A stretch of DNA of 49,388 nucleotides, from positions 1 through 49,388 of the forward strand of contig JAZDOR010000010.1 of NCBI GenBank assembly GCA_043798435.1, in the 5' to 3' direction. This document shows, piece after piece, positions 1 through 49,388 of this stretch (within the stretch, counting starts at the first letter, position 1; each line of letters opens with the position of its first letter). The notes beneath the pieces are model-generated. The model did not search any database. It was not told the DNA's origin and worked only from the letters and a program-made list of their open reading frames with translations. Both the position numbers and the translations under genes were made by a program. Origin of the DNA: a bacterium. GTDB lineage: Bacteria; UBA9089; UBA9088; JAGUXG01.

Positions 1-22
1 AAAATAAAAAATCAAATATTTA

Positions 23-94
23 GACACTGATAGACACAGATGAACACAGATAATTTTTACATTTTATCAGTGAAAATCAGTGTTAATCTGTGTC
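23..94. repeat. Imperfect inverted repeat built from CACAGAT/CACTGAT-type short words, downstream of carB
   Basis: Arms are 23-53 (gacactgatagacacagatgaacacagataa) and 64-94 (ttatcagtgaaaatcagtgttaatctgtgtc). A near-identical element lies in opposite orientation at 44966-45037. Confidence 0.7.
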
Positions 95-177
95 AAAAAA
101 ACTTTATTTATTTTTTGCCATCCCAATTTACTTGAGTATAATAAGTGTGGTTAATTTTTACTTCAGAGGCTGAAGTG

Positions 178-3100
178 TTACAACAAATGAATCTCCATAT
201 GATACTCCTGAATGGGTTTTACCTCTATCTTTCCATTTATCAAGGCTGATATGCCATCGGCTGAGGCTAATGCCCCGGGGATGGTAGTGATAATAGGAAT
301 ATTATAGGCATAGGCAGTTGTTCTTATCTTCACCTCATCCTGCCTTGGTCTCTTTCCAGAGGGTGTGTTTATGACTAAGGCTATCTGGCCATTCTTCATC
401 TCGTCTATAATGTCAGGTCTCCCCTCCCCTAAGCGAAATACATTTTCACAAGCAATCCCATGTGACTTGAGAAATTTTGATGTTCCGGTAGTGCCAACTA
501 TAGCAAAACCCATATCAAAAAATTTCTTTGCTACAGGCAACACCTTCTCCTTTTCTCTATCTGTCACGCTGATAAAGACGCTTCCCTTCTTTGGCAGGAT
601 TTGTCCCGCTGCCATCTGTGCCTTAGCAAAAGCCATCCCAAAACTTGAGTCTATGCCCATAACCTCGCCAGTTGACCTCATCTCAGGGCCAAGTATAGTA
701 TCTACCCCTGAAAATCTTGTCCAGGGAAAGACAACCTCTTTGACACAAGCTATGTTTGGTATTATCTCACGAGTGAAGCCAAGATCCTTGAGCTTCTTCC
801 CGATCATTACCTTTGTTGCCAGCCTTGCCAAGGATACACCAATAGCCTTTGAGACAAAGGGTATTGTTCGTGATGCCCTTGGGTTTACCTCCAGGACATA
901 GACCTCATCATCTTTGATGGCATACTGAATATTTATCAAGCCAATCACACCAAGCTCTTTGGCTAAGGAATATGTGTTCTGCCTGATCTTTTCAAGGATA
1001 CCCGCAGAAAGTGTATGTGTTGGAAGGACACAGGCAGAATCACCTGAGTGAACACCTGCATACTCAATATGCTCCATAATCCCACCCAAGACAGTCGTCT
1101 CTCCATCTGAAATGGCATCCGCATCAATCTCAATAGCATCCTCAAGGAATTTATCCACAAGGACAGGATGAGAAGGAGAGGCCTCAACCGCCTCCCGCAT
1201 ATATTTCTCCAAATCTTCTTCATCATAGACAATTTCCATTGCCCGTCCACCTAAAACATAGGAAGGACGCATCAAAACCGGATAGCCTATTTCTTCGGCA
1301 ATCTTTTTTGCCTCTTGTGGGGATGTGCCTGTATCATTAGGGGTTTGCTTGAGCCCGATTTTTTGCAGTAGCTCCTTAAAGCGTTTGCGGTCTTCTGCCC
1401 TGTCTATGGAATCAGTTGAAGTGCCGAGAATTTTCACCCCTGCCTTCTCTAATTGAAGAGCCAGATTTAATGGTGTCTGTCCCCCAAGCTGGATAATCAC
1501 ACCCTCTGGTTTTTCTTTGTCTATAATATTCAGGATGTCTTCCAGAGTCATTGGTTCAAAGTAGAGCTTGTCTGATGTATCATAATCCGTGGAGACTGTC
1601 TCAGGGTTGCAGTTTATCATAATGGATTCAACCCCCTCTTCTTTCAAGGCAAAGGATGCCTGACAGCAACAGTAGTCAAACTCTATGCCCTGGCCTATTC
1701 TGTTTGGTCCACCACCCAGAATGATTACCTTCTTTCTATTGGATGGAGTTGTCTCATCCTCTTCTTCATAAGTAGAGTAATAATAAGGCGTGGTTGATTC
1801 AAACTCTGCCGCACAGGTATCCACTAACTTAAAGACAGGCTCTATGCCCTTGCCTTTTCTGAAACTACGAATAGACATCTCATCTGAGTCTAACAAATAC
1901 GCCAACTGCCTATCGCTAAACCCATATTGCTTAGCCTTTCGCAGTAGTTCACTTGAGATTCGGGGTTCGGGGTTCGGGGATCGGGGATCGGGGATCGGGG
2001 ATCGGGGATCGGGGTTCGGGGATCGGGGATCGGGGGTCAAGGTTCCAGGTTCCAGGTTCAAGGTTCCAGGTTCCAGGTTCAAGGTTATAGGTTCCAGATT
2101 CAAGGTTATAGGTTCCAGGTTCAAGGTTCCAGGTTCAAGGGTCAAGGTTATAGGTTCTAGGGTCAAGGTTCTATGTTCTAAGTTTAAGGTTCTATGTTCT
2201 ATGTTCAAGGTTCTATGTTCTAAGTTTAAGGTTCTATGTTCAAGGTTCAAGGTTCTGTATTCTGGATTCTGAATTCTGAATTCTGAATTCTGGATTCTGT
2301 CTTCTGTCTTCTGAATTCTGGATTCTTCCTCCTGACTCCTGTCTTCTGTATTCTGTATTCTGTATTCTGGATTCTGAATTCTTCCTCCTGACTCCTGTCT
2401 TCTGTATTCTGTATTCTGGATTCTGAATTCTGGATTCTGAATTCTTTCTCCTGACACCTGACCCCTGACCCCTGACCCCTGACCCCTGATCTCTTCCTCC
2501 ATCTCCACAATCTGCCTGATATTCTCCAAAAACCACCTATCTATCTTAGTCAACTGATATATCTCTTCTATTCCCATCCCCATCTTAATCGCCTCTCTGA
2601 TATAAAAAATCCTCTCAGAATTTGGCACAACCAACTTTTCTTTAATCCTCTCTTCTGTATTCTGTATTCTGTATTCTGTATTCTGTATCCTATCCTTTCC
2701 ATCCCCACCAAGCCCTGCTCTACCTATCTCCAAAGACCTCAATCCTTTCTGTAAAGCCTCCTTGAATGTCCTGCCAATAGCCATTGCCTCGCCCACAGAT
2801 TTCATTGAGGTTGTAAGCACATCCGTAGCTTGAGCAAACTTTTCAAAGGTAAACCTGGGAATCTTGATGACGCAGTAATCAATGGTCGGCTCAAATGAGG
2901 CTGGGGTTTTTTTGGTAATATCATTGGGAATCTCATCAAGGGTATAGCCAACAGCCAGCTTTGCCGCAATTTTAGCAATTGGAAAACCAGTAGCCTTTGA
3001 GGCAAGGGCAGAGCTTCTTGATACCCTTGGGTTTATCTCAATCACCACCATCCGACCGTCCTCAGGATTTATAGCAAACTGAACATTTGAGCCGCCTGTC

Positions 3101-3933
3101 TGGACGCCAATCTCACGGATGACAGCAATCGCTGCATCCCTCATCTTCTGGTATTCTTTGTCTGTAAGGGTCTGAGCAGGGGCAACGGTGATGGAATCCC
3201 CTGTATGAACACCCATCGGATCAAGATTTTCTATAGAGCAGATGATGACCACATTATCCTTGACATCACGCATTACCTCAAGTTCATACTCCTTCCAGCC
3301 AAGAACAGATTCTTCAATCAGGATTTCACCAATCATACTTGCCTCTATTCCGGATTGAGAAAACCCGACAAACTCCTCTTTATTAAAGGCAATCCCTCCA
3401 CCTGTTCCACCAAGGGTGAAGCTCGGTCGTATAACCAGAGGAAACCCCAATTCTTCTGCTACTTTCCAGGCATCTTCCATAGTGTATGCCAGCCCACTCC
3501 TTGGCACATCCAAGCCAATCTTCTCCATAGCCTCCTTGAACTGCTTTCTATCCTCTGCCTTTTTGATAGCAGCATAATCCGCACCAATCATTTCAACGCC
3601 AAACCTCTCTAAGATACCCATTTCCGCCACCTTCACCGCCACATTAAGTCCGGTCTGCCCCCCTAAGGTCGGCAGGATGGCATCAGGACGCTCTTTCTCA
3701 ATAATCTTGGCTACAATCTCAGGGGTAACAGGCTCAATATATATTCGGTCTGCTGTCTGTGGATCAGTCATAATCGTAGCAGGGTTTGAATTTATCAGGA
3801 CGACAGAGTACCCCTCTTCCTTCAGAGCCTTGCAAGCCTGAGTGCCTGAGTAGTCAAACTCACAGCCCTGGCCGATGATAATAGGCCCTGCACCTATGAT
3901 TAAAATTTTGTGCAAATCTCGTCGTTTTGGCAT
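178..3933 (-). CDS. carB: Carbamoyl-phosphate synthase large subunit carrying a ~175-aa low-complexity insertion
   Basis: 1251-aa ORF with two ATP-grasp halves ([19 protein letters not shown]; [19 protein letters not shown]) and an MGS-like C-terminus. It is about 180 aa longer than typical CarB because of the repeat-encoded segment at 1961-2499. Confidence 0.95.
1961..2499. repeat. 77 consecutive phase-locked heptanucleotide words inside carB
   Basis: Counted by hand with no indel in the 7-nt register. Word blocks: CGGGGWT x11 (1961-2037), CMAGGTT/ATAGGTT/CTATGTT types (2038-2254), CTGNATT/CTGTCTT/CTGACTC types (2255-2457), CTGACCC (2458-2492). Confidence 0.95.
2648..2689. repeat. Second, short heptamer tract (CTGTATT x5-6) inside carB
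   Basis: ctctctt ctgtatt x4 ctgtatc, translated in frame as [15 protein letters not shown] in a variable linker of the CarB oligomerisation domain. Confidence 0.9.
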
Positions 3934-3973
3934 AATTTTTACCCCTTATTTTTGAATGGTACTGTCAACGACT

Positions 3974-4153
3974 AACCACAGAGTCCACAGAGAAAAACTA
4001 TACCTTTCCTGTTTTTTACTCTGTGCCCTCTAATATTTATATTATCTGAAAGTCTTTAAGCCCATTACTTACCATGCAGAAAATCTTTTTGAGAACATAG
4101 AGTCAGTTCATCTTTAATCTTTAGCTAAAATAAACTCTGTGCCCTCTGTGGTT
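3974..4153. repeat. Inverted-repeat element (CACAGAG words) upstream of carB
   Basis: aaccacagagtccacagag (3974-3992) against ctctgtgccctctgtggtt (4135-4153), 16/19 complementary. An extra half copy lies at 4019-4030. No intact ORF lies between the arms. Confidence 0.6.
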
Positions 4154-4174
4154 TCTTTCATATTTTATCATACT

Positions 4175-4498
4175 TTATTTGACACTACCATAAAAGCCCA
4201 TCCGTCTACACGGTTTTTCAGGTGGTATCATAAGTTGACGAATTACCTCAAAGATTGTCTGAATTTCTTCATCGTGTTTTTCAATCTTTCTTTCAAGTTC
4301 AGTTAACTTATATGCCAGTTCTTTATGCGTTGAAAGGATTTCTCTAAGTTTTACAAATGTCCGCATAATCGCAACATTAACTATAATAGCCCTTTCGCTA
4401 TTAAGAATACTTGAAAGCATGGCTACTCCTTGCTCTGTAAATGCATAAGGTAAATAACGACGACCACCCCAACTTGAGGTGCCAAATTGGCACCTCAA
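4175..4498 (-). pseudogene. ORF6N-domain protein, C-terminal fragment (N-terminal half missing)
   Basis: Contains [31 protein letters not shown], the conserved core of ORF6N/KilA-N-like proteins. The frame opens only about 8 codons upstream and has no ATG. Confidence 0.55.
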
Positions 4499-4573
4499 GA
4501 AATCCTTATATTCTTTTAGGTTCTTTGACTCATCTTACCTTAATCTCCAAATTCTCTTCTATCTCCCCTTCAA

Positions 4574-4780
4574 TCAATCTCGGCAAAAGCATAGCACGGG
4601 TTTGGCGGAAGGTCTGGTTTCATCAGTAATATCCGTTGGAGCAATAAAAGGGAATTCATCACCGAAATATTCTTTAATTGCTGTTGGTGGAGTTTTATCG
4701 GTAACTACTCGACCAATTTCCTTAATCTTTTTTGTTTCCCACCTATTTTCCATAGCACTTTTCCTCATCTCATCCACCAC
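4574..4780 (-). pseudogene. Type I restriction specificity subunit (HsdS) N-terminal fragment
   Basis: W-E-x-KKIKEIGRVVTDKTPPT...FPFIAPTDI matches the start of an HsdS target-recognition domain. The ORF ends after 68 aa. Confidence 0.5.
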
Positions 4781-4786
4781 AATAAT

Positions 4787-5809
4787 TTAGTTTTCCTCAT
4801 ACCCTTCAGGTTCAGGCAAGGGTAGGGAATGCAACTTTTGTTTAAGCAATTTTTGGTCAATAATTTTTGTTTTATAGCTGGCTATCTTCATTGGTGAGAC
4901 TGTTTTGCTCATTGCTATTCGCACAACTTCTTCATCCTTTGACTTACAGAGGATTAGACCTACAGATGGATTTTCATCATTTAGCTTCAGTTTCTCATCG
5001 ATTGCAGCTAAATAAAACTGCATCTTGCCAACATATTCGGGTTTAAACTTTCCAATCTTCAATTCTACTGCTATAAGACACTTCAAGACTCTATGATAAA
5101 ACAACAAATCTACTTTATAGTCCTCGTTTCCAACAGTTACCTTATATTCATCTCCTACCAGTGTAAAATATCTACCAAATTCAAGGAAGAACTGTTTTAA
5201 GTTTCCTACAATTGACTTACGCAAATCTTTTTCTGAAAAATCATCCTTTAATCCAAGAAAGTCAAATATATACTCATCCTTAAAATGTGCCAGGATATTC
5301 TTTTCTTTGGTATAAGGGATTAATTTATCTGCCTTTTTTGAGAGCATAAATCGTTCGTATAAAGAAGAATCAATCTGTCTCTCAAGTTCCCTCTTACTCC
5401 AATTTTCACTTATGCAGGTTTTTAAGTAAAACTCTTTTTCTTCGATGGTTTCTGTATGATGCAATATCATTAAGTTCTGTGTCCACGACAATTCTCTCAC
5501 CAGTGGTGAGAGTTTTTCGTTGTTTTTATAAGTTTCGTAAAATTGTTTCATCCGCCATAAATTTTGAACAGAAAATCCCTTCATATCAGGGAATTCTCGC
5601 TGTAAATCTATAGATAACCTCTCTACAACACCTTCACCCCAATCAGAAATCTCTACCTTCTCATAAATACCTTTACCTATATGAAGATACAATTCAACTA
5701 ATTGCTTATTAACTGTTTGATAGGCCTTTTGGCGAGCAGAGATAATCTCTGCCTTCAATTTGCCAACAAATTCTCTGTATTCATCAGATTTTACAATATC
5801 TCTTCTCAT
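4787..5809 (-). CDS. DUF1016 / YhcG-family PD-(D/E)XK nuclease-like protein
   Basis: 340 aa. The N-terminus (ARQKAYQTVNKQLVELYLHIGKGI, LSWTQNLMIL) and the C-terminal DLLFYH...IAVELK core are typical of DUF1016 proteins embedded in type I R-M loci. Confidence 0.75.
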   Translation of the reverse strand: MRRDIVKSDEYREFVGKLKAEIISARQKAYQTVNKQLVELYLHIGKGIYEKVEISDWGEGVVERLSIDLQREFPDMKGFSVQNLWRMKQFYETYKNNEKLSPLVRELSWTQNLMILHHTETIEEKEFYLKTCISENWSKRELERQIDSSLYERFMLSKKADKLIPYTKEKNILAHFKDEYIFDFLGLKDDFSEKDLRKSIVGNLKQFFLEFGRYFTLVGDEYKVTVGNEDYKVDLLFYHRVLKCLIAVELKIGKFKPEYVGKMQFYLAAIDEKLKLNDENPSVGLILCKSKDEEVVRIAMSKTVSPMKIASYKTKIIDQKLLKQKLHSLPLPEPEGYEEN

Positions 5810-5846
5810 TACCCAACCTCTGTTTCAACCATTTTTTAATATTTCC

Positions 5847-5990
5847 CTATTGAAACTTAGAATCAGCAAAACGCAAGAATATCAATCCCAAAACCGGCTC
5901 GGCGTAATCTGAAGCCTTTAATTTAGAATTAGCCCGCAGATTATCCGCCGCATCCCACAATCTTTGTTCCAAAGACCTTTCTTTTTTCAA
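5847..5990 (-). pseudogene. Type I R-M methylase (HsdM) N-terminal fragment, 47 codons
   Basis: My translation is (M)[46 protein letters not shown], which fits the HsdM_N motif. It starts 1 nt into the carA stop codon. Confidence 0.6.
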
Positions 5991-7080
5991 GCCAAAACCT
6001 CCTTTCTTCTTTTTATCATCTCAGTAAATTCGTTGAATAGATAGCTGGCATCGTGTGGTCCCGGGGATGCCTCCGGGTGGTATTGGACAGAGAAGATAGG
6101 CAGGCTTTTGTGCCTCATTCCCTCAAGGGTCTGGTCATTTAGGTTGATGTGGGTTATCTCTATATCATCAGGCAGAGATTCAATATCCACACAGAAGCCG
6201 TGGTTTTGAGAGGTGATGTCAATCTTTCCTGTTTTCAGGTCTTTGACAGGCTGATTTCCTCCCCTGTGGCCAAACTTGAGCTTGTAGGTTTTTCCACCAA
6301 GGGCTAAACCTAAAATCTGATGCCCCAAACATATCCCGAAGATTGGTAAGCCTGTGCGAATAAGCCTTCTTACTGTATCTATAGCATTTAGAACACCTGC
6401 AGGGTCTCCTGGGCCATTAGAAAGAAAGATACCGTCTGGATTTAGGGCAAGAATTTCATCAGAGGATGTGCTTGCCGGGACTATCGTGACATTACACCCT
6501 GCATCTGTTAGCATTCTGAGAATGTTATATTTTATCCCAAAGTCTATTGCTACTACCTTGAATCGGTAATCGGTAATCGGTAATCGGTAATTTCTTTGCA
6601 GGTTACTTCCTTGACTAAGTCTCTGCCGACTAATCCAGGAGAGGCTTTTGCTTTTGCCACAAGGCTTTCTGGGTCTAAGTCCAATGTTGAGATGACTGCC
6701 TTCATTGCCCCTTGGGTTCTTATATGCTTGGTCAATGCCCTGGTGTCTGTGCCTTCTATACCGATGATATTATGCTCTTTCAGGTAATCAGGAAGGCTCT
6801 TCTTTGCCCTCCAATTACTGTAAATTCTGCTGTATTCTTTAACCACAAACCCTTCAACCTGCGGTCTTTCCGACTCAATATCCTCGTCGTTCACACCATA
6901 ATTTCCTATCAAGGGATAGGTCATGGTTACAATCTGACCTTTGTATGATGGGTCTGTCAGGATCTCCTGATAGCCGCTCATGCTGGTGTTAAAGACTATC
7001 TCACCAGACTTCTCACCGCTTGCACCAAACCCCTCACCCTCAAACCACCTTCCATCCTCTAAGGCAATGATTGTTTTCAT
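5987..7080 (-). pseudogene. carA: Carbamoyl-phosphate synthase small subunit, reading frame broken inside a heptamer repeat
   Basis: ORF 6553-7080 is the CarA N-domain ([24 protein letters not shown]). The downstream frame reads [22 protein letters not shown]...ICLGHQ (GATase domain). The two frames are offset by 1 nt across 6561-6591. Confidence 0.85.
6561..6591. repeat. (AATCGGT)4 heptamer tandem repeat at the carA frame break
   Basis: aatcggt x4 plus aat. The same word builds the hairpin at 36653-36713. Confidence 0.95.
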
Positions 7081-7236
7081 CAGGTTAAAATTTTTGTAAC
7101 CGCAAAGTTCGCTAAGAATTATAATTAATTTACTACTCTTTTTACCCCTTACTTTAATTAGTAGAAAAATGAACCTATCCCTTTTTCTCTTTATTTCCTG
7201 ATAACTATTGACCAGTAACTAATGACTATCTGTCTA

Positions 7237-7364
7237 ATCCCCTTTTCATTGGGTCGGCTTCAATCTCGAATCTCGAATTGCGAATCTCGAATCTATCTAT
7301 TTCCTATCTTCAGATCCGCAATCCGCGATCCGCAATTCCCGATTTAAACATCCCCTTTTCATTG
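7237..7364. repeat. 19-mer direct repeat pair flanking a heptamer-word segment
   Basis: atccccttttcattgggtc at 7237-7255 and atccccttttcattg at 7350-7364. The segment between them is made of gaatctc and gatccgc words. Confidence 0.85.
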
Positions 7365-7449
7365 TCTTCTCGTGGTTCAACTACCCTCTGGCAAGCCTCT
7401 ATTTTCAAAGAGCTAAGACACCCTTTTCCGTATGGGTCTGATTTTGGCC

Positions 7450-7683
7450 TTATATTAACCCTATTTTTTCCCATATCCCTTTCTTCTCTTGCCTCACCTT
7501 TTTAATCAACTCAATTACCTCTTTCCTGCTCATTGCCTCGGTCTTCTGCTCTAATTCTGCTACAGAGTTACCCTTGTTTAGACCTATCATCTGGAAAAAC
7601 TTGATTGCCTTTATGGGACCTAAGTTCTCATATAAGGTTTCCACCCCTTCCTCTAAAATCTCTTCAGCAATCATTGCATTCAT
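7450..7683 (-). CDS. Small protein immediately downstream of the PIN gene (possible cognate antitoxin)
   Basis: 77 aa. Its start abuts the PIN stop (7683/7684). I recognise no motif with confidence. Confidence 0.45.
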   Translation of the reverse strand: MNAMIAEEILEEGVETLYENLGPIKAIKFFQMIGLNKGNSVAELEQKTEAMSRKEVIELIKKVRQEKKGIWEKIGLI

Positions 7684-8151
7684 TTACTCCACCTCCATCT
7701 CTTCTAAAAAATTCACTGGATTTCTTATCTTGATACTATACCCTAATTTATGTAAATTAGCCTCAAATACTGAAGCATTTTTAGTCAGTTCGTCATCGCA
7801 GGTGAGAAGAAATGTGCAACTTTGCAATGAAGCCGCTATATGTAAAGCATCCATGAAATCCTTCAATTTACAGGCAGATTTAACATCATCCGCCAGCTTT
7901 ATGAGCTGATCATCAACCTGGATTAGTTCAATAGCACTACTATTTATCAGAGATTCAACCTGCTCTTTCTTCTCTATATCTTCAATCAGTGAGACTTCGG
8001 CTATTGCTGCCTCAGAGGTGATTATCTTCAAGAGACCAGCAGATTTCATCAGAAGAAGCTTATTCAAGGACTCAGCCTCATCAAGTATTCTCTCCTGTCT
8101 CAAATCGTCAAATGGTCTACACCATACATTAGTATCCAGATATACCTTCAT
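7684..8151 (-). CDS. PIN-domain protein (VapC-like toxin)
   Basis: MKVYLDTNV N-terminal acidic residue, then SEAAIAEV, DALHIA and LLTCDD acidic positions in PIN spacing. Confidence 0.7.
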   Translation of the reverse strand: MKVYLDTNVWCRPFDDLRQERILDEAESLNKLLLMKSAGLLKIITSEAAIAEVSLIEDIEKKEQVESLINSSAIELIQVDDQLIKLADDVKSACKLKDFMDALHIAASLQSCTFLLTCDDELTKNASVFEANLHKLGYSIKIRNPVNFLEEMEVE

Positions 8152-8190
8152 CTTCCCTACCTATTATAAACCATCTGCCTAACTATCGCA

Positions 8191-8319
8191 ATCCCCTTTT
8201 CATTGGGTCAAAATACAATGTTCAATTATCAATCTTCAATTATCAATTCCCTCCATCTCTTAATTGATCATTGATAATTGTTAATTGATAATTCTCCTTC
8301 ATCCCCTTTTCATTGGGTC
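8191..8319. repeat. Second 19-mer direct repeat pair flanking a CAATTAT-word hairpin
   Basis: atccccttttcattgggtc at 8191-8209 and 8301-8319, both exact. The inner arms caattatcaatcttcaattatcaatt and aattgatcattgataattgttaattgataatt are largely complementary. Confidence 0.9.
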
Positions 8320-8471
8320 AGTGTTTCAACTCCTCTTCTATATACTGTAATACATCTTCTATGCTCAACTTAGGAGTTGGCTCTATCTTTTCTTCAACAT
8401 GCTTGTGATGAAGAAAGGTTTTAATCTCTTTGTAATCTGGGAAACTATCTTGCTCTGCCTGAGAAGGTCTA

Positions 8472-8771
8472 TTATCCCATACATTCTTTCAACCCCGCAT
8501 ATCTCTCTTTCCATCCACAGTATGCCTGATGGAGACCTTCCCATATAATAAAGTTGTCCCATTCTTCAAAGTTTTCCTCTTTTGCCTTCTTTATCTTCTC
8601 CTCAAATCTTTCATAAGGCATCCCATACTTCTTCTCAAAGGAAAGCATCCTGCTTCGATAATACTCCATCTTTGTGGATGCCTCAAAGAGTAGAGAGCGA
8701 ACGATATCAGTTCCTCCTTTCTCTTCTTTTACCCACCTGGGCACTTGAATTTCCATAGTTACTGTTTCCAT
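8472..8771 (-). CDS. Hypothetical small protein
   Basis: 99-aa ORF, charged and helical-looking (FEKKYGMPYERFEEKIKK). No confident family assignment. Confidence 0.4.
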   Translation of the reverse strand: METVTMEIQVPRWVKEEKGGTDIVRSLLFEASTKMEYYRSRMLSFEKKYGMPYERFEEKIKKAKEENFEEWDNFIIWEGLHQAYCGWKERYAGLKECMG

Positions 8772-8839
8772 CTTACTTTATTCCTCCTGTTCTTACTATA
8801 CCCAAACAAATCAGGTTTGCAAAAATTGTGTTCGTTTAT

Positions 8840-8919
8840 GGTTCTGAGGTTCACGGTTCAAGGTTAAAGAATAAGAAGATTAACCGTGAATCTTGAACCC
8901 TTTAACCCCTGAACCTGAG
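8840..8919. repeat. Heptamer-word inverted repeat (GGTTCAA/GGTTCTG words)
   Basis: ggttctgaggttcacggttcaaggttaaag ... ttaaccgtgaatcttgaaccctttaacccctgaacctgag. Same word family as carB block 2 and as 47779-47865. Confidence 0.8.
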
Positions 8920-9275
8920 TAGTTACTTTTTTGTAAACCAATTTCTTTTCGGTATATTATCCACTTTACACCCTCCTTGATATCTTCACCAATCTTTTTT
9001 CCTAAGGCATTTATAGGATAATGGACATTTTCTCCATTTCTGAGACAGAATTATGGCTCCGGTTGATGGCTATACGAGTTGACGAAGAATATCTTCTCTT
9101 CTTTGGGTTCAAACTCTCCAAAAGAGAAGAATGCCTGGGGAGGAGAAAGAAAGGCTTAACAGAACATTTCCTATCACAGCTTAGATGAATCTTTCGTATC
9201 TTGCAGGAATTCTTCTCTGTCTCTAATTGGGTCAATTACCTAAACTCTATCTCCATCTCCTTTTCTTGCACTACC

Positions 9276-11093
9276 CTACCTTTTTGCTTTGGCAGAACGC
9301 TTTCTATCGTTTTCGTCCAGAAGCCGCTTTCGGAGTCGGATAGAGAGGGGGGTGACCTCAACAAGTTCATCATCTGAGATAAACTCTATTGCCTGCTCAA
9401 GGGAGAGCGAGCGTGGAGGGGTGAGCTGAATATTTTCATCGCTGCTTGCGGCACGCATATTGGTCAGCTTCTTTGATTTAAGAGGGTTGACCACAAGGTC
9501 ATTCTCCCGTGAATGCTCTCCAATAATCATTCCACCGTAACATTTTACCCCTGGTCCGATAAAGAGCACCCCTCGCTCCTGAAGATTGAAGAGGCCATAA
9601 GCCACAGCGATACCCTGTTCCATTGCCAGCAAAACTCCTCGAGAGCGAGTCAGAATCTCGCCCTTGTATGGGCCGTAGCAATCAAAGACATGATGGAGAA
9701 CACCAGTTCCTCTTGTTTCAATAATAAGCTCAGACTGGAGACCAAACAGACCGCGGGAGGGGATTCTGTATTCAAACCTGGCTCTGCCATCCCTGCCGAT
9801 ATGATGATGGAGAATCTCACCCTTTCGCCTGCCAAGTTTTTCAATCACTATGCCCTGATAAACTTCCTCCACATCCACTGTTAAGAGCTCATATGGTTCA
9901 AGCCTCTCACCATTGATTTTTTTGAGAATTACATGCGGCTTAGAGACAGCGAGCTCATAGCCCTCCCTTCTCATATTTTCAATCAGTATAGAAAGGTGCA
10001 GCTCACCTCGTCCGGATACCTTAAAGATACCATTTTCCATCTCCTCAACCCGCAGGCTGACATTTGTTCTAATCTCCCGAAAGAGTCGTTCACGAAGATG
10101 ACGGCTGGTGAGATATTGCCCTTCAGTTCCAGCAAGCGGTGAGTTATTCACCATAAATTCCATTGTCATAGTTGGCTCACCGATATCTATCGGTGGAAGT
10201 GGCTGAGGATTCTCTAAATCAGCTATAGTTTCGCCAATCTCTATTCCCTCCAGACCCGCGATTGCCACTACATCACCCGCCTCTGCAGAATTAATATCTG
10301 TCCGCTCAAGCCCGTAGAATCCATACAGCTTTGTTACCTTGCCTTTTTCAATACTGCCGTCCCGCTTGATACGAACTATGGGGTTTCCGATATTCAGGAT
10401 ACCGTTTTCAATCTTTCCTATAGCTATACGACCCACATAGTTATCGTAGTCAAGCGTAGTCACTAACATTTGCAAGGGGAGACGAGAAGATCCAGATGGA
10501 GGGGGAATATGGGTTAAAATCATCTCAAAAAGTGGACTGAGGTTTTTCCCTGGGGTCTTGATGTTGCACATCGCATAGCCTTCCTTAGCTGAGGCATAAA
10601 TGATGGGAAAGTCAAGTTGCGTATCATTGGCACAAAGTTGAGCAAAGAGATCAAAGGTTTCCGACACGACCTCGTCAGGCCGAGCCTCCAGGCGATCTAC
10701 CTTGTTTATCACCACAATCGGACAGAAGCCAAGCTGAAGCGATTTAGCCAGGACAAATTTAGTCTGTGGCATCGGCCCATCCACAGCATCCACAAGAAGC
10801 AGAACCCCGTCAACCATCTTGAGAATCCGTTCCACCTCTCCGCTGAAATCCGCATGGCCTGGCGTGTCAACGATGTTTATTTTATGCCCCTGATAATGGA
10901 TAGCGGTATTTTTCGCCAGGATAGTAATCCCGCGTTCCCGTTCAAGATCATTAGAATCCATCACCCGCTCACAAACAGTCTGATGCTCACCAAAGGTGCC
11001 GCTCTGGCGAAGCAAGCCATCCACAAGCGTGGTCTTTCCATGATCTACATGCGAAATGATAGCGATGTTACGAATTTTTTTCTGAGTGCTCAT
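9276..11093 (-). CDS. typA: Translational GTPase TypA/BipA
   Basis: [27 protein letters not shown] and NKVDR G-motifs; EF-G-like domains; C-terminal [20 protein letters not shown]. The start is set at the internal ATG (11093) in front of the G1 motif. Confidence 0.93.
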
Positions 11094-11221
11094 GTTTATT
11101 TGTAATAGTTTTTCTTCTTGCAAGTCAATATCAATATAGCATCTTTGAGAGGATATATCAAGAAAAATCAACTCTTCTCCAAAATATTGACAAAGACAAA
11201 CCTTCCTAATATAATTGAGGC

Positions 11222-12808
11222 GTGAAGAGTAAGAAAGGTGTTAGAAAAAGATGGCTTCTTCCTTTATCATATATAACAGTTCTTTTAGGAGCATGCTTCT
11301 TTTCTCTGTTTCTCTTTTATTTCTACTGCCTCAACATCCCTCTTGCCACGCTTACAATCTCTACTATTACTATCTTCTCCTTCCTCTGGATAGGATTCTC
11401 CTGGTTGTTGGTTCGCTTCAGATTGACCAAAGACAGACTGAAAGAGGTTTTGATAAATAATGGCGTTAGCTATATTGTCTTCCTTCCTTTGTTGACCATC
11501 TTTTTGAAAGATATGGGTTTTTATAACCCCAATATCTGGCATGCCTTTCTGTTCATCATAGTCTTTGGTCTCTTTTTCTTTCTGAAGATGAGGCTCATTG
11601 ACTGGCAAGCAGAGAGAAAGATGTTTCCTATGAAATCCTCCATTATCCCTTTGGCTATATTGTCCTTCTTTATTCTATTTTATATCGCGGTATTTACTCT
11701 GCTCAATTTCTTGAGATATGATTGGCTGATGACTACCACTGACCTTGGTGCATGGAACCAGATATTCTGGAACACTATCAGAGGCAGGATTCTCCATTCA
11801 ACCTGGTATGGTCATAACTTTCTTGGAGAGCATATGTCTCCTATTCTTATACTTATTGCTCCTATCTATAGCCTGTGGCAAGACCCAAGAATGCTCTTAT
11901 TCTTCCAAACCTTCTTTACTGGTATTGCTGCTATTCCTATCTATCTGATAGCTTACCATAAGCTAAAAGACAGATTCCTTTCCTTAGTCTTTGCCTGTTG
12001 TTGGCTCCTCCATCCATTCCTCTCCCGGATAAATCTTTGTGGCTTCTATGAGGTCTCTTTGGCTCCATTTTTGCTCTCTCTTACCTTCCTTGCCTTAATC
12101 AAACAAAGGATTAAAACCTATTTTCTTCTTGCCTTCCTCTGTCTGATGATAAAAGAGGAGATGTCGCTCTTGATGGCATTCTTTGGGGTTTATATATTCC
12201 TTAGACATAATAAGAAGATAGGAATTATTACCATAGCAACAGCCCTTTTATGGGGGCTTATATCCCTTAAGTTACTCACACCAAACATCTCACCTGTATT
12301 AGGAGAAAAGGCAACATATCAACATATTGAAAGATACAGACACCTTGGAAAAAACCTTTCTGAGATAGCAGGGAATATCCTTTTTCATCCTATAGCTATT
12401 GGAAAGATTATTTTGGCTCCAGAAAAGATAATTACCATTATCCTCCTATTCCTTCCCTTTGGTTTTTTCTCCCTCTTTTCTCTCTCCTTTCTTCCCGGCA
12501 TGCCCATCCTTTTAATGCACCTTATTGCCTACTTTCCCATTCAATATAACCTTTTCTGGCACTACTCTGCCCCAATCCTACCATTTATGGCTATCTCTGC
12601 TATCTATGGATTTGCAAATATAGTAGAGAGACTCAAAAGATATAAAGTAGCGATTCCCCTTTCCATCTCTATCCTCATAATTTCCCTCTTCTCTAACCTG
12701 TATTTCAATAGATTTAGCTTCTCCTATAAACCCTTTCCTGAGAACCCAGAAAATTACAAGCCCGACATCCAGAGAACCTTTCTCTCTACCCCAGGGTATA
12801 TAGTATGA
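11222..12808 (+). CDS. Polytopic membrane protein, DUF2079-like
   Basis: About 14 hydrophobic segments. DLGAWNQIFWNT...GEHMSPILILIAPIYSLW resembles the DUF2079 core. Confidence 0.6.
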   Translation: MKSKKGVRKRWLLPLSYITVLLGACFFSLFLFYFYCLNIPLATLTISTITIFSFLWIGFSWLLVRFRLTKDRLKEVLINNGVSYIVFLPLLTIFLKDMGFYNPNIWHAFLFIIVFGLFFFLKMRLIDWQAERKMFPMKSSIIPLAILSFFILFYIAVFTLLNFLRYDWLMTTTDLGAWNQIFWNTIRGRILHSTWYGHNFLGEHMSPILILIAPIYSLWQDPRMLLFFQTFFTGIAAIPIYLIAYHKLKDRFLSLVFACCWLLHPFLSRINLCGFYEVSLAPFLLSLTFLALIKQRIKTYFLLAFLCLMIKEEMSLLMAFFGVYIFLRHNKKIGIITIATALLWGLISLKLLTPNISPVLGEKATYQHIERYRHLGKNLSEIAGNILFHPIAIGKIILAPEKIITIILLFLPFGFFSLFSLSFLPGMPILLMHLIAYFPIQYNLFWHYSAPILPFMAISAIYGFANIVERLKRYKVAIPLSISILIISLFSNLYFNRFSFSYKPFPENPENYKPDIQRTFLSTPGYIV

Positions 12809-13671
12809 GCGTAAAAGAGCGAGAAAGAATTAAGCTCTTCCATCTCTTAAAAGAGCTTATCCCAAGGGATGCAAGGGTTTCCTGTGGCGAATCCTGGGCA
12901 AGCCATCTTTCCAAAAGAAAGGACTTCTTTGAGTTTATAGAGGCAGGCGCACATTGGGATAAAGCCGATTATCTTCTTTTAGACTTATCAAGGAGGACAC
13001 CTGCTTTTGATCGTCTGCTTGGGTATCTTGATAATTTTGAGAAAGAAGGGAATTTCCGCAAGGTATTTGAAGAGACAGAGAACAATGACTTTACAATATG
13101 GGTAAGAAAAGGAAAAGAAGAAGAGATTCTTGAGGCTGCAAAGAGATTACTGAAAGAGAGACCAGATTCTCCTCATACCCACTTTATCCTCTCATCAATC
13201 TATTACCATCTTGGAAATTTGAAAGATAGCCAGAAAGAGGCAGAAAAGACAATAAGCCTTGACCCTAACTATTACAACCCGATGATCTATATCATACTTG
13301 GCGATACCTCCCTTTCATTAAAAGAGCAGGATAAAGCCTATCTTGCCTACAAGAAAGCAGCAAATATTGAGCCACTTAGGGTTTTGAATCTATTAAAAAT
13401 CAAAGAATTCTATGCCAGTCAAGGCTTATCTCAGAAGGTCAAAATAGTAGATATGGATATTGAGAGGATACTACTTGACTTTAGAAATAAAGCAGAAAAG
13501 AACCCTAAAGATATATGGCCAAAGAAGCAATTAGCCTTTATCTATGCCAACATTGGCCAATATAGAGAAGCTGTTGCTTTGCTAAAAGAGATTCTCTTAA
13601 TTGAGCCAAATGACCCTTGGTCAAGGCAGCTATTTATGCAACTGAAAGATTTTTCTGTTATACCAAAATAG
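12805..13671 (+). CDS. TPR-repeat protein
   Basis: ATGA overlap with the upstream membrane protein. TPR-like units are present (SIYYHLGNLKDSQKEAEKTISLDPN; AFIYANIGQYREAVALLKEILLIEPND). Confidence 0.6.
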   Translation: MSVKERERIKLFHLLKELIPRDARVSCGESWASHLSKRKDFFEFIEAGAHWDKADYLLLDLSRRTPAFDRLLGYLDNFEKEGNFRKVFEETENNDFTIWVRKGKEEEILEAAKRLLKERPDSPHTHFILSSIYYHLGNLKDSQKEAEKTISLDPNYYNPMIYIILGDTSLSLKEQDKAYLAYKKAANIEPLRVLNLLKIKEFYASQGLSQKVKIVDMDIERILLDFRNKAEKNPKDIWPKKQLAFIYANIGQYREAVALLKEILLIEPNDPWSRQLFMQLKDFSVIPK

Positions 13672-13956
13672 AAATGTCCTATTTTGTATTAGCTAATAAA
13701 GATCTTGAAGGTTTGTCTCTTGAACAATGAATTATTCCAATTGGGCCTTCTCTGGCAACTTTTTTGACCATTCTCCTTACCTGTCTCTCTGAGATACCGA
13801 GAATAGAAGCAGCCTTTCTTTGAGTTATCTGTTTTTCAATGACCTTTTCTACCACCCTTAATCTCTTTGCTTCCTTTACCCTACAGACAGCCTCCTTTTC
13901 CTTCATAATACCCCTCCTTTTTTGAGGGATATTTTATATCCTTGAATAGGACATTT
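13672..13956. mobile_element. 285-bp unit bounded by perfect 12-bp inverted repeats, containing a transposase-type HTH fragment
   Basis: aaatgtcctatt (13672-13683) is the exact reverse complement of aataggacattt (13945-13956). The inner ORF 13679-13906 (-) reads ITQRKAASILGISERQVRRMVKKVAREGPIGIIHCSRDKPS, like the N-terminal HTH of IS481/ISNCY-type transposases. There is no catalytic domain. Confidence 0.45.
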
Positions 13957-14008
13957 TTATTTGCGTATTACAAGAAAAAGATTTGTAACTGTCCCTTTTT
14001 TCAAAGCA

Positions 14009-14722
14009 TCAAAGTAGCTCTACATCTGAAAGCAGATGATACATCTTTCCTTCTGCTTCTACCACCAACCTTCCCTTCTCATCTATATCAGTAGCTTCAC
14101 CAATCAACCTTTGCTCATCTACCTTAAACTTCGCCTTTCTCCCCAAACTAAGACACCTTTTCTTTATCTCTGGCAGAAACTGTAGGCTGTCTTCTTGAAA
14201 ACCAATCCATGCCTTTTCTATCTCAGAAAGTAAGGCAGAGAATACCTTCTCCTTCTCCACCTCTTCTTTCAATTCTTCTTTGATAGAACCTGCACCCTCT
14301 GGTAGTAAATTCTTATCAACATTAAGGTTTAGACCAACCCCGATTATCAGCCATTCAACTGATTTCAGTCTTATATTACTTTCTATCAAGATTCCACAAA
14401 TCTTTTTCTCTTTCAGATAAAGGTCATTGGGCCATTTTATTGCACAATAAAGCCCTGTCTGGCTTTCAATCACCTTACTTATCACTAAGCCAATTATTAA
14501 AGAAAAGAGGGAGAGTTTATCGGGGTTAAGATTGGTTGGAAACAAGATTATTGAAAACCATAGACCACCCGGGGGTGAAACCCACTCCTTTACCCCCCTT
14601 CCACGACCAGCAGTTTGAAGATCAGAGATGATAACCTCTCCATTCTGACAACCTGAGGCAATAAGGGTGCGGGCTAAATCATTGGTTGAGCCTACTTGTG
14701 AAAGGCGGTGAATCTTTCTCAT
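14009..14722 (-). CDS. birA: Biotin-[acetyl-CoA-carboxylase] ligase (no N-terminal HTH)
   Basis: QTAGRGRGVKEWVSPPGGLWFS and KWPNDLYL..KKICGILIE motifs. Confidence 0.8.
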   Translation of the reverse strand: MRKIHRLSQVGSTNDLARTLIASGCQNGEVIISDLQTAGRGRGVKEWVSPPGGLWFSIILFPTNLNPDKLSLFSLIIGLVISKVIESQTGLYCAIKWPNDLYLKEKKICGILIESNIRLKSVEWLIIGVGLNLNVDKNLLPEGAGSIKEELKEEVEKEKVFSALLSEIEKAWIGFQEDSLQFLPEIKKRCLSLGRKAKFKVDEQRLIGEATDIDEKGRLVVEAEGKMYHLLSDVELL

Positions 14723-14860
14723 TCAGAGTAACTATTTACCGAGAGTGAAGCAGAAGATAATTGTTCACCTTTAGGGCACCGCTGAGAATTTACAAAATTT
14801 TTAAGTTTTTATTTCTCTGCGACCTCTGCGGTTAATCTCTTCTTCAGATGGGTAAAGATG

Positions 14861-16330
14861 TTACCATTCAGAACCTATGGTAACATCTTTTGTCTTAGAT
14901 GCTTCAGAAAGTGCAGATTCTGCCGTATCTATCAACTCTTTATGGTCGAGTATATCACTTGAAAGTGTGGCAATCCCACAGCTCACTGTATTTTTTGTCT
15001 CTTCTTTGACTTTTTCTCGTATCCTCTCAGAGAGGGCAAAAGCCTTCTCACGAGAAGCATTATAAGCCAGGATTAAGAAAATGCCCTCCTTATTGGCCAC
15101 AAGGTCCTCCCTTCTGGTGTGATAATTTATAATAAGCCCTGCCTTTTGAAGCAACCCGGAGTCTGGTTCTTCTATATCTAATTTCACCGCAATCACAGAT
15201 AGCCCCAAATTCAGCCTCCTCGCTCGCTCAATCTCTTTTCTAATCGCTTCTTCAAAGTAATAGAAGCTGAAAAGGGCGGTGAGCTTGTCAGTAACAGAGA
15301 GTCTGTCAATCTCAAAGGAGAGCCTCCTATTTTCTATAAGAAGCGAGGAGATATTGGCTATTATCCTGAAGAACTTCTGGTCATCATCTGAAAAGCTCCT
15401 CTTTTCTTTGCAGCAGGAGAGTATGGCGCCTATGGTGTTCTCCTTTATCTTTAATGGCAGCAAGATAAGGGAGGATACACCCATCTTCTTGTAGGCAAGA
15501 AGAAAATCCCTATCATCTTTTTCTATGTCGTGGACAAGCACTGCACAGTTATTCTTTATCAACAAGGCTGTCTCTGGATCCTGCTTGATAATATTATCGC
15601 CGGCTATTACCTTATGAAATCCCCTTTCAATCTCTGTTATCAGGTTTATCTCTGTCTTGAGATAGGAAGATACTGTCTTAAGAACCTTCGCCAGCTGGGA
15701 GGAAAAATCGCCAATCTCCTCAAGGTCAGTAGAGACATTATAAAACTCAGAAAGCCTCTTATTTTCCTCCTTGACCCTATTCAGCCTCTCCTGTAGCTCT
15801 GTCTGAAGCACAGAAGCCATTTCCTTCTCCTCAATAGCCTCTCTTTGGGTCAATCGTATCTCATTGGTAATAAAGGAGACCAGCCCTGCAATTCCAAGAA
15901 ATATGGGTATTCTCCCCAAAAGGCAGAGGATATCTTTCTCCCCTCCGGAGATAAAGAGCCAGACATATAAGAGGATTATGCCAATGGTAACAAGGAGTGT
16001 TGTCTTCGGTTGATAATAGCAGGAGGCAAAAATTATGGAAAGAAGGTAGAAGAGAAAGAATTGGCTTTGCATGCCACCTGTGGCAAATATAAGGGCGGTG
16101 ATAAAGACAATATCTAAGGTTGTCTCAGCATAAGCCCTTCTAAAATAGGTTATCTGATAGGGAATGAATCTGGCAATAAGGTTATAGACCGCCAGAATGA
16201 TAATGGGAATGAATAATTCAGGCTTTTTTAGCCAGTCTACCCTTGATAGCTCAAGCATCATCACGGCTATGATGAGCATCAACCAGCGTGATATAACGGT
16301 CACCTTTATAATTCTTTTACCAAAATCCAT
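14861..16330 (-). CDS. Membrane-anchored GAF protein with a degenerate GGDEF domain
   Basis: N-terminal TM helices, a coiled coil and a GAF-like region. The C-terminal GGDEF fold has the active-site motif replaced (ANKEGIF instead of RYGGDEF). Start chosen at ATG 16330, preceded by aaggagga. Confidence 0.7.
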   Translation of the reverse strand: MDFGKRIIKVTVISRWLMLIIAVMMLELSRVDWLKKPELFIPIIILAVYNLIARFIPYQITYFRRAYAETTLDIVFITALIFATGGMQSQFFLFYLLSIIFASCYYQPKTTLLVTIGIILLYVWLFISGGEKDILCLLGRIPIFLGIAGLVSFITNEIRLTQREAIEEKEMASVLQTELQERLNRVKEENKRLSEFYNVSTDLEEIGDFSSQLAKVLKTVSSYLKTEINLITEIERGFHKVIAGDNIIKQDPETALLIKNNCAVLVHDIEKDDRDFLLAYKKMGVSSLILLPLKIKENTIGAILSCCKEKRSFSDDDQKFFRIIANISSLLIENRRLSFEIDRLSVTDKLTALFSFYYFEEAIRKEIERARRLNLGLSVIAVKLDIEEPDSGLLQKAGLIINYHTRREDLVANKEGIFLILAYNASREKAFALSERIREKVKEETKNTVSCGIATLSSDILDHKELIDTAESALSEASKTKDVTIGSEW

Positions 16331-16367
16331 TTGTTCCTCCTTAAATGTAATCACTGCGATAGTGATA

Positions 16368-16558
16368 GTGTAAGAAAAGGGGATAAGGGGATTATTATAG
16401 AGAGATGGGGATAAAATTAAGAATTAAAAATGAATAATCTCCTTATCCCCCTTTTTACACTCTTGCTGTATAACCTGAACGGTTACTAAAAATAGCTATC
16501 AGCTTTCAGGTATTTTTATTGCCTGACTACTGATACCTGATACCTGAATGCTATTTAC
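16368..16558. repeat. Nested inverted-repeat element (GGGGATAAGG arms plus ACCTGAACGGTTAC terminus plus CTGATAC words)
   Basis: gtgtaagaaaaggggataagggga (16368-16391) against tccttatccccctttttacac (16440-16460). aacctgaacggttac lies at 16472-16486 and acctgaatgctatttac at 16541-16558. Confidence 0.8.
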
Positions 16559-16581
16559 TATACATTATTTCTCATCGGGTG

Positions 16582-17550
16582 TCAAGTCTGACAGATATAC
16601 CTTCTATCCTTTAAGTAGCCTACATAGTCAGAGACAGCATCAGAAAGGCTCAGGGGGGACTCGGTATAGCCTGCACCTCTAATCTTTGATATATCAGCCT
16701 CTGTGAAGTACTGGTATTGATCTTTTACCTCTTGTGGCATATCAATATATTCAATATCTGGCTCTATTTTTAAGGCATGAAAAAGGCTATGTGCCAAAGC
16801 ATTCCATGTCTCAGCACAGCCTGAACCAAGATTAAATATCCCGGATAAACCCAAATTTTCAAAGAAGAAGAGGGTCATCTTGACAGCATCTTTCACATAG
16901 AGAAAATCCCTCTTTTGCTCACCGTCTGCAATCCCCTCTCTATAAGACGAAAATAACCTGATTTTTCCTGTCTCTATTATCTGGCGGAATCCTCGCAAGA
17001 CCATACTCTGCATATTGCCTTTGTGATACTCATTTGGTCCAAATACATTAAAGTATTTCAGCCCAACTATCTTATCTAATAGGCATTCCTTCTTTGCCCA
17101 AAGGTCAAAAAGGTGCTTTGAGTAGCCGTATAGATTTAGTGGTCGCAGAAGGTGTAGCTTGCTTTCATCATCTGAAAATCCCAAACTTCCATCGCCATAA
17201 GTGGCTGCTGAGGAGGCATAAATAAACCTGATATTATGCAATAAGCAATGAACAGCAAGGGTTTTAGAGTATTCATAATTATTCTTAATAAGGTATTTTG
17301 CACAAGTAGCGGTAGTGTCAGAGCAGGCGCCCAAGTGGAATATAGCCTCTATTTTCTTGAAGTCACCCCTTCCTATCCTCTCTAAAAAATCATCCTTATC
17401 AATGTAGTCATAGAAGGCCAGACCTACTAAGTTTTTGTAGTTGCCGTTATCTAAGCTATCTACCACAAGGATTCTATCCTTTCCCCTTTGATTTAACTCC
17501 CAGATAAGAGAGCTTCCAATAAAACCTGCCCCACCTGTTATGATTAACAT
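16582..17550 (-). CDS. hldD: ADP-L-glycero-D-manno-heptose 6-epimerase
   Basis: MLIITGGAGFIGSSL Rossmann start, FHLGACSDTT, ASSAATYG, YGYSK and FNVFGPNE..KG, collinear with E. coli HldD/RfaD. Confidence 0.9.
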   Translation of the reverse strand: MLIITGGAGFIGSSLIWELNQRGKDRILVVDSLDNGNYKNLVGLAFYDYIDKDDFLERIGRGDFKKIEAIFHLGACSDTTATCAKYLIKNNYEYSKTLAVHCLLHNIRFIYASSAATYGDGSLGFSDDESKLHLLRPLNLYGYSKHLFDLWAKKECLLDKIVGLKYFNVFGPNEYHKGNMQSMVLRGFRQIIETGKIRLFSSYREGIADGEQKRDFLYVKDAVKMTLFFFENLGLSGIFNLGSGCAETWNALAHSLFHALKIEPDIEYIDMPQEVKDQYQYFTEADISKIRGAGYTESPLSLSDAVSDYVGYLKDRRYICQT

Positions 17551-17615
17551 AGAAATTAAATAGCACTCAGCTGTCAGCGTTCAGCCAAAAAATATCTGAA
17601 AGCTGATTAGTCAGT

Positions 17616-17759
17616 AAGTAAAAATAACTTCTACATCTTGCTTGTCTTTTGCTCCGTCTTCTGCGTTGTGCCAAAGGTTACATAGCGTTGCTATGCGCCC
17701 TTTGGCACGCCTTGAATACGAAACAAAATCCTACGCAATATATGGAAGTTATTTTTACT
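17616..17759 (-). other. Long (~144 nt) imperfect hairpin in the hldD-upstream intergenic region
   Basis: The outer stem is agtaaaaataacttc/gaagttatttttact (15 bp, perfect). The apical stem is gtgccaaagg/cctttggcac (10 bp), enclosing catagc/gctatg. Several C-A mismatches on the plus strand become G-U on the minus-strand RNA. Confidence 0.5.
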
Positions 17760-17788
17760 CACTTCCTTACCAATAGCTGAAGATTTTT

Positions 17789-17860
17789 CTGATACCTGAT
17801 ACCTTTTTTAGGTTTCAGGCTTCAGGTATCAGGTTTCAGGTATTCTATTGACCTGATACC
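17789..17860. repeat. CTGATAC heptamer-word hairpin
   Basis: ctgatacctgatacc ... ggtttcaggcttcaggtatcaggtttcaggtat ... cctgatacc. Confidence 0.8.
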
Positions 17861-18035
17861 TATCATTATACCTATCCTTTGGCAAAATACTCAAGTAGAT
17901 TTCTAATCCTCTGAAAGGCTTGATTAAAGACTGATTGCTTTCTTGTTCAGGAAGAATTCTTTATAATCTGATATTGGCTTATCCTTAGGATTCTTCACAC
18001 CCCAGATTATAACCCAAACCCTTTCTGGGAGTCAA

Positions 18036-20315
18036 TTAAGGAATCACAGCCAGGACCTTCCTGGCATATTCATTGCTCGAGTCAAGTTTTATGGCCTCTT
18101 CAAAGGCTTTTCTTGCCTCCTTCATCTTTCCACTTTTGTAATAGGCAGAGCCTAAGTCATTCCACCACCCGGCATTTTTTGGCTCTATCTGGAGAGCTTT
18201 TTTGCACCAAACAGAGGCAGAGCCATATTCCTCCCTCTTAAAATAGATGAGGGCAAGGTAATGGCAGATTCCTCCTTGCTTTGGGTCTTCTTTAAGGGAC
18301 TGCGAAAATATCTGGATTGCTTTATCTGTTTGATTATTATTAAAGTATGCCTCACCAAGGTTGTTCAGCGTGCACATTCTTCCCCTGACGCTCTTCTTCT
18401 GATATTTCAGGGCACCAACATAAACCCCTACAGCCTTTGCCCAATCGCCTCTCTCACTGTAGAATACACCAAGGTTTGTTATTGTCTCAGGTGAGTTTGG
18501 GTTCTGCTTTATTGCTGAAAGGAGCGCCTCCTCTGCCTTTTTCAGCCCATCTGCTTCTCCCAGACTATACAATTTCTTATAAGCCGTAGCCATAGCCCCA
18601 TAGTATGAGGTGTTATTCGGGTCATATTTTATACATCCCTTCAGCTTCTCAATCGTCTCTTTAATAAGTTCCTTATTGCTCGTCTGGTTTAACCTGCTTT
18701 CATAGTTTGGCACAAGGAATCTGTGGTATGTCTCCTCCCAACCTCCAAGCATCGCATCCGCCTTCTCATAGAGGGCTATTGCCTCTTCCCGTAAGCCTGC
18801 AGCCTCATAGTTTCTGGCAGAAGCAAAGACCTTGTCTGATTCAAGCTGAAGGTTAATAACCTTTGATAGGCTAAAGAGCCCAAAGGCTAATAATGAGAAT
18901 ATAGCTATTCTAAGGGAGATACTTGCTATATCAGGTTTTGGCTTCTCCTCCTTCTGATATTGGTTCAGACCGCAGATTATCCCCATTCCTATCCAGAAGA
19001 GAAAGGTGTATTCAACCGAGTCAAAGTTGAACAGGTTTTGGACAAGGTAGCCTATAGATAAAGATAATAGTGCCAGGGTAATAAGCCTCTTTTCCTTTTT
19101 ATGAAGAATGATACTTATTCCAAATGAGAATAAGGCTATCCAGAGCCAGATATAAGAGGCGATTCCAAGCCAACCAGTAGTTGCTGTCGTCTCAAGGATG
19201 ATATTGTGTGCCTTGTCTAAGACACCACTCTCTAAGGTATAATAATCAGGGGAGATGTACCACGGGATAGCAAACTTCAGGCTGTCTGGTCCGACACCCA
19301 AGGGATGATGACGGATAAGCTCTAAGGCTGACTTCCAGATATAGATTCTAACAGCTGCAGAGCCAGTAAGGCTGACACCTCCCTTTTCATTGCTTTTGAT
19401 AGTCCCCTTTATCCTGTCAATGGGTGAGGTTTGTGGAAAGAAGAAGAGTGGAATTATACAAAGAACCAAAAGCCCAAGAATAATAAGAAGCCTTTTTTTG
19501 CTAAGCCTCATTGCCAGAAATATGAGAAAGAATAAGCATTCAAAAAATAACCCGAGCCACGCACCCCTTGTTTGGATAATGACTATGGCAAAGATGAAGA
19601 ATAGAAAGCCAAGAAAGAATAGAATTGTCTGAAGGATTCTGCCTATCTGAAAGAACCATTTGAGAATAGCACCCTTCTTCTTTGAGAGTTTTGAGTCTAA
19701 AGCCTCAATGCCTAAAGCCAGAGACAGGGGTGCACAGAGGACAAGGTAAGCAGATAAAAAGTTTCTGTTTCCAAAGGTTGAGGACTCTCCCATTTCAACC
19801 AACCAATTAGGGTCAAGGTTAAAGTGCTGGAGGACGCCATATCCGCCAGAGAGAAGCCCTGAAAGGACAGCAGAGGATAAAATCAGCCTTGCCTGCCACT
19901 TCTGTTTCACAAAATGCGAGGCTATGTAGAAGATGAGGATGTAGTTGATAATAGCGGTCAGGCCTTCATACCTGCTGTAGCAACCAAACAAGCTCACATA
20001 AGGATTTAAGGATTGAGTGGTGGCGATTGATGCGGCAATGAGAAAGGCAATAATTGGGAAAAACAACCTTGTCTTTTCAAGCCTTCCATAAAGGAGGGTT
20101 GTCCTGAAAGCAAAGAGAGCCAGAAGATAGAGGGTAAGCTTTCGCAGTAAACAAACCTTTGGCAGGACATAGATATTGTTCACGCTATAATCATAGTAGA
20201 GGGGAAGGAATAGGGTTATAGCTGAAAGTAGAAGGATTGCAGATGTATCTGTCAGTCCGCAGACAATCCTATAATACGGAAGCCGCTTTATAAATTTGTA
20301 TAGTTTTTTTAGCAT
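18036..20315 (-). CDS. O-antigen ligase (Wzy_C)-like polytopic membrane protein fused to C-terminal TPR repeats
   Basis: About 12 TM helices with a loop of the QTRGAWLG type, followed by about 250 aa of TPR units (AIALYEKA, NLGVFYSERGDWAKAV, ALIYFKREEYGSA). Confidence 0.7.
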   Translation of the reverse strand: MLKKLYKFIKRLPYYRIVCGLTDTSAILLLSAITLFLPLYYDYSVNNIYVLPKVCLLRKLTLYLLALFAFRTTLLYGRLEKTRLFFPIIAFLIAASIATTQSLNPYVSLFGCYSRYEGLTAIINYILIFYIASHFVKQKWQARLILSSAVLSGLLSGGYGVLQHFNLDPNWLVEMGESSTFGNRNFLSAYLVLCAPLSLALGIEALDSKLSKKKGAILKWFFQIGRILQTILFFLGFLFFIFAIVIIQTRGAWLGLFFECLFFLIFLAMRLSKKRLLIILGLLVLCIIPLFFFPQTSPIDRIKGTIKSNEKGGVSLTGSAAVRIYIWKSALELIRHHPLGVGPDSLKFAIPWYISPDYYTLESGVLDKAHNIILETTATTGWLGIASYIWLWIALFSFGISIILHKKEKRLITLALLSLSIGYLVQNLFNFDSVEYTFLFWIGMGIICGLNQYQKEEKPKPDIASISLRIAIFSLLAFGLFSLSKVINLQLESDKVFASARNYEAAGLREEAIALYEKADAMLGGWEETYHRFLVPNYESRLNQTSNKELIKETIEKLKGCIKYDPNNTSYYGAMATAYKKLYSLGEADGLKKAEEALLSAIKQNPNSPETITNLGVFYSERGDWAKAVGVYVGALKYQKKSVRGRMCTLNNLGEAYFNNNQTDKAIQIFSQSLKEDPKQGGICHYLALIYFKREEYGSASVWCKKALQIEPKNAGWWNDLGSAYYKSGKMKEARKAFEEAIKLDSSNEYARKVLAVIP

Positions 20316-20458
20316 TTTTTCATTATTCTCTCTGTCTCTGATAGGGCAACAATCATTTTTTGGTAATGCTCAATGTCGGTATTGGTAAGGGTGCGACCCT
20401 TGCGGTCTTTCAGCCATTTTTGGGCTGGTTGGTAGCCGACTATGTAGAAGTGTTCCAT
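20309..20458 (-). pseudogene. Orphan C-terminal tail of a type ISP/IIG restriction-modification enzyme (49 codons)
   Basis: My translation is MEHFYIVGYQPAQKWLKDRKGRTLTNTDIEHYQKMIVALSETERIMKKC*. The GYQ..KWLKDRKGR...I.HYQKI motif is the conserved tail of these enzymes. Nothing upstream of it belongs to such a gene. Confidence 0.5.
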
Positions 20459-20460
20459 AT

Positions 20461-21057
20461 TTAATCCTTCTTCTTTTCCCAGAATTTTCTAATTTTTTTG
20501 AAGTGATCAATTCGCTCTGTAATTTTCCCAATCTCTTTTGGGTAAAATTCCAAAAGGGTATCGCACAATTCTAACATCCATTTTTTGCGGCTATTTTTCG
20601 GGACGAGATTTACTACATTAGCATTAGCAATCTGAATTTGCCCCCAGCCGAGTGCGCCTATCGTCAAACAATCCCAGTCAAAAAATTCTATTGGTGCAAA
20701 AGTAACATGCTTAATAACAGCTTTTGTGCCTTCAATTTGATAATCGATTTTAAGAAGCAAGAAGTAATTTACATCTTCTTCATAAAATCTTGATAATCGC
20801 TCAACGGAAGTCAGGTTTGGCATATTAAATTTCGTATCTAATCTATGCGTTTTTAAATCAACAATATAGTAAAAACCGTCTTTGTCGGTAAAAGCAAGGT
20901 CAGCCATTGCACGACGCGCAAATGACGATGAATACTCACTTATTAAATCGCCAAGCATCTCCTTAAAATTTTCTACTATAATATTTTCGATAGCATCGCC
21001 AACTGCACGAGGACTATTCTGTGTTCTCGCGGAAAGAAAATCTTTTTGGTTATTCAA
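20461..21057 (-). CDS. Probable type II restriction endonuclease (PD-(D/E)XK-like)
   Basis: 198 aa, directly downstream of the methyltransferase. Has candidate D...(D)LK catalytic spacing (ADLAFTD ... YYIVDLKTH). The specificity family is not recognised. Confidence 0.55.
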   Translation of the reverse strand: MNNQKDFLSARTQNSPRAVGDAIENIIVENFKEMLGDLISEYSSSFARRAMADLAFTDKDGFYYIVDLKTHRLDTKFNMPNLTSVERLSRFYEEDVNYFLLLKIDYQIEGTKAVIKHVTFAPIEFFDWDCLTIGALGWGQIQIANANVVNLVPKNSRKKWMLELCDTLLEFYPKEIGKITERIDHFKKIRKFWEKKKD

Positions 21058-21136
21058 AAGAGCCTTAATTTTTTCTGCGATCTCTTTATATTTGTCTAAA
21101 ATAAAAAATTGAACTTTTCTTTGTCATAATAGTTTA

Positions 21137-22135
21137 CTAAAATAAATTTTCTGATAGCTCGACTTTATTTTTCTTTCCATTCCCGTTCATTTGCTCGTTA
21201 AGTGTATTGCGTTCCCAAAATATGCCGTCTGAATATCCTTGTATCGCGTTTTCTTTTTCCGCCATATCTAATCGTTTTTCAGCAAGACAACAATAATGCT
21301 CATCAATTTCTATGCCAACATACCGACGACCAAGTTTTTTTGCAACAACTGAAGTTGTGCCTGAACCGAGGAATGGATCAAAAACAATATCATTTGGTTT
21401 TGAACTAGCCAAAATAATTTTGGCGACCAATTTTTCTGGTTTTTGTGTTGGATGGTCGGTATTTTCCTGCATTGACCAAAACGGAATTGTAATATCGGTC
21501 CAAATATTCGACGGGTGGGTAATTCTATACTTTCCGTTGTCGCTATCTTCCCAATCTTTCGGCTTTCCGTTTTCGTCTTTGTATGGTGCTATAACCTTAC
21601 GCTTCATCTTTACGGCGTCAACATTGAAATGATATTTATTGGAAAGTGTGCAAAACCAAATATCCTCAGAGCAATTTTTCCAATTGCTTTTTGCACCACG
21701 TCCTTTTTCTCGTTCAAAGGTTATGCGATTTTGTATCTTAAAGTATTTTTTCGCTACATTGAAAATTGCTCCTGATGATTTCCAATCACCGCAAATATAA
21801 ACAGAAGCGTGCGGTTTCAGTATCCGAATAAGTTTAGCAACCCAAGAATTAAACCATTGCTCGTATTTTTCTGACTCCATTTCTTTGAACGAAGTAAGAT
21901 TAAAGGTTTTATTGAGATTATAGGGCGGATCAACAAAAACTAAATCAACAAAACTATCAGGTAAATAATCTAATGCTTCAAAAATATCCTGATGTATAGT
22001 TTTGTTCTCAATTTCGAGAAGAGAAACGGGTTTGTTTATTTTTATCAGTCGTTTCTTAAAATTGGAAATATCGCTATTGCTCAATGTGATGGTTCTATTT
22101 CTTGGGGCTCGCTGTTTTAAGATTTTATTATCCAT
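21137..22135 (-). CDS. Beta-class DNA methyltransferase (N6-adenine or N4-cytosine)
   Basis: Motif IV VFVDPPYNLNK is N-terminal to motif I FDPFLGSGTTSVVAKKLGRRYVGIEID. A GTG at 22141 would overlap the prfB stop by 4 nt; the ATG at 22135 leaves a 2-nt gap. Confidence 0.85.
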   Translation of the reverse strand: MDNKILKQRAPRNRTITLSNSDISNFKKRLIKINKPVSLLEIENKTIHQDIFEALDYLPDSFVDLVFVDPPYNLNKTFNLTSFKEMESEKYEQWFNSWVAKLIRILKPHASVYICGDWKSSGAIFNVAKKYFKIQNRITFEREKGRGAKSNWKNCSEDIWFCTLSNKYHFNVDAVKMKRKVIAPYKDENGKPKDWEDSDNGKYRITHPSNIWTDITIPFWSMQENTDHPTQKPEKLVAKIILASSKPNDIVFDPFLGSGTTSVVAKKLGRRYVGIEIDEHYCCLAEKRLDMAEKENAIQGYSDGIFWERNTLNEQMNGNGKKNKVELSENLF

Positions 22136-22137
22136 TG

Positions 22138-23212
22138 TCACTTTTTTCCCATCAATTCTGCCATTAAGAAGCCGTCAAGCTCTCCATCCATCACTGCCTT
22201 TCCATTTCCAACTGTCCAACCTGTCCTGTGGTCTTTTACCTGGGTGTATGGCTGGAAGACATATGACCGTATCTGGCTTCCCCATGCTATATCCTTCTTC
22301 TCGCCACCTATCTTTTCCAATTCCTTTCTCCTCTCTCCCTCTTGCTGTTCATAGAGCCTTGAGTAGAGAACCTTCAGGGCATTTTCCTTGTTCTGATGCT
22401 GAGACCTTTCATTCTGGCAGGAGGCAACTATTCCCGTGGGAATATGGGTTATTCTGATGGCTGTCTCTGTCTTCTGCACATGCTGTCCGCCTGCCCCTGA
22501 TGACCTGAAGGTATCTATCCGGAGGTCTACCTCATCAATCTCCACCTCAATTGGGTTGGTTATCTCAGGCATAACAAAGACAGAAACAAAAGAGGTGTGT
22601 CGTCTTTTATTGGCATCAAAGGGTGAGATTCTGACTAACCTATGGATTCCCTTCTCCCTCTTCAGCCAGCCATAGGCATATTTTGCCAGGATAAGAAAGG
22701 TGGCTGACTTTATTCCAGCCACATCCCCTGGGAGAAGCTCCAGCATCTGGGTTTTATAGCCCTTTCTTTCTGCCCATCTAAGATACATTCTCAGAAGCAT
22801 TTGTGCCCAGTCGCAAGACTCTGTGCCACCTGCACCTGGATGAATGGAGATGATGGCATTGCTCTCATCGTGCTTTCCAGATAGGGCATAGGTGATGGAG
22901 AGTTCATCGGTCTTGTTCAGAAGCTTTTCTGCTTTTTGTTCTAACTCCTTTAATATTTCCTCGTCCTCGGCTAAGGAGAGAAGTGCTTTTATCTCTGACA
23001 ACTCAGCCTCTTGCGAAAGATACGGTTCGCTCTCTTTTTCCAAAGAAGAAAGCTCAGCCATCTTCTTCTGGCTATCCTGTTTTTCCCAGAATAGACTCTG
23101 GGCTACCTCTTCCTTGAGATGCGATATTCTGTTCAGTCTCTCGTCAAAGAAACCCCCGTATCTCAAGCAATCTTTCCCCTATCTTCTCTATCTTTTCTGT
23201 AAGTTCTTTCAT
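22138..23212 (-). CDS. prfB: Peptide chain release factor 2, requires a programmed +1 frameshift
   Basis: Frame 0 reads MKELTEKIEKIGERLLEIRGFL then TGA (ATG at 23212). The +1 frame continues as DERLNRISHLKEE... and carries SPF and GGQHVQ motifs. Confidence 0.93.
23143..23149 (-). promoter_or_regulatory. prfB +1 ribosomal frameshift site CTT TGA C with an upstream SD-like GGGGG
   Basis: The minus strand reads ATA CGG GGG TTT CTT TGA CGA G, the canonical autoregulatory site. Confidence 0.9.
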
Positions 23213-23626
23213 TTTGAAATGATAAATGCTAATTTTGCTTTTTTACAATGAATATTGAAATTATATAAATTGTTTACTTCTTCTTACTTCTTATGCGGAT
23301 ACTAAACCGCTTTCTTACAGCGGATAGCAACTGGTTAATCTCGGATATGGCATGTCGGGTTCGATAATCCACGGTACTACGAATCACCGCCCGTTTGCCT
23401 TTTCATTCTAATGTAAAGTCAATTTTTTAATATCCACTACAGCGCGATTTGCATTGGGTATTTTCATCACATTGCCTTTAACTGTGTCCAGCGATTGGTT
23501 ATGCTTTTAATAGGTAACTGTCCCCTATTTCCTTTATTTCCTTAGAGAGTAGAACAACAATTGAGCTGAGTTGCAGTGTGAAACGTCGTCAGCTTCAGCG
23601 ATTAGTTAGACACATTTTATATTTAC

Positions 23627-23914
23627 TCATAGTTTTGGTGGCAACAATCGTGCACTATGCAGTACCGCCAAAACATCTATTTGATCTGGTTTTATCCGGT
23701 AAATAAGCCGATATGGTTTTTCAATCATTTCCCGTATGTCTTCCGCTTCATATTCTGGTACCATTCGTCCTGACAGAGGAAAGATAGCGATCTGCTCCGA
23801 ACGTCGAGTTAATTTATCAACCATCCGTTGAGCATACACAGAAGAGTCTTGAGCGATATATTCGTAAATTCTCAGCAGATGCTCTAATGCTGTATTGGTC
23901 CAATGTACTTTCAC
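23627..23914 (-). CDS. ParE/RelE-family toxin
   Basis: 95 aa. W.. .A...L..I..YI, FPLSGRMVPE, YRLIYRI......DVLAVLHSAR pattern. Confidence 0.8.
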   Translation of the reverse strand: MKVHWTNTALEHLLRIYEYIAQDSSVYAQRMVDKLTRRSEQIAIFPLSGRMVPEYEAEDIREMIEKPYRLIYRIKPDQIDVLAVLHSARLLPPKL

Positions 23915-24099
23915 TTCGACAACTCGAACTTGGCACGAACCTCCTTTACATCAATAGTTCGACCAGCCTTGCTATCGGAAAGCCCAGCTTCGATGGTTTG
24001 CCGAACATAGATATCATACATTAAATCATCCCATGTTGCATTCTCCGGCAACTTTTCCAACAGATGGTACGCTTCCTGTTTAACATTAGAAGTTTGCAT
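23911..24099 (-). CDS. Cognate antitoxin (small, acidic)
   Basis: 62 aa, 4-nt overlap with the ParE-like gene, preceded by aaggagg. Confidence 0.6.
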   Translation of the reverse strand: MQTSNVKQEAYHLLEKLPENATWDDLMYDIYVRQTIEAGLSDSKAGRTIDVKEVRAKFELSK

Positions 24100-24243
24100 G
24101 TTTTAACCTCCTTATTTAGTGTATTTAACGATAGAGTTCAGCGGCGGCGTTTACGCCATCCGCTACAACAATTTATTAGGCTTTTAATAGGTAACTGTCC
24201 CTTTTTTATTGTCAACATTTCTTTTGCAATTGACTGAATTTAT

Positions 24244-24520
24244 TGAAGTTATGTAAACTGTTTACTTGCTTTCGTTGTTTACTTGCTTTCGTTTTGAAGT
24301 TATGTAAACTGTTTACTTGCTTTCGTTTACTTGCTTTCGCTTTCTTTACTTGCTTTCGCTTTCGTAAACTGTTTACTTGCTTTCGTTTTTATGTAAACTG
24401 TTTACTTGCTTTTATACTTGCTTTTACTTGCTTTCGTTTACTTGCTTTCTATTTACTTGCTTTCTACTTGCTTTCGTTTACTTGCTTTCTTGAAGTTATG
24501 TAAACTGTTTACTTGCTTTC
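24244..24520. repeat. Irregular array of 14 ACTTGCTTT cores with a 30-nt higher-order unit
   Basis: Cores start at 24264, 24281, 24315, 24329, 24348, 24375, 24404, 24416, 24426, 24440, 24455, 24466, 24480 and 24511. tgaagttatgtaaactgtttacttgctttc recurs at 24244, 24295 and 24490, with a partial copy near 24390. Confidence 0.9.
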
Positions 24521-24535
24521 TTCCCTGTTTATGAA

Positions 24536-24766
24536 TTATGACACCTTGACTATTTGAGTCTTTACAGGGAGAACCCTCGAAGGTTTTCGCTCCCATTTTG
24601 CAAGGTAATTCAGTATCTCAAAACCTATTACACTACCATCTTCGGCAATTGAGTAAATTATCTCTTTGCCCACATCGCTCTCCTTGCAAAAAGCCTCCTT
24701 TTTGTCGCTTAAACGGATAAAGAGCGTATTACCTTTTTCGTCATATACTATCCTGATCGGCTTCAT
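24536..24766 (-). CDS. DUF2283-family small protein
   Basis: IVYDEKGNTLFIRLSD...GSVIGFEILN pattern. Confidence 0.7.
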   Translation of the reverse strand: MKPIRIVYDEKGNTLFIRLSDKKEAFCKESDVGKEIIYSIAEDGSVIGFEILNYLAKWERKPSRVLPVKTQIVKVS

Positions 24767-25061
24767 ATACTGTCACCCCCTTTTTAATCTTATCTGTTAA
24801 ATATGCCGTGATGATAAAACCATCTCCGTTAAGATGACGACAGACGACACATAAAAAATAATTACAGTAAGGAGCATAATAAAGGTAGACCCTTTTATCT
24901 TCTTTACTTAATCTGACATAAACAGGATTTTTTAATGCCTCTCTAATCTCTTCTTCTAATCCGCTTATTGACTCATGTTTATTGACTATATAGTCCCAAT
25001 ATTGTTTAGTCGTTCTAATGCACCGGCCAAGTTTAGAAACGACATCAATATAAACAGACAT
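24741..25061 (-). CDS. Hypothetical small protein paired with DUF2283 (toxin-like partner)
   Basis: 106 aa, overlapping the DUF2283 gene by 26 nt. The family is not recognised with confidence. Confidence 0.4.
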   Translation of the reverse strand: MSVYIDVVSKLGRCIRTTKQYWDYIVNKHESISGLEEEIREALKNPVYVRLSKEDKRVYLYYAPYCNYFLCVVCRHLNGDGFIITAYLTDKIKKGVTVYEADQDSI

Positions 25062-25121
25062 ACTCTATTAACTCCCAACACCTCATTGTATTACCCAACA
25101 ATCATTTTGAAATTTTCATCT

Positions 25122-25307
25122 TTATAGCCCAAAATCCTTAGATTGCAGAGCCTCATCTATCTCTTCCACGCTTTCCTTGGTTATCTTTGGTAGTTTTCTT
25201 AATTTCAGTCTCAGTTCCCGTTTGTTATCAGTACAATCTAAAGCCTCCTCCTGGGTAATCTTTACTTCCCTACAAAGGTTATATAGATGCTGATTAAAGG
25301 TCTGCAT
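25122..25307 (-). pseudogene. Orphan C-terminal fragment of a PilT/PilU-type twitching ATPase
   Basis: MQTFNQHLYNLCREVKITQEEALDCTDNKRELRLKL matches the conserved PilT tail (MQTFDQ.L..L...G.I..E.AL..A.....L.L..). No ATPase core lies upstream. Confidence 0.55.
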
Positions 25308-25327
25308 CCCATCCTCTGTCCCTTCTT

Positions 25328-25699
25328 CTATGGCATAATTGTCATTTCAATATTTTTATCAAGGTAAACTCTAAATTCATCCAGAAATTTTCTACCTATC
25401 AGATAACTCCCCTTTCCATAACATATAATTTCTCCCCTCTTCTCCATTCCATTATCTTTACTGCCATCTTTCTGTATTCCATATACCTTAACCTTACGAT
25501 TGTAATAGACAGAACCCCATTCTATCTTATTGCCTGCTAATGTTAACCTCATAGGAGCATCCCCTTTTCCTAATATCTTTTCATACTCTTCAGGAAGGAA
25601 TAAAAATCCTTCAAACCCAGTATCAACATAAGCCTTCTCAACTATTTGTCCTTCCAAAAGCTCAATTATCAAATATGGGTAAACACGACTAATTATCAT
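25328..25699 (-). CDS. Retropepsin-like (clan AA) aspartic protease
   Basis: 123 aa with the VDTGFEGFLFLP active-site motif and a C-terminal YLIGRKFLDEF flap-like segment. Resembles the AF_0612-type family. Confidence 0.7.
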   Translation of the reverse strand: MIISRVYPYLIIELLEGQIVEKAYVDTGFEGFLFLPEEYEKILGKGDAPMRLTLAGNKIEWGSVYYNRKVKVYGIQKDGSKDNGMEKRGEIICYGKGSYLIGRKFLDEFRVYLDKNIEMTIMP

Positions 25700-26342
25700 A
25701 GTGCCCTCCTCCTACAGAATAAACATAATTATACCCTATCCGCCTAAACAGAAACTTCATTTTCCCAAATTTTTTTATTGCCTTGTCCAATACCTTCCCA
25801 TCATCTTTATCTACAATAATCTCTTCAGTATCCAAGTCTATTGCTACAAATTCACCTTTTTGATGCCCCTTTTCCAGTTCATCCCGATACTTTTCATAGA
25901 TTAAATCTTCAGCTCTCATTCTTACCTTTTTAATTGATTCCGGATGTTCATTCAGCCCTTTACTGATAGTATCAAGCACCAGGTCAAATTTAATCGGCTT
26001 CTCAAGATAGTAATATGCCCCAAGCCTCATTGCTTCCTTGAGAAAAAAGCGAATATGATCCTTTACTGCTGATTCTATCCCTGGAAAACCTGTAATTATT
26101 ATCTTGATTGTTTCAGGAGATATCTCTTTTATCTTTTCTACCAATTTCAACCCATCTATCTCCCCTGGCATTACTAAATCTGTTATTATCACATTATAAG
26201 CCGTTTTTTCTATTTTCTCTAATCCACCGGCTCCATCCTCGGCAACATCAACTGCATAGCCTTCAGCTTGCAAGTTATACTGAAGCTCTTTTCGAGTTAT
26301 CCCTTCATCATCTACTACTAAAATCTTAATTTGATCTTCCAT
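25689..26342 (-). CDS. Response regulator: REC domain fused to a DUF5678-like C-terminal domain (no DNA-binding domain)
   Basis: REC signatures are VVDDE, IITDLVMPG, IIITG and LEKP. The C-terminus reads YEKYRDELEKGHQKGEFVAIDLDTEEIIVDKDDGKVLDKAIKKFG, which fits the DUF5678 pattern as I remember it. Confidence 0.75.
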   Translation of the reverse strand: MEDQIKILVVDDEGITRKELQYNLQAEGYAVDVAEDGAGGLEKIEKTAYNVIITDLVMPGEIDGLKLVEKIKEISPETIKIIITGFPGIESAVKDHIRFFLKEAMRLGAYYYLEKPIKFDLVLDTISKGLNEHPESIKKVRMRAEDLIYEKYRDELEKGHQKGEFVAIDLDTEEIIVDKDDGKVLDKAIKKFGKMKFLFRRIGYNYVYSVGGGHYDN

Positions 26343-26348
26343 AAAAAC

Positions 26349-28391
26349 TCATTCCTCCTTTTTAATTGGTAATCTGATATTAAAAGTGGTCCCTTTTCCA
26401 GGAACACTTTCAACCCTGATAGTTCCTCCGTGCTCGTGAATAATACGCTGAGCAATTGAAAGTCCCATTCCCATTCCCTTTTGTTTGGTAGTATAAAATG
26501 GATTAAATATATCTTTTATCTTTTCAGGAGAAATTCCATCTCCTGTATCAGAAAAGGTAACAGAAATAACCCCCTTTTCATCAGGAATAATATCAGTGGT
26601 TACTGTCAATACCCCTCCTTTTGACATTGCCTCCTGTGCATTCAACACAATATTCAAGAAAACCTCTTTCATCGGGTCAGGGTCAACTATAACCTTTGGC
26701 AATAAAGTAGTAAACCTTGTCTCTATCTTTATATCCTTGAAAAGGGCTGAATCTTTTAATAGATTCAATGTCTGCTCCAATATAAGATTTATGTTCTCTT
26801 CTCTTCTGGCAACCTCTGATGGTCTGGCAAAATCAAGGAAGTTCTTGATAATTTTAATGCTTCTATCTATCTCCATCTCAATATTCTTGATTCGCTCCTC
26901 TACCTCTGGAGACTTATCAGGAAGTAAACGATTTAACGAATACATAGAAAGAGAGAGATTATTAAGAGGATTTTTAAGTTGATGAGCTACGGTAAAAAGC
27001 AGAGTGCCTGTTACAGTCAATTTTTCTGCTTGAATCAATTCTGCTTGAGCCTTTTTTAATTCCTCATTGAGCTTCTCAATTTTCTCAGCACGGTCTCTAA
27101 TTTCTTGAATCTCCATGGCTACAGCGATTGAGCGAGCGGCATGTCCTGCATATTTTAGAATCAGGTCAGAATCGTATCCTGAAAGATGCCTTTTACTTTC
27201 CTCATTATCTATCTCAATTATCCCAATTGGTTCACTCTCAGCGATTAAAAGAACTAGTAGCCACTCTTTTAACTCAGGATAAAGTGGATGTTGTTCAACC
27301 TCATTAGAATTACACAGAAGGATATTTTCCCCTGTTATATGCTCACAATACCAACGATGTTTATCAGGAGCTAATCCACACAAAAGTTCTACCTCTTTAG
27401 AGTAATCAAGGTCTGCTTCTATACCAGTAATCTTAACAAGCCCCTCTAATCTATTCATATCCTCAGAGAGGCTATATACCCTGAGCCTATCGTAATTACC
27501 AAGCCTCTGAATCCCCTCCAATACTATTCTCAATTGCTCCTTTAATTCCTTCCGTATCTCTACCTCCCCTGTTGTCTGAATGAACCTTTCTCTTTCAGTA
27601 ACATCTGTGAATATCTTTACTCCACCAATTATTCTTCCTTCTTTATTCCTGATTGGGGAGCCAGTGATATCAAAATATTGCAGTTCTTTGCCTTCTCCTA
27701 CAGGCGAAAGCTCAGTGTTACCTCTGGGTGAAGGCTCCCCAATTTCAAACCAACTCCTAAGGGGACAGAAGGGACAGGGTTCTTTCTGGGTTTCATTATG
27801 ATGAAACTCTACCCAACATATTCCACCCACCTTGAGTTCGTAAGGAAACATTCTTCTCAAACTATTGCTTATAAATAGCACCCGATATGTTCGGTCAATA
27901 ATGCTGATACCACTTTTGCACTCGGTTATAATCTGATGCAGCCAGTAGTTTTCTGGAGTGGGTTTCCTTAATTGAAAATCTAATTCCTCCATCTCTGCGA
28001 GGGAATCAAGGATTTCTATTATCTCCCTTGGATCATCGGTCTTATGGATAAACCGGACAGCCCCTGCCTCTAATGCCTTATCATATAACTCCTTATTCCC
28101 AAATTGGGTGAGTTGTATCACCTTAACCTCAGGATATTTTACCTTTATCTCTCTTGTCAGCTCAATCCCATCCATTGAACCCTTTCCTAAGTGCCAGTCC
28201 ACAATAATCAATCTGTAGAGAACAGGGTTTTCTTCAAGGGATTTCAATGCCCCTTGAGAATTCTCTGTTAAATGGACATTGTATCCTCCAGCCTTTAACA
28301 CAACCTTCAACGACTTTCTATATGCCTCTTCGTCATCAACTATAAGCACACAACCTTTACCTTCTTCCATTTTTTTTAATACATCCTTCAC
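26349..28391 (-). CDS. Hybrid sensor histidine kinase (REC-PAS-GAF-HisKA-HATPase)
   Basis: N-terminal REC (IVDDEE...IIVDWHL), a Cys-rich PAS-like segment (CWVEFHH..EPCPFCP), H-box FTVAHQLKNPLN, and G-boxes FSDTGDGI and KGMGMGLSIA. Confidence 0.85.
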   Translation of the reverse strand: MKDVLKKMEEGKGCVLIVDDEEAYRKSLKVVLKAGGYNVHLTENSQGALKSLEENPVLYRLIIVDWHLGKGSMDGIELTREIKVKYPEVKVIQLTQFGNKELYDKALEAGAVRFIHKTDDPREIIEILDSLAEMEELDFQLRKPTPENYWLHQIITECKSGISIIDRTYRVLFISNSLRRMFPYELKVGGICWVEFHHNETQKEPCPFCPLRSWFEIGEPSPRGNTELSPVGEGKELQYFDITGSPIRNKEGRIIGGVKIFTDVTERERFIQTTGEVEIRKELKEQLRIVLEGIQRLGNYDRLRVYSLSEDMNRLEGLVKITGIEADLDYSKEVELLCGLAPDKHRWYCEHITGENILLCNSNEVEQHPLYPELKEWLLVLLIAESEPIGIIEIDNEESKRHLSGYDSDLILKYAGHAARSIAVAMEIQEIRDRAEKIEKLNEELKKAQAELIQAEKLTVTGTLLFTVAHQLKNPLNNLSLSMYSLNRLLPDKSPEVEERIKNIEMEIDRSIKIIKNFLDFARPSEVARREENINLILEQTLNLLKDSALFKDIKIETRFTTLLPKVIVDPDPMKEVFLNIVLNAQEAMSKGGVLTVTTDIIPDEKGVISVTFSDTGDGISPEKIKDIFNPFYTTKQKGMGMGLSIAQRIIHEHGGTIRVESVPGKGTTFNIRLPIKKEE

Positions 28392-30679
28392 CTTTTATCT
28401 GGCAATTCAATCAAAAATGTAGTTCCTCCAAAGATGACACTCTCTTCCACATCTATCCTTCCTCCCAGGGATCTTATCATATCCTGACAGAGATACAGCC
28501 CCATACCTGTTCCATCCGGCTTGGTAGAGAAGAGTAACTCAAATATCCTTTCAAAGTATTCTTTGTGAATACCAGGGCCATTATCTTTTACCCGAATCTT
28601 GATGGGCAATTCCTGTTTTTCTTCATACAAAAGTTCAACCTCTACCCTACCTGTCCACCTATCAAGATTCTCCATTTCTATCTGTTGAATCCCATTAAGG
28701 AGAATATTAAGGAGTATCTGTTCTAAGAGAAGTCCATTGGATACCTTCAGTCTATTCAATCCTATGGGTTCATCAAACTTAAGATAAATTCTATCTTGTT
28801 TTGCTAATGGCTCTACTGCCCTTATGATATCCTTGATGCAATCTATTATTCTCACTTCTTTAATCCCTACCCTATCATGGGTTTTTACCAATTTCAAAAA
28901 CTGCTCTGATAGATCCCTCAGTTCTTTTGCCTCAGTTCCAATCTCTTTCACAAGACCGCGGATAGCCATTGCTCCCTTATCAATATTCATCTCTAATGCA
29001 GTTATATAGTTTGAGAGGCTACCAACCCTACTTCTTATCTCATGCTCCAGCCCGATATTCAGTCTGCCTACATTGATAAACTTCTGGCTTATCTCAAGGG
29101 ATCTTTTCATCTCAACGTTCATTATGGCTAATCCAAGGAGTTGGGCAGAGGTTTCTGCGCGAAGAAGTTCATTTCCTGAAAAATGTCTCTTTTCAGGATG
29201 GAAGAGAAATAGGGCATGGTTACATCTCTTAGCCGTTTTAATCGGCATCCCAATACAGGAATTAAAATCTATAAGGGAGAGAAGATGCTTGAATCTTGCT
29301 TTCTTCTCATCTAACCCATAAATTTCAAAGATTTCCTCTTCCTCTTCAATCACATCCCTTACAGGGCTATATTGAAGCTGATATTTGATTCTCTCATACC
29401 TCTCTTCATCTATTCCGATAGAATTTATAATCTCTATCTCACGGGTTACAGGATCCATTCTAAATATCGCAGACGCGGATGCACCTGTAGAATCCATTAT
29501 TTTTTCCACCACCCTTTCATACTCTCCGACAGGACTATCGGCTATTGCTTTTGAGACCGTCTGGCTAAAACTCACCTCATCCATCACCGGGATATGAATC
29601 CTATCTTGAGATGGTAAAGGTATTTTCTGACCCCCTGCTATCCTCTCCAATATCGCAGATATCTCCTCTGCTCCTATCGGTTTCTGAAGAATGGTATAGG
29701 GGATGGCCAAATCCTCCCGAGTTATATCGCCTGACAACTCACTGCGACCTGTTATCAACACAATCGGCAGGTTTGGCTTTATCTTCCGAATCTCTTTCAT
29801 TGTCTCAAATCCATTCAGATCAGGCATATATATATCAACAAAGGCGGTGCTGTAATCCCCCTTTCTGACCTTCTCTATTCCTTCTTTACCATTTGAGGCA
29901 ACATCTACCTTATAACCCATTGCCTTGAGCATTTCCTGGAAGGATTTTCTATAACCCTCTTCATCTTCCACCACAAGTATTCTTTCAATCCCTTTAATCT
30001 TTTTTATCCTGTCCTCTTCTGTTTCTATCTCTGGAGTCTCTATAGTTACAGATTCTATAGGTGATTTCCTATCTTCTGAAGGAGGCGATGTATCTTCCTT
30101 GAGCAAAGGATACCTCTTTCCTCCTCCTTCTGCTACCTTCTTGAGATACCCTTTGATACTCAAATCCAGATTTTTTCTCTCCTCGTCAATTTTGGTGACA
30201 ATACAGGTAACATTATCATTAACAAAGAGAGCCTCTTCTGGTTTTTTTACTGGATGCGGGCTGATTTCAGAGAGGGGTATAAACCCTTCCATACCATCTG
30301 ACAGATATACAAACACCCCGGATGGCAGCAATGCTCTAACACTTCCCTGCACCTCTTGACCAATTTTATACTTTTCGCTGAGCTTTTTCCATGCCTCATC
30401 ATGGAGTCGTTTGACACTGGCAACAATCCTTAGCTCTTTGCGAACAACATCAGTAATTACAACCTCAATATGCTCGCCTATCTTTATGCTATCGTAGAAT
30501 GGTTTTATATCCTGAGGATTCCAGGCTAATTCATACAGGGGAATCTTGGCGAAGACACCACTCTCAATCTCAACCACTATTCCATTAATTACCTTTCTTA
30601 AAACCTTAGCCGTTACCTTTTTTCCAATATTCTCTTCCCAAAGCCACTCTTTCCATCCCATATCTTCAATTACCTCCAA
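28388..30679 (-). CDS. Histidine kinase with two N-terminal S1 RNA-binding-type domains (S1-S1-REC-GAF-HK)
   Basis: S1-like units are IGKKVTAKVLRKVINGIVVEIESGVFAKIPLYEL and IGQEVQGSVRALLPSGVFVYLSDGMEGFIPLSEIS. REC is ILVVEDEE...FVDIYMPDLNG. H-box is LEHEIRSRVGSL. The ATPase region has VKDNGPGI and GTGMGLYL. Confidence 0.8.
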   Translation of the reverse strand: MEVIEDMGWKEWLWEENIGKKVTAKVLRKVINGIVVEIESGVFAKIPLYELAWNPQDIKPFYDSIKIGEHIEVVITDVVRKELRIVASVKRLHDEAWKKLSEKYKIGQEVQGSVRALLPSGVFVYLSDGMEGFIPLSEISPHPVKKPEEALFVNDNVTCIVTKIDEERKNLDLSIKGYLKKVAEGGGKRYPLLKEDTSPPSEDRKSPIESVTIETPEIETEEDRIKKIKGIERILVVEDEEGYRKSFQEMLKAMGYKVDVASNGKEGIEKVRKGDYSTAFVDIYMPDLNGFETMKEIRKIKPNLPIVLITGRSELSGDITREDLAIPYTILQKPIGAEEISAILERIAGGQKIPLPSQDRIHIPVMDEVSFSQTVSKAIADSPVGEYERVVEKIMDSTGASASAIFRMDPVTREIEIINSIGIDEERYERIKYQLQYSPVRDVIEEEEEIFEIYGLDEKKARFKHLLSLIDFNSCIGMPIKTAKRCNHALFLFHPEKRHFSGNELLRAETSAQLLGLAIMNVEMKRSLEISQKFINVGRLNIGLEHEIRSRVGSLSNYITALEMNIDKGAMAIRGLVKEIGTEAKELRDLSEQFLKLVKTHDRVGIKEVRIIDCIKDIIRAVEPLAKQDRIYLKFDEPIGLNRLKVSNGLLLEQILLNILLNGIQQIEMENLDRWTGRVEVELLYEEKQELPIKIRVKDNGPGIHKEYFERIFELLFSTKPDGTGMGLYLCQDMIRSLGGRIDVEESVIFGGTTFLIELPDKR

Positions 30680-30724
30680 ATAGTATACTGTCCCTTTGGC
30701 AAATTTTACTATAGTTGAGTAAGT

Positions 30725-31621
30725 TCATAGTATAGGAATTTCCTTTTTTAATCTGTGAAATCCTCGGTAATCTGTGGATTTAAGCTCTTTCTTGGTTTTG
30801 TTTGATGGCAAAAAATTTTGTCCGGTTACAACACTTTTTCCTGTTTTTTGCTCAAGTGCTTTTCTTGCATCTTTGGCGATTTTACCGCCTTTCTTGGCTG
30901 GAATTTTATTCTCTTCCAATCCTTCCGCTTTCTCGGTTTCAGCAATTCTTCTTGTGGAAAGTTCCGCAAGAGCAGTAAAAATCAATTCTTCCTCGCTCAT
31001 ATGATCCCGCAAGTTTTGCGTTTTCAAATTCTTCAAATTTTTATGATCTTTTATAGACAACTCGCTCCATTCTTGATGGATAATATTTGTCAAAATTGCA
31101 AACTCTTCGCCTTTCTTCACGCTATGATCACTCCAATAGTCAGTAAGTTTATTCCTTGTTTCCTGCCCCATCATTCTTTGCTGTATCCACTTTTCGCTTC
31201 GTCCCTGCTTTTGCCAATATTCACGACTGCGATTCAATGCTTTTTCAGGATCAGTCATCTCCTGCATTCTTTCATAGCCTACTTTAGCAAGCCAGAGCTT
31301 AATCGGTTCAGCTTTTTTGCTGGGAACAGATTGAATAAGACGAAGAATTGTTTCTACATCCGCAACATCGGTTTCTCTCATTTTTCCGTCTTGAGCCAAC
31401 ATTTTCAACTGGTCACATTTTGTGACCAGTTCACTCCCCTCATTTTTTAAGCGATTTTTCAGGGTAGTCCAATAACTCTTGGCTTTCTTGTAATCCCTTT
31501 GCTCGGTAAGTGCCGCGATAATATCAATTACGGAAAAATACCAAGTTTCGGTTTTTTCGTCGTAATGACGGCGGATTTTAAAATTTTCGAAGATAGCCAA
31601 TGAGTTTTGATTCTTTTCCAT
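30725..31621 (-). CDS. Bro-N / DinD-like DNA-damage-inducible-type protein
   Basis: FENFKIRRHYDEKTETWYFSVIDIIAALT and KLWLAKVGYERMQE are present. Start set at ATG 31621; the longer track ORF reads into repeat arm 31637-31680. Confidence 0.65.
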   Translation of the reverse strand: MEKNQNSLAIFENFKIRRHYDEKTETWYFSVIDIIAALTEQRDYKKAKSYWTTLKNRLKNEGSELVTKCDQLKMLAQDGKMRETDVADVETILRLIQSVPSKKAEPIKLWLAKVGYERMQEMTDPEKALNRSREYWQKQGRSEKWIQQRMMGQETRNKLTDYWSDHSVKKGEEFAILTNIIHQEWSELSIKDHKNLKNLKTQNLRDHMSEEELIFTALAELSTRRIAETEKAEGLEENKIPAKKGGKIAKDARKALEQKTGKSVVTGQNFLPSNKTKKELKSTDYRGFHRLKKEIPIL

Positions 31622-31636
31622 ATTTATAAAAAACAG

Positions 31637-31783
31637 AGTAACCACAAAGGACGCAAAGTAAATCGCAAAGGACACAAAGAGAAAGAATTATGACAGAAAA
31701 CGAAATAGCTAATAAAGCAATTGGTACTCGTAAATTAATTCTTAGCGAACTTTGCGTAATTCTTTGCGTTCTTTGCGGTAAAG
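31637..31783. repeat. CAAAG-word inverted repeat enclosing a 5-prime remnant of a GxxExxY-type gene
   Basis: Arms are taaccacaaaggacgcaaagtaaatcgcaaaggacacaaagag and cttagcgaactttgcgtaattctttgcgttctttgcggtaaag. Between them, ATG 31690 (+) opens MTENEIANKAIG..., which then runs into the repeat. A shortened copy of the right arm lies at 7098-7135. Confidence 0.6.
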
Positions 31784-31827
31784 AATTTAGTAATAACGAT
31801 TAAGTCTTAAAATCACATACAGGTGTT

Positions 31828-31871
31828 CTCATTCTGACTCCTGTATTCTGAATTCTGTATTCTTGCTACCT
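31828..31871. repeat. 44-nt copy (43/44 identical) of the 5-prime flank of the four-helix-bundle cassette
   Basis: ctcattctgactcctgtattctgaattctgtAttcttgctacct, compared with 40766-40809 which has C at the capitalised position. Confidence 0.95.
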
Positions 31872-31877
31872 GAGCAA

Positions 31878-32792
31878 TTATGGTCTTGGAAGCAAACCAG
31901 CCTTTTCTACAATAACTGGCACAGCCTCTTCCCATTCTATAGCCATAATATGGACACCAGCGACACCCTCAATTTTCTTTAATCTTTCTATAGCCTCTAC
32001 ACATATTTTTATCCCTTCTTCTTTGGGATTGGAAGCCTCCTTTACCCTATTCATCAGTTCTTCTGGCACATTTACGCCAGCAACATTATTATTCATATAC
32101 TTAGCCATACCAAAGGACTTCAGCGGTATCAGACCAACCAAAAGATGAGCCTTTGTATCCAGCCCCATCTGCCTTACCTCTTTCATCCACTCCTCAAGTC
32201 TATCTATATCATAGATAGCCTGGGTCTGAATAAAGTCTGCACCTGCCTGTATCTTCTTCCTGAGCCTGAAAATCCTGATCTCGGTTGGGTCGGAGAATGG
32301 AGACTCAGCCGCACCAATGAACATTCTCGGTTCTACATCCTTAATCTCTTCTCCGCATATAAATTTTTTATCATTACCCATTCCTTTGACTGCTGCCACA
32401 AGCTGAATTGAATCAAGGTCAAAAACATTCTTTGCCTGCGGATGATTGCCAAACTTCTGGTGGTCTCCTGTCAGGCAGAGGATATTCCTTATTCCCAAAG
32501 CATACGCACCCAAAATATCAGACTGCATAGCAATCCTATTTCTATCGCGGGTGACCATTTGCATAATCGGCTCTAAGCCCAAGGAGACCAGAATAGAAGA
32601 TGCAGCTATAGAGCTCATCCTAACAATGGCTGTCTGATTGTCAGTAACATTGACCGCATCAACAAACCCTTTAAGAATCCCTGCCTTCTTTTCAATCACA
32701 GCTCTATCCGCATTCTTTGGGGGGCCAAGCTCAGAGGTAACCACAAAATTTCCAGACGATAAGAGTTTCTCTAAATTACTTCCTGATTTCAT
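31878..32792 (-). CDS. metF: Methylenetetrahydrofolate reductase, acetogen-type catalytic subunit
   Basis: FVVTSELGPPK, VNVTDNQ, MVTRDRNRIA and LCLTGDH motifs. Adjacent to metV. Confidence 0.88.
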   Translation of the reverse strand: MKSGSNLEKLLSSGNFVVTSELGPPKNADRAVIEKKAGILKGFVDAVNVTDNQTAIVRMSSIAASSILVSLGLEPIMQMVTRDRNRIAMQSDILGAYALGIRNILCLTGDHQKFGNHPQAKNVFDLDSIQLVAAVKGMGNDKKFICGEEIKDVEPRMFIGAAESPFSDPTEIRIFRLRKKIQAGADFIQTQAIYDIDRLEEWMKEVRQMGLDTKAHLLVGLIPLKSFGMAKYMNNNVAGVNVPEELMNRVKEASNPKEEGIKICVEAIERLKKIEGVAGVHIMAIEWEEAVPVIVEKAGLLPRP

Positions 32793-32806
32793 CTTTTTTT
32801 CCTCCT

Positions 32807-32966
32807 GTAAGTGTTTAATCTATCTATCAAAGAGTGTAAGAAGGGGGATAAGGAGATAATGGGGATATGGAGATTATTCATTTTTTAAGGGGATGGAGAT
32901 ACTTATATTATCCCCACATCCCCCTAATCCCTATATCTCCTTATCTCCTCACCTTTTCTTACACTA
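32807..32966. repeat. Nested inverted-repeat element filling the metV-metF spacer
   Basis: gtaagtgtttaatc ... gagtgtaagaagggggataaggagataatggggatatggagat ... atccccacatccccctaatccctatatctccttatctcctcaccttttcttacac. The right arm overlaps the metV stop. Confidence 0.85.
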
Positions 32967-33657
32967 CCGCAGCGATTACTTCCTTTTTGGTTATGGCCAC
33001 ATCTTCCCTAATTATCCTCCTTGGACCGCCATCCCTCCCGAAAGACCAGTCCTTTGGTGGTTTTATCTCAGCAAGGTTTTCCAGCTTTCCCAAAATCTTG
33101 AGCCTATCATAGATAAGCTGCCAGCCACAAGGGGTCTCTGGACCTACCTCACATTTACCATTATTTGAACCTCCGCAGGGTCCATTCAAAAGGCTCTTTG
33201 AGCAACGGGCTATGGGGCAGATGCCACCAAACTTATGCAATCCACAATCTCCACAAGCCCCGCAGGTCTCTACCCATACCCCCTGTTCCTCTGGCAATCC
33301 AATAAACTTTGTATTCAAGGCTGGATAGATTGGGATTTTCTCAAAGAATTGAGCCATAGCCTGAACACCTACCCCACAGCCCATTGAAAGTATAGCCTCT
33401 ACACCTTCTATCTTACCCTTCAATTCCTCAACAAACTCCCATTCACATTGACGCTGGATACAGGCTTCTGTAATCTCCGGCTCTTTTCCATCAAGCCTCA
33501 AAGCCATCCGTAGGCAAGAGCCTAATATTCCAACCTCCTTTTCACCCCCGGCCATACAAACAGTCACGCAAGTGCCGCAACCCACAACTAATATCTTCTG
33601 ACAATCCGCCACCATAGCCTTTATCTGGACAAGGGGCTTCTGCTGTGCAACTATCAT
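32959..33657 (-). CDS. metV: Methylene-THF reductase small (zinc-ribbon / Fe-S) subunit MetV-like
   Basis: Cys-rich: GCGTCVTVC, CGACGDCGLHKFGGICPIARCSKSLLNGPCGG, CEVGPETPCGW. Confidence 0.8.
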   Translation of the reverse strand: MIVAQQKPLVQIKAMVADCQKILVVGCGTCVTVCMAGGEKEVGILGSCLRMALRLDGKEPEITEACIQRQCEWEFVEELKGKIEGVEAILSMGCGVGVQAMAQFFEKIPIYPALNTKFIGLPEEQGVWVETCGACGDCGLHKFGGICPIARCSKSLLNGPCGGSNNGKCEVGPETPCGWQLIYDRLKILGKLENLAEIKPPKDWSFGRDGGPRRIIREDVAITKKEVIAAVV

Positions 33658-34253
33658 ATCTTTTCCTCCTTTCTGATAAATTTTAACAAACTTTCTACAT
33701 CACCGATAAAATGCTTAAATGAACTGTCGTTCTTTCCTGCTTCATAAAGATCCATTTCCTGAACAATCTCTTCTGCAAAATCAGGTGCTCCCAGAGGGGC
33801 AACTTTACCACTTTCTTTAATTGCATCATCAAAAAGATTTTTGTAATACCCCTTTTTACACTTAGCCCTTTTAACAGGATGTGTTTTTTTAGTCCCTAAT
33901 ACCTTATTCAGGGCAGAAGCATCCAGCATATACCATTTTTCAATATGTGGATTGGGAATAGCCAAAGCATATAAAGTTAAAGAATTTTCTCCAACAATCT
34001 TGGCTATCTTTTTTCTCATCTCCCTATATGGGTTACAGTTAGAATCAATAGCAACTATCAAAAATCCATCTAATAGACTACCTTTCATATCCCTAAGGAA
34101 GCTTTTAAGTTCAGTGAGAACAGAACCTTTTCCTCCGGAAGCGTTTCTGACAATATGGTCAATCTTTACATTTCGGCAAATCTTTTCTGTCAATGCCTTA
34201 ATAAAAGACTCCTGTGCAATATCTTCTAAAAAGTAGAATACTTTGGATTTCAT
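33654..34253 (-). CDS. DUF4276/Toprim-like partner of the ATPase (assignment tentative)
   Basis: 199 aa. N-terminal FYFLEDIAQESF has an acidic residue like the vEG.tE motif, and a later IVAIDSN acidic patch is present. ATGA overlaps occur at both ends (34250-34253 with the ATPase, 33654-33657 with metV). Confidence 0.45.
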   Translation of the reverse strand: MKSKVFYFLEDIAQESFIKALTEKICRNVKIDHIVRNASGGKGSVLTELKSFLRDMKGSLLDGFLIVAIDSNCNPYREMRKKIAKIVGENSLTLYALAIPNPHIEKWYMLDASALNKVLGTKKTHPVKRAKCKKGYYKNLFDDAIKESGKVAPLGAPDFAEEIVQEMDLYEAGKNDSSFKHFIGDVESLLKFIRKEEKI

Positions 34254-35575
34254 CCGCCGTAGTCTCCCCTTATAATCCTTTCTCCAATGCTCGGTTTTTC
34301 TAAAGCCTTTTCAATGTTACTCTGTTTAATGCTTGGTTCTTCTAAAGTCTTTTCAATGTTACTCTGCTTAAAAATTTGTGATTTATCAAACTGCCTGAAT
34401 GAGGTCGCATAGTCACTCTTTTCACAAACAATGATTTGTGAAGGTTCAAAGAAATCCGGAAAAAGGGTAGAATGGGAATTGATAAGAAATTGTGAGTCGC
34501 TCCGTCTGGCTGCATTCTGAAACAAGTCAGCAATAAGCTTCAGTCGTCTGGGATGAACACCATTTTCAGGTTCTTCATATCCTACAACAGAAGTAGGTTC
34601 TATAGGATTGGTAATTCCAAGTAAGGCTAATATCCTAAGTGTGCCCTCTGAAACTACCCTTGCCGAAAACCATCCCTCACCTTCACGAACCATAAGTAAA
34701 AGTCGCCCTGATTTAGGATTTCGTTCAATTCTTATCTCATCCACAGCAGGAATGATAGTCTTTAAAGATTTATTAAAAGAGTTGAATCGCTCTTCGTAAT
34801 GAGTGATTAAGGTATTATAGAAAGCAGAAAGGGAATCTCCAAAAGAACCAAGGTTTCGCACCTCTTTCAACTCGTTCTCTTCCCGCATTATGTCTGGTTC
34901 AAGGTAGTAAAATCTCCATCTGGAAAGCTCTCTTTGAAAGGCATTGATGTGGGGATAGTGGGGTAGATATAATGGTCTTGAGACAATAGTATAGTCCAGA
35001 CCAATGTCATTCTTGCGGGGAGCTGATTTACCTTCCATGCGGAGACGAATTGAGTCTTTGACAACCTCAATAAAAGGTTCTGGTCTCTGTCTTTCTGTGC
35101 CATCTTCACGAAGAGCAACCAACTTTTCTTCTCTAACTTGAAGATGTCCAGAGTCTGGTCGAATACCTATGGTGAGGTAATACCGCAAGAATTTATGAGT
35201 AATACGCCTTTTATCACTTTCTTTTGAGTCTTTTTTGGGCAGTCCTTCACGCATTTTTTGTATCTCTTTCTCAATACTCTCAACAACATCTTTTGAGAGT
35301 TCCACATCTATCTCCACAGAGAATGTAGCTATATCTTTTTTCATAACATCTTCAATGCCTGAGTCACAATAAAAGGCTTCAATGGGATCGCCCCTGTGTT
35401 CTTCAAAAGCCTCCTTCAGTGTTCTGGAGGTAACAATACGACTAACTAGTTTTAGCAAGTCAAATAGATTGCTTTTACCTGCGGCATTTGGACCAATAAT
35501 GATAGTCAATGGCTGTAAGCTAACTTCAATATCCTTCAGTGACTTGTATCCTTTTACCTTAACCCTGGTAATCAT
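34250..35575 (-). CDS. ABC/AAA15-AAA21-type ATPase (OLD/PARIS AriA/Septu PtuA-like fold)
   Basis: Walker A GPNAAGKSN, signature-like SEGTLRILALL, Walker B VVGYEEPENGVHP, and H-loop LINSHS. The start VKVKGYKSLKDIEVSL is typical of this clade. Confidence 0.85.
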   Translation of the reverse strand: MITRVKVKGYKSLKDIEVSLQPLTIIIGPNAAGKSNLFDLLKLVSRIVTSRTLKEAFEEHRGDPIEAFYCDSGIEDVMKKDIATFSVEIDVELSKDVVESIEKEIQKMREGLPKKDSKESDKRRITHKFLRYYLTIGIRPDSGHLQVREEKLVALREDGTERQRPEPFIEVVKDSIRLRMEGKSAPRKNDIGLDYTIVSRPLYLPHYPHINAFQRELSRWRFYYLEPDIMREENELKEVRNLGSFGDSLSAFYNTLITHYEERFNSFNKSLKTIIPAVDEIRIERNPKSGRLLLMVREGEGWFSARVVSEGTLRILALLGITNPIEPTSVVGYEEPENGVHPRRLKLIADLFQNAARRSDSQFLINSHSTLFPDFFEPSQIIVCEKSDYATSFRQFDKSQIFKQSNIEKTLEEPSIKQSNIEKALEKPSIGERIIRGDYGG

Positions 35576-35577
35576 TT

Positions 35578-36153
35578 TTATATCTTTTCCTCCCTTTGCA
35601 TCTCTTTCAATTTTTCAAGATACTGAACATCTATTATATCTTTATGTCTGCCTGTCTTCTTCAGTTTAATCAGGTCATCAATGGATGGAAGGTTTACCTC
35701 TGCCCCTGTCCTTTCATCCTTGGGTGTCCTTCTGTTTTTATATATCTCCTCAAACGAAATGACCTCTCCTTCTTGATTGCCTATCTTTTTACAGCGAAAG
35801 ACATCAATGGTAATATCGTTCTCTAACTTGAACATAAAGCACTCCTTCATTTTTTCTAATGGTCTTGATGGAAAGAGATCAAATTTTTCAGCTATTTCAA
35901 GAAACTTCCTGGTATTTTCATCACTGCCATCAATATAAAGGTCGTAGTCTATGGTAGCCACAGGGATTCCATAAGCTATCATTGCCTGCCTGCCTATCAA
36001 AAGATACCGTATGCCTTCTTTGTGGATAGCCTTGATAAAATCAATTGGATCGGTTGAATCAGTCATAGTTTTAGCCTCATCAGGGTCAGGGTGGCTAATG
36101 TATGTTGATACCCAATCCTTAACCTCTTCTCTAAAGGAAACTTGGACAGCCAC
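35578..36153 (-). CDS. Minimal nucleotidyltransferase-fold protein (AbiEii/DUF6036-like)
   Basis: LLIGRQAMIAYGIPVATIDYDLYI (G-x...DxD) and C-terminal LPSIDDLIKLKKTGRHKDIIDVQYL. The true start may be the internal ATG at 36069. Confidence 0.55.
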   Translation of the reverse strand: MAVQVSFREEVKDWVSTYISHPDPDEAKTMTDSTDPIDFIKAIHKEGIRYLLIGRQAMIAYGIPVATIDYDLYIDGSDENTRKFLEIAEKFDLFPSRPLEKMKECFMFKLENDITIDVFRCKKIGNQEGEVISFEEIYKNRRTPKDERTGAEVNLPSIDDLIKLKKTGRHKDIIDVQYLEKLKEMQREEKI

Positions 36154-36278
36154 CTGATTAGCCCCTCAATGTGCCTCTCCTCATCTTCCTTTATTGGAGA
36201 ATGAAGCACAGATTCTTCATAGGCCTTTTCCCATTCTTCGTCTTTCATATCTTTCTGGGGTTTTCTTTCCCTTTTCAT
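36063..36278 (-). CDS. Small charged ORF between the protease and the nucleotidyltransferase-like gene
   Basis: 71 aa. ATGA overlap with the protease stop. Overlaps the long form of the next ORF. No family recognised. Confidence 0.3.
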   Translation of the reverse strand: MKRERKPQKDMKDEEWEKAYEESVLHSPIKEDEERHIEGLIRWLSKFPLEKRLRIGYQHTLATLTLMRLKL

Positions 36279-36637
36279 TTTAACGGCTTTGCTGTCATTC
36301 TTTTTAAGGTCATAGTAACCGGATCAACACCAATCCCTACATTTTCTAATGCTACAACCCCTAAAATTGGCTCTGTATTCTCAGGTCCAAAGATAATCTG
36401 AGATATAGTCTCGGAGCCCATAAACGAAATCCTTGCAAAACCATACTTATATTCTACTGATTGGCCATTAGCCAATTCATATACTGCCTTTCCTTCAACT
36501 TGAATACCGGCCTTTATTAACTCGCTCTCTGAAGCCATACAATCTATAGAACCTGTATCAACTAAAAACGATTCTTCGTATCCTGGCAGGGATTTTATCA
36601 GATTTGAAACATTTACCGTAACTTTTGTTACTCCCAT
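36275..36637 (-). CDS. Retropepsin-like (clan AA) aspartic protease, second copy
   Basis: FLVDTGSIDCM active-site motif and ILGVVALENVGIGVD C-terminal motif. Confidence 0.7.
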   Translation of the reverse strand: MGVTKVTVNVSNLIKSLPGYEESFLVDTGSIDCMASESELIKAGIQVEGKAVYELANGQSVEYKYGFARISFMGSETISQIIFGPENTEPILGVVALENVGIGVDPVTMTLKRMTAKPLK

Positions 36638-36652
36638 TCTTTCACCTCCTTT

Positions 36653-36713
36653 AATCAGGTAATCGGTAACCGGTAATCAGGTAACCGATAACCGATTACC
36701 CGATTACCGATTT
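36653..36713. repeat. CGGTAAT-word hairpin between mvhD and the protease gene
   Basis: aatcagg taatcgg taaccgg taatcag gtaaccg ataaccg attaccc gattacc gattt. The left and right words are complementary. Same word as the carA tract. Confidence 0.85.
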
Positions 36714-37125
36714 ATATTTTCTTCCTCAATGGGTTTGGTCCCAATGCTCGTACTTTTTCTGTCATCTCCCGGGCTGCCTCAGCAAACTTTGGCCCCATAG
36801 AGGCACTCATATTATACATCTCCAGCCTCTCTCCATCAAGACCAATTTCAGTGAGCAGCTTTTTGGCTCTCTGGACCCTTCTCTTTGCCTTGATATTGCC
36901 GTCAGTGAAATGGCAGTTGCCCTCAAGACAACCAGCCACATACACGCCATCTGCCCCATCCTCAAAGGCTTTAAGCAGATAGATAATATCCACCTTGCCT
37001 GTGCAGGGCAGTTTAACTATCTTCACATTTGCTGGATAGTTAAGCCGCATAGAGCCAGCCAAATCAGCAGCCCCATAAGCACAGTAATGACAACAAAAAG
37101 CAACTATCTCTGGTTCAAACTCCAT
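36712..37125 (-). CDS. mvhD: MvhD-like (methyl-viologen-reducing hydrogenase delta subunit family) electron-transfer protein
   Basis: IVAFCCHYCAYGAADLAG, VKLPCTGKVD, GADGVYVAGCLEGNCHF. Confidence 0.85.
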   Translation of the reverse strand: MEFEPEIVAFCCHYCAYGAADLAGSMRLNYPANVKIVKLPCTGKVDIIYLLKAFEDGADGVYVAGCLEGNCHFTDGNIKAKRRVQRAKKLLTEIGLDGERLEMYNMSASMGPKFAEAAREMTEKVRALGPNPLRKKI

Positions 37126-37173
37126 TCTCAGATACCTCCTTCCACAAAAAATTTTCTTTTTTAACTATAAATT

Positions 37174-37313
37174 GTAACCGTTCAGGTTATGTATCAGAAG
37201 TGTAAGAAGGGGGGGATAAGGAGATAATGGAGATAGAAGATATTATTATATTATCCCCCTATCCCCTTCCATAATCCCCACATCCCCTTTTCTTACACTA
37301 CCTGAATGCTTAC
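37174..37313. repeat. 140-bp MITE-like nested palindromic element with GTAACCGTTCAGGT/ACCTGAATGCTTAC termini
   Basis: The outer arms are at 37174-37187 and 37300-37313. The inner arms are gaagtgtaagaaggggggataaggagataatggagata and tatccccctatccccttccataatccccacatccccttttcttacac. Confidence 0.85.
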
Positions 37314-37381
37314 CTATAATTTCAACATATAAGATTAGTTAAAGTCAAACATTTTTTGTAAGGCTTCGCCAATTCCTATAT

Positions 37382-38548
37382 TTATCTACTGTAGATTCCT
37401 TTGTCAACAAGGAAGGTTATTGCCTTTGCCAGATATGAGCTTTTGAGCAGGATTGCCCCTTGTGGGCATAGCTCCTGACAGCAGTAGCAGCGGATACATT
37501 TAGCATCATTTATCTTTGCTTTTGCATCCTTTAGCATAAACGGAGTTCGGGATTCAGTTGAATGCTTTGTGCCTTTGTGCCTTTGTGCCTTTGTGCCTTC
37601 CATTATTTTTATAGCTTCTCTTGGACAGGTCTTTTCACAAACCCCACAGCCAATGCAGACCAGAGAGACAAAAGGCTTTGCTGTAAAGAAAGGCTTCAGG
37701 TATCTCCCAAATCTTCCCCAGGGGGCAACACCTTGTGGCAGTCGAAGGGGAGGGGATATAGGCACAACCTCATCACCAAGCCACTCACACCCATCAAATT
37801 TTGCTCTCTCTGAAAGACCAGGGACTATCTCAGGCTTCCATCCAATCAATCTGCAAGCTGCAAGGTCAGCTAAGATAGGATTATCGCTCACGATTATCCA
37901 GCCTATATCTCTAAGAATGCCTCCAGATGGACCATTTCCCTCCATGCCAACGATTCCATCCACTATAGTCAGCTTTGGCTGGACAACATCTGCAAGAGAA
38001 AAAAGCATACTTGCAAAATCCCCTATCTTTGGTAATGTTGAATGATACCCCAGCTTATCAAAGCCAGGGATAAGACCAAAGAGGTTCTTTACGCCGCAGC
38101 TTAAAATGGTGTATGAATGGGTCTTCAGCTTTGGGATATTGACTACAGAATCTACATCACTTATAAGATTTATCAGCCTGAATCCCTTGCCATCTCTAAA
38201 AAAGCTCTTATATCCCGTGTCATAATTCAGATTGACTCCCAAACCTTCCATCTGGGTGATTCGGTAGAGTTTCTTGAGGGATTCTTTTGTGTAAGGGATT
38301 GCCATGCCAAGGCTATCAGCAAGATGGGGTCTGCCCCCGTTAGAATTAATCAAGTCAGATACAGCTTTGACCACGGCAGGATGTGTGGTTATTCCCTTCT
38401 CTGGAGGGTAGTAACCAAGAAGGTTTGGTTTGAGAAGAGTCTTTCCCTTTAGAGCATCTATTCCGCCTATAAGCTCTATCCCTCTCTTTACTGCCGCAAA
38501 TACCTTCTCCTCATTATAACTATTACACCTTATAGTCGCAACCTTCAT
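37382..38548 (-). CDS. DUF362-domain protein with a C-terminal 2x[4Fe-4S] ferredoxin domain
   Basis: N-terminal MKVATIRCNSY..LLKPNL and TH..T.L..GVKN are DUF362-like. The clusters CIGCGVCEKTCP and CIRCYCCQELCP are separated by an atypically long repeat-encoded linker. Confidence 0.75.
   Translation of the reverse strand: MKVATIRCNSYNEEKVFAAVKRGIELIGGIDALKGKTLLKPNLLGYYPPEKGITTHPAVVKAVSDLINSNGGRPHLADSLGMAIPYTKESLKKLYRITQMEGLGVNLNYDTGYKSFFRDGKGFRLINLISDVDSVVNIPKLKTHSYTILSCGVKNLFGLIPGFDKLGYHSTLPKIGDFASMLFSLADVVQPKLTIVDGIVGMEGNGPSGGILRDIGWIIVSDNPILADLAACRLIGWKPEIVPGLSERAKFDGCEWLGDEVVPISPPLRLPQGVAPWGRFGRYLKPFFTAKPFVSLVCIGCGVCEKTCPREAIKIMEGTKAQRHKGTKHSTESRTPFMLKDAKAKINDAKCIRCYCCQELCPQGAILLKSSYLAKAITFLVDKGIYSR
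37563..37597. repeat. Octamer tandem repeat (GCCTTTGT x4) inside the ferredoxin domain
   Basis: tgctttgt gcctttgt gcctttgt gcctttgt gcc, translated as KAQRHKGTKHS. Same CACAAAGG words as the intergenic arms at 48875-48941. Confidence 0.9.
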
Positions 38549-38606
38549 TAGATGAATCTTTATTAGCTTATAGCTTATAGCTATCTATAGTCTATCTAAA
38601 ATTTTC

Positions 38607-38771
38607 GTAAGCGTTCAGGTAGTATAAGAAAAAGGGATATGGGGAAGGTTAATAGAAGTCAGAATTCAGGAGTCATGAATTAGAATACAGGAGTCAGAAT
38701 ATTCTTAATTCTGGATTCTGTATTCTGTATTCTGTATTCTCTCTCGTTTAATACATAGCCTGAACGGTTAC
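38607..38771. repeat. 165-bp nested palindromic element with GTAAGCGTTCAGGT/CCTGAACGGTTAC termini enclosing an empty four-helix-cassette scar
   Basis: The termini are at 38607-38620 and 38759-38771. The inner agaatacaggagtcagaat (38682-38700) is the exact reverse complement of attctgactcctgtattct at 40769-40787 and 31831-31849. Confidence 0.85.
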
Positions 38772-38785
38772 AAAAATTGTCAAAC

Positions 38786-38816
38786 AAAAAAGGGGACCTG
38801 GGTGGTCCCCTTTTTA
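38786..38816 (-). terminator. Rho-independent (bidirectional) terminator after the porin gene
   Basis: aaaaa aggggacc tgggt ggtcccct ttttt: an 8-bp GC-rich stem with a 5-nt loop and A/T runs on both sides. Confidence 0.8.
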
Positions 38817-38833
38817 TTTTCTCTTTCCCGAAA

Positions 38834-40192
38834 TTAGAACTTGGTTACGAGCTGGCACTTGAGCATTGAGGCTGAGTCTTGCATTGTGGTTAGAGATGCA
38901 TCGCCTGGGCTAAATCTGGCATAGGTGAGGTCAATATTGGTCTTGTCGTTGTACTTGTAACCGCAGGTAAGGTCAATCTCACTGCCGATGTCATCCTTTG
39001 CACCAGATGCAACCTTAGCCGCTGTAAGCTTTGTGTAGCCAAAGCCAAGTGTTACACCCTCAATAGCATCAGGAGAGATGGATGCGTTCAGGTTTAGAGC
39101 CTTTACATTTCCAGTTACAGAAGGCTTCAATACTCCTTCTACAGCCATTGCTGAAAAGTAGTTGTAGTTAGATACTATCCCTGTGAATTTCTCATTTTTA
39201 TTGGTGGTAATATCATCACCCGACATACTGAGATAGCTTCCTTCAACAGCTACGGCACCAAGACTGGCCAACTCTGTCTTATAGCCACCACCTATCCTCA
39301 GGGCTGAAGCATCTCTCTTTATCTCTTTCATACTAAATGTTCCTGGTGTTGTTAAAGTTCCGCTCTGCATAAAATCAGGTGTAACATAGTTACCTGACTG
39401 CATAGCATACTCGAAAAACCAGTTGAGAGTTGAAGCAACTTCCATTGAACCTTCCACTTTTATGCCGAGCACATTCTTTTTATCAATATATGCTTCCACT
39501 GGATTGTCTGTAATGCTTCTTAAATAGTAACCGGTAATATTGCCAACTACAGGAAGTGGATAGGATGCAAGCAAACCCTGAATCTTGGCGTCTGTTGTGG
39601 CAGTGGCGAGAGTATAGGTATCACTTCCAATAAAAGTAGCACCCATATTAACAATTATGCTTTCATTTTCCAGAGCACATATCCCGGTTACAGTCAGGTC
39701 ATTGTAAGTTGCCTTGGCTACCTTAGCATTGATGGAGTCGGTATAAAGCACAAGCTCTCTATAGATAGTGCCAATCCCCTGTCTGCCGAGGGTAAGGTTG
39801 ATGTCAGCAGGTAGTGTATCACCGAGGATATTGTCAATAGTCAGGTATGCGTGCCTTACTTGTGTCGCCCCTTCAATAGTTGTAAGGTTTGGTCCATTTG
39901 CCCCAGCATTTCCCCACAAGCTATCTCCATACTGAAGATTAATGTAAGCAGTTATCCCGTCAGACAACTTAGAGTTCATATTCAGCCTGACCCTTGTCTT
40001 TCCTATGCTATCCTCATCTGCATTTGCTGGTACTGTTCCTGTCCCAGTATTCTTGAAATCCGTTGTGTTATTCGTCTTGACACCCTTTGCCCTGATCTCC
40101 CCCGTTACATTTACATCTGGCATCTTTATGCCTGCCAGAACTGGTGTGGCAAGTAATGCCACAATTCCTGAAAAGAAGATTATCTTCTTCAT
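38834..40192 (-). CDS. Outer-membrane beta-barrel porin-like protein
   Basis: Signal peptide MKKIIFFSGIVALLATPVLAG, alternating beta-strand pattern, and a terminal ...QLVTKF aromatic residue. Confidence 0.65.
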   Translation of the reverse strand: MKKIIFFSGIVALLATPVLAGIKMPDVNVTGEIRAKGVKTNNTTDFKNTGTGTVPANADEDSIGKTRVRLNMNSKLSDGITAYINLQYGDSLWGNAGANGPNLTTIEGATQVRHAYLTIDNILGDTLPADINLTLGRQGIGTIYRELVLYTDSINAKVAKATYNDLTVTGICALENESIIVNMGATFIGSDTYTLATATTDAKIQGLLASYPLPVVGNITGYYLRSITDNPVEAYIDKKNVLGIKVEGSMEVASTLNWFFEYAMQSGNYVTPDFMQSGTLTTPGTFSMKEIKRDASALRIGGGYKTELASLGAVAVEGSYLSMSGDDITTNKNEKFTGIVSNYNYFSAMAVEGVLKPSVTGNVKALNLNASISPDAIEGVTLGFGYTKLTAAKVASGAKDDIGSEIDLTCGYKYNDKTNIDLTYARFSPGDASLTTMQDSASMLKCQLVTKF

Positions 40193-40391
40193 TTAACTCC
40201 TCCTTATTTTAGATTGCCTATCTTTGAAGCCAAAGGCTTTCCATTAGATTAGGCTTCCTTATATCTCTTATATATTAACTCCGGCCTTAAATATTCCTCA
40301 CCTCCTTGGTGGCATTTTTGGAGCTTGCTAATTAAGATAACATTATCTTATACTTGTTTTGTATCTTTGTCAAGATAATTCTGTAACTATT

Positions 40392-40425
40392 CAGAATACA
40401 GAATTCAGGAGTCAGAATCCAGAAT
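40392..40425. repeat. 3-prime flank of the four-helix-bundle cassette (heptamer words)
   Basis: cagaatacagaattcaggagtcagaatccagaat. It encodes the last 6 aa of the protein and is an approximate inverted copy of 40769-40800. Confidence 0.85.
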
Positions 40426-40770
40426 AGCCCCAGAGTAAGATTCTAATAATTTGCTGACTTCTTCGAGTAGGAGCAATAGTTTTGAAGAATCACCATACTC
40501 CAAATCATTAGCCAGGATTAAGTAATAACGAGACTCTTCTAATGACCCTTGAGCTATATTTAAGTAGCGAACCTTGTCCGCCCTGCCTTTTTTCTTAAAT
40601 CCCTCGGCAATATTTGCGGGAATTGAGGCTGCCGATCTTCGAAATTGAGATGTCAAACCATACATTTCCTCTTTAGGAAACTTTCTTGTAAAGATATAAA
40701 TATTCAGAACAAACTGATGGGCTTTTTGCCACACAATCAAATCTTGAAAACTGCGTGCAGGTTCTCTCAT
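40405..40770 (-). CDS. Four-helix-bundle protein (23S rRNA intervening-sequence protein family)
   Basis: FQDLIVWQKAHQFVLNIY, SQFRRSAASIPANIAEG and AQGSLEESRYYLILANDLEY are hallmark motifs. Confidence 0.85.
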   Translation of the reverse strand: MREPARSFQDLIVWQKAHQFVLNIYIFTRKFPKEEMYGLTSQFRRSAASIPANIAEGFKKKGRADKVRYLNIAQGSLEESRYYLILANDLEYGDSSKLLLLLEEVSKLLESYSGAILDSDS

Positions 40771-40809
40771 TCTGACTCCTGTATTCTGAATTCTGTCTTC
40801 TTGCTACCT
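40766..40809. repeat. 5-prime flank of the four-helix-bundle cassette
   Basis: ctcattctgactcctgtattctgaattctgtcttcttgctacct. It contains the gene's ATG and is 43/44 identical to 31828-31871. Confidence 0.95.
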
Positions 40810-40830
40810 AATTATTTGAAATCTGTGGAT

Positions 40831-41967
40831 TTAATGCAACCCTCGTAAGGCTAAGCCAATGGTGGTAGCATAAGCAGACTCCCTCTTCTCTATATCACTT
40901 GGCACACCAGTAGTTTTGCTTATATCAATCATCTGAAGTGGCTTGGCAACCATCACATCTATCCCCAGTCCATTAGAAAAGAATGTAGTCAGGTTGGATA
41001 GATTGGCACTGCCTCCGCTCAGGATAACCCTGTCAATATTCTTCTTATATGATGGCAGCTGGGTGTAATAATAGGTGAAAGAGCGGTCAAGCTCATCAAG
41101 AAGCCTTGTGGCTACAGACTCTATCGCATAAGATACCCTTCCAGATTCAGTCGTGGTTATGGTTGTATACTCCTCTCCTAAGAGCAGCCCACCCCTTTCT
41201 TCCTTAGTCTTCTCAGCTTCGGAAAATGTAAGCCCAAACTCCTCTTTTATGGCATCCGTAAAGTCATTTCCGCCCACCATAATATCCCGATTGAAGGATG
41301 AAGAATTCGTCTCAACAATATTGATGTTTGTGGTTCTGGCACCAATATCTATGAGAGCAATCACCCCCTCCTTTTCTACGCCACCCTCTTCTCCAATAGA
41401 CCAGGCATCTTCTGTGGCAAATGTATCAACATTGATATAAGTAGGTTCCAGCCCTGCTTTCTGGAAGATATCAAGATAGCTGTGCACAGCCTCTCTCTTT
41501 GCGGCAACTAAGAGAACCTCCATCATCCTTTCCTCTTTATCAACGAACTCTTTGGTGATATGAAAGTCTATAAGAGCCTGCTCTACCTCAAAAGGGATGT
41601 GGTCCTCTGCCTCAAACCTTATTACTTCTCTCAGTTCTGAGGCAGGCATAAATGGGAGCTTCAGGTATCTTATAACCACAGAATTAGAGGGCACAGATGC
41701 ACAAATCTCTCTTTGTTTTATCTTATTTTCAGAAAGCAGTTTTTTAATGCTTTCAATCGCATGACCTGTCCATGCCTCTTTTTCATCGTCACGAAGAGGC
41801 TCTGGAGATATCTTCTTCTCAGCAAGAGAAAGAAGAAGATACTTATCCTTCTTTTTTGTCATCTTACAGACCTTAATCCTGTCAAAAGAAAGGTCAATCC
41901 CTACAGCTACTTTTCCACTTATTCCAAACATCTTAAAAATTTTACCAAAAAATCTTCTTTCTGTCAA
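40831..41967 (-). CDS. pilM: PilM-like actin-fold type IV pilus assembly protein
   Basis: VAVGIDLSFDRIKVCKM start, IDIGARTTNINIV and ILSGGSANL phosphate motifs. No pilN/O/P/Q lies downstream. Confidence 0.75.
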   Translation of the reverse strand: MTERRFFGKIFKMFGISGKVAVGIDLSFDRIKVCKMTKKKDKYLLLSLAEKKISPEPLRDDEKEAWTGHAIESIKKLLSENKIKQREICASVPSNSVVIRYLKLPFMPASELREVIRFEAEDHIPFEVEQALIDFHITKEFVDKEERMMEVLLVAAKREAVHSYLDIFQKAGLEPTYINVDTFATEDAWSIGEEGGVEKEGVIALIDIGARTTNINIVETNSSSFNRDIMVGGNDFTDAIKEEFGLTFSEAEKTKEERGGLLLGEEYTTITTTESGRVSYAIESVATRLLDELDRSFTYYYTQLPSYKKNIDRVILSGGSANLSNLTTFFSNGLGIDVMVAKPLQMIDISKTTGVPSDIEKRESAYATTIGLALRGLH

Positions 41968-42044
41968 GATATTTCTTGCTTCTGATGTTACTATTTAAAA
42001 ATGTTATATTTAATTACTAAATAAAAATGTTATATTTTTGTGAT

Positions 42045-42128
42045 ACTGTGAATAGTGTGAGCAACTCCAAAGGAGTTGGTCGAGCGATGTGGGAAGTTTA
42101 CTTTCCACAGAGCGTCACTATTCACAGT
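42045..42128 (+). ncRNA. Candidate structured RNA (three-way junction), strand inferred from G-U pairs
   Basis: P1 is actgtgaatagtg/cactattcacagt (13 bp). P2 is caactcc-aaa-ggagttg (7 bp). P3 is tgtgggaag-ttta-ctttccaca (9 bp, one G-U on the plus strand only). Confidence 0.35.
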
Positions 42129-42464
42129 TAATAGATTTGTGGTAACCTTTTAATTAAATCTATCTAAGGAGGTTGCCACAATGGAAAAAGAAAGTATATT
42201 GAAGTTAAAATATAACATTTATCGTAGTGCACCATAACATTCGTTTTTAGGAGTTCATCTGTTCTGTTCGTAGTAATCACATTTATGCGGTTGTGTTTAT
42301 ATTCAACTTGCTAAAGTAAATCACTATGAAAGGGTACACAAATTCAAATGGAGTGATGTAGCAGTAATTAACTATAACATTTAACGTAGTAACAACATCA
42401 GCAGATAATTTTGAAGCTATAAGCCATAAGCTAATTCATAAATTTCCTTTTCATTTCGCGTGTT

Positions 42465-43265
42465 TTAGCGTGTTTCGTAGTCTCCTTTTGCAGCGACCAG
42501 GACTTCTTCCTGTATCTTCTGAAGCTGGGATGAAATGGTAGCATCTATTATCCCAAACCCTGTCTGAACCTTGCATCCACCCTGTTCAATGGAAGGGTCT
42601 TCTCTAATATCTATCCTTTTGCCTCCTGAACTCTTCAAAATCCTTTCCTTCCATTCTGAAGCCACCTCAAAATCAGCAAGATTTACTAAGACCGTTATAC
42701 TTTCCTCGGAAAGCCCCCTTTTTATCGCCATCTCTATGTTGGACAAGACAACCTTTTTATTGCCTTTTATCTCCTCCTTTATTATCTTTTCAGCAATCAT
42801 TATGGCCAGCCCAACTACAACCTCCGCCTCTGCCTTCTTTGTTGCCTCTTCATATACCTTGGATAATGAGGAGAGCGTATTAGTAAAACCAGTAATAAGC
42901 CTGTTCGCCTCTATCTCTCCCTTTCTCTTTCCATCCGCCCTTCCCTCATCAAACCCTTTTTTGAAGGCTGAATCAGTTATCTCGGAAACCTTCTTCTTTG
43001 CCTCTTCTTCTGCCTTCCTGATTATATCTTCACACCTCTTTTCCGCTTCCTTTCTTACATAGCCTTCTACATCAGAAAGCACCCTGCTCCTTTCTTCTAT
43101 CTGATTATTTATCTCTAAAAGCCCTTGTTCTGCTACCCGTATCTTATTTTCAAGCCTCTCAATCAGATTCCGTCCTTCTCCTAAACCAGAAAATGCCTTT
43201 GGGTCTATGACTACATCCGAACTTAGAACAGGCTGCTTATAAACGCTATTCAATGATTGACTCAC
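42465..43265 (-). CDS. fliH: Flagellar assembly protein FliH-like
   Basis: Lies downstream of fliG. Long charged coiled coil, then KKGFDEGRADGKRKG and LAIMIAEKIIKEEI. GTG start inside repeat unit A. Confidence 0.65.
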   Translation of the reverse strand: MSQSLNSVYKQPVLSSDVVIDPKAFSGLGEGRNLIERLENKIRVAEQGLLEINNQIEERSRVLSDVEGYVRKEAEKRCEDIIRKAEEEAKKKVSEITDSAFKKGFDEGRADGKRKGEIEANRLITGFTNTLSSLSKVYEEATKKAEAEVVVGLAIMIAEKIIKEEIKGNKKVVLSNIEMAIKRGLSEESITVLVNLADFEVASEWKERILKSSGGKRIDIREDPSIEQGGCKVQTGFGIIDATISSQLQKIQEEVLVAAKGDYETR

Positions 43266-43682
43266 CTCCTTTCCAGTAGCGACTAATCATAATCTCGTCC
43301 TGTTCCTCTAATTGCCTAACCACAACTATTATCTTCTGTTGAGCCTCTTCTACTTCGGAGAGTCTCATCGGTCCAAGGCAGGAAATCTCCTTATTCAATG
43401 ATTGACTCACCCCCTTTGCCACCCCGACTAATCATAATCTCACCCTGCTCTTCTAATTGTCGCACTACAACTATTATCTTCTGTTGAGCCTCTTCTACTT
43501 CGGAGAGTCTCATCGGTCCAAGGCAGGAAATCTCCTTATTCAATGATTGACTCACCCCCTTTTCCACCCCGACTGATCATAATCTCACCCTGCTCCTCTA
43601 ATTGCCTAACCACAACTATTATCTTCTGTTGAGCCTCTTCTACCTCGGAGAGTCTCATCGGTCCAAGATAGGAAATCTCCTC
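43246..43682. repeat. Tandem triplication (3 x 145 bp) of the fliG 3-prime end / fliH start junction
   Basis: The anchor attcaatgattgactcac occurs at 43248, 43393 and 43538. The units are more than 90% identical by eye. Confidence 0.95.
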
Positions 43683-44552
43683 TTTGAGCATCTCAGCCGC
43701 CCTTTTGGGCATATTCTTATAGATTAAGCCACTTATCGTCCCGGTAACACTCTTCATTGCCCTGGCTAAGTCCTTTGTGTCAACCTCCCTGAGAATCCTT
43801 TGCAAAGCCCTATCATCAAGCTTTGTCAGGTCATCAAAGGTAAAGAGCCTCTTTCTTACCTCTTCTGCCAGGTCTGGCTCTGTCTCGCTTAAGGCATCAA
43901 CTATGGTTTTTTCTGTCTCCCTGTCAACTGCATGGAGTATATTCACTAAAGACTCAACCCCTCCTACAGCGACAGTCTTCGTGGTTACAACCTCCTTCTC
44001 AAACTTTTCTCTCAGAGAACTTTCTACTGAGCTGACAAACTCTGGCGAGACATTCTTCATTCCGGCAAGCCTCTTGGCTACATCACCCCTTTTATCTTCA
44101 GGAATATTAAGAAGGACATTTGAGGCTTTTTGTGGGTCCAAGTAACTCAGGATAACAGCTATTGTTTGAGGATGTTCCTTTCCCAAGAAGTTTGCCAGAT
44201 AAAATACATCTGCCTTCTTCATAAAATCAAAGGGTCGCATCTTCAAGGTTTCTATGGAGCGATTTATTATCTCCTCTGCCCGGGCGGGACCTAATGCCCT
44301 TCCCAATACCTCTCTGGCATACTCTATCCCACCCTTACTGATAAATTCCTGAGCCATAAGAAGCTCCTTTAGCTCTGTAATTATCTGTTGGCTCTCCTCT
44401 CGCTCAAGCTTTGAAATTCTGGTTATCTCTAAGGTGAGCTGGTCAACCTCTTCCTCATTCAGGTACTTAAATATACCCGCAGATATTTCTGTTCCCATAG
44501 CCACCAAGAGCCTGGCTGCTTTCTGTGGTCCTGTTAAAGTTACCTTAGCCAT
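43536..44552 (-). CDS. fliG: Flagellar motor switch protein FliG
   Basis: LTGPQKAARLLVAMG, MRPFDF and EVDTKDLARAMK are present, with C-terminal LGPMRLSEVEEAQQKII. Confidence 0.92.
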   Translation of the reverse strand: MAKVTLTGPQKAARLLVAMGTEISAGIFKYLNEEEVDQLTLEITRISKLEREESQQIITELKELLMAQEFISKGGIEYAREVLGRALGPARAEEIINRSIETLKMRPFDFMKKADVFYLANFLGKEHPQTIAVILSYLDPQKASNVLLNIPEDKRGDVAKRLAGMKNVSPEFVSSVESSLREKFEKEVVTTKTVAVGGVESLVNILHAVDRETEKTIVDALSETEPDLAEEVRKRLFTFDDLTKLDDRALQRILREVDTKDLARAMKSVTGTISGLIYKNMPKRAAEMLKEEISYLGPMRLSEVEEAQQKIIVVVRQLEEQGEIMISRGGKGGESIIE

Positions 44553-44565
44553 CTTATTTTTCCTC

Positions 44566-44776
44566 GTAAGTGTTTAGGTAGTATAAGATAAGGAGAAATG
44601 GGGAAAGAGGAGAATTGAAGAAATAGGACGCAGATTAACGCTGATTTACAAGATAGGAATTAAATAAGAATCTGCGCTAATCCTGAAAAATCCTGAAAAT
44701 CTGCGTTCTAATTCTTCCCCATCTTCCCCTTTTCTCCTTTCTTACACATATTAAAATATAGCCGTTGAACGGTTAC
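44566..44776. repeat. 211-bp nested palindromic element (GTAAGTGTTTAGGT ... GTTGAACGGTTAC)
   Basis: The outer arms are at 44566-44579 and 44762-44776. The middle arms are agtataagataaggagaaatggggaaagagg and cttccccatcttccccttttctcctttcttacac. The inner part uses CGCAGAT/ATCTGCG words. Confidence 0.8.
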
Positions 44777-44949
44777 CTTTCTTCTTCTATCTCCATAAAG
44801 ATAGACCGTATCCTTTCATCTGGAAAGGTATCCGCCTCATTAGCCAATATCCTCTTTTCATCTTCAGTCAACCACCTGATTACCTCTCTCTGCTCTTCTT
44901 TATCCAGCAGACTCAAGGCTAAAAGCGATTTTTTTGCACCTTTCTTCAT
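44773..44949 (-). CDS. Small hypothetical protein in a repeat-bounded cassette between fliF and fliG
   Basis: 58 aa from ATG 44949 (the track ORF starts at a GTG inside the repeat arm). No family recognised. Confidence 0.35.
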   Translation of the reverse strand: MKKGAKKSLLALSLLDKEEQREVIRWLTEDEKRILANEADTFPDERIRSIFMEIEEER

Positions 44950-44965
44950 TTCGCATAATAATTTT

Positions 44966-45037
44966 GACACAGATTAACACTGATTTCCACTGATAAAATT
45001 TAAAAATTATCTGTGTTCATCTGTGTAAATCAGTGTC
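44966..45037. repeat. Inverted copy of the element at 23-94
   Basis: gacacagattaacactgatttccactgataa ... ttatctgtgttcatctgtgtaaatcagtgtc. The arms are 28-30/31 identical to the arms of 23-94 in reverse orientation. Confidence 0.85.
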
Positions 45038-45070
45038 TAAAATTCTCTTCAATTTGCAATTCACGATTCC

Positions 45071-46684
45071 TTACCCCTCTTCAGCCAGCCATCCCCTGAT
45101 AATATTGGCAACAAGTGCAGGCTTCCTTCTTGCTGTCTGCAAGGCAGCCATCTCCTCCTCTGAAAGCACACCCTCTGTAGCAAGCTGACTGGTTATGGGA
45201 ATCTCCGAGTCTGTCATCTCCCTGTCTAATCTTTCTGCCCCAGCCTTTCTTTTCTCATCTTCTTTCTTTTTGGCTGCCATTACCGCAGAAAAGATGAAGA
45301 TTCCAAGCAAAAGCAATAGTCCGCCGCCCACTCCAACAGTAGCAATGGTCGTTACCAATTCTTTGCGAGCAACCACTTTTTCTCTCTCTTCTTCAAGCCA
45401 CTCCTGGGTTCTGTCAAACTGGACATTCTCAACCTCAACAATATATTCCCTTTCTATATATTCCCTGCCCTTTTCAGCACCTATTGCCGCCCAGATCATC
45501 TTTCGGTATTTTTCCATCTCATCATCTGTCCTTGGATGATAAACAGGCTTTCCTTTCTCTTTCTTTATCTTTCCCTTTTCATCCGTCTCATAGCTTCCAT
45601 CTATCAAGGCTGCAACTGATATCTTAGAGATAGCTGGGGCTTTGGCGATGTTCATCTCTTCTTTATCCACATAGTAGTTAATCCTGCTCTCATTTTTATT
45701 ATAGTCAACAGGTCCACCTGCCTTAGCCATCTCTTTATAGCCTGGAATCTGACTCTCAACGCCTGGAGCACCCTCTGGCTTTGCACCCTCTCCCTTAAAG
45801 CTCTCCTGAACCTTCTCTTCACTTATCTTCAGTTGTTCAAAGCCCGGGGTTGAGTACTTCTCTTTTTTAATCTGTTGTCTGTCAAAGTCCATTTCATACT
45901 TGACAATAACCTCAATCTTATCCTGACCAAGGGCTTTACCTAATTTTTCTCTTATTTTTTTCTCTAATCTCTTTGCCTCATCCCTCTGAAGGGTTACCTG
46001 TTTTGCACTCATAGCCTCTTCTGTCGCTTCGTCTAAATCTTCAGAGAGCATATTCCCTCTGTTATCAATCAGGGTAACATTCTCAGGCTTCAAGCCTTCT
46101 ACAGCATAAGAGACAAGGTTGACTATTCCTTTTACCTGATTTTTTTCTAAGGTAGCAAAGGGGGACATTGTCAGTTTGATAGAACAGGTGACAGGCTTTT
46201 CTTCCTCTATAAACAGCTCTTTTTTTGGAAGGACAAGGAGAACCCTGGCATCTTCTATTCCTTCAATTGAGGCAATCGTTCTGGCGAGCTCACCCTGTAA
46301 GGCACGGAGGTAGTTTATCCTCCGCTCATAATCCGTCATAGTTATCTTGGTAGCATCAAATAGCTCCCATCCCTTGATACCACCTGATGGAGCGAGCTTT
46401 TCTGAGGCAAGTCTAATTCTCAGTCTATCACGGCTGGAAATAGGAACCTTGATGGTTGTTCCAGAAATTTTATATGGTTGTTTCCAATCATCCAGCTTAG
46501 TGGCGATCCTTCCTGCTTCCTGTGGGTCAATATTGGTATAAAGGTCGGAATATTCTGCCTGGCTCACAAATTTTACCAAAAGAAACAGGGCAACAACTGT
46601 AGCTACTCCACAGCCAATAACAGCTACCCTTTGACCCATTGTCCATCTTCCCCACAAAGCCTTTATCTGGTCTAAAAATCCCAT
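45071..46684 (-). CDS. fliF: Flagellar M-ring protein FliF
   Basis: N-terminal TM segment, YSDLY..IDPQEAGRIATKLD, RRINYLRALQGELARTI, a second TM near the C-terminus, and a FliG-binding tail. Confidence 0.92.
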   Translation of the reverse strand: MGFLDQIKALWGRWTMGQRVAVIGCGVATVVALFLLVKFVSQAEYSDLYTNIDPQEAGRIATKLDDWKQPYKISGTTIKVPISSRDRLRIRLASEKLAPSGGIKGWELFDATKITMTDYERRINYLRALQGELARTIASIEGIEDARVLLVLPKKELFIEEEKPVTCSIKLTMSPFATLEKNQVKGIVNLVSYAVEGLKPENVTLIDNRGNMLSEDLDEATEEAMSAKQVTLQRDEAKRLEKKIREKLGKALGQDKIEVIVKYEMDFDRQQIKKEKYSTPGFEQLKISEEKVQESFKGEGAKPEGAPGVESQIPGYKEMAKAGGPVDYNKNESRINYYVDKEEMNIAKAPAISKISVAALIDGSYETDEKGKIKKEKGKPVYHPRTDDEMEKYRKMIWAAIGAEKGREYIEREYIVEVENVQFDRTQEWLEEEREKVVARKELVTTIATVGVGGGLLLLLGIFIFSAVMAAKKKEDEKRKAGAERLDREMTDSEIPITSQLATEGVLSEEEMAALQTARRKPALVANIIRGWLAEEG

Positions 46685-46863
46685 TTTACCTCTCCTGATG
46701 AATTCTCTTTAATAATTCGCAATCGCTTTGCAATTTTAGATTTATAGTATCTCTCTTCTTGATTATTGTCAAGGTTTTTTTCATTCTTTGTTACAGCAAA
46801 ATAGAAATGTCCCCTTTTATATTAACCAGAAGATATTCTTTTTTCCATCTGTTTATTGGGGAA

Positions 46864-46878
46864 AAAGGGGACGCAACC
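46864..46878. repeat. REP-like sequence, left flank of the RAYT gene
   Basis: aaaggggacgcaacc is the exact reverse complement of 47617-47631. A related gtcccctttt at 46809-46818 forms a second hairpin partner. Confidence 0.85.
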
Positions 46879-46885
46879 TTTTTTC

Positions 46886-46913
46886 TTGACATTATGGTCT
46901 GATGTTATATAAT
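46886..46913 (+). promoter_or_regulatory. Sigma-70-like promoter for the RAYT gene
   Basis: TTGACA (46886-46891), 16-nt spacer, TATAAT (46908-46913). The ATG lies 7 nt downstream, so a leaderless mRNA is possible. Confidence 0.5.
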
Positions 46914-46919
46914 TATGCT

Positions 46920-47678
46920 ATGCCACGGATAACAAGAGCAGTAATTGAAAGTCTCCCCTATCATATAACTCAAAGGGGTAACCGCAGAGAGGATATATTT
47001 TTTGAAGACGGAGACCGTAAAAAGTATCTTGAATGGCTTCAGGAATATTCCAATAAGCATGGATTAAAGATATGGGCATATTGCTTGATGACAAACCATG
47101 TTCATTTGGTTGTTGTTCCCCAGTATAAAGATTCGCTGGAAAAGGTAATGCGTCCATTGCATATGCGATATGCCCAATACATAAACCGTTCAAGACAATG
47201 GAATGGTCATCTTTGGCAAGGGAGGTTTTTTTCAAGTATACTTAATGAAAGATATTTATGGTTTGCGGTACGGTATGTAGAACGGAACCCTATTCGGGCA
47301 AGGATAGTTGACAATGCTGAAGATTATCCATGGTCAAGTGCTGCCGCACATTGTGGAAAGAGAAAAGACAATATTCTGGCATTGGATTTCCCGCCAGCAG
47401 GGATAATAGAAAATTGGGCGACATGGATTAGAGAATCAGAGCGGTCAGAAGATGAAGATATAGATATTTTGAGGCGAAACACTCAGAAAGGTCTGCCGTG
47501 TGGTGACGAAACTTTTGTTGCTGGTTTAGAAAATCGTTTGGATCGCCTGTTACGATTTAGACCACCAGGTCGACCAAGAGCAGAGGAAGGGCAGAACGAT
47601 AAGATAAGTAAAAAAGGGTTGCGTCCCCTTTCCCCGGCTCATACACCCAAAAGAACAGAGCTTTGTTTTGGGACCTAA
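46920..47678 (+). CDS. REP-associated tyrosine transposase (RAYT, IS200-like Y1 family)
   Basis: YHITQRGNRREDIF, the HUH motif CLMTNHVHLVV, WQGRFFS, and the catalytic-Tyr region RYVERNPIRA. The C-terminus runs into the right REP. Confidence 0.85.
   Translation: MPRITRAVIESLPYHITQRGNRREDIFFEDGDRKKYLEWLQEYSNKHGLKIWAYCLMTNHVHLVVVPQYKDSLEKVMRPLHMRYAQYINRSRQWNGHLWQGRFFSSILNERYLWFAVRYVERNPIRARIVDNAEDYPWSSAAAHCGKRKDNILALDFPPAGIIENWATWIRESERSEDEDIDILRRNTQKGLPCGDETFVAGLENRLDRLLRFRPPGRPRAEEGQNDKISKKGLRPLSPAHTPKRTELCFGT
47617..47631. repeat. REP-like sequence, right flank of the RAYT gene
   Basis: ggttgcgtccccttt, 15/15 complementary to 46864-46878. Confidence 0.85.
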
Positions 47679-47773
47679 CAAATGATGCTGGACAAAAGGT
47701 CTCAAAAGGATTATACTTCTATCAGCTAAGAGCTGGAGAATTCAAAGCAACAAAGTCTATGGTGGTGAAGTGA
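47660..47773 (+). pseudogene. Orphan 3-prime fragment encoding a T9SS/FlgD-Ig-like C-terminal sorting domain
   Basis: ALFWDLTNDAGQKVSKGLYFYQLRAGEFKATKSMVVK* fits the W.g.n..G..v..G.Yfy.l.ag.f..tkkm CTD consensus. The frame opens only at 47612, inside the RAYT gene. Confidence 0.55.
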
Positions 47774-47778
47774 TAGTT

Positions 47779-47865
47779 AAAAAGGGTTCGAGGGTTCAAG
47801 TGTAAGAAAGATTGAGTTCTTCACATTCACTTGATCCCTTGGCTCCTGACCCCTTGAACCCTTTT
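47779..47865. repeat. Heptamer-word inverted repeat (GGGTTCA words)
   Basis: aaaaagggttcgagggttcaagtg ... cacttgatcccttggctcctgaccccttgaaccctttt. Confidence 0.8.
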
Positions 47866-47942
47866 AAGCATGAAGTTTAATTATGAGCTTATTTTATTGC
47901 AACAATTTATGCAAGCTACTATAAAATAAAAAGGAGGAAATA

Positions 47943-48833
47943 ATGAAGAGATTGATTGCATTAAGCATGATTCTTCCTGCACTTCTCCTGGCAGGAGGGG
48001 ATGGGACAGGAGAAAACACCGCCGGGTTTTTAGATGTTGCCCAGGGTGTTAGGGCATCAGCGATGGGTGGTGCGGGTTGTGCCATAGTAAATGATATTCA
48101 GTCTATCTATGGAAATCCAGCCGGATTAGCCAAATCAGAGAAGAAGGAGCTTTTAGCCTCCAGAAACTTCTGGCTGGCTGATACTGATGTAGACCTTGTT
48201 GCCTATGGCCAGCCAATCCCATTTATAAAAGGAGTCCTTGGTGGAGGTATTATCTTAATGAATACCGATGGTGGAAAAGGGGATGATGGAAACAACTTAA
48301 AGGTGAAATGCCTATCCATTTCTGCATCTTATGGGAGATATATCTCAAAGGACCTATGTGCTGGTGCAACAATGAGGTTTATCAACCAGGATTATGCCAA
48401 TCATAAAGGTAGCGGGTTTGCTTATGATTTAGGATTGATAGCAGATGCAGATCCATTTTCTATAGGTGTTGCCCTTTCCAACATAGGCAGTGACATAGAG
48501 ATAGACAAACAAGATAACCCCCTGCCAACAAAGATAATAGCAGGCTTAGGCTATAAAACCTCTCTTTATGAAAGACCAGCCCTCATCTCCTTTGATCTGG
48601 AAAGACCCAAGGACCAGGAGGTTATCTATCATCTTGGGGCTGAATACCAGATCATTCCAAAGATTGATGTGAGGTGTGGCTACAATACCCTCTCTGGATA
48701 TTCAACTGGCTTTGGGTATCGTTCTATGGGCAGAGGAACACTTGAAACCCTTTTAGGTCAGATAGACTATGCCTATGTCCAGAATAAATCCCTTGAAAAC
48801 TGCCACAAATTCTCCATCCTCACCAGATTTTAG
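47943..48833 (+). CDS. PorV/PorQ-family outer-membrane beta-barrel protein
   Basis: Signal peptide, then GENTAGFLDVAQGVRASAMGGAGCAIVNDIQSIYGNPAGLA, the family's N-terminal signature. Preceded by aaggagga. Confidence 0.7.
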   Translation: MKRLIALSMILPALLLAGGDGTGENTAGFLDVAQGVRASAMGGAGCAIVNDIQSIYGNPAGLAKSEKKELLASRNFWLADTDVDLVAYGQPIPFIKGVLGGGIILMNTDGGKGDDGNNLKVKCLSISASYGRYISKDLCAGATMRFINQDYANHKGSGFAYDLGLIADADPFSIGVALSNIGSDIEIDKQDNPLPTKIIAGLGYKTSLYERPALISFDLERPKDQEVIYHLGAEYQIIPKIDVRCGYNTLSGYSTGFGYRSMGRGTLETLLGQIDYAYVQNKSLENCHKFSILTRF

Positions 48834-48838
48834 ATAGA

Positions 48839-48941
48839 GTAAGCGTTCAGGTTATAGTATCTTACATAAATAATCACACAAAGACACAAAGGTCACAAAG
48901 GGGAATATTATAATCTTTGTGTTCTTTGTGGCTCTGTGTGA
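48839..48941. repeat. Repeat element: GTAAGCGTTCAGGT terminus plus a CACAAAG-word inverted repeat
   Basis: gtaagcgttcaggt at 48839-48852, then cacacaaagacacaaaggtcacaaagg against ctttgtgttctttgtggctctgtgtga. Confidence 0.8.
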
Positions 48942-48971
48942 GAAAATTTGTGCGAAGATTTATGGAGTTAA

Positions 48972-49388
48972 CTATAATCGTGTCTTCAATAGACAGATAG
49001 CTACTCCCATCATCAGCAAGGAGCAGATAATCGGCAAAAGGACTGGTGCTATCCAGGGAGCCGGGATGAGAAAGAGGATGTCAAGGGTAAAAAGGGATTC
49101 TGGCCAACCCAGCCAGAGTTTCAGGAAAATATAATAGAATATGTCCCAGAAGGCGAATATCCACAAGAAATAGGCAAGTCTTTCTCTGAACTTTGTGCCT
49201 GAAAGGATAGCCACACAAGCTAAAATAACGATTGTAGAAACCTCCCTTGTCTGCTCAATAAAGAGAATCTTCTGACAGGATAGAAACTGAAGCAATCCTG
49301 GAAGATTGTGAACCATCTTCCAGCCATCCTCTGGGAGAATTCTTCTGATATAAACGACAACCACCGCCTCAAGGTAGCCAAAGGCAAT
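48972..49388 (-). CDS. Integral membrane protein, 5-prime end beyond the window
   Basis: Hydrophobic ORF (WIFAFWDIFYYIFLKLWLGW, LFLIPAPWIAPVLLPIICSLLMM). The frame stays open to the window edge. Confidence 0.4.
   Translation of the reverse strand: MAFGYLEAVVVVYIRRILPEDGWKMVHNLPGLLQFLSCQKILFIEQTREVSTIVILACVAILSGTKFRERLAYFLWIFAFWDIFYYIFLKLWLGWPESLFTLDILFLIPAPWIAPVLLPIICSLLMMGVAICLLKTRL

Follow-up and report, generated by a model that had tools for sequence, protein, structure and literature searches.

The boundary between fliG and fliH in the window, the whole 49,388-nucleotide stretch of DNA that was analysed, consists of three head-to-tail copies of a 145-nt unit. The array is best explained as a tolerated and heritable junction minisatellite of variable copy number, which would behave like the MIRU-VNTR loci of mycobacteria and would not be a part of the flagellar motor. 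The probability of this reading is estimated at about 0.62. The host is an uncultured groundwater bacterium. Its metagenome-assembled genome has a size of 2.2 Mb in 233 contigs and is 84% complete, and a close FliG in NCBI carries the name Candidatus Desantisbacteria.

Architecture of the fliG–fliH junction

All of the genes discussed here lie on the minus strand in the order fliF, a small ORF, fliG, two short ORFs, and fliH. The fliF gene (M-ring; 45071–46684), which lies upstream in the operon, is an ORF of 537 aa, and its orthologues are located 5′ of fliG in the sister species G001 and G002. The small conserved ORF between fliF and fliG (44773–44970; 58–65 aa) has no Pfam match. It is kept at the same place in G001 (L003 2519–2695) and G002 (L004 2507–2686). 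Therefore, it is regarded as a small flagellar-operon gene of the whole lineage rather than a recent cassette. An exact look-up of the window FliG and of the 58-aa ORF matched no record. The fliG gene (43536–44552) is intact with 338 aa, contains the Pfam domains FliG_N, FliG_M, and FliG_C, and can be aligned over its full length with T. maritima FliG (1LKV). The fliH gene (42465–43253; Pfam FliH) is also intact. It encodes 262 aa from TTG at 43253, which is the form used in the public annotation (P0023), or 266 aa from GTG at 43265, and the agreement with its orthologue in the independent contig L189 is 98%. After fliH, pilM and not fliI comes across a gap (41968–42464), and the same adjacency is found in L189. 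No fliI orthologue was found in the 84%-complete assembly, where flhA is intact.

A single array at 43247–43681 was detected by TRF with a period of 145, 3.0 copies, 91% matches, and a score of 731. The anchor ATTCAATGATTGACTCAC matches exactly at 43248, 43393, and 43538. Both results bear out the triplication of the fliG-stop/fliH-start junction that the preliminary description had reported. The three 145-nt units (43248–43682) abut with zero intervening bases, and their identities are 92.4% for A–B, 89.7% for A–C, and 89.7% for B–C. Each unit is composed of the last 48 codons of FliG and the overlapping fliH start, and its limits are FliG codon 291 (GAG GAG ATT...) on one side and the T of the fliG stop codon on the other. 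Unit A (43538–43682) carries FliG codons 291–338, and the ribosome-binding site and start of fliH appear in it for the first time. Unit B (43393–43537) is an extra copy with a clustered patch of changes that are all synonymous (GTA GTG CGA .. GAA). Unit C (43248–43392) is the last copy and leads into the real fliH, and its G to D and GG to YW replacements are private to the window strain. The TAA stop of fliG (43538–43536) is rebuilt by the first repeat junction, GAAT/AAGGAG, where the slash marks the unit boundary, and the native TAG closes the last unit. The fliH start region reads AAAGG(G/A)GGTGAGTCAATCATTG in every unit. The ribosome-binding site in this region is of the GGTGA type, the TTG precedes the end of the fliG stop by 8 nt, and a GTG in the same frame lies another 12 nt upstream.

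The period of 145 equals 1 mod 3 and the fliH start is in the +1 frame relative to fliG. Therefore, the frame opened by each extra fliH-type start coincides with that of FliG in the following unit. It comprises 50 codons, and its stop ends 8 nt past the next TTG (TTGAATAA / TTGAATAG). The stop/start overlaps form a chain, at the end of which the stop of relay ORF 2 reaches 8 nt past the TTG of fliH. Relay ORF 1 (43391–43543) encodes 50 aa from TTG at 43543 and ends with TAA, with alternative in-frame GTG starts at 43555 and 43567. Relay ORF 2 (43246–43398) encodes 50 aa from TTG at 43398 and ends with TAG, with alternative GTG starts at 43410 and 43422. These TTG-started versions are the ones in the public annotation (P0016 and P0001, respectively). 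The preliminary description had derived two extra FliG-tail ORFs of 54 codons from the same frame logic (43391–43555 and 43246–43410), and these GTG-started frames translate as it stated. The same open 50-codon frame and the same 8-nt stop/start overlap are found in all five extra units of the window, L189, and L190.

Searches for other signals at the array were negative. The 145-nt unit has no second locus in the whole 2.2-Mb assembly. Neither promoter nor terminator signals were found within the array, and its 501-nt region folds no better than shuffled sequences (z = –0.83). No microhomology is visible at the duplication endpoints.

This anatomy suggests how the array could be tolerated. 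It would have originated from a tandem duplication of the 145-nt segment reaching from FliG codon 291 into the fliG stop codon. Because the stop of fliG and the start of fliH are both part of this segment, fliG ends in the first unit and fliH begins in the last one, and both genes stay intact. The native hand-over geometry of fliG and fliH is reproduced by each extra unit. Ribosomes might be handed from fliG to relay ORF 1, then to relay ORF 2, and finally to fliH. Alternatively, fresh subunits may enter at the copied ribosome-binding site and translate relay ORF 1 onward. In either case the expression of fliH would be preserved, and the array would be of low cost and nearly neutral. The earlier proposal that the array could affect the translational coupling of fliG and fliH fits this anatomy.

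Reality of the array and its occurrence in other samples

The array was confirmed to be real and not an assembly stutter; an artefact is unlikely. In 28 pairs, contig ends share an overlap of exactly 141 nt, which identifies the assembly as MEGAHIT output with k=141 at the last step. Contig C30 shows a 141-nt overlap with itself and may be either a circle or a repeat. Between the two unit junctions, identity extends over at most 96 nt. Since k exceeds this length, every 141-mer crossing a junction holds unit-specific variants on at least one side. Therefore, the path from A through B to C is spelled by the k-mers and is not an arbitrary loop.

The 90% protein cluster of the 50-aa ORF includes two members from other assemblies, which represent the same species. 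The first, L189 (ENA contig ERZ27247128 k141_1326121, 7.6 kb), carries three units. Its order of fliG, array, fliH, pilM, a four-helix-bundle gene, and a porin-like gene is the same as in the window, and the two strains differ by a dS of 0.06–0.07 in fliG and fliH. The second, L190 (ENA contig ERR2191545 k127_217580), carries two units. The difference between copies (QGEIMISRGGKGG vs QDEIMISRYWKGG), from which the preliminary description had argued against a trivial stutter, is real, and the argument is now backed by these independent assemblies. Unit B of the window differs from unit 2 of L189 at only 3 sites, but from its own neighbours in the window at 8 sites (unit A) and 15 sites (unit C). 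The middle units of both strains also have the derived patch GTA GTG CGA ... GAA (GTAGTGCGA..GAA) in common. These position-matched units indicate that the array is older than the strain split and was inherited. Unit 2 of L190 resembles L189 unit 2 at its 5′ end and L189 unit 3 in its body, as expected if unequal exchange had removed one unit. The Logan contig L195 contains only one unit, an A/C hybrid, but this count is ambiguous since an assembly at k=31 would collapse the array by itself. The JGI contig L194 starts at unit position 16, as if the assembler had broken at the repeat. Taken along the strains, unequal recombination may have kept or lost units to give 3, 3, 2, and perhaps 1 copies.

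A comparison of the junction in related genomes had been recommended at the outset. The junction is single in the sister species G001 and G002 and in the Hainich aquifer contig L193. Scans of metagenomes and genomes for related loci returned only relatives with a single junction or unrelated phyla.

Some other rearrangements around fliG were observed. In G001, a different tandem duplication of 1359 nt extends from the fliG tail through fliH into fliI (L022, JASEHO010000074.1, 1654–4336). Its unit contains the last ~180 nt of fliG, the whole fliH, and the first ~420 nt of fliI, and the copies are 2 SNPs apart. It yields a second intact fliH and a truncated ORF for the N-terminal 141 aa of FliI. 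In two assemblies that agree with each other (L106 3514–6014 and L024 2858–5358; JAHJSK01, Ga0180009), a fliG of 89% identity from a related organism is followed directly by unrelated DNA without fliH. An opposite-strand ORF comes there first, and then an ORF resembling an archaeal-type SAM synthetase. In an unrelated 156-kb ENA contig (L188 3001–3246), a lone FliG_C ORF of 81 aa lies by an IS1595 transposase and flagellin genes, and it is probably a remnant left by insertion.

Known systems and the duplication habit of the genome

The closest parallel is offered by the MIRU-VNTR loci of mycobacteria. As described after Supply et al. (1997) in PMC3184786 and PMC12548453, these are head-to-tail units of tens to about 100 nt between operon genes. 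A short ORF in each unit overlaps the stop and start of its neighbours and keeps translational coupling, and the copy number varies between strains. According to the same two accounts, MIRUs are dispersed over about 40–50 loci, have their own consensus, and appear to insert at start codons. Short ORFs that serve only for ribosome delivery have been reviewed, with MIRUs as a natural case (PMC12548453; MIRUs also in PMC3184786). The present array is similar in three respects. Its 3 x 145 nt lie head to tail between the co-directional fliG body and fliH, its 50-codon unit ORFs overlap by 8 nt at stop and start in the window, L189, and L190, and its copy number differs between strains (3 in the window, 3 in L189, and 2 in L190, next to the single hybrid of L195). 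On the other hand, its 145-nt unit is made of the flanking genes' own sequence and occurs at one locus only. Therefore, the array would behave as a MIRU does without belonging to the MIRU family.

The array can also be compared with other kinds of duplication. Tandem duplication and amplification with unequal crossing-over between copies belongs to general bacterial genetics. The identical junctions, the changes by one unit, and the hybrid units of L190 and L195 are in line with such ordinary amplification. However, the fliG–fliH copies differ from a recent amplification in being old and diverged (dS 0.36–0.47) and in lying within a segment that spares both genes. The 3′ ends of genes are also duplicated by elements integrating there, such as e14 in E. 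coli icd, and a second gene-tail copy that differs mainly at synonymous sites is similar to that case. Integration of this type was rejected since there is no element between the copies and no integrase, and the junctions are identical and strictly periodic. A diversity-generating retroelement shares repeats of ~100–150 nt at a gene 3′ end and clustered differences, and an Avd-like four-helix-bundle gene lies 3 kb away. It was excluded: the whole assembly gave zero RVT_1 matches for a reverse transcriptase, and adenine sites account for 5/11 differences (A vs B) or 6/15 (A vs C) at best. A literature search on tandem duplication of fliG/fliH found nothing relevant.

The assembly as a whole contains 111 tandem arrays with a period of at least 50 nt. 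The period is divisible by 3 in 76 of them, and these lie inside long ORFs. About 3–5 of the other 35 break a frame that collapsing would restore, and the rest are intergenic or at gene ends. Such a small number of frame-breaking arrays is the mark of genuine duplications that have passed through selection. By remainder, the 35 non-triplet arrays are divided into 23 of 2 mod 3 and 12 of 1 mod 3. Several of the arrays repeat the theme of the fliG–fliH junction. In contig C10 (11593–11827), 77 nt x3 spans an ATGA stop/start overlap with relay ORFs of 26 codons. In C161 (9836–10043), C181 (10657–10834), and C195 (1092–1236), the period is 2 mod 3 and the frames opened by the additional starts close with ATGA at the true start. 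The flhB gene on contig C50 has a 135-nt duplication in its 5′ region and an 88-nt tandem duplication of its 3′ end including the stop (1696–1918, 2812–2977). Further tail duplications are present in genes whose products we take to resemble TatC and a radical-SAM enzyme. The fliG–fliH array would then be no isolated case, since gene-boundary duplications are numerous in this genome. Short tandem duplications would arise in it unusually often, and the harmful ones would have been removed by selection.

This background bears on the possibility that the array is itself an adaptation. The number of relay units could tune the amount of FliH made per FliG, so that the array would be a heritable and reversible translational rheostat kept by selection. 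The natural copy numbers of 3, 3, 2, and possibly 1 agree with it, as do the open frame and the exact 8-nt overlap in every extra unit, the persistence of the array across the strain split, and the recognised mechanism of ribosome-delivering short ORFs (PMC12548453). However, this layout is automatic whenever a stop/start overlap is duplicated with a period of 1 mod 3. In addition, similar boundary duplications at many unrelated genes point to a mutational habit with a filter rather than a fliH-specific adaptation. The rheostat is therefore considered improbable. A broader proposal extends it to the junction minisatellites of fliG/fliH, flhB, C10, C161, C181, and C195 together, which would all be kept as heritable and reversible dials on ribosome flow; in a weaker variant, the conserved helix peptides of the FliG tail would themselves act on the motor. 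This proposal is held to be a little less probable still. If it is true, each added relay ORF would shift the FliG:FliH ratio and unequal crossing-over would be a tuning device at the population level.

Divergence of the copies and fate of the relay peptides

The preferred reading of a tolerated minisatellite has to account for the way in which the copies differ. Between the paralogous units, dS is 0.36–0.47 and dN/dS is 0.05–0.14. The divergence is as deep as that against the sister species G001 (dS 0.32 for unit A and 0.43 for the whole fliG). Such a low dN/dS alone would suggest selection at the protein level, but three results argue against it.

The extra copies have changed differently from the true tail since the strain split. 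Between the window and L189, all 4 changes in unit A, the true tail, are synonymous. In contrast, the four extra units show 5 synonymous and 5–6 non-synonymous changes. The latter are Y to C in both extra units of the window, E to K in L189 unit 2, and G to D and GG to YW in unit C of the window. The dN/dS of the extra units since the split is roughly 0.3–0.5, compared with 0.02 for fliG overall. Judged from these substitutions, the extra copies are under relaxed constraint.

The differences are also distributed in patches. Five of the six derived changes of unit B fall inside 16 nt, the private changes of unit C fall inside 37 nt, and units B and C do not differ at all over their first 71 nt. 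At unit sites 108 and 120, only states already present in other units are reshuffled. Such a distribution is typical of patchwise conversion or exchange with alleles already filtered by selection, and not of independent mutations filtered in place. For the CGCTACTGG patch of unit C, a compensated pair of frameshifts is no more parsimonious than substitutions. The deep and mostly synonymous divergence of the units would thus come from gene conversion or exchange with functional fliG alleles rather than from selection on a peptide. A donor sequence for conversion from outside alleles was not found. A stronger ribosome-binding site, GGAGG, restricted to the copies before the real fliH was also considered as a feature and dropped, as GGGGG precedes fliH in L189, L190, L193, and L195.

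The third result is a control within the same genome. The tail of proA is tandemly duplicated on contig C220 (3637–3926; 146 nt x2) with a dS of 0.52 and a dN/dS of 0.08. Its copy 2 lacks any start codon that is preceded by a ribosome-binding site and is probably untranslated. Since a tail copy without a start signal is equally biased to synonymous changes, the bias is no evidence of function. As a separate observation, the detached copy 2 of proA keeps the canonical motif GISTQKLHARGPMGL and the copy joined to the gene reads GISDHQLHARGPMGL.

Some features of the extra units could still reflect constraint. Over all lineages, their ratio of synonymous to non-synonymous changes is about 13:6 by codon and about 7:5 when clusters are counted as single events. 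This is more synonymous change than the neutral prediction, and some constraint could be responsible. With about a dozen events in all, the absence of stops and frameshifts from the five extra units is not significant. The array has survived a strain split of dS 0.06, and its units differ from each other by a dS of 0.36–0.47. In a neutral repeat this would be unexpected, except where the copies already differed at the outset or had received sequence by conversion from alleles outside the array.

The preliminary description had further proposed that free C-terminal peptides of FliG interfere with or modulate contacts of MotA, FliH, or FliM. No support was obtained for this part. Several facts can be cited for the idea that the 50-aa products have a role as small proteins, with an influence on the motor or on the export apparatus. 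Each has a ribosome-binding site and a start copied from fliH, both are predicted by gene callers, the helix LSEVEEAQQKIIVVVRQLEE is conserved in all assemblies, and the inter-unit dN/dS is low as given above. However, the radical changes since the split (GG to YW, G to D, Y to C, and E to K) all fell in the extra units and none in the true tail, the synonymous bias sits in one 16-nt patch that resembles a single conversion event, and the start-less proA copy has the same bias. The products themselves are also incomplete. They match only the last 46 positions of Pfam FliG_C (63–108 of 108), and the complete C-terminal domain of FliG (PF01706) with its torque helix is absent from them. In the alignment to 1LKV, the unit begins after most of the torque helix, and presumably 2 of the 5 charged residues of that helix are left, as judged from the E. 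coli FliG and this alignment. The AlphaFold model of the 50-aa product contains one helix (residues 13–32) with loose ends and nothing else, and this lone helix normally packs inside the FliG_C domain. The peptides are missing from the sister species. A function of the peptides is thus quite unlikely, and they would be by-products rather than motor parts.

It is very unlikely that the array is a store of alternative FliG C-termini, in which recombination between units swaps the end of the real gene. The A/C hybrid in L195 and the B/C hybrid in unit 2 of L190 imply that units do exchange. But A, B, and unit C of L189 encode the same tail and only unit C of the window differs, so almost no diversity is stored, and L195 comes from a k=31 assembly that alone would collapse the array. 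Least credible of all is an artefact in which variants from different strains, belonging either to one junction or to a genuine duplication, were threaded into an array: the fragmentation of the genome into 233 contigs and the lack of any match to the junction word CAATCATTGAATAAGGAGATTTCC among JGI metagenome contigs would allow it, but it is already largely refuted by a k of 141 above the shared 96 nt, which ties each junction to unit-specific variants, and by two independent assemblies from other projects that reproduce the array with positionally matching units.

The tolerated minisatellite has some consequences beyond this locus. A low dN/dS among duplicated gene tails should not be taken as evidence that the extra copies are functional. 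The array adds no new part to the flagellar motor. It demonstrates in independent natural samples that the stop/start overlap of two essential genes of the flagellum can undergo head-to-tail duplication and be passed on over a long period with neither gene broken. The strains also provide natural variants with 1, 2, or 3 relay ORFs, which could be used directly to measure the coupling of termination and reinitiation across short ORFs.
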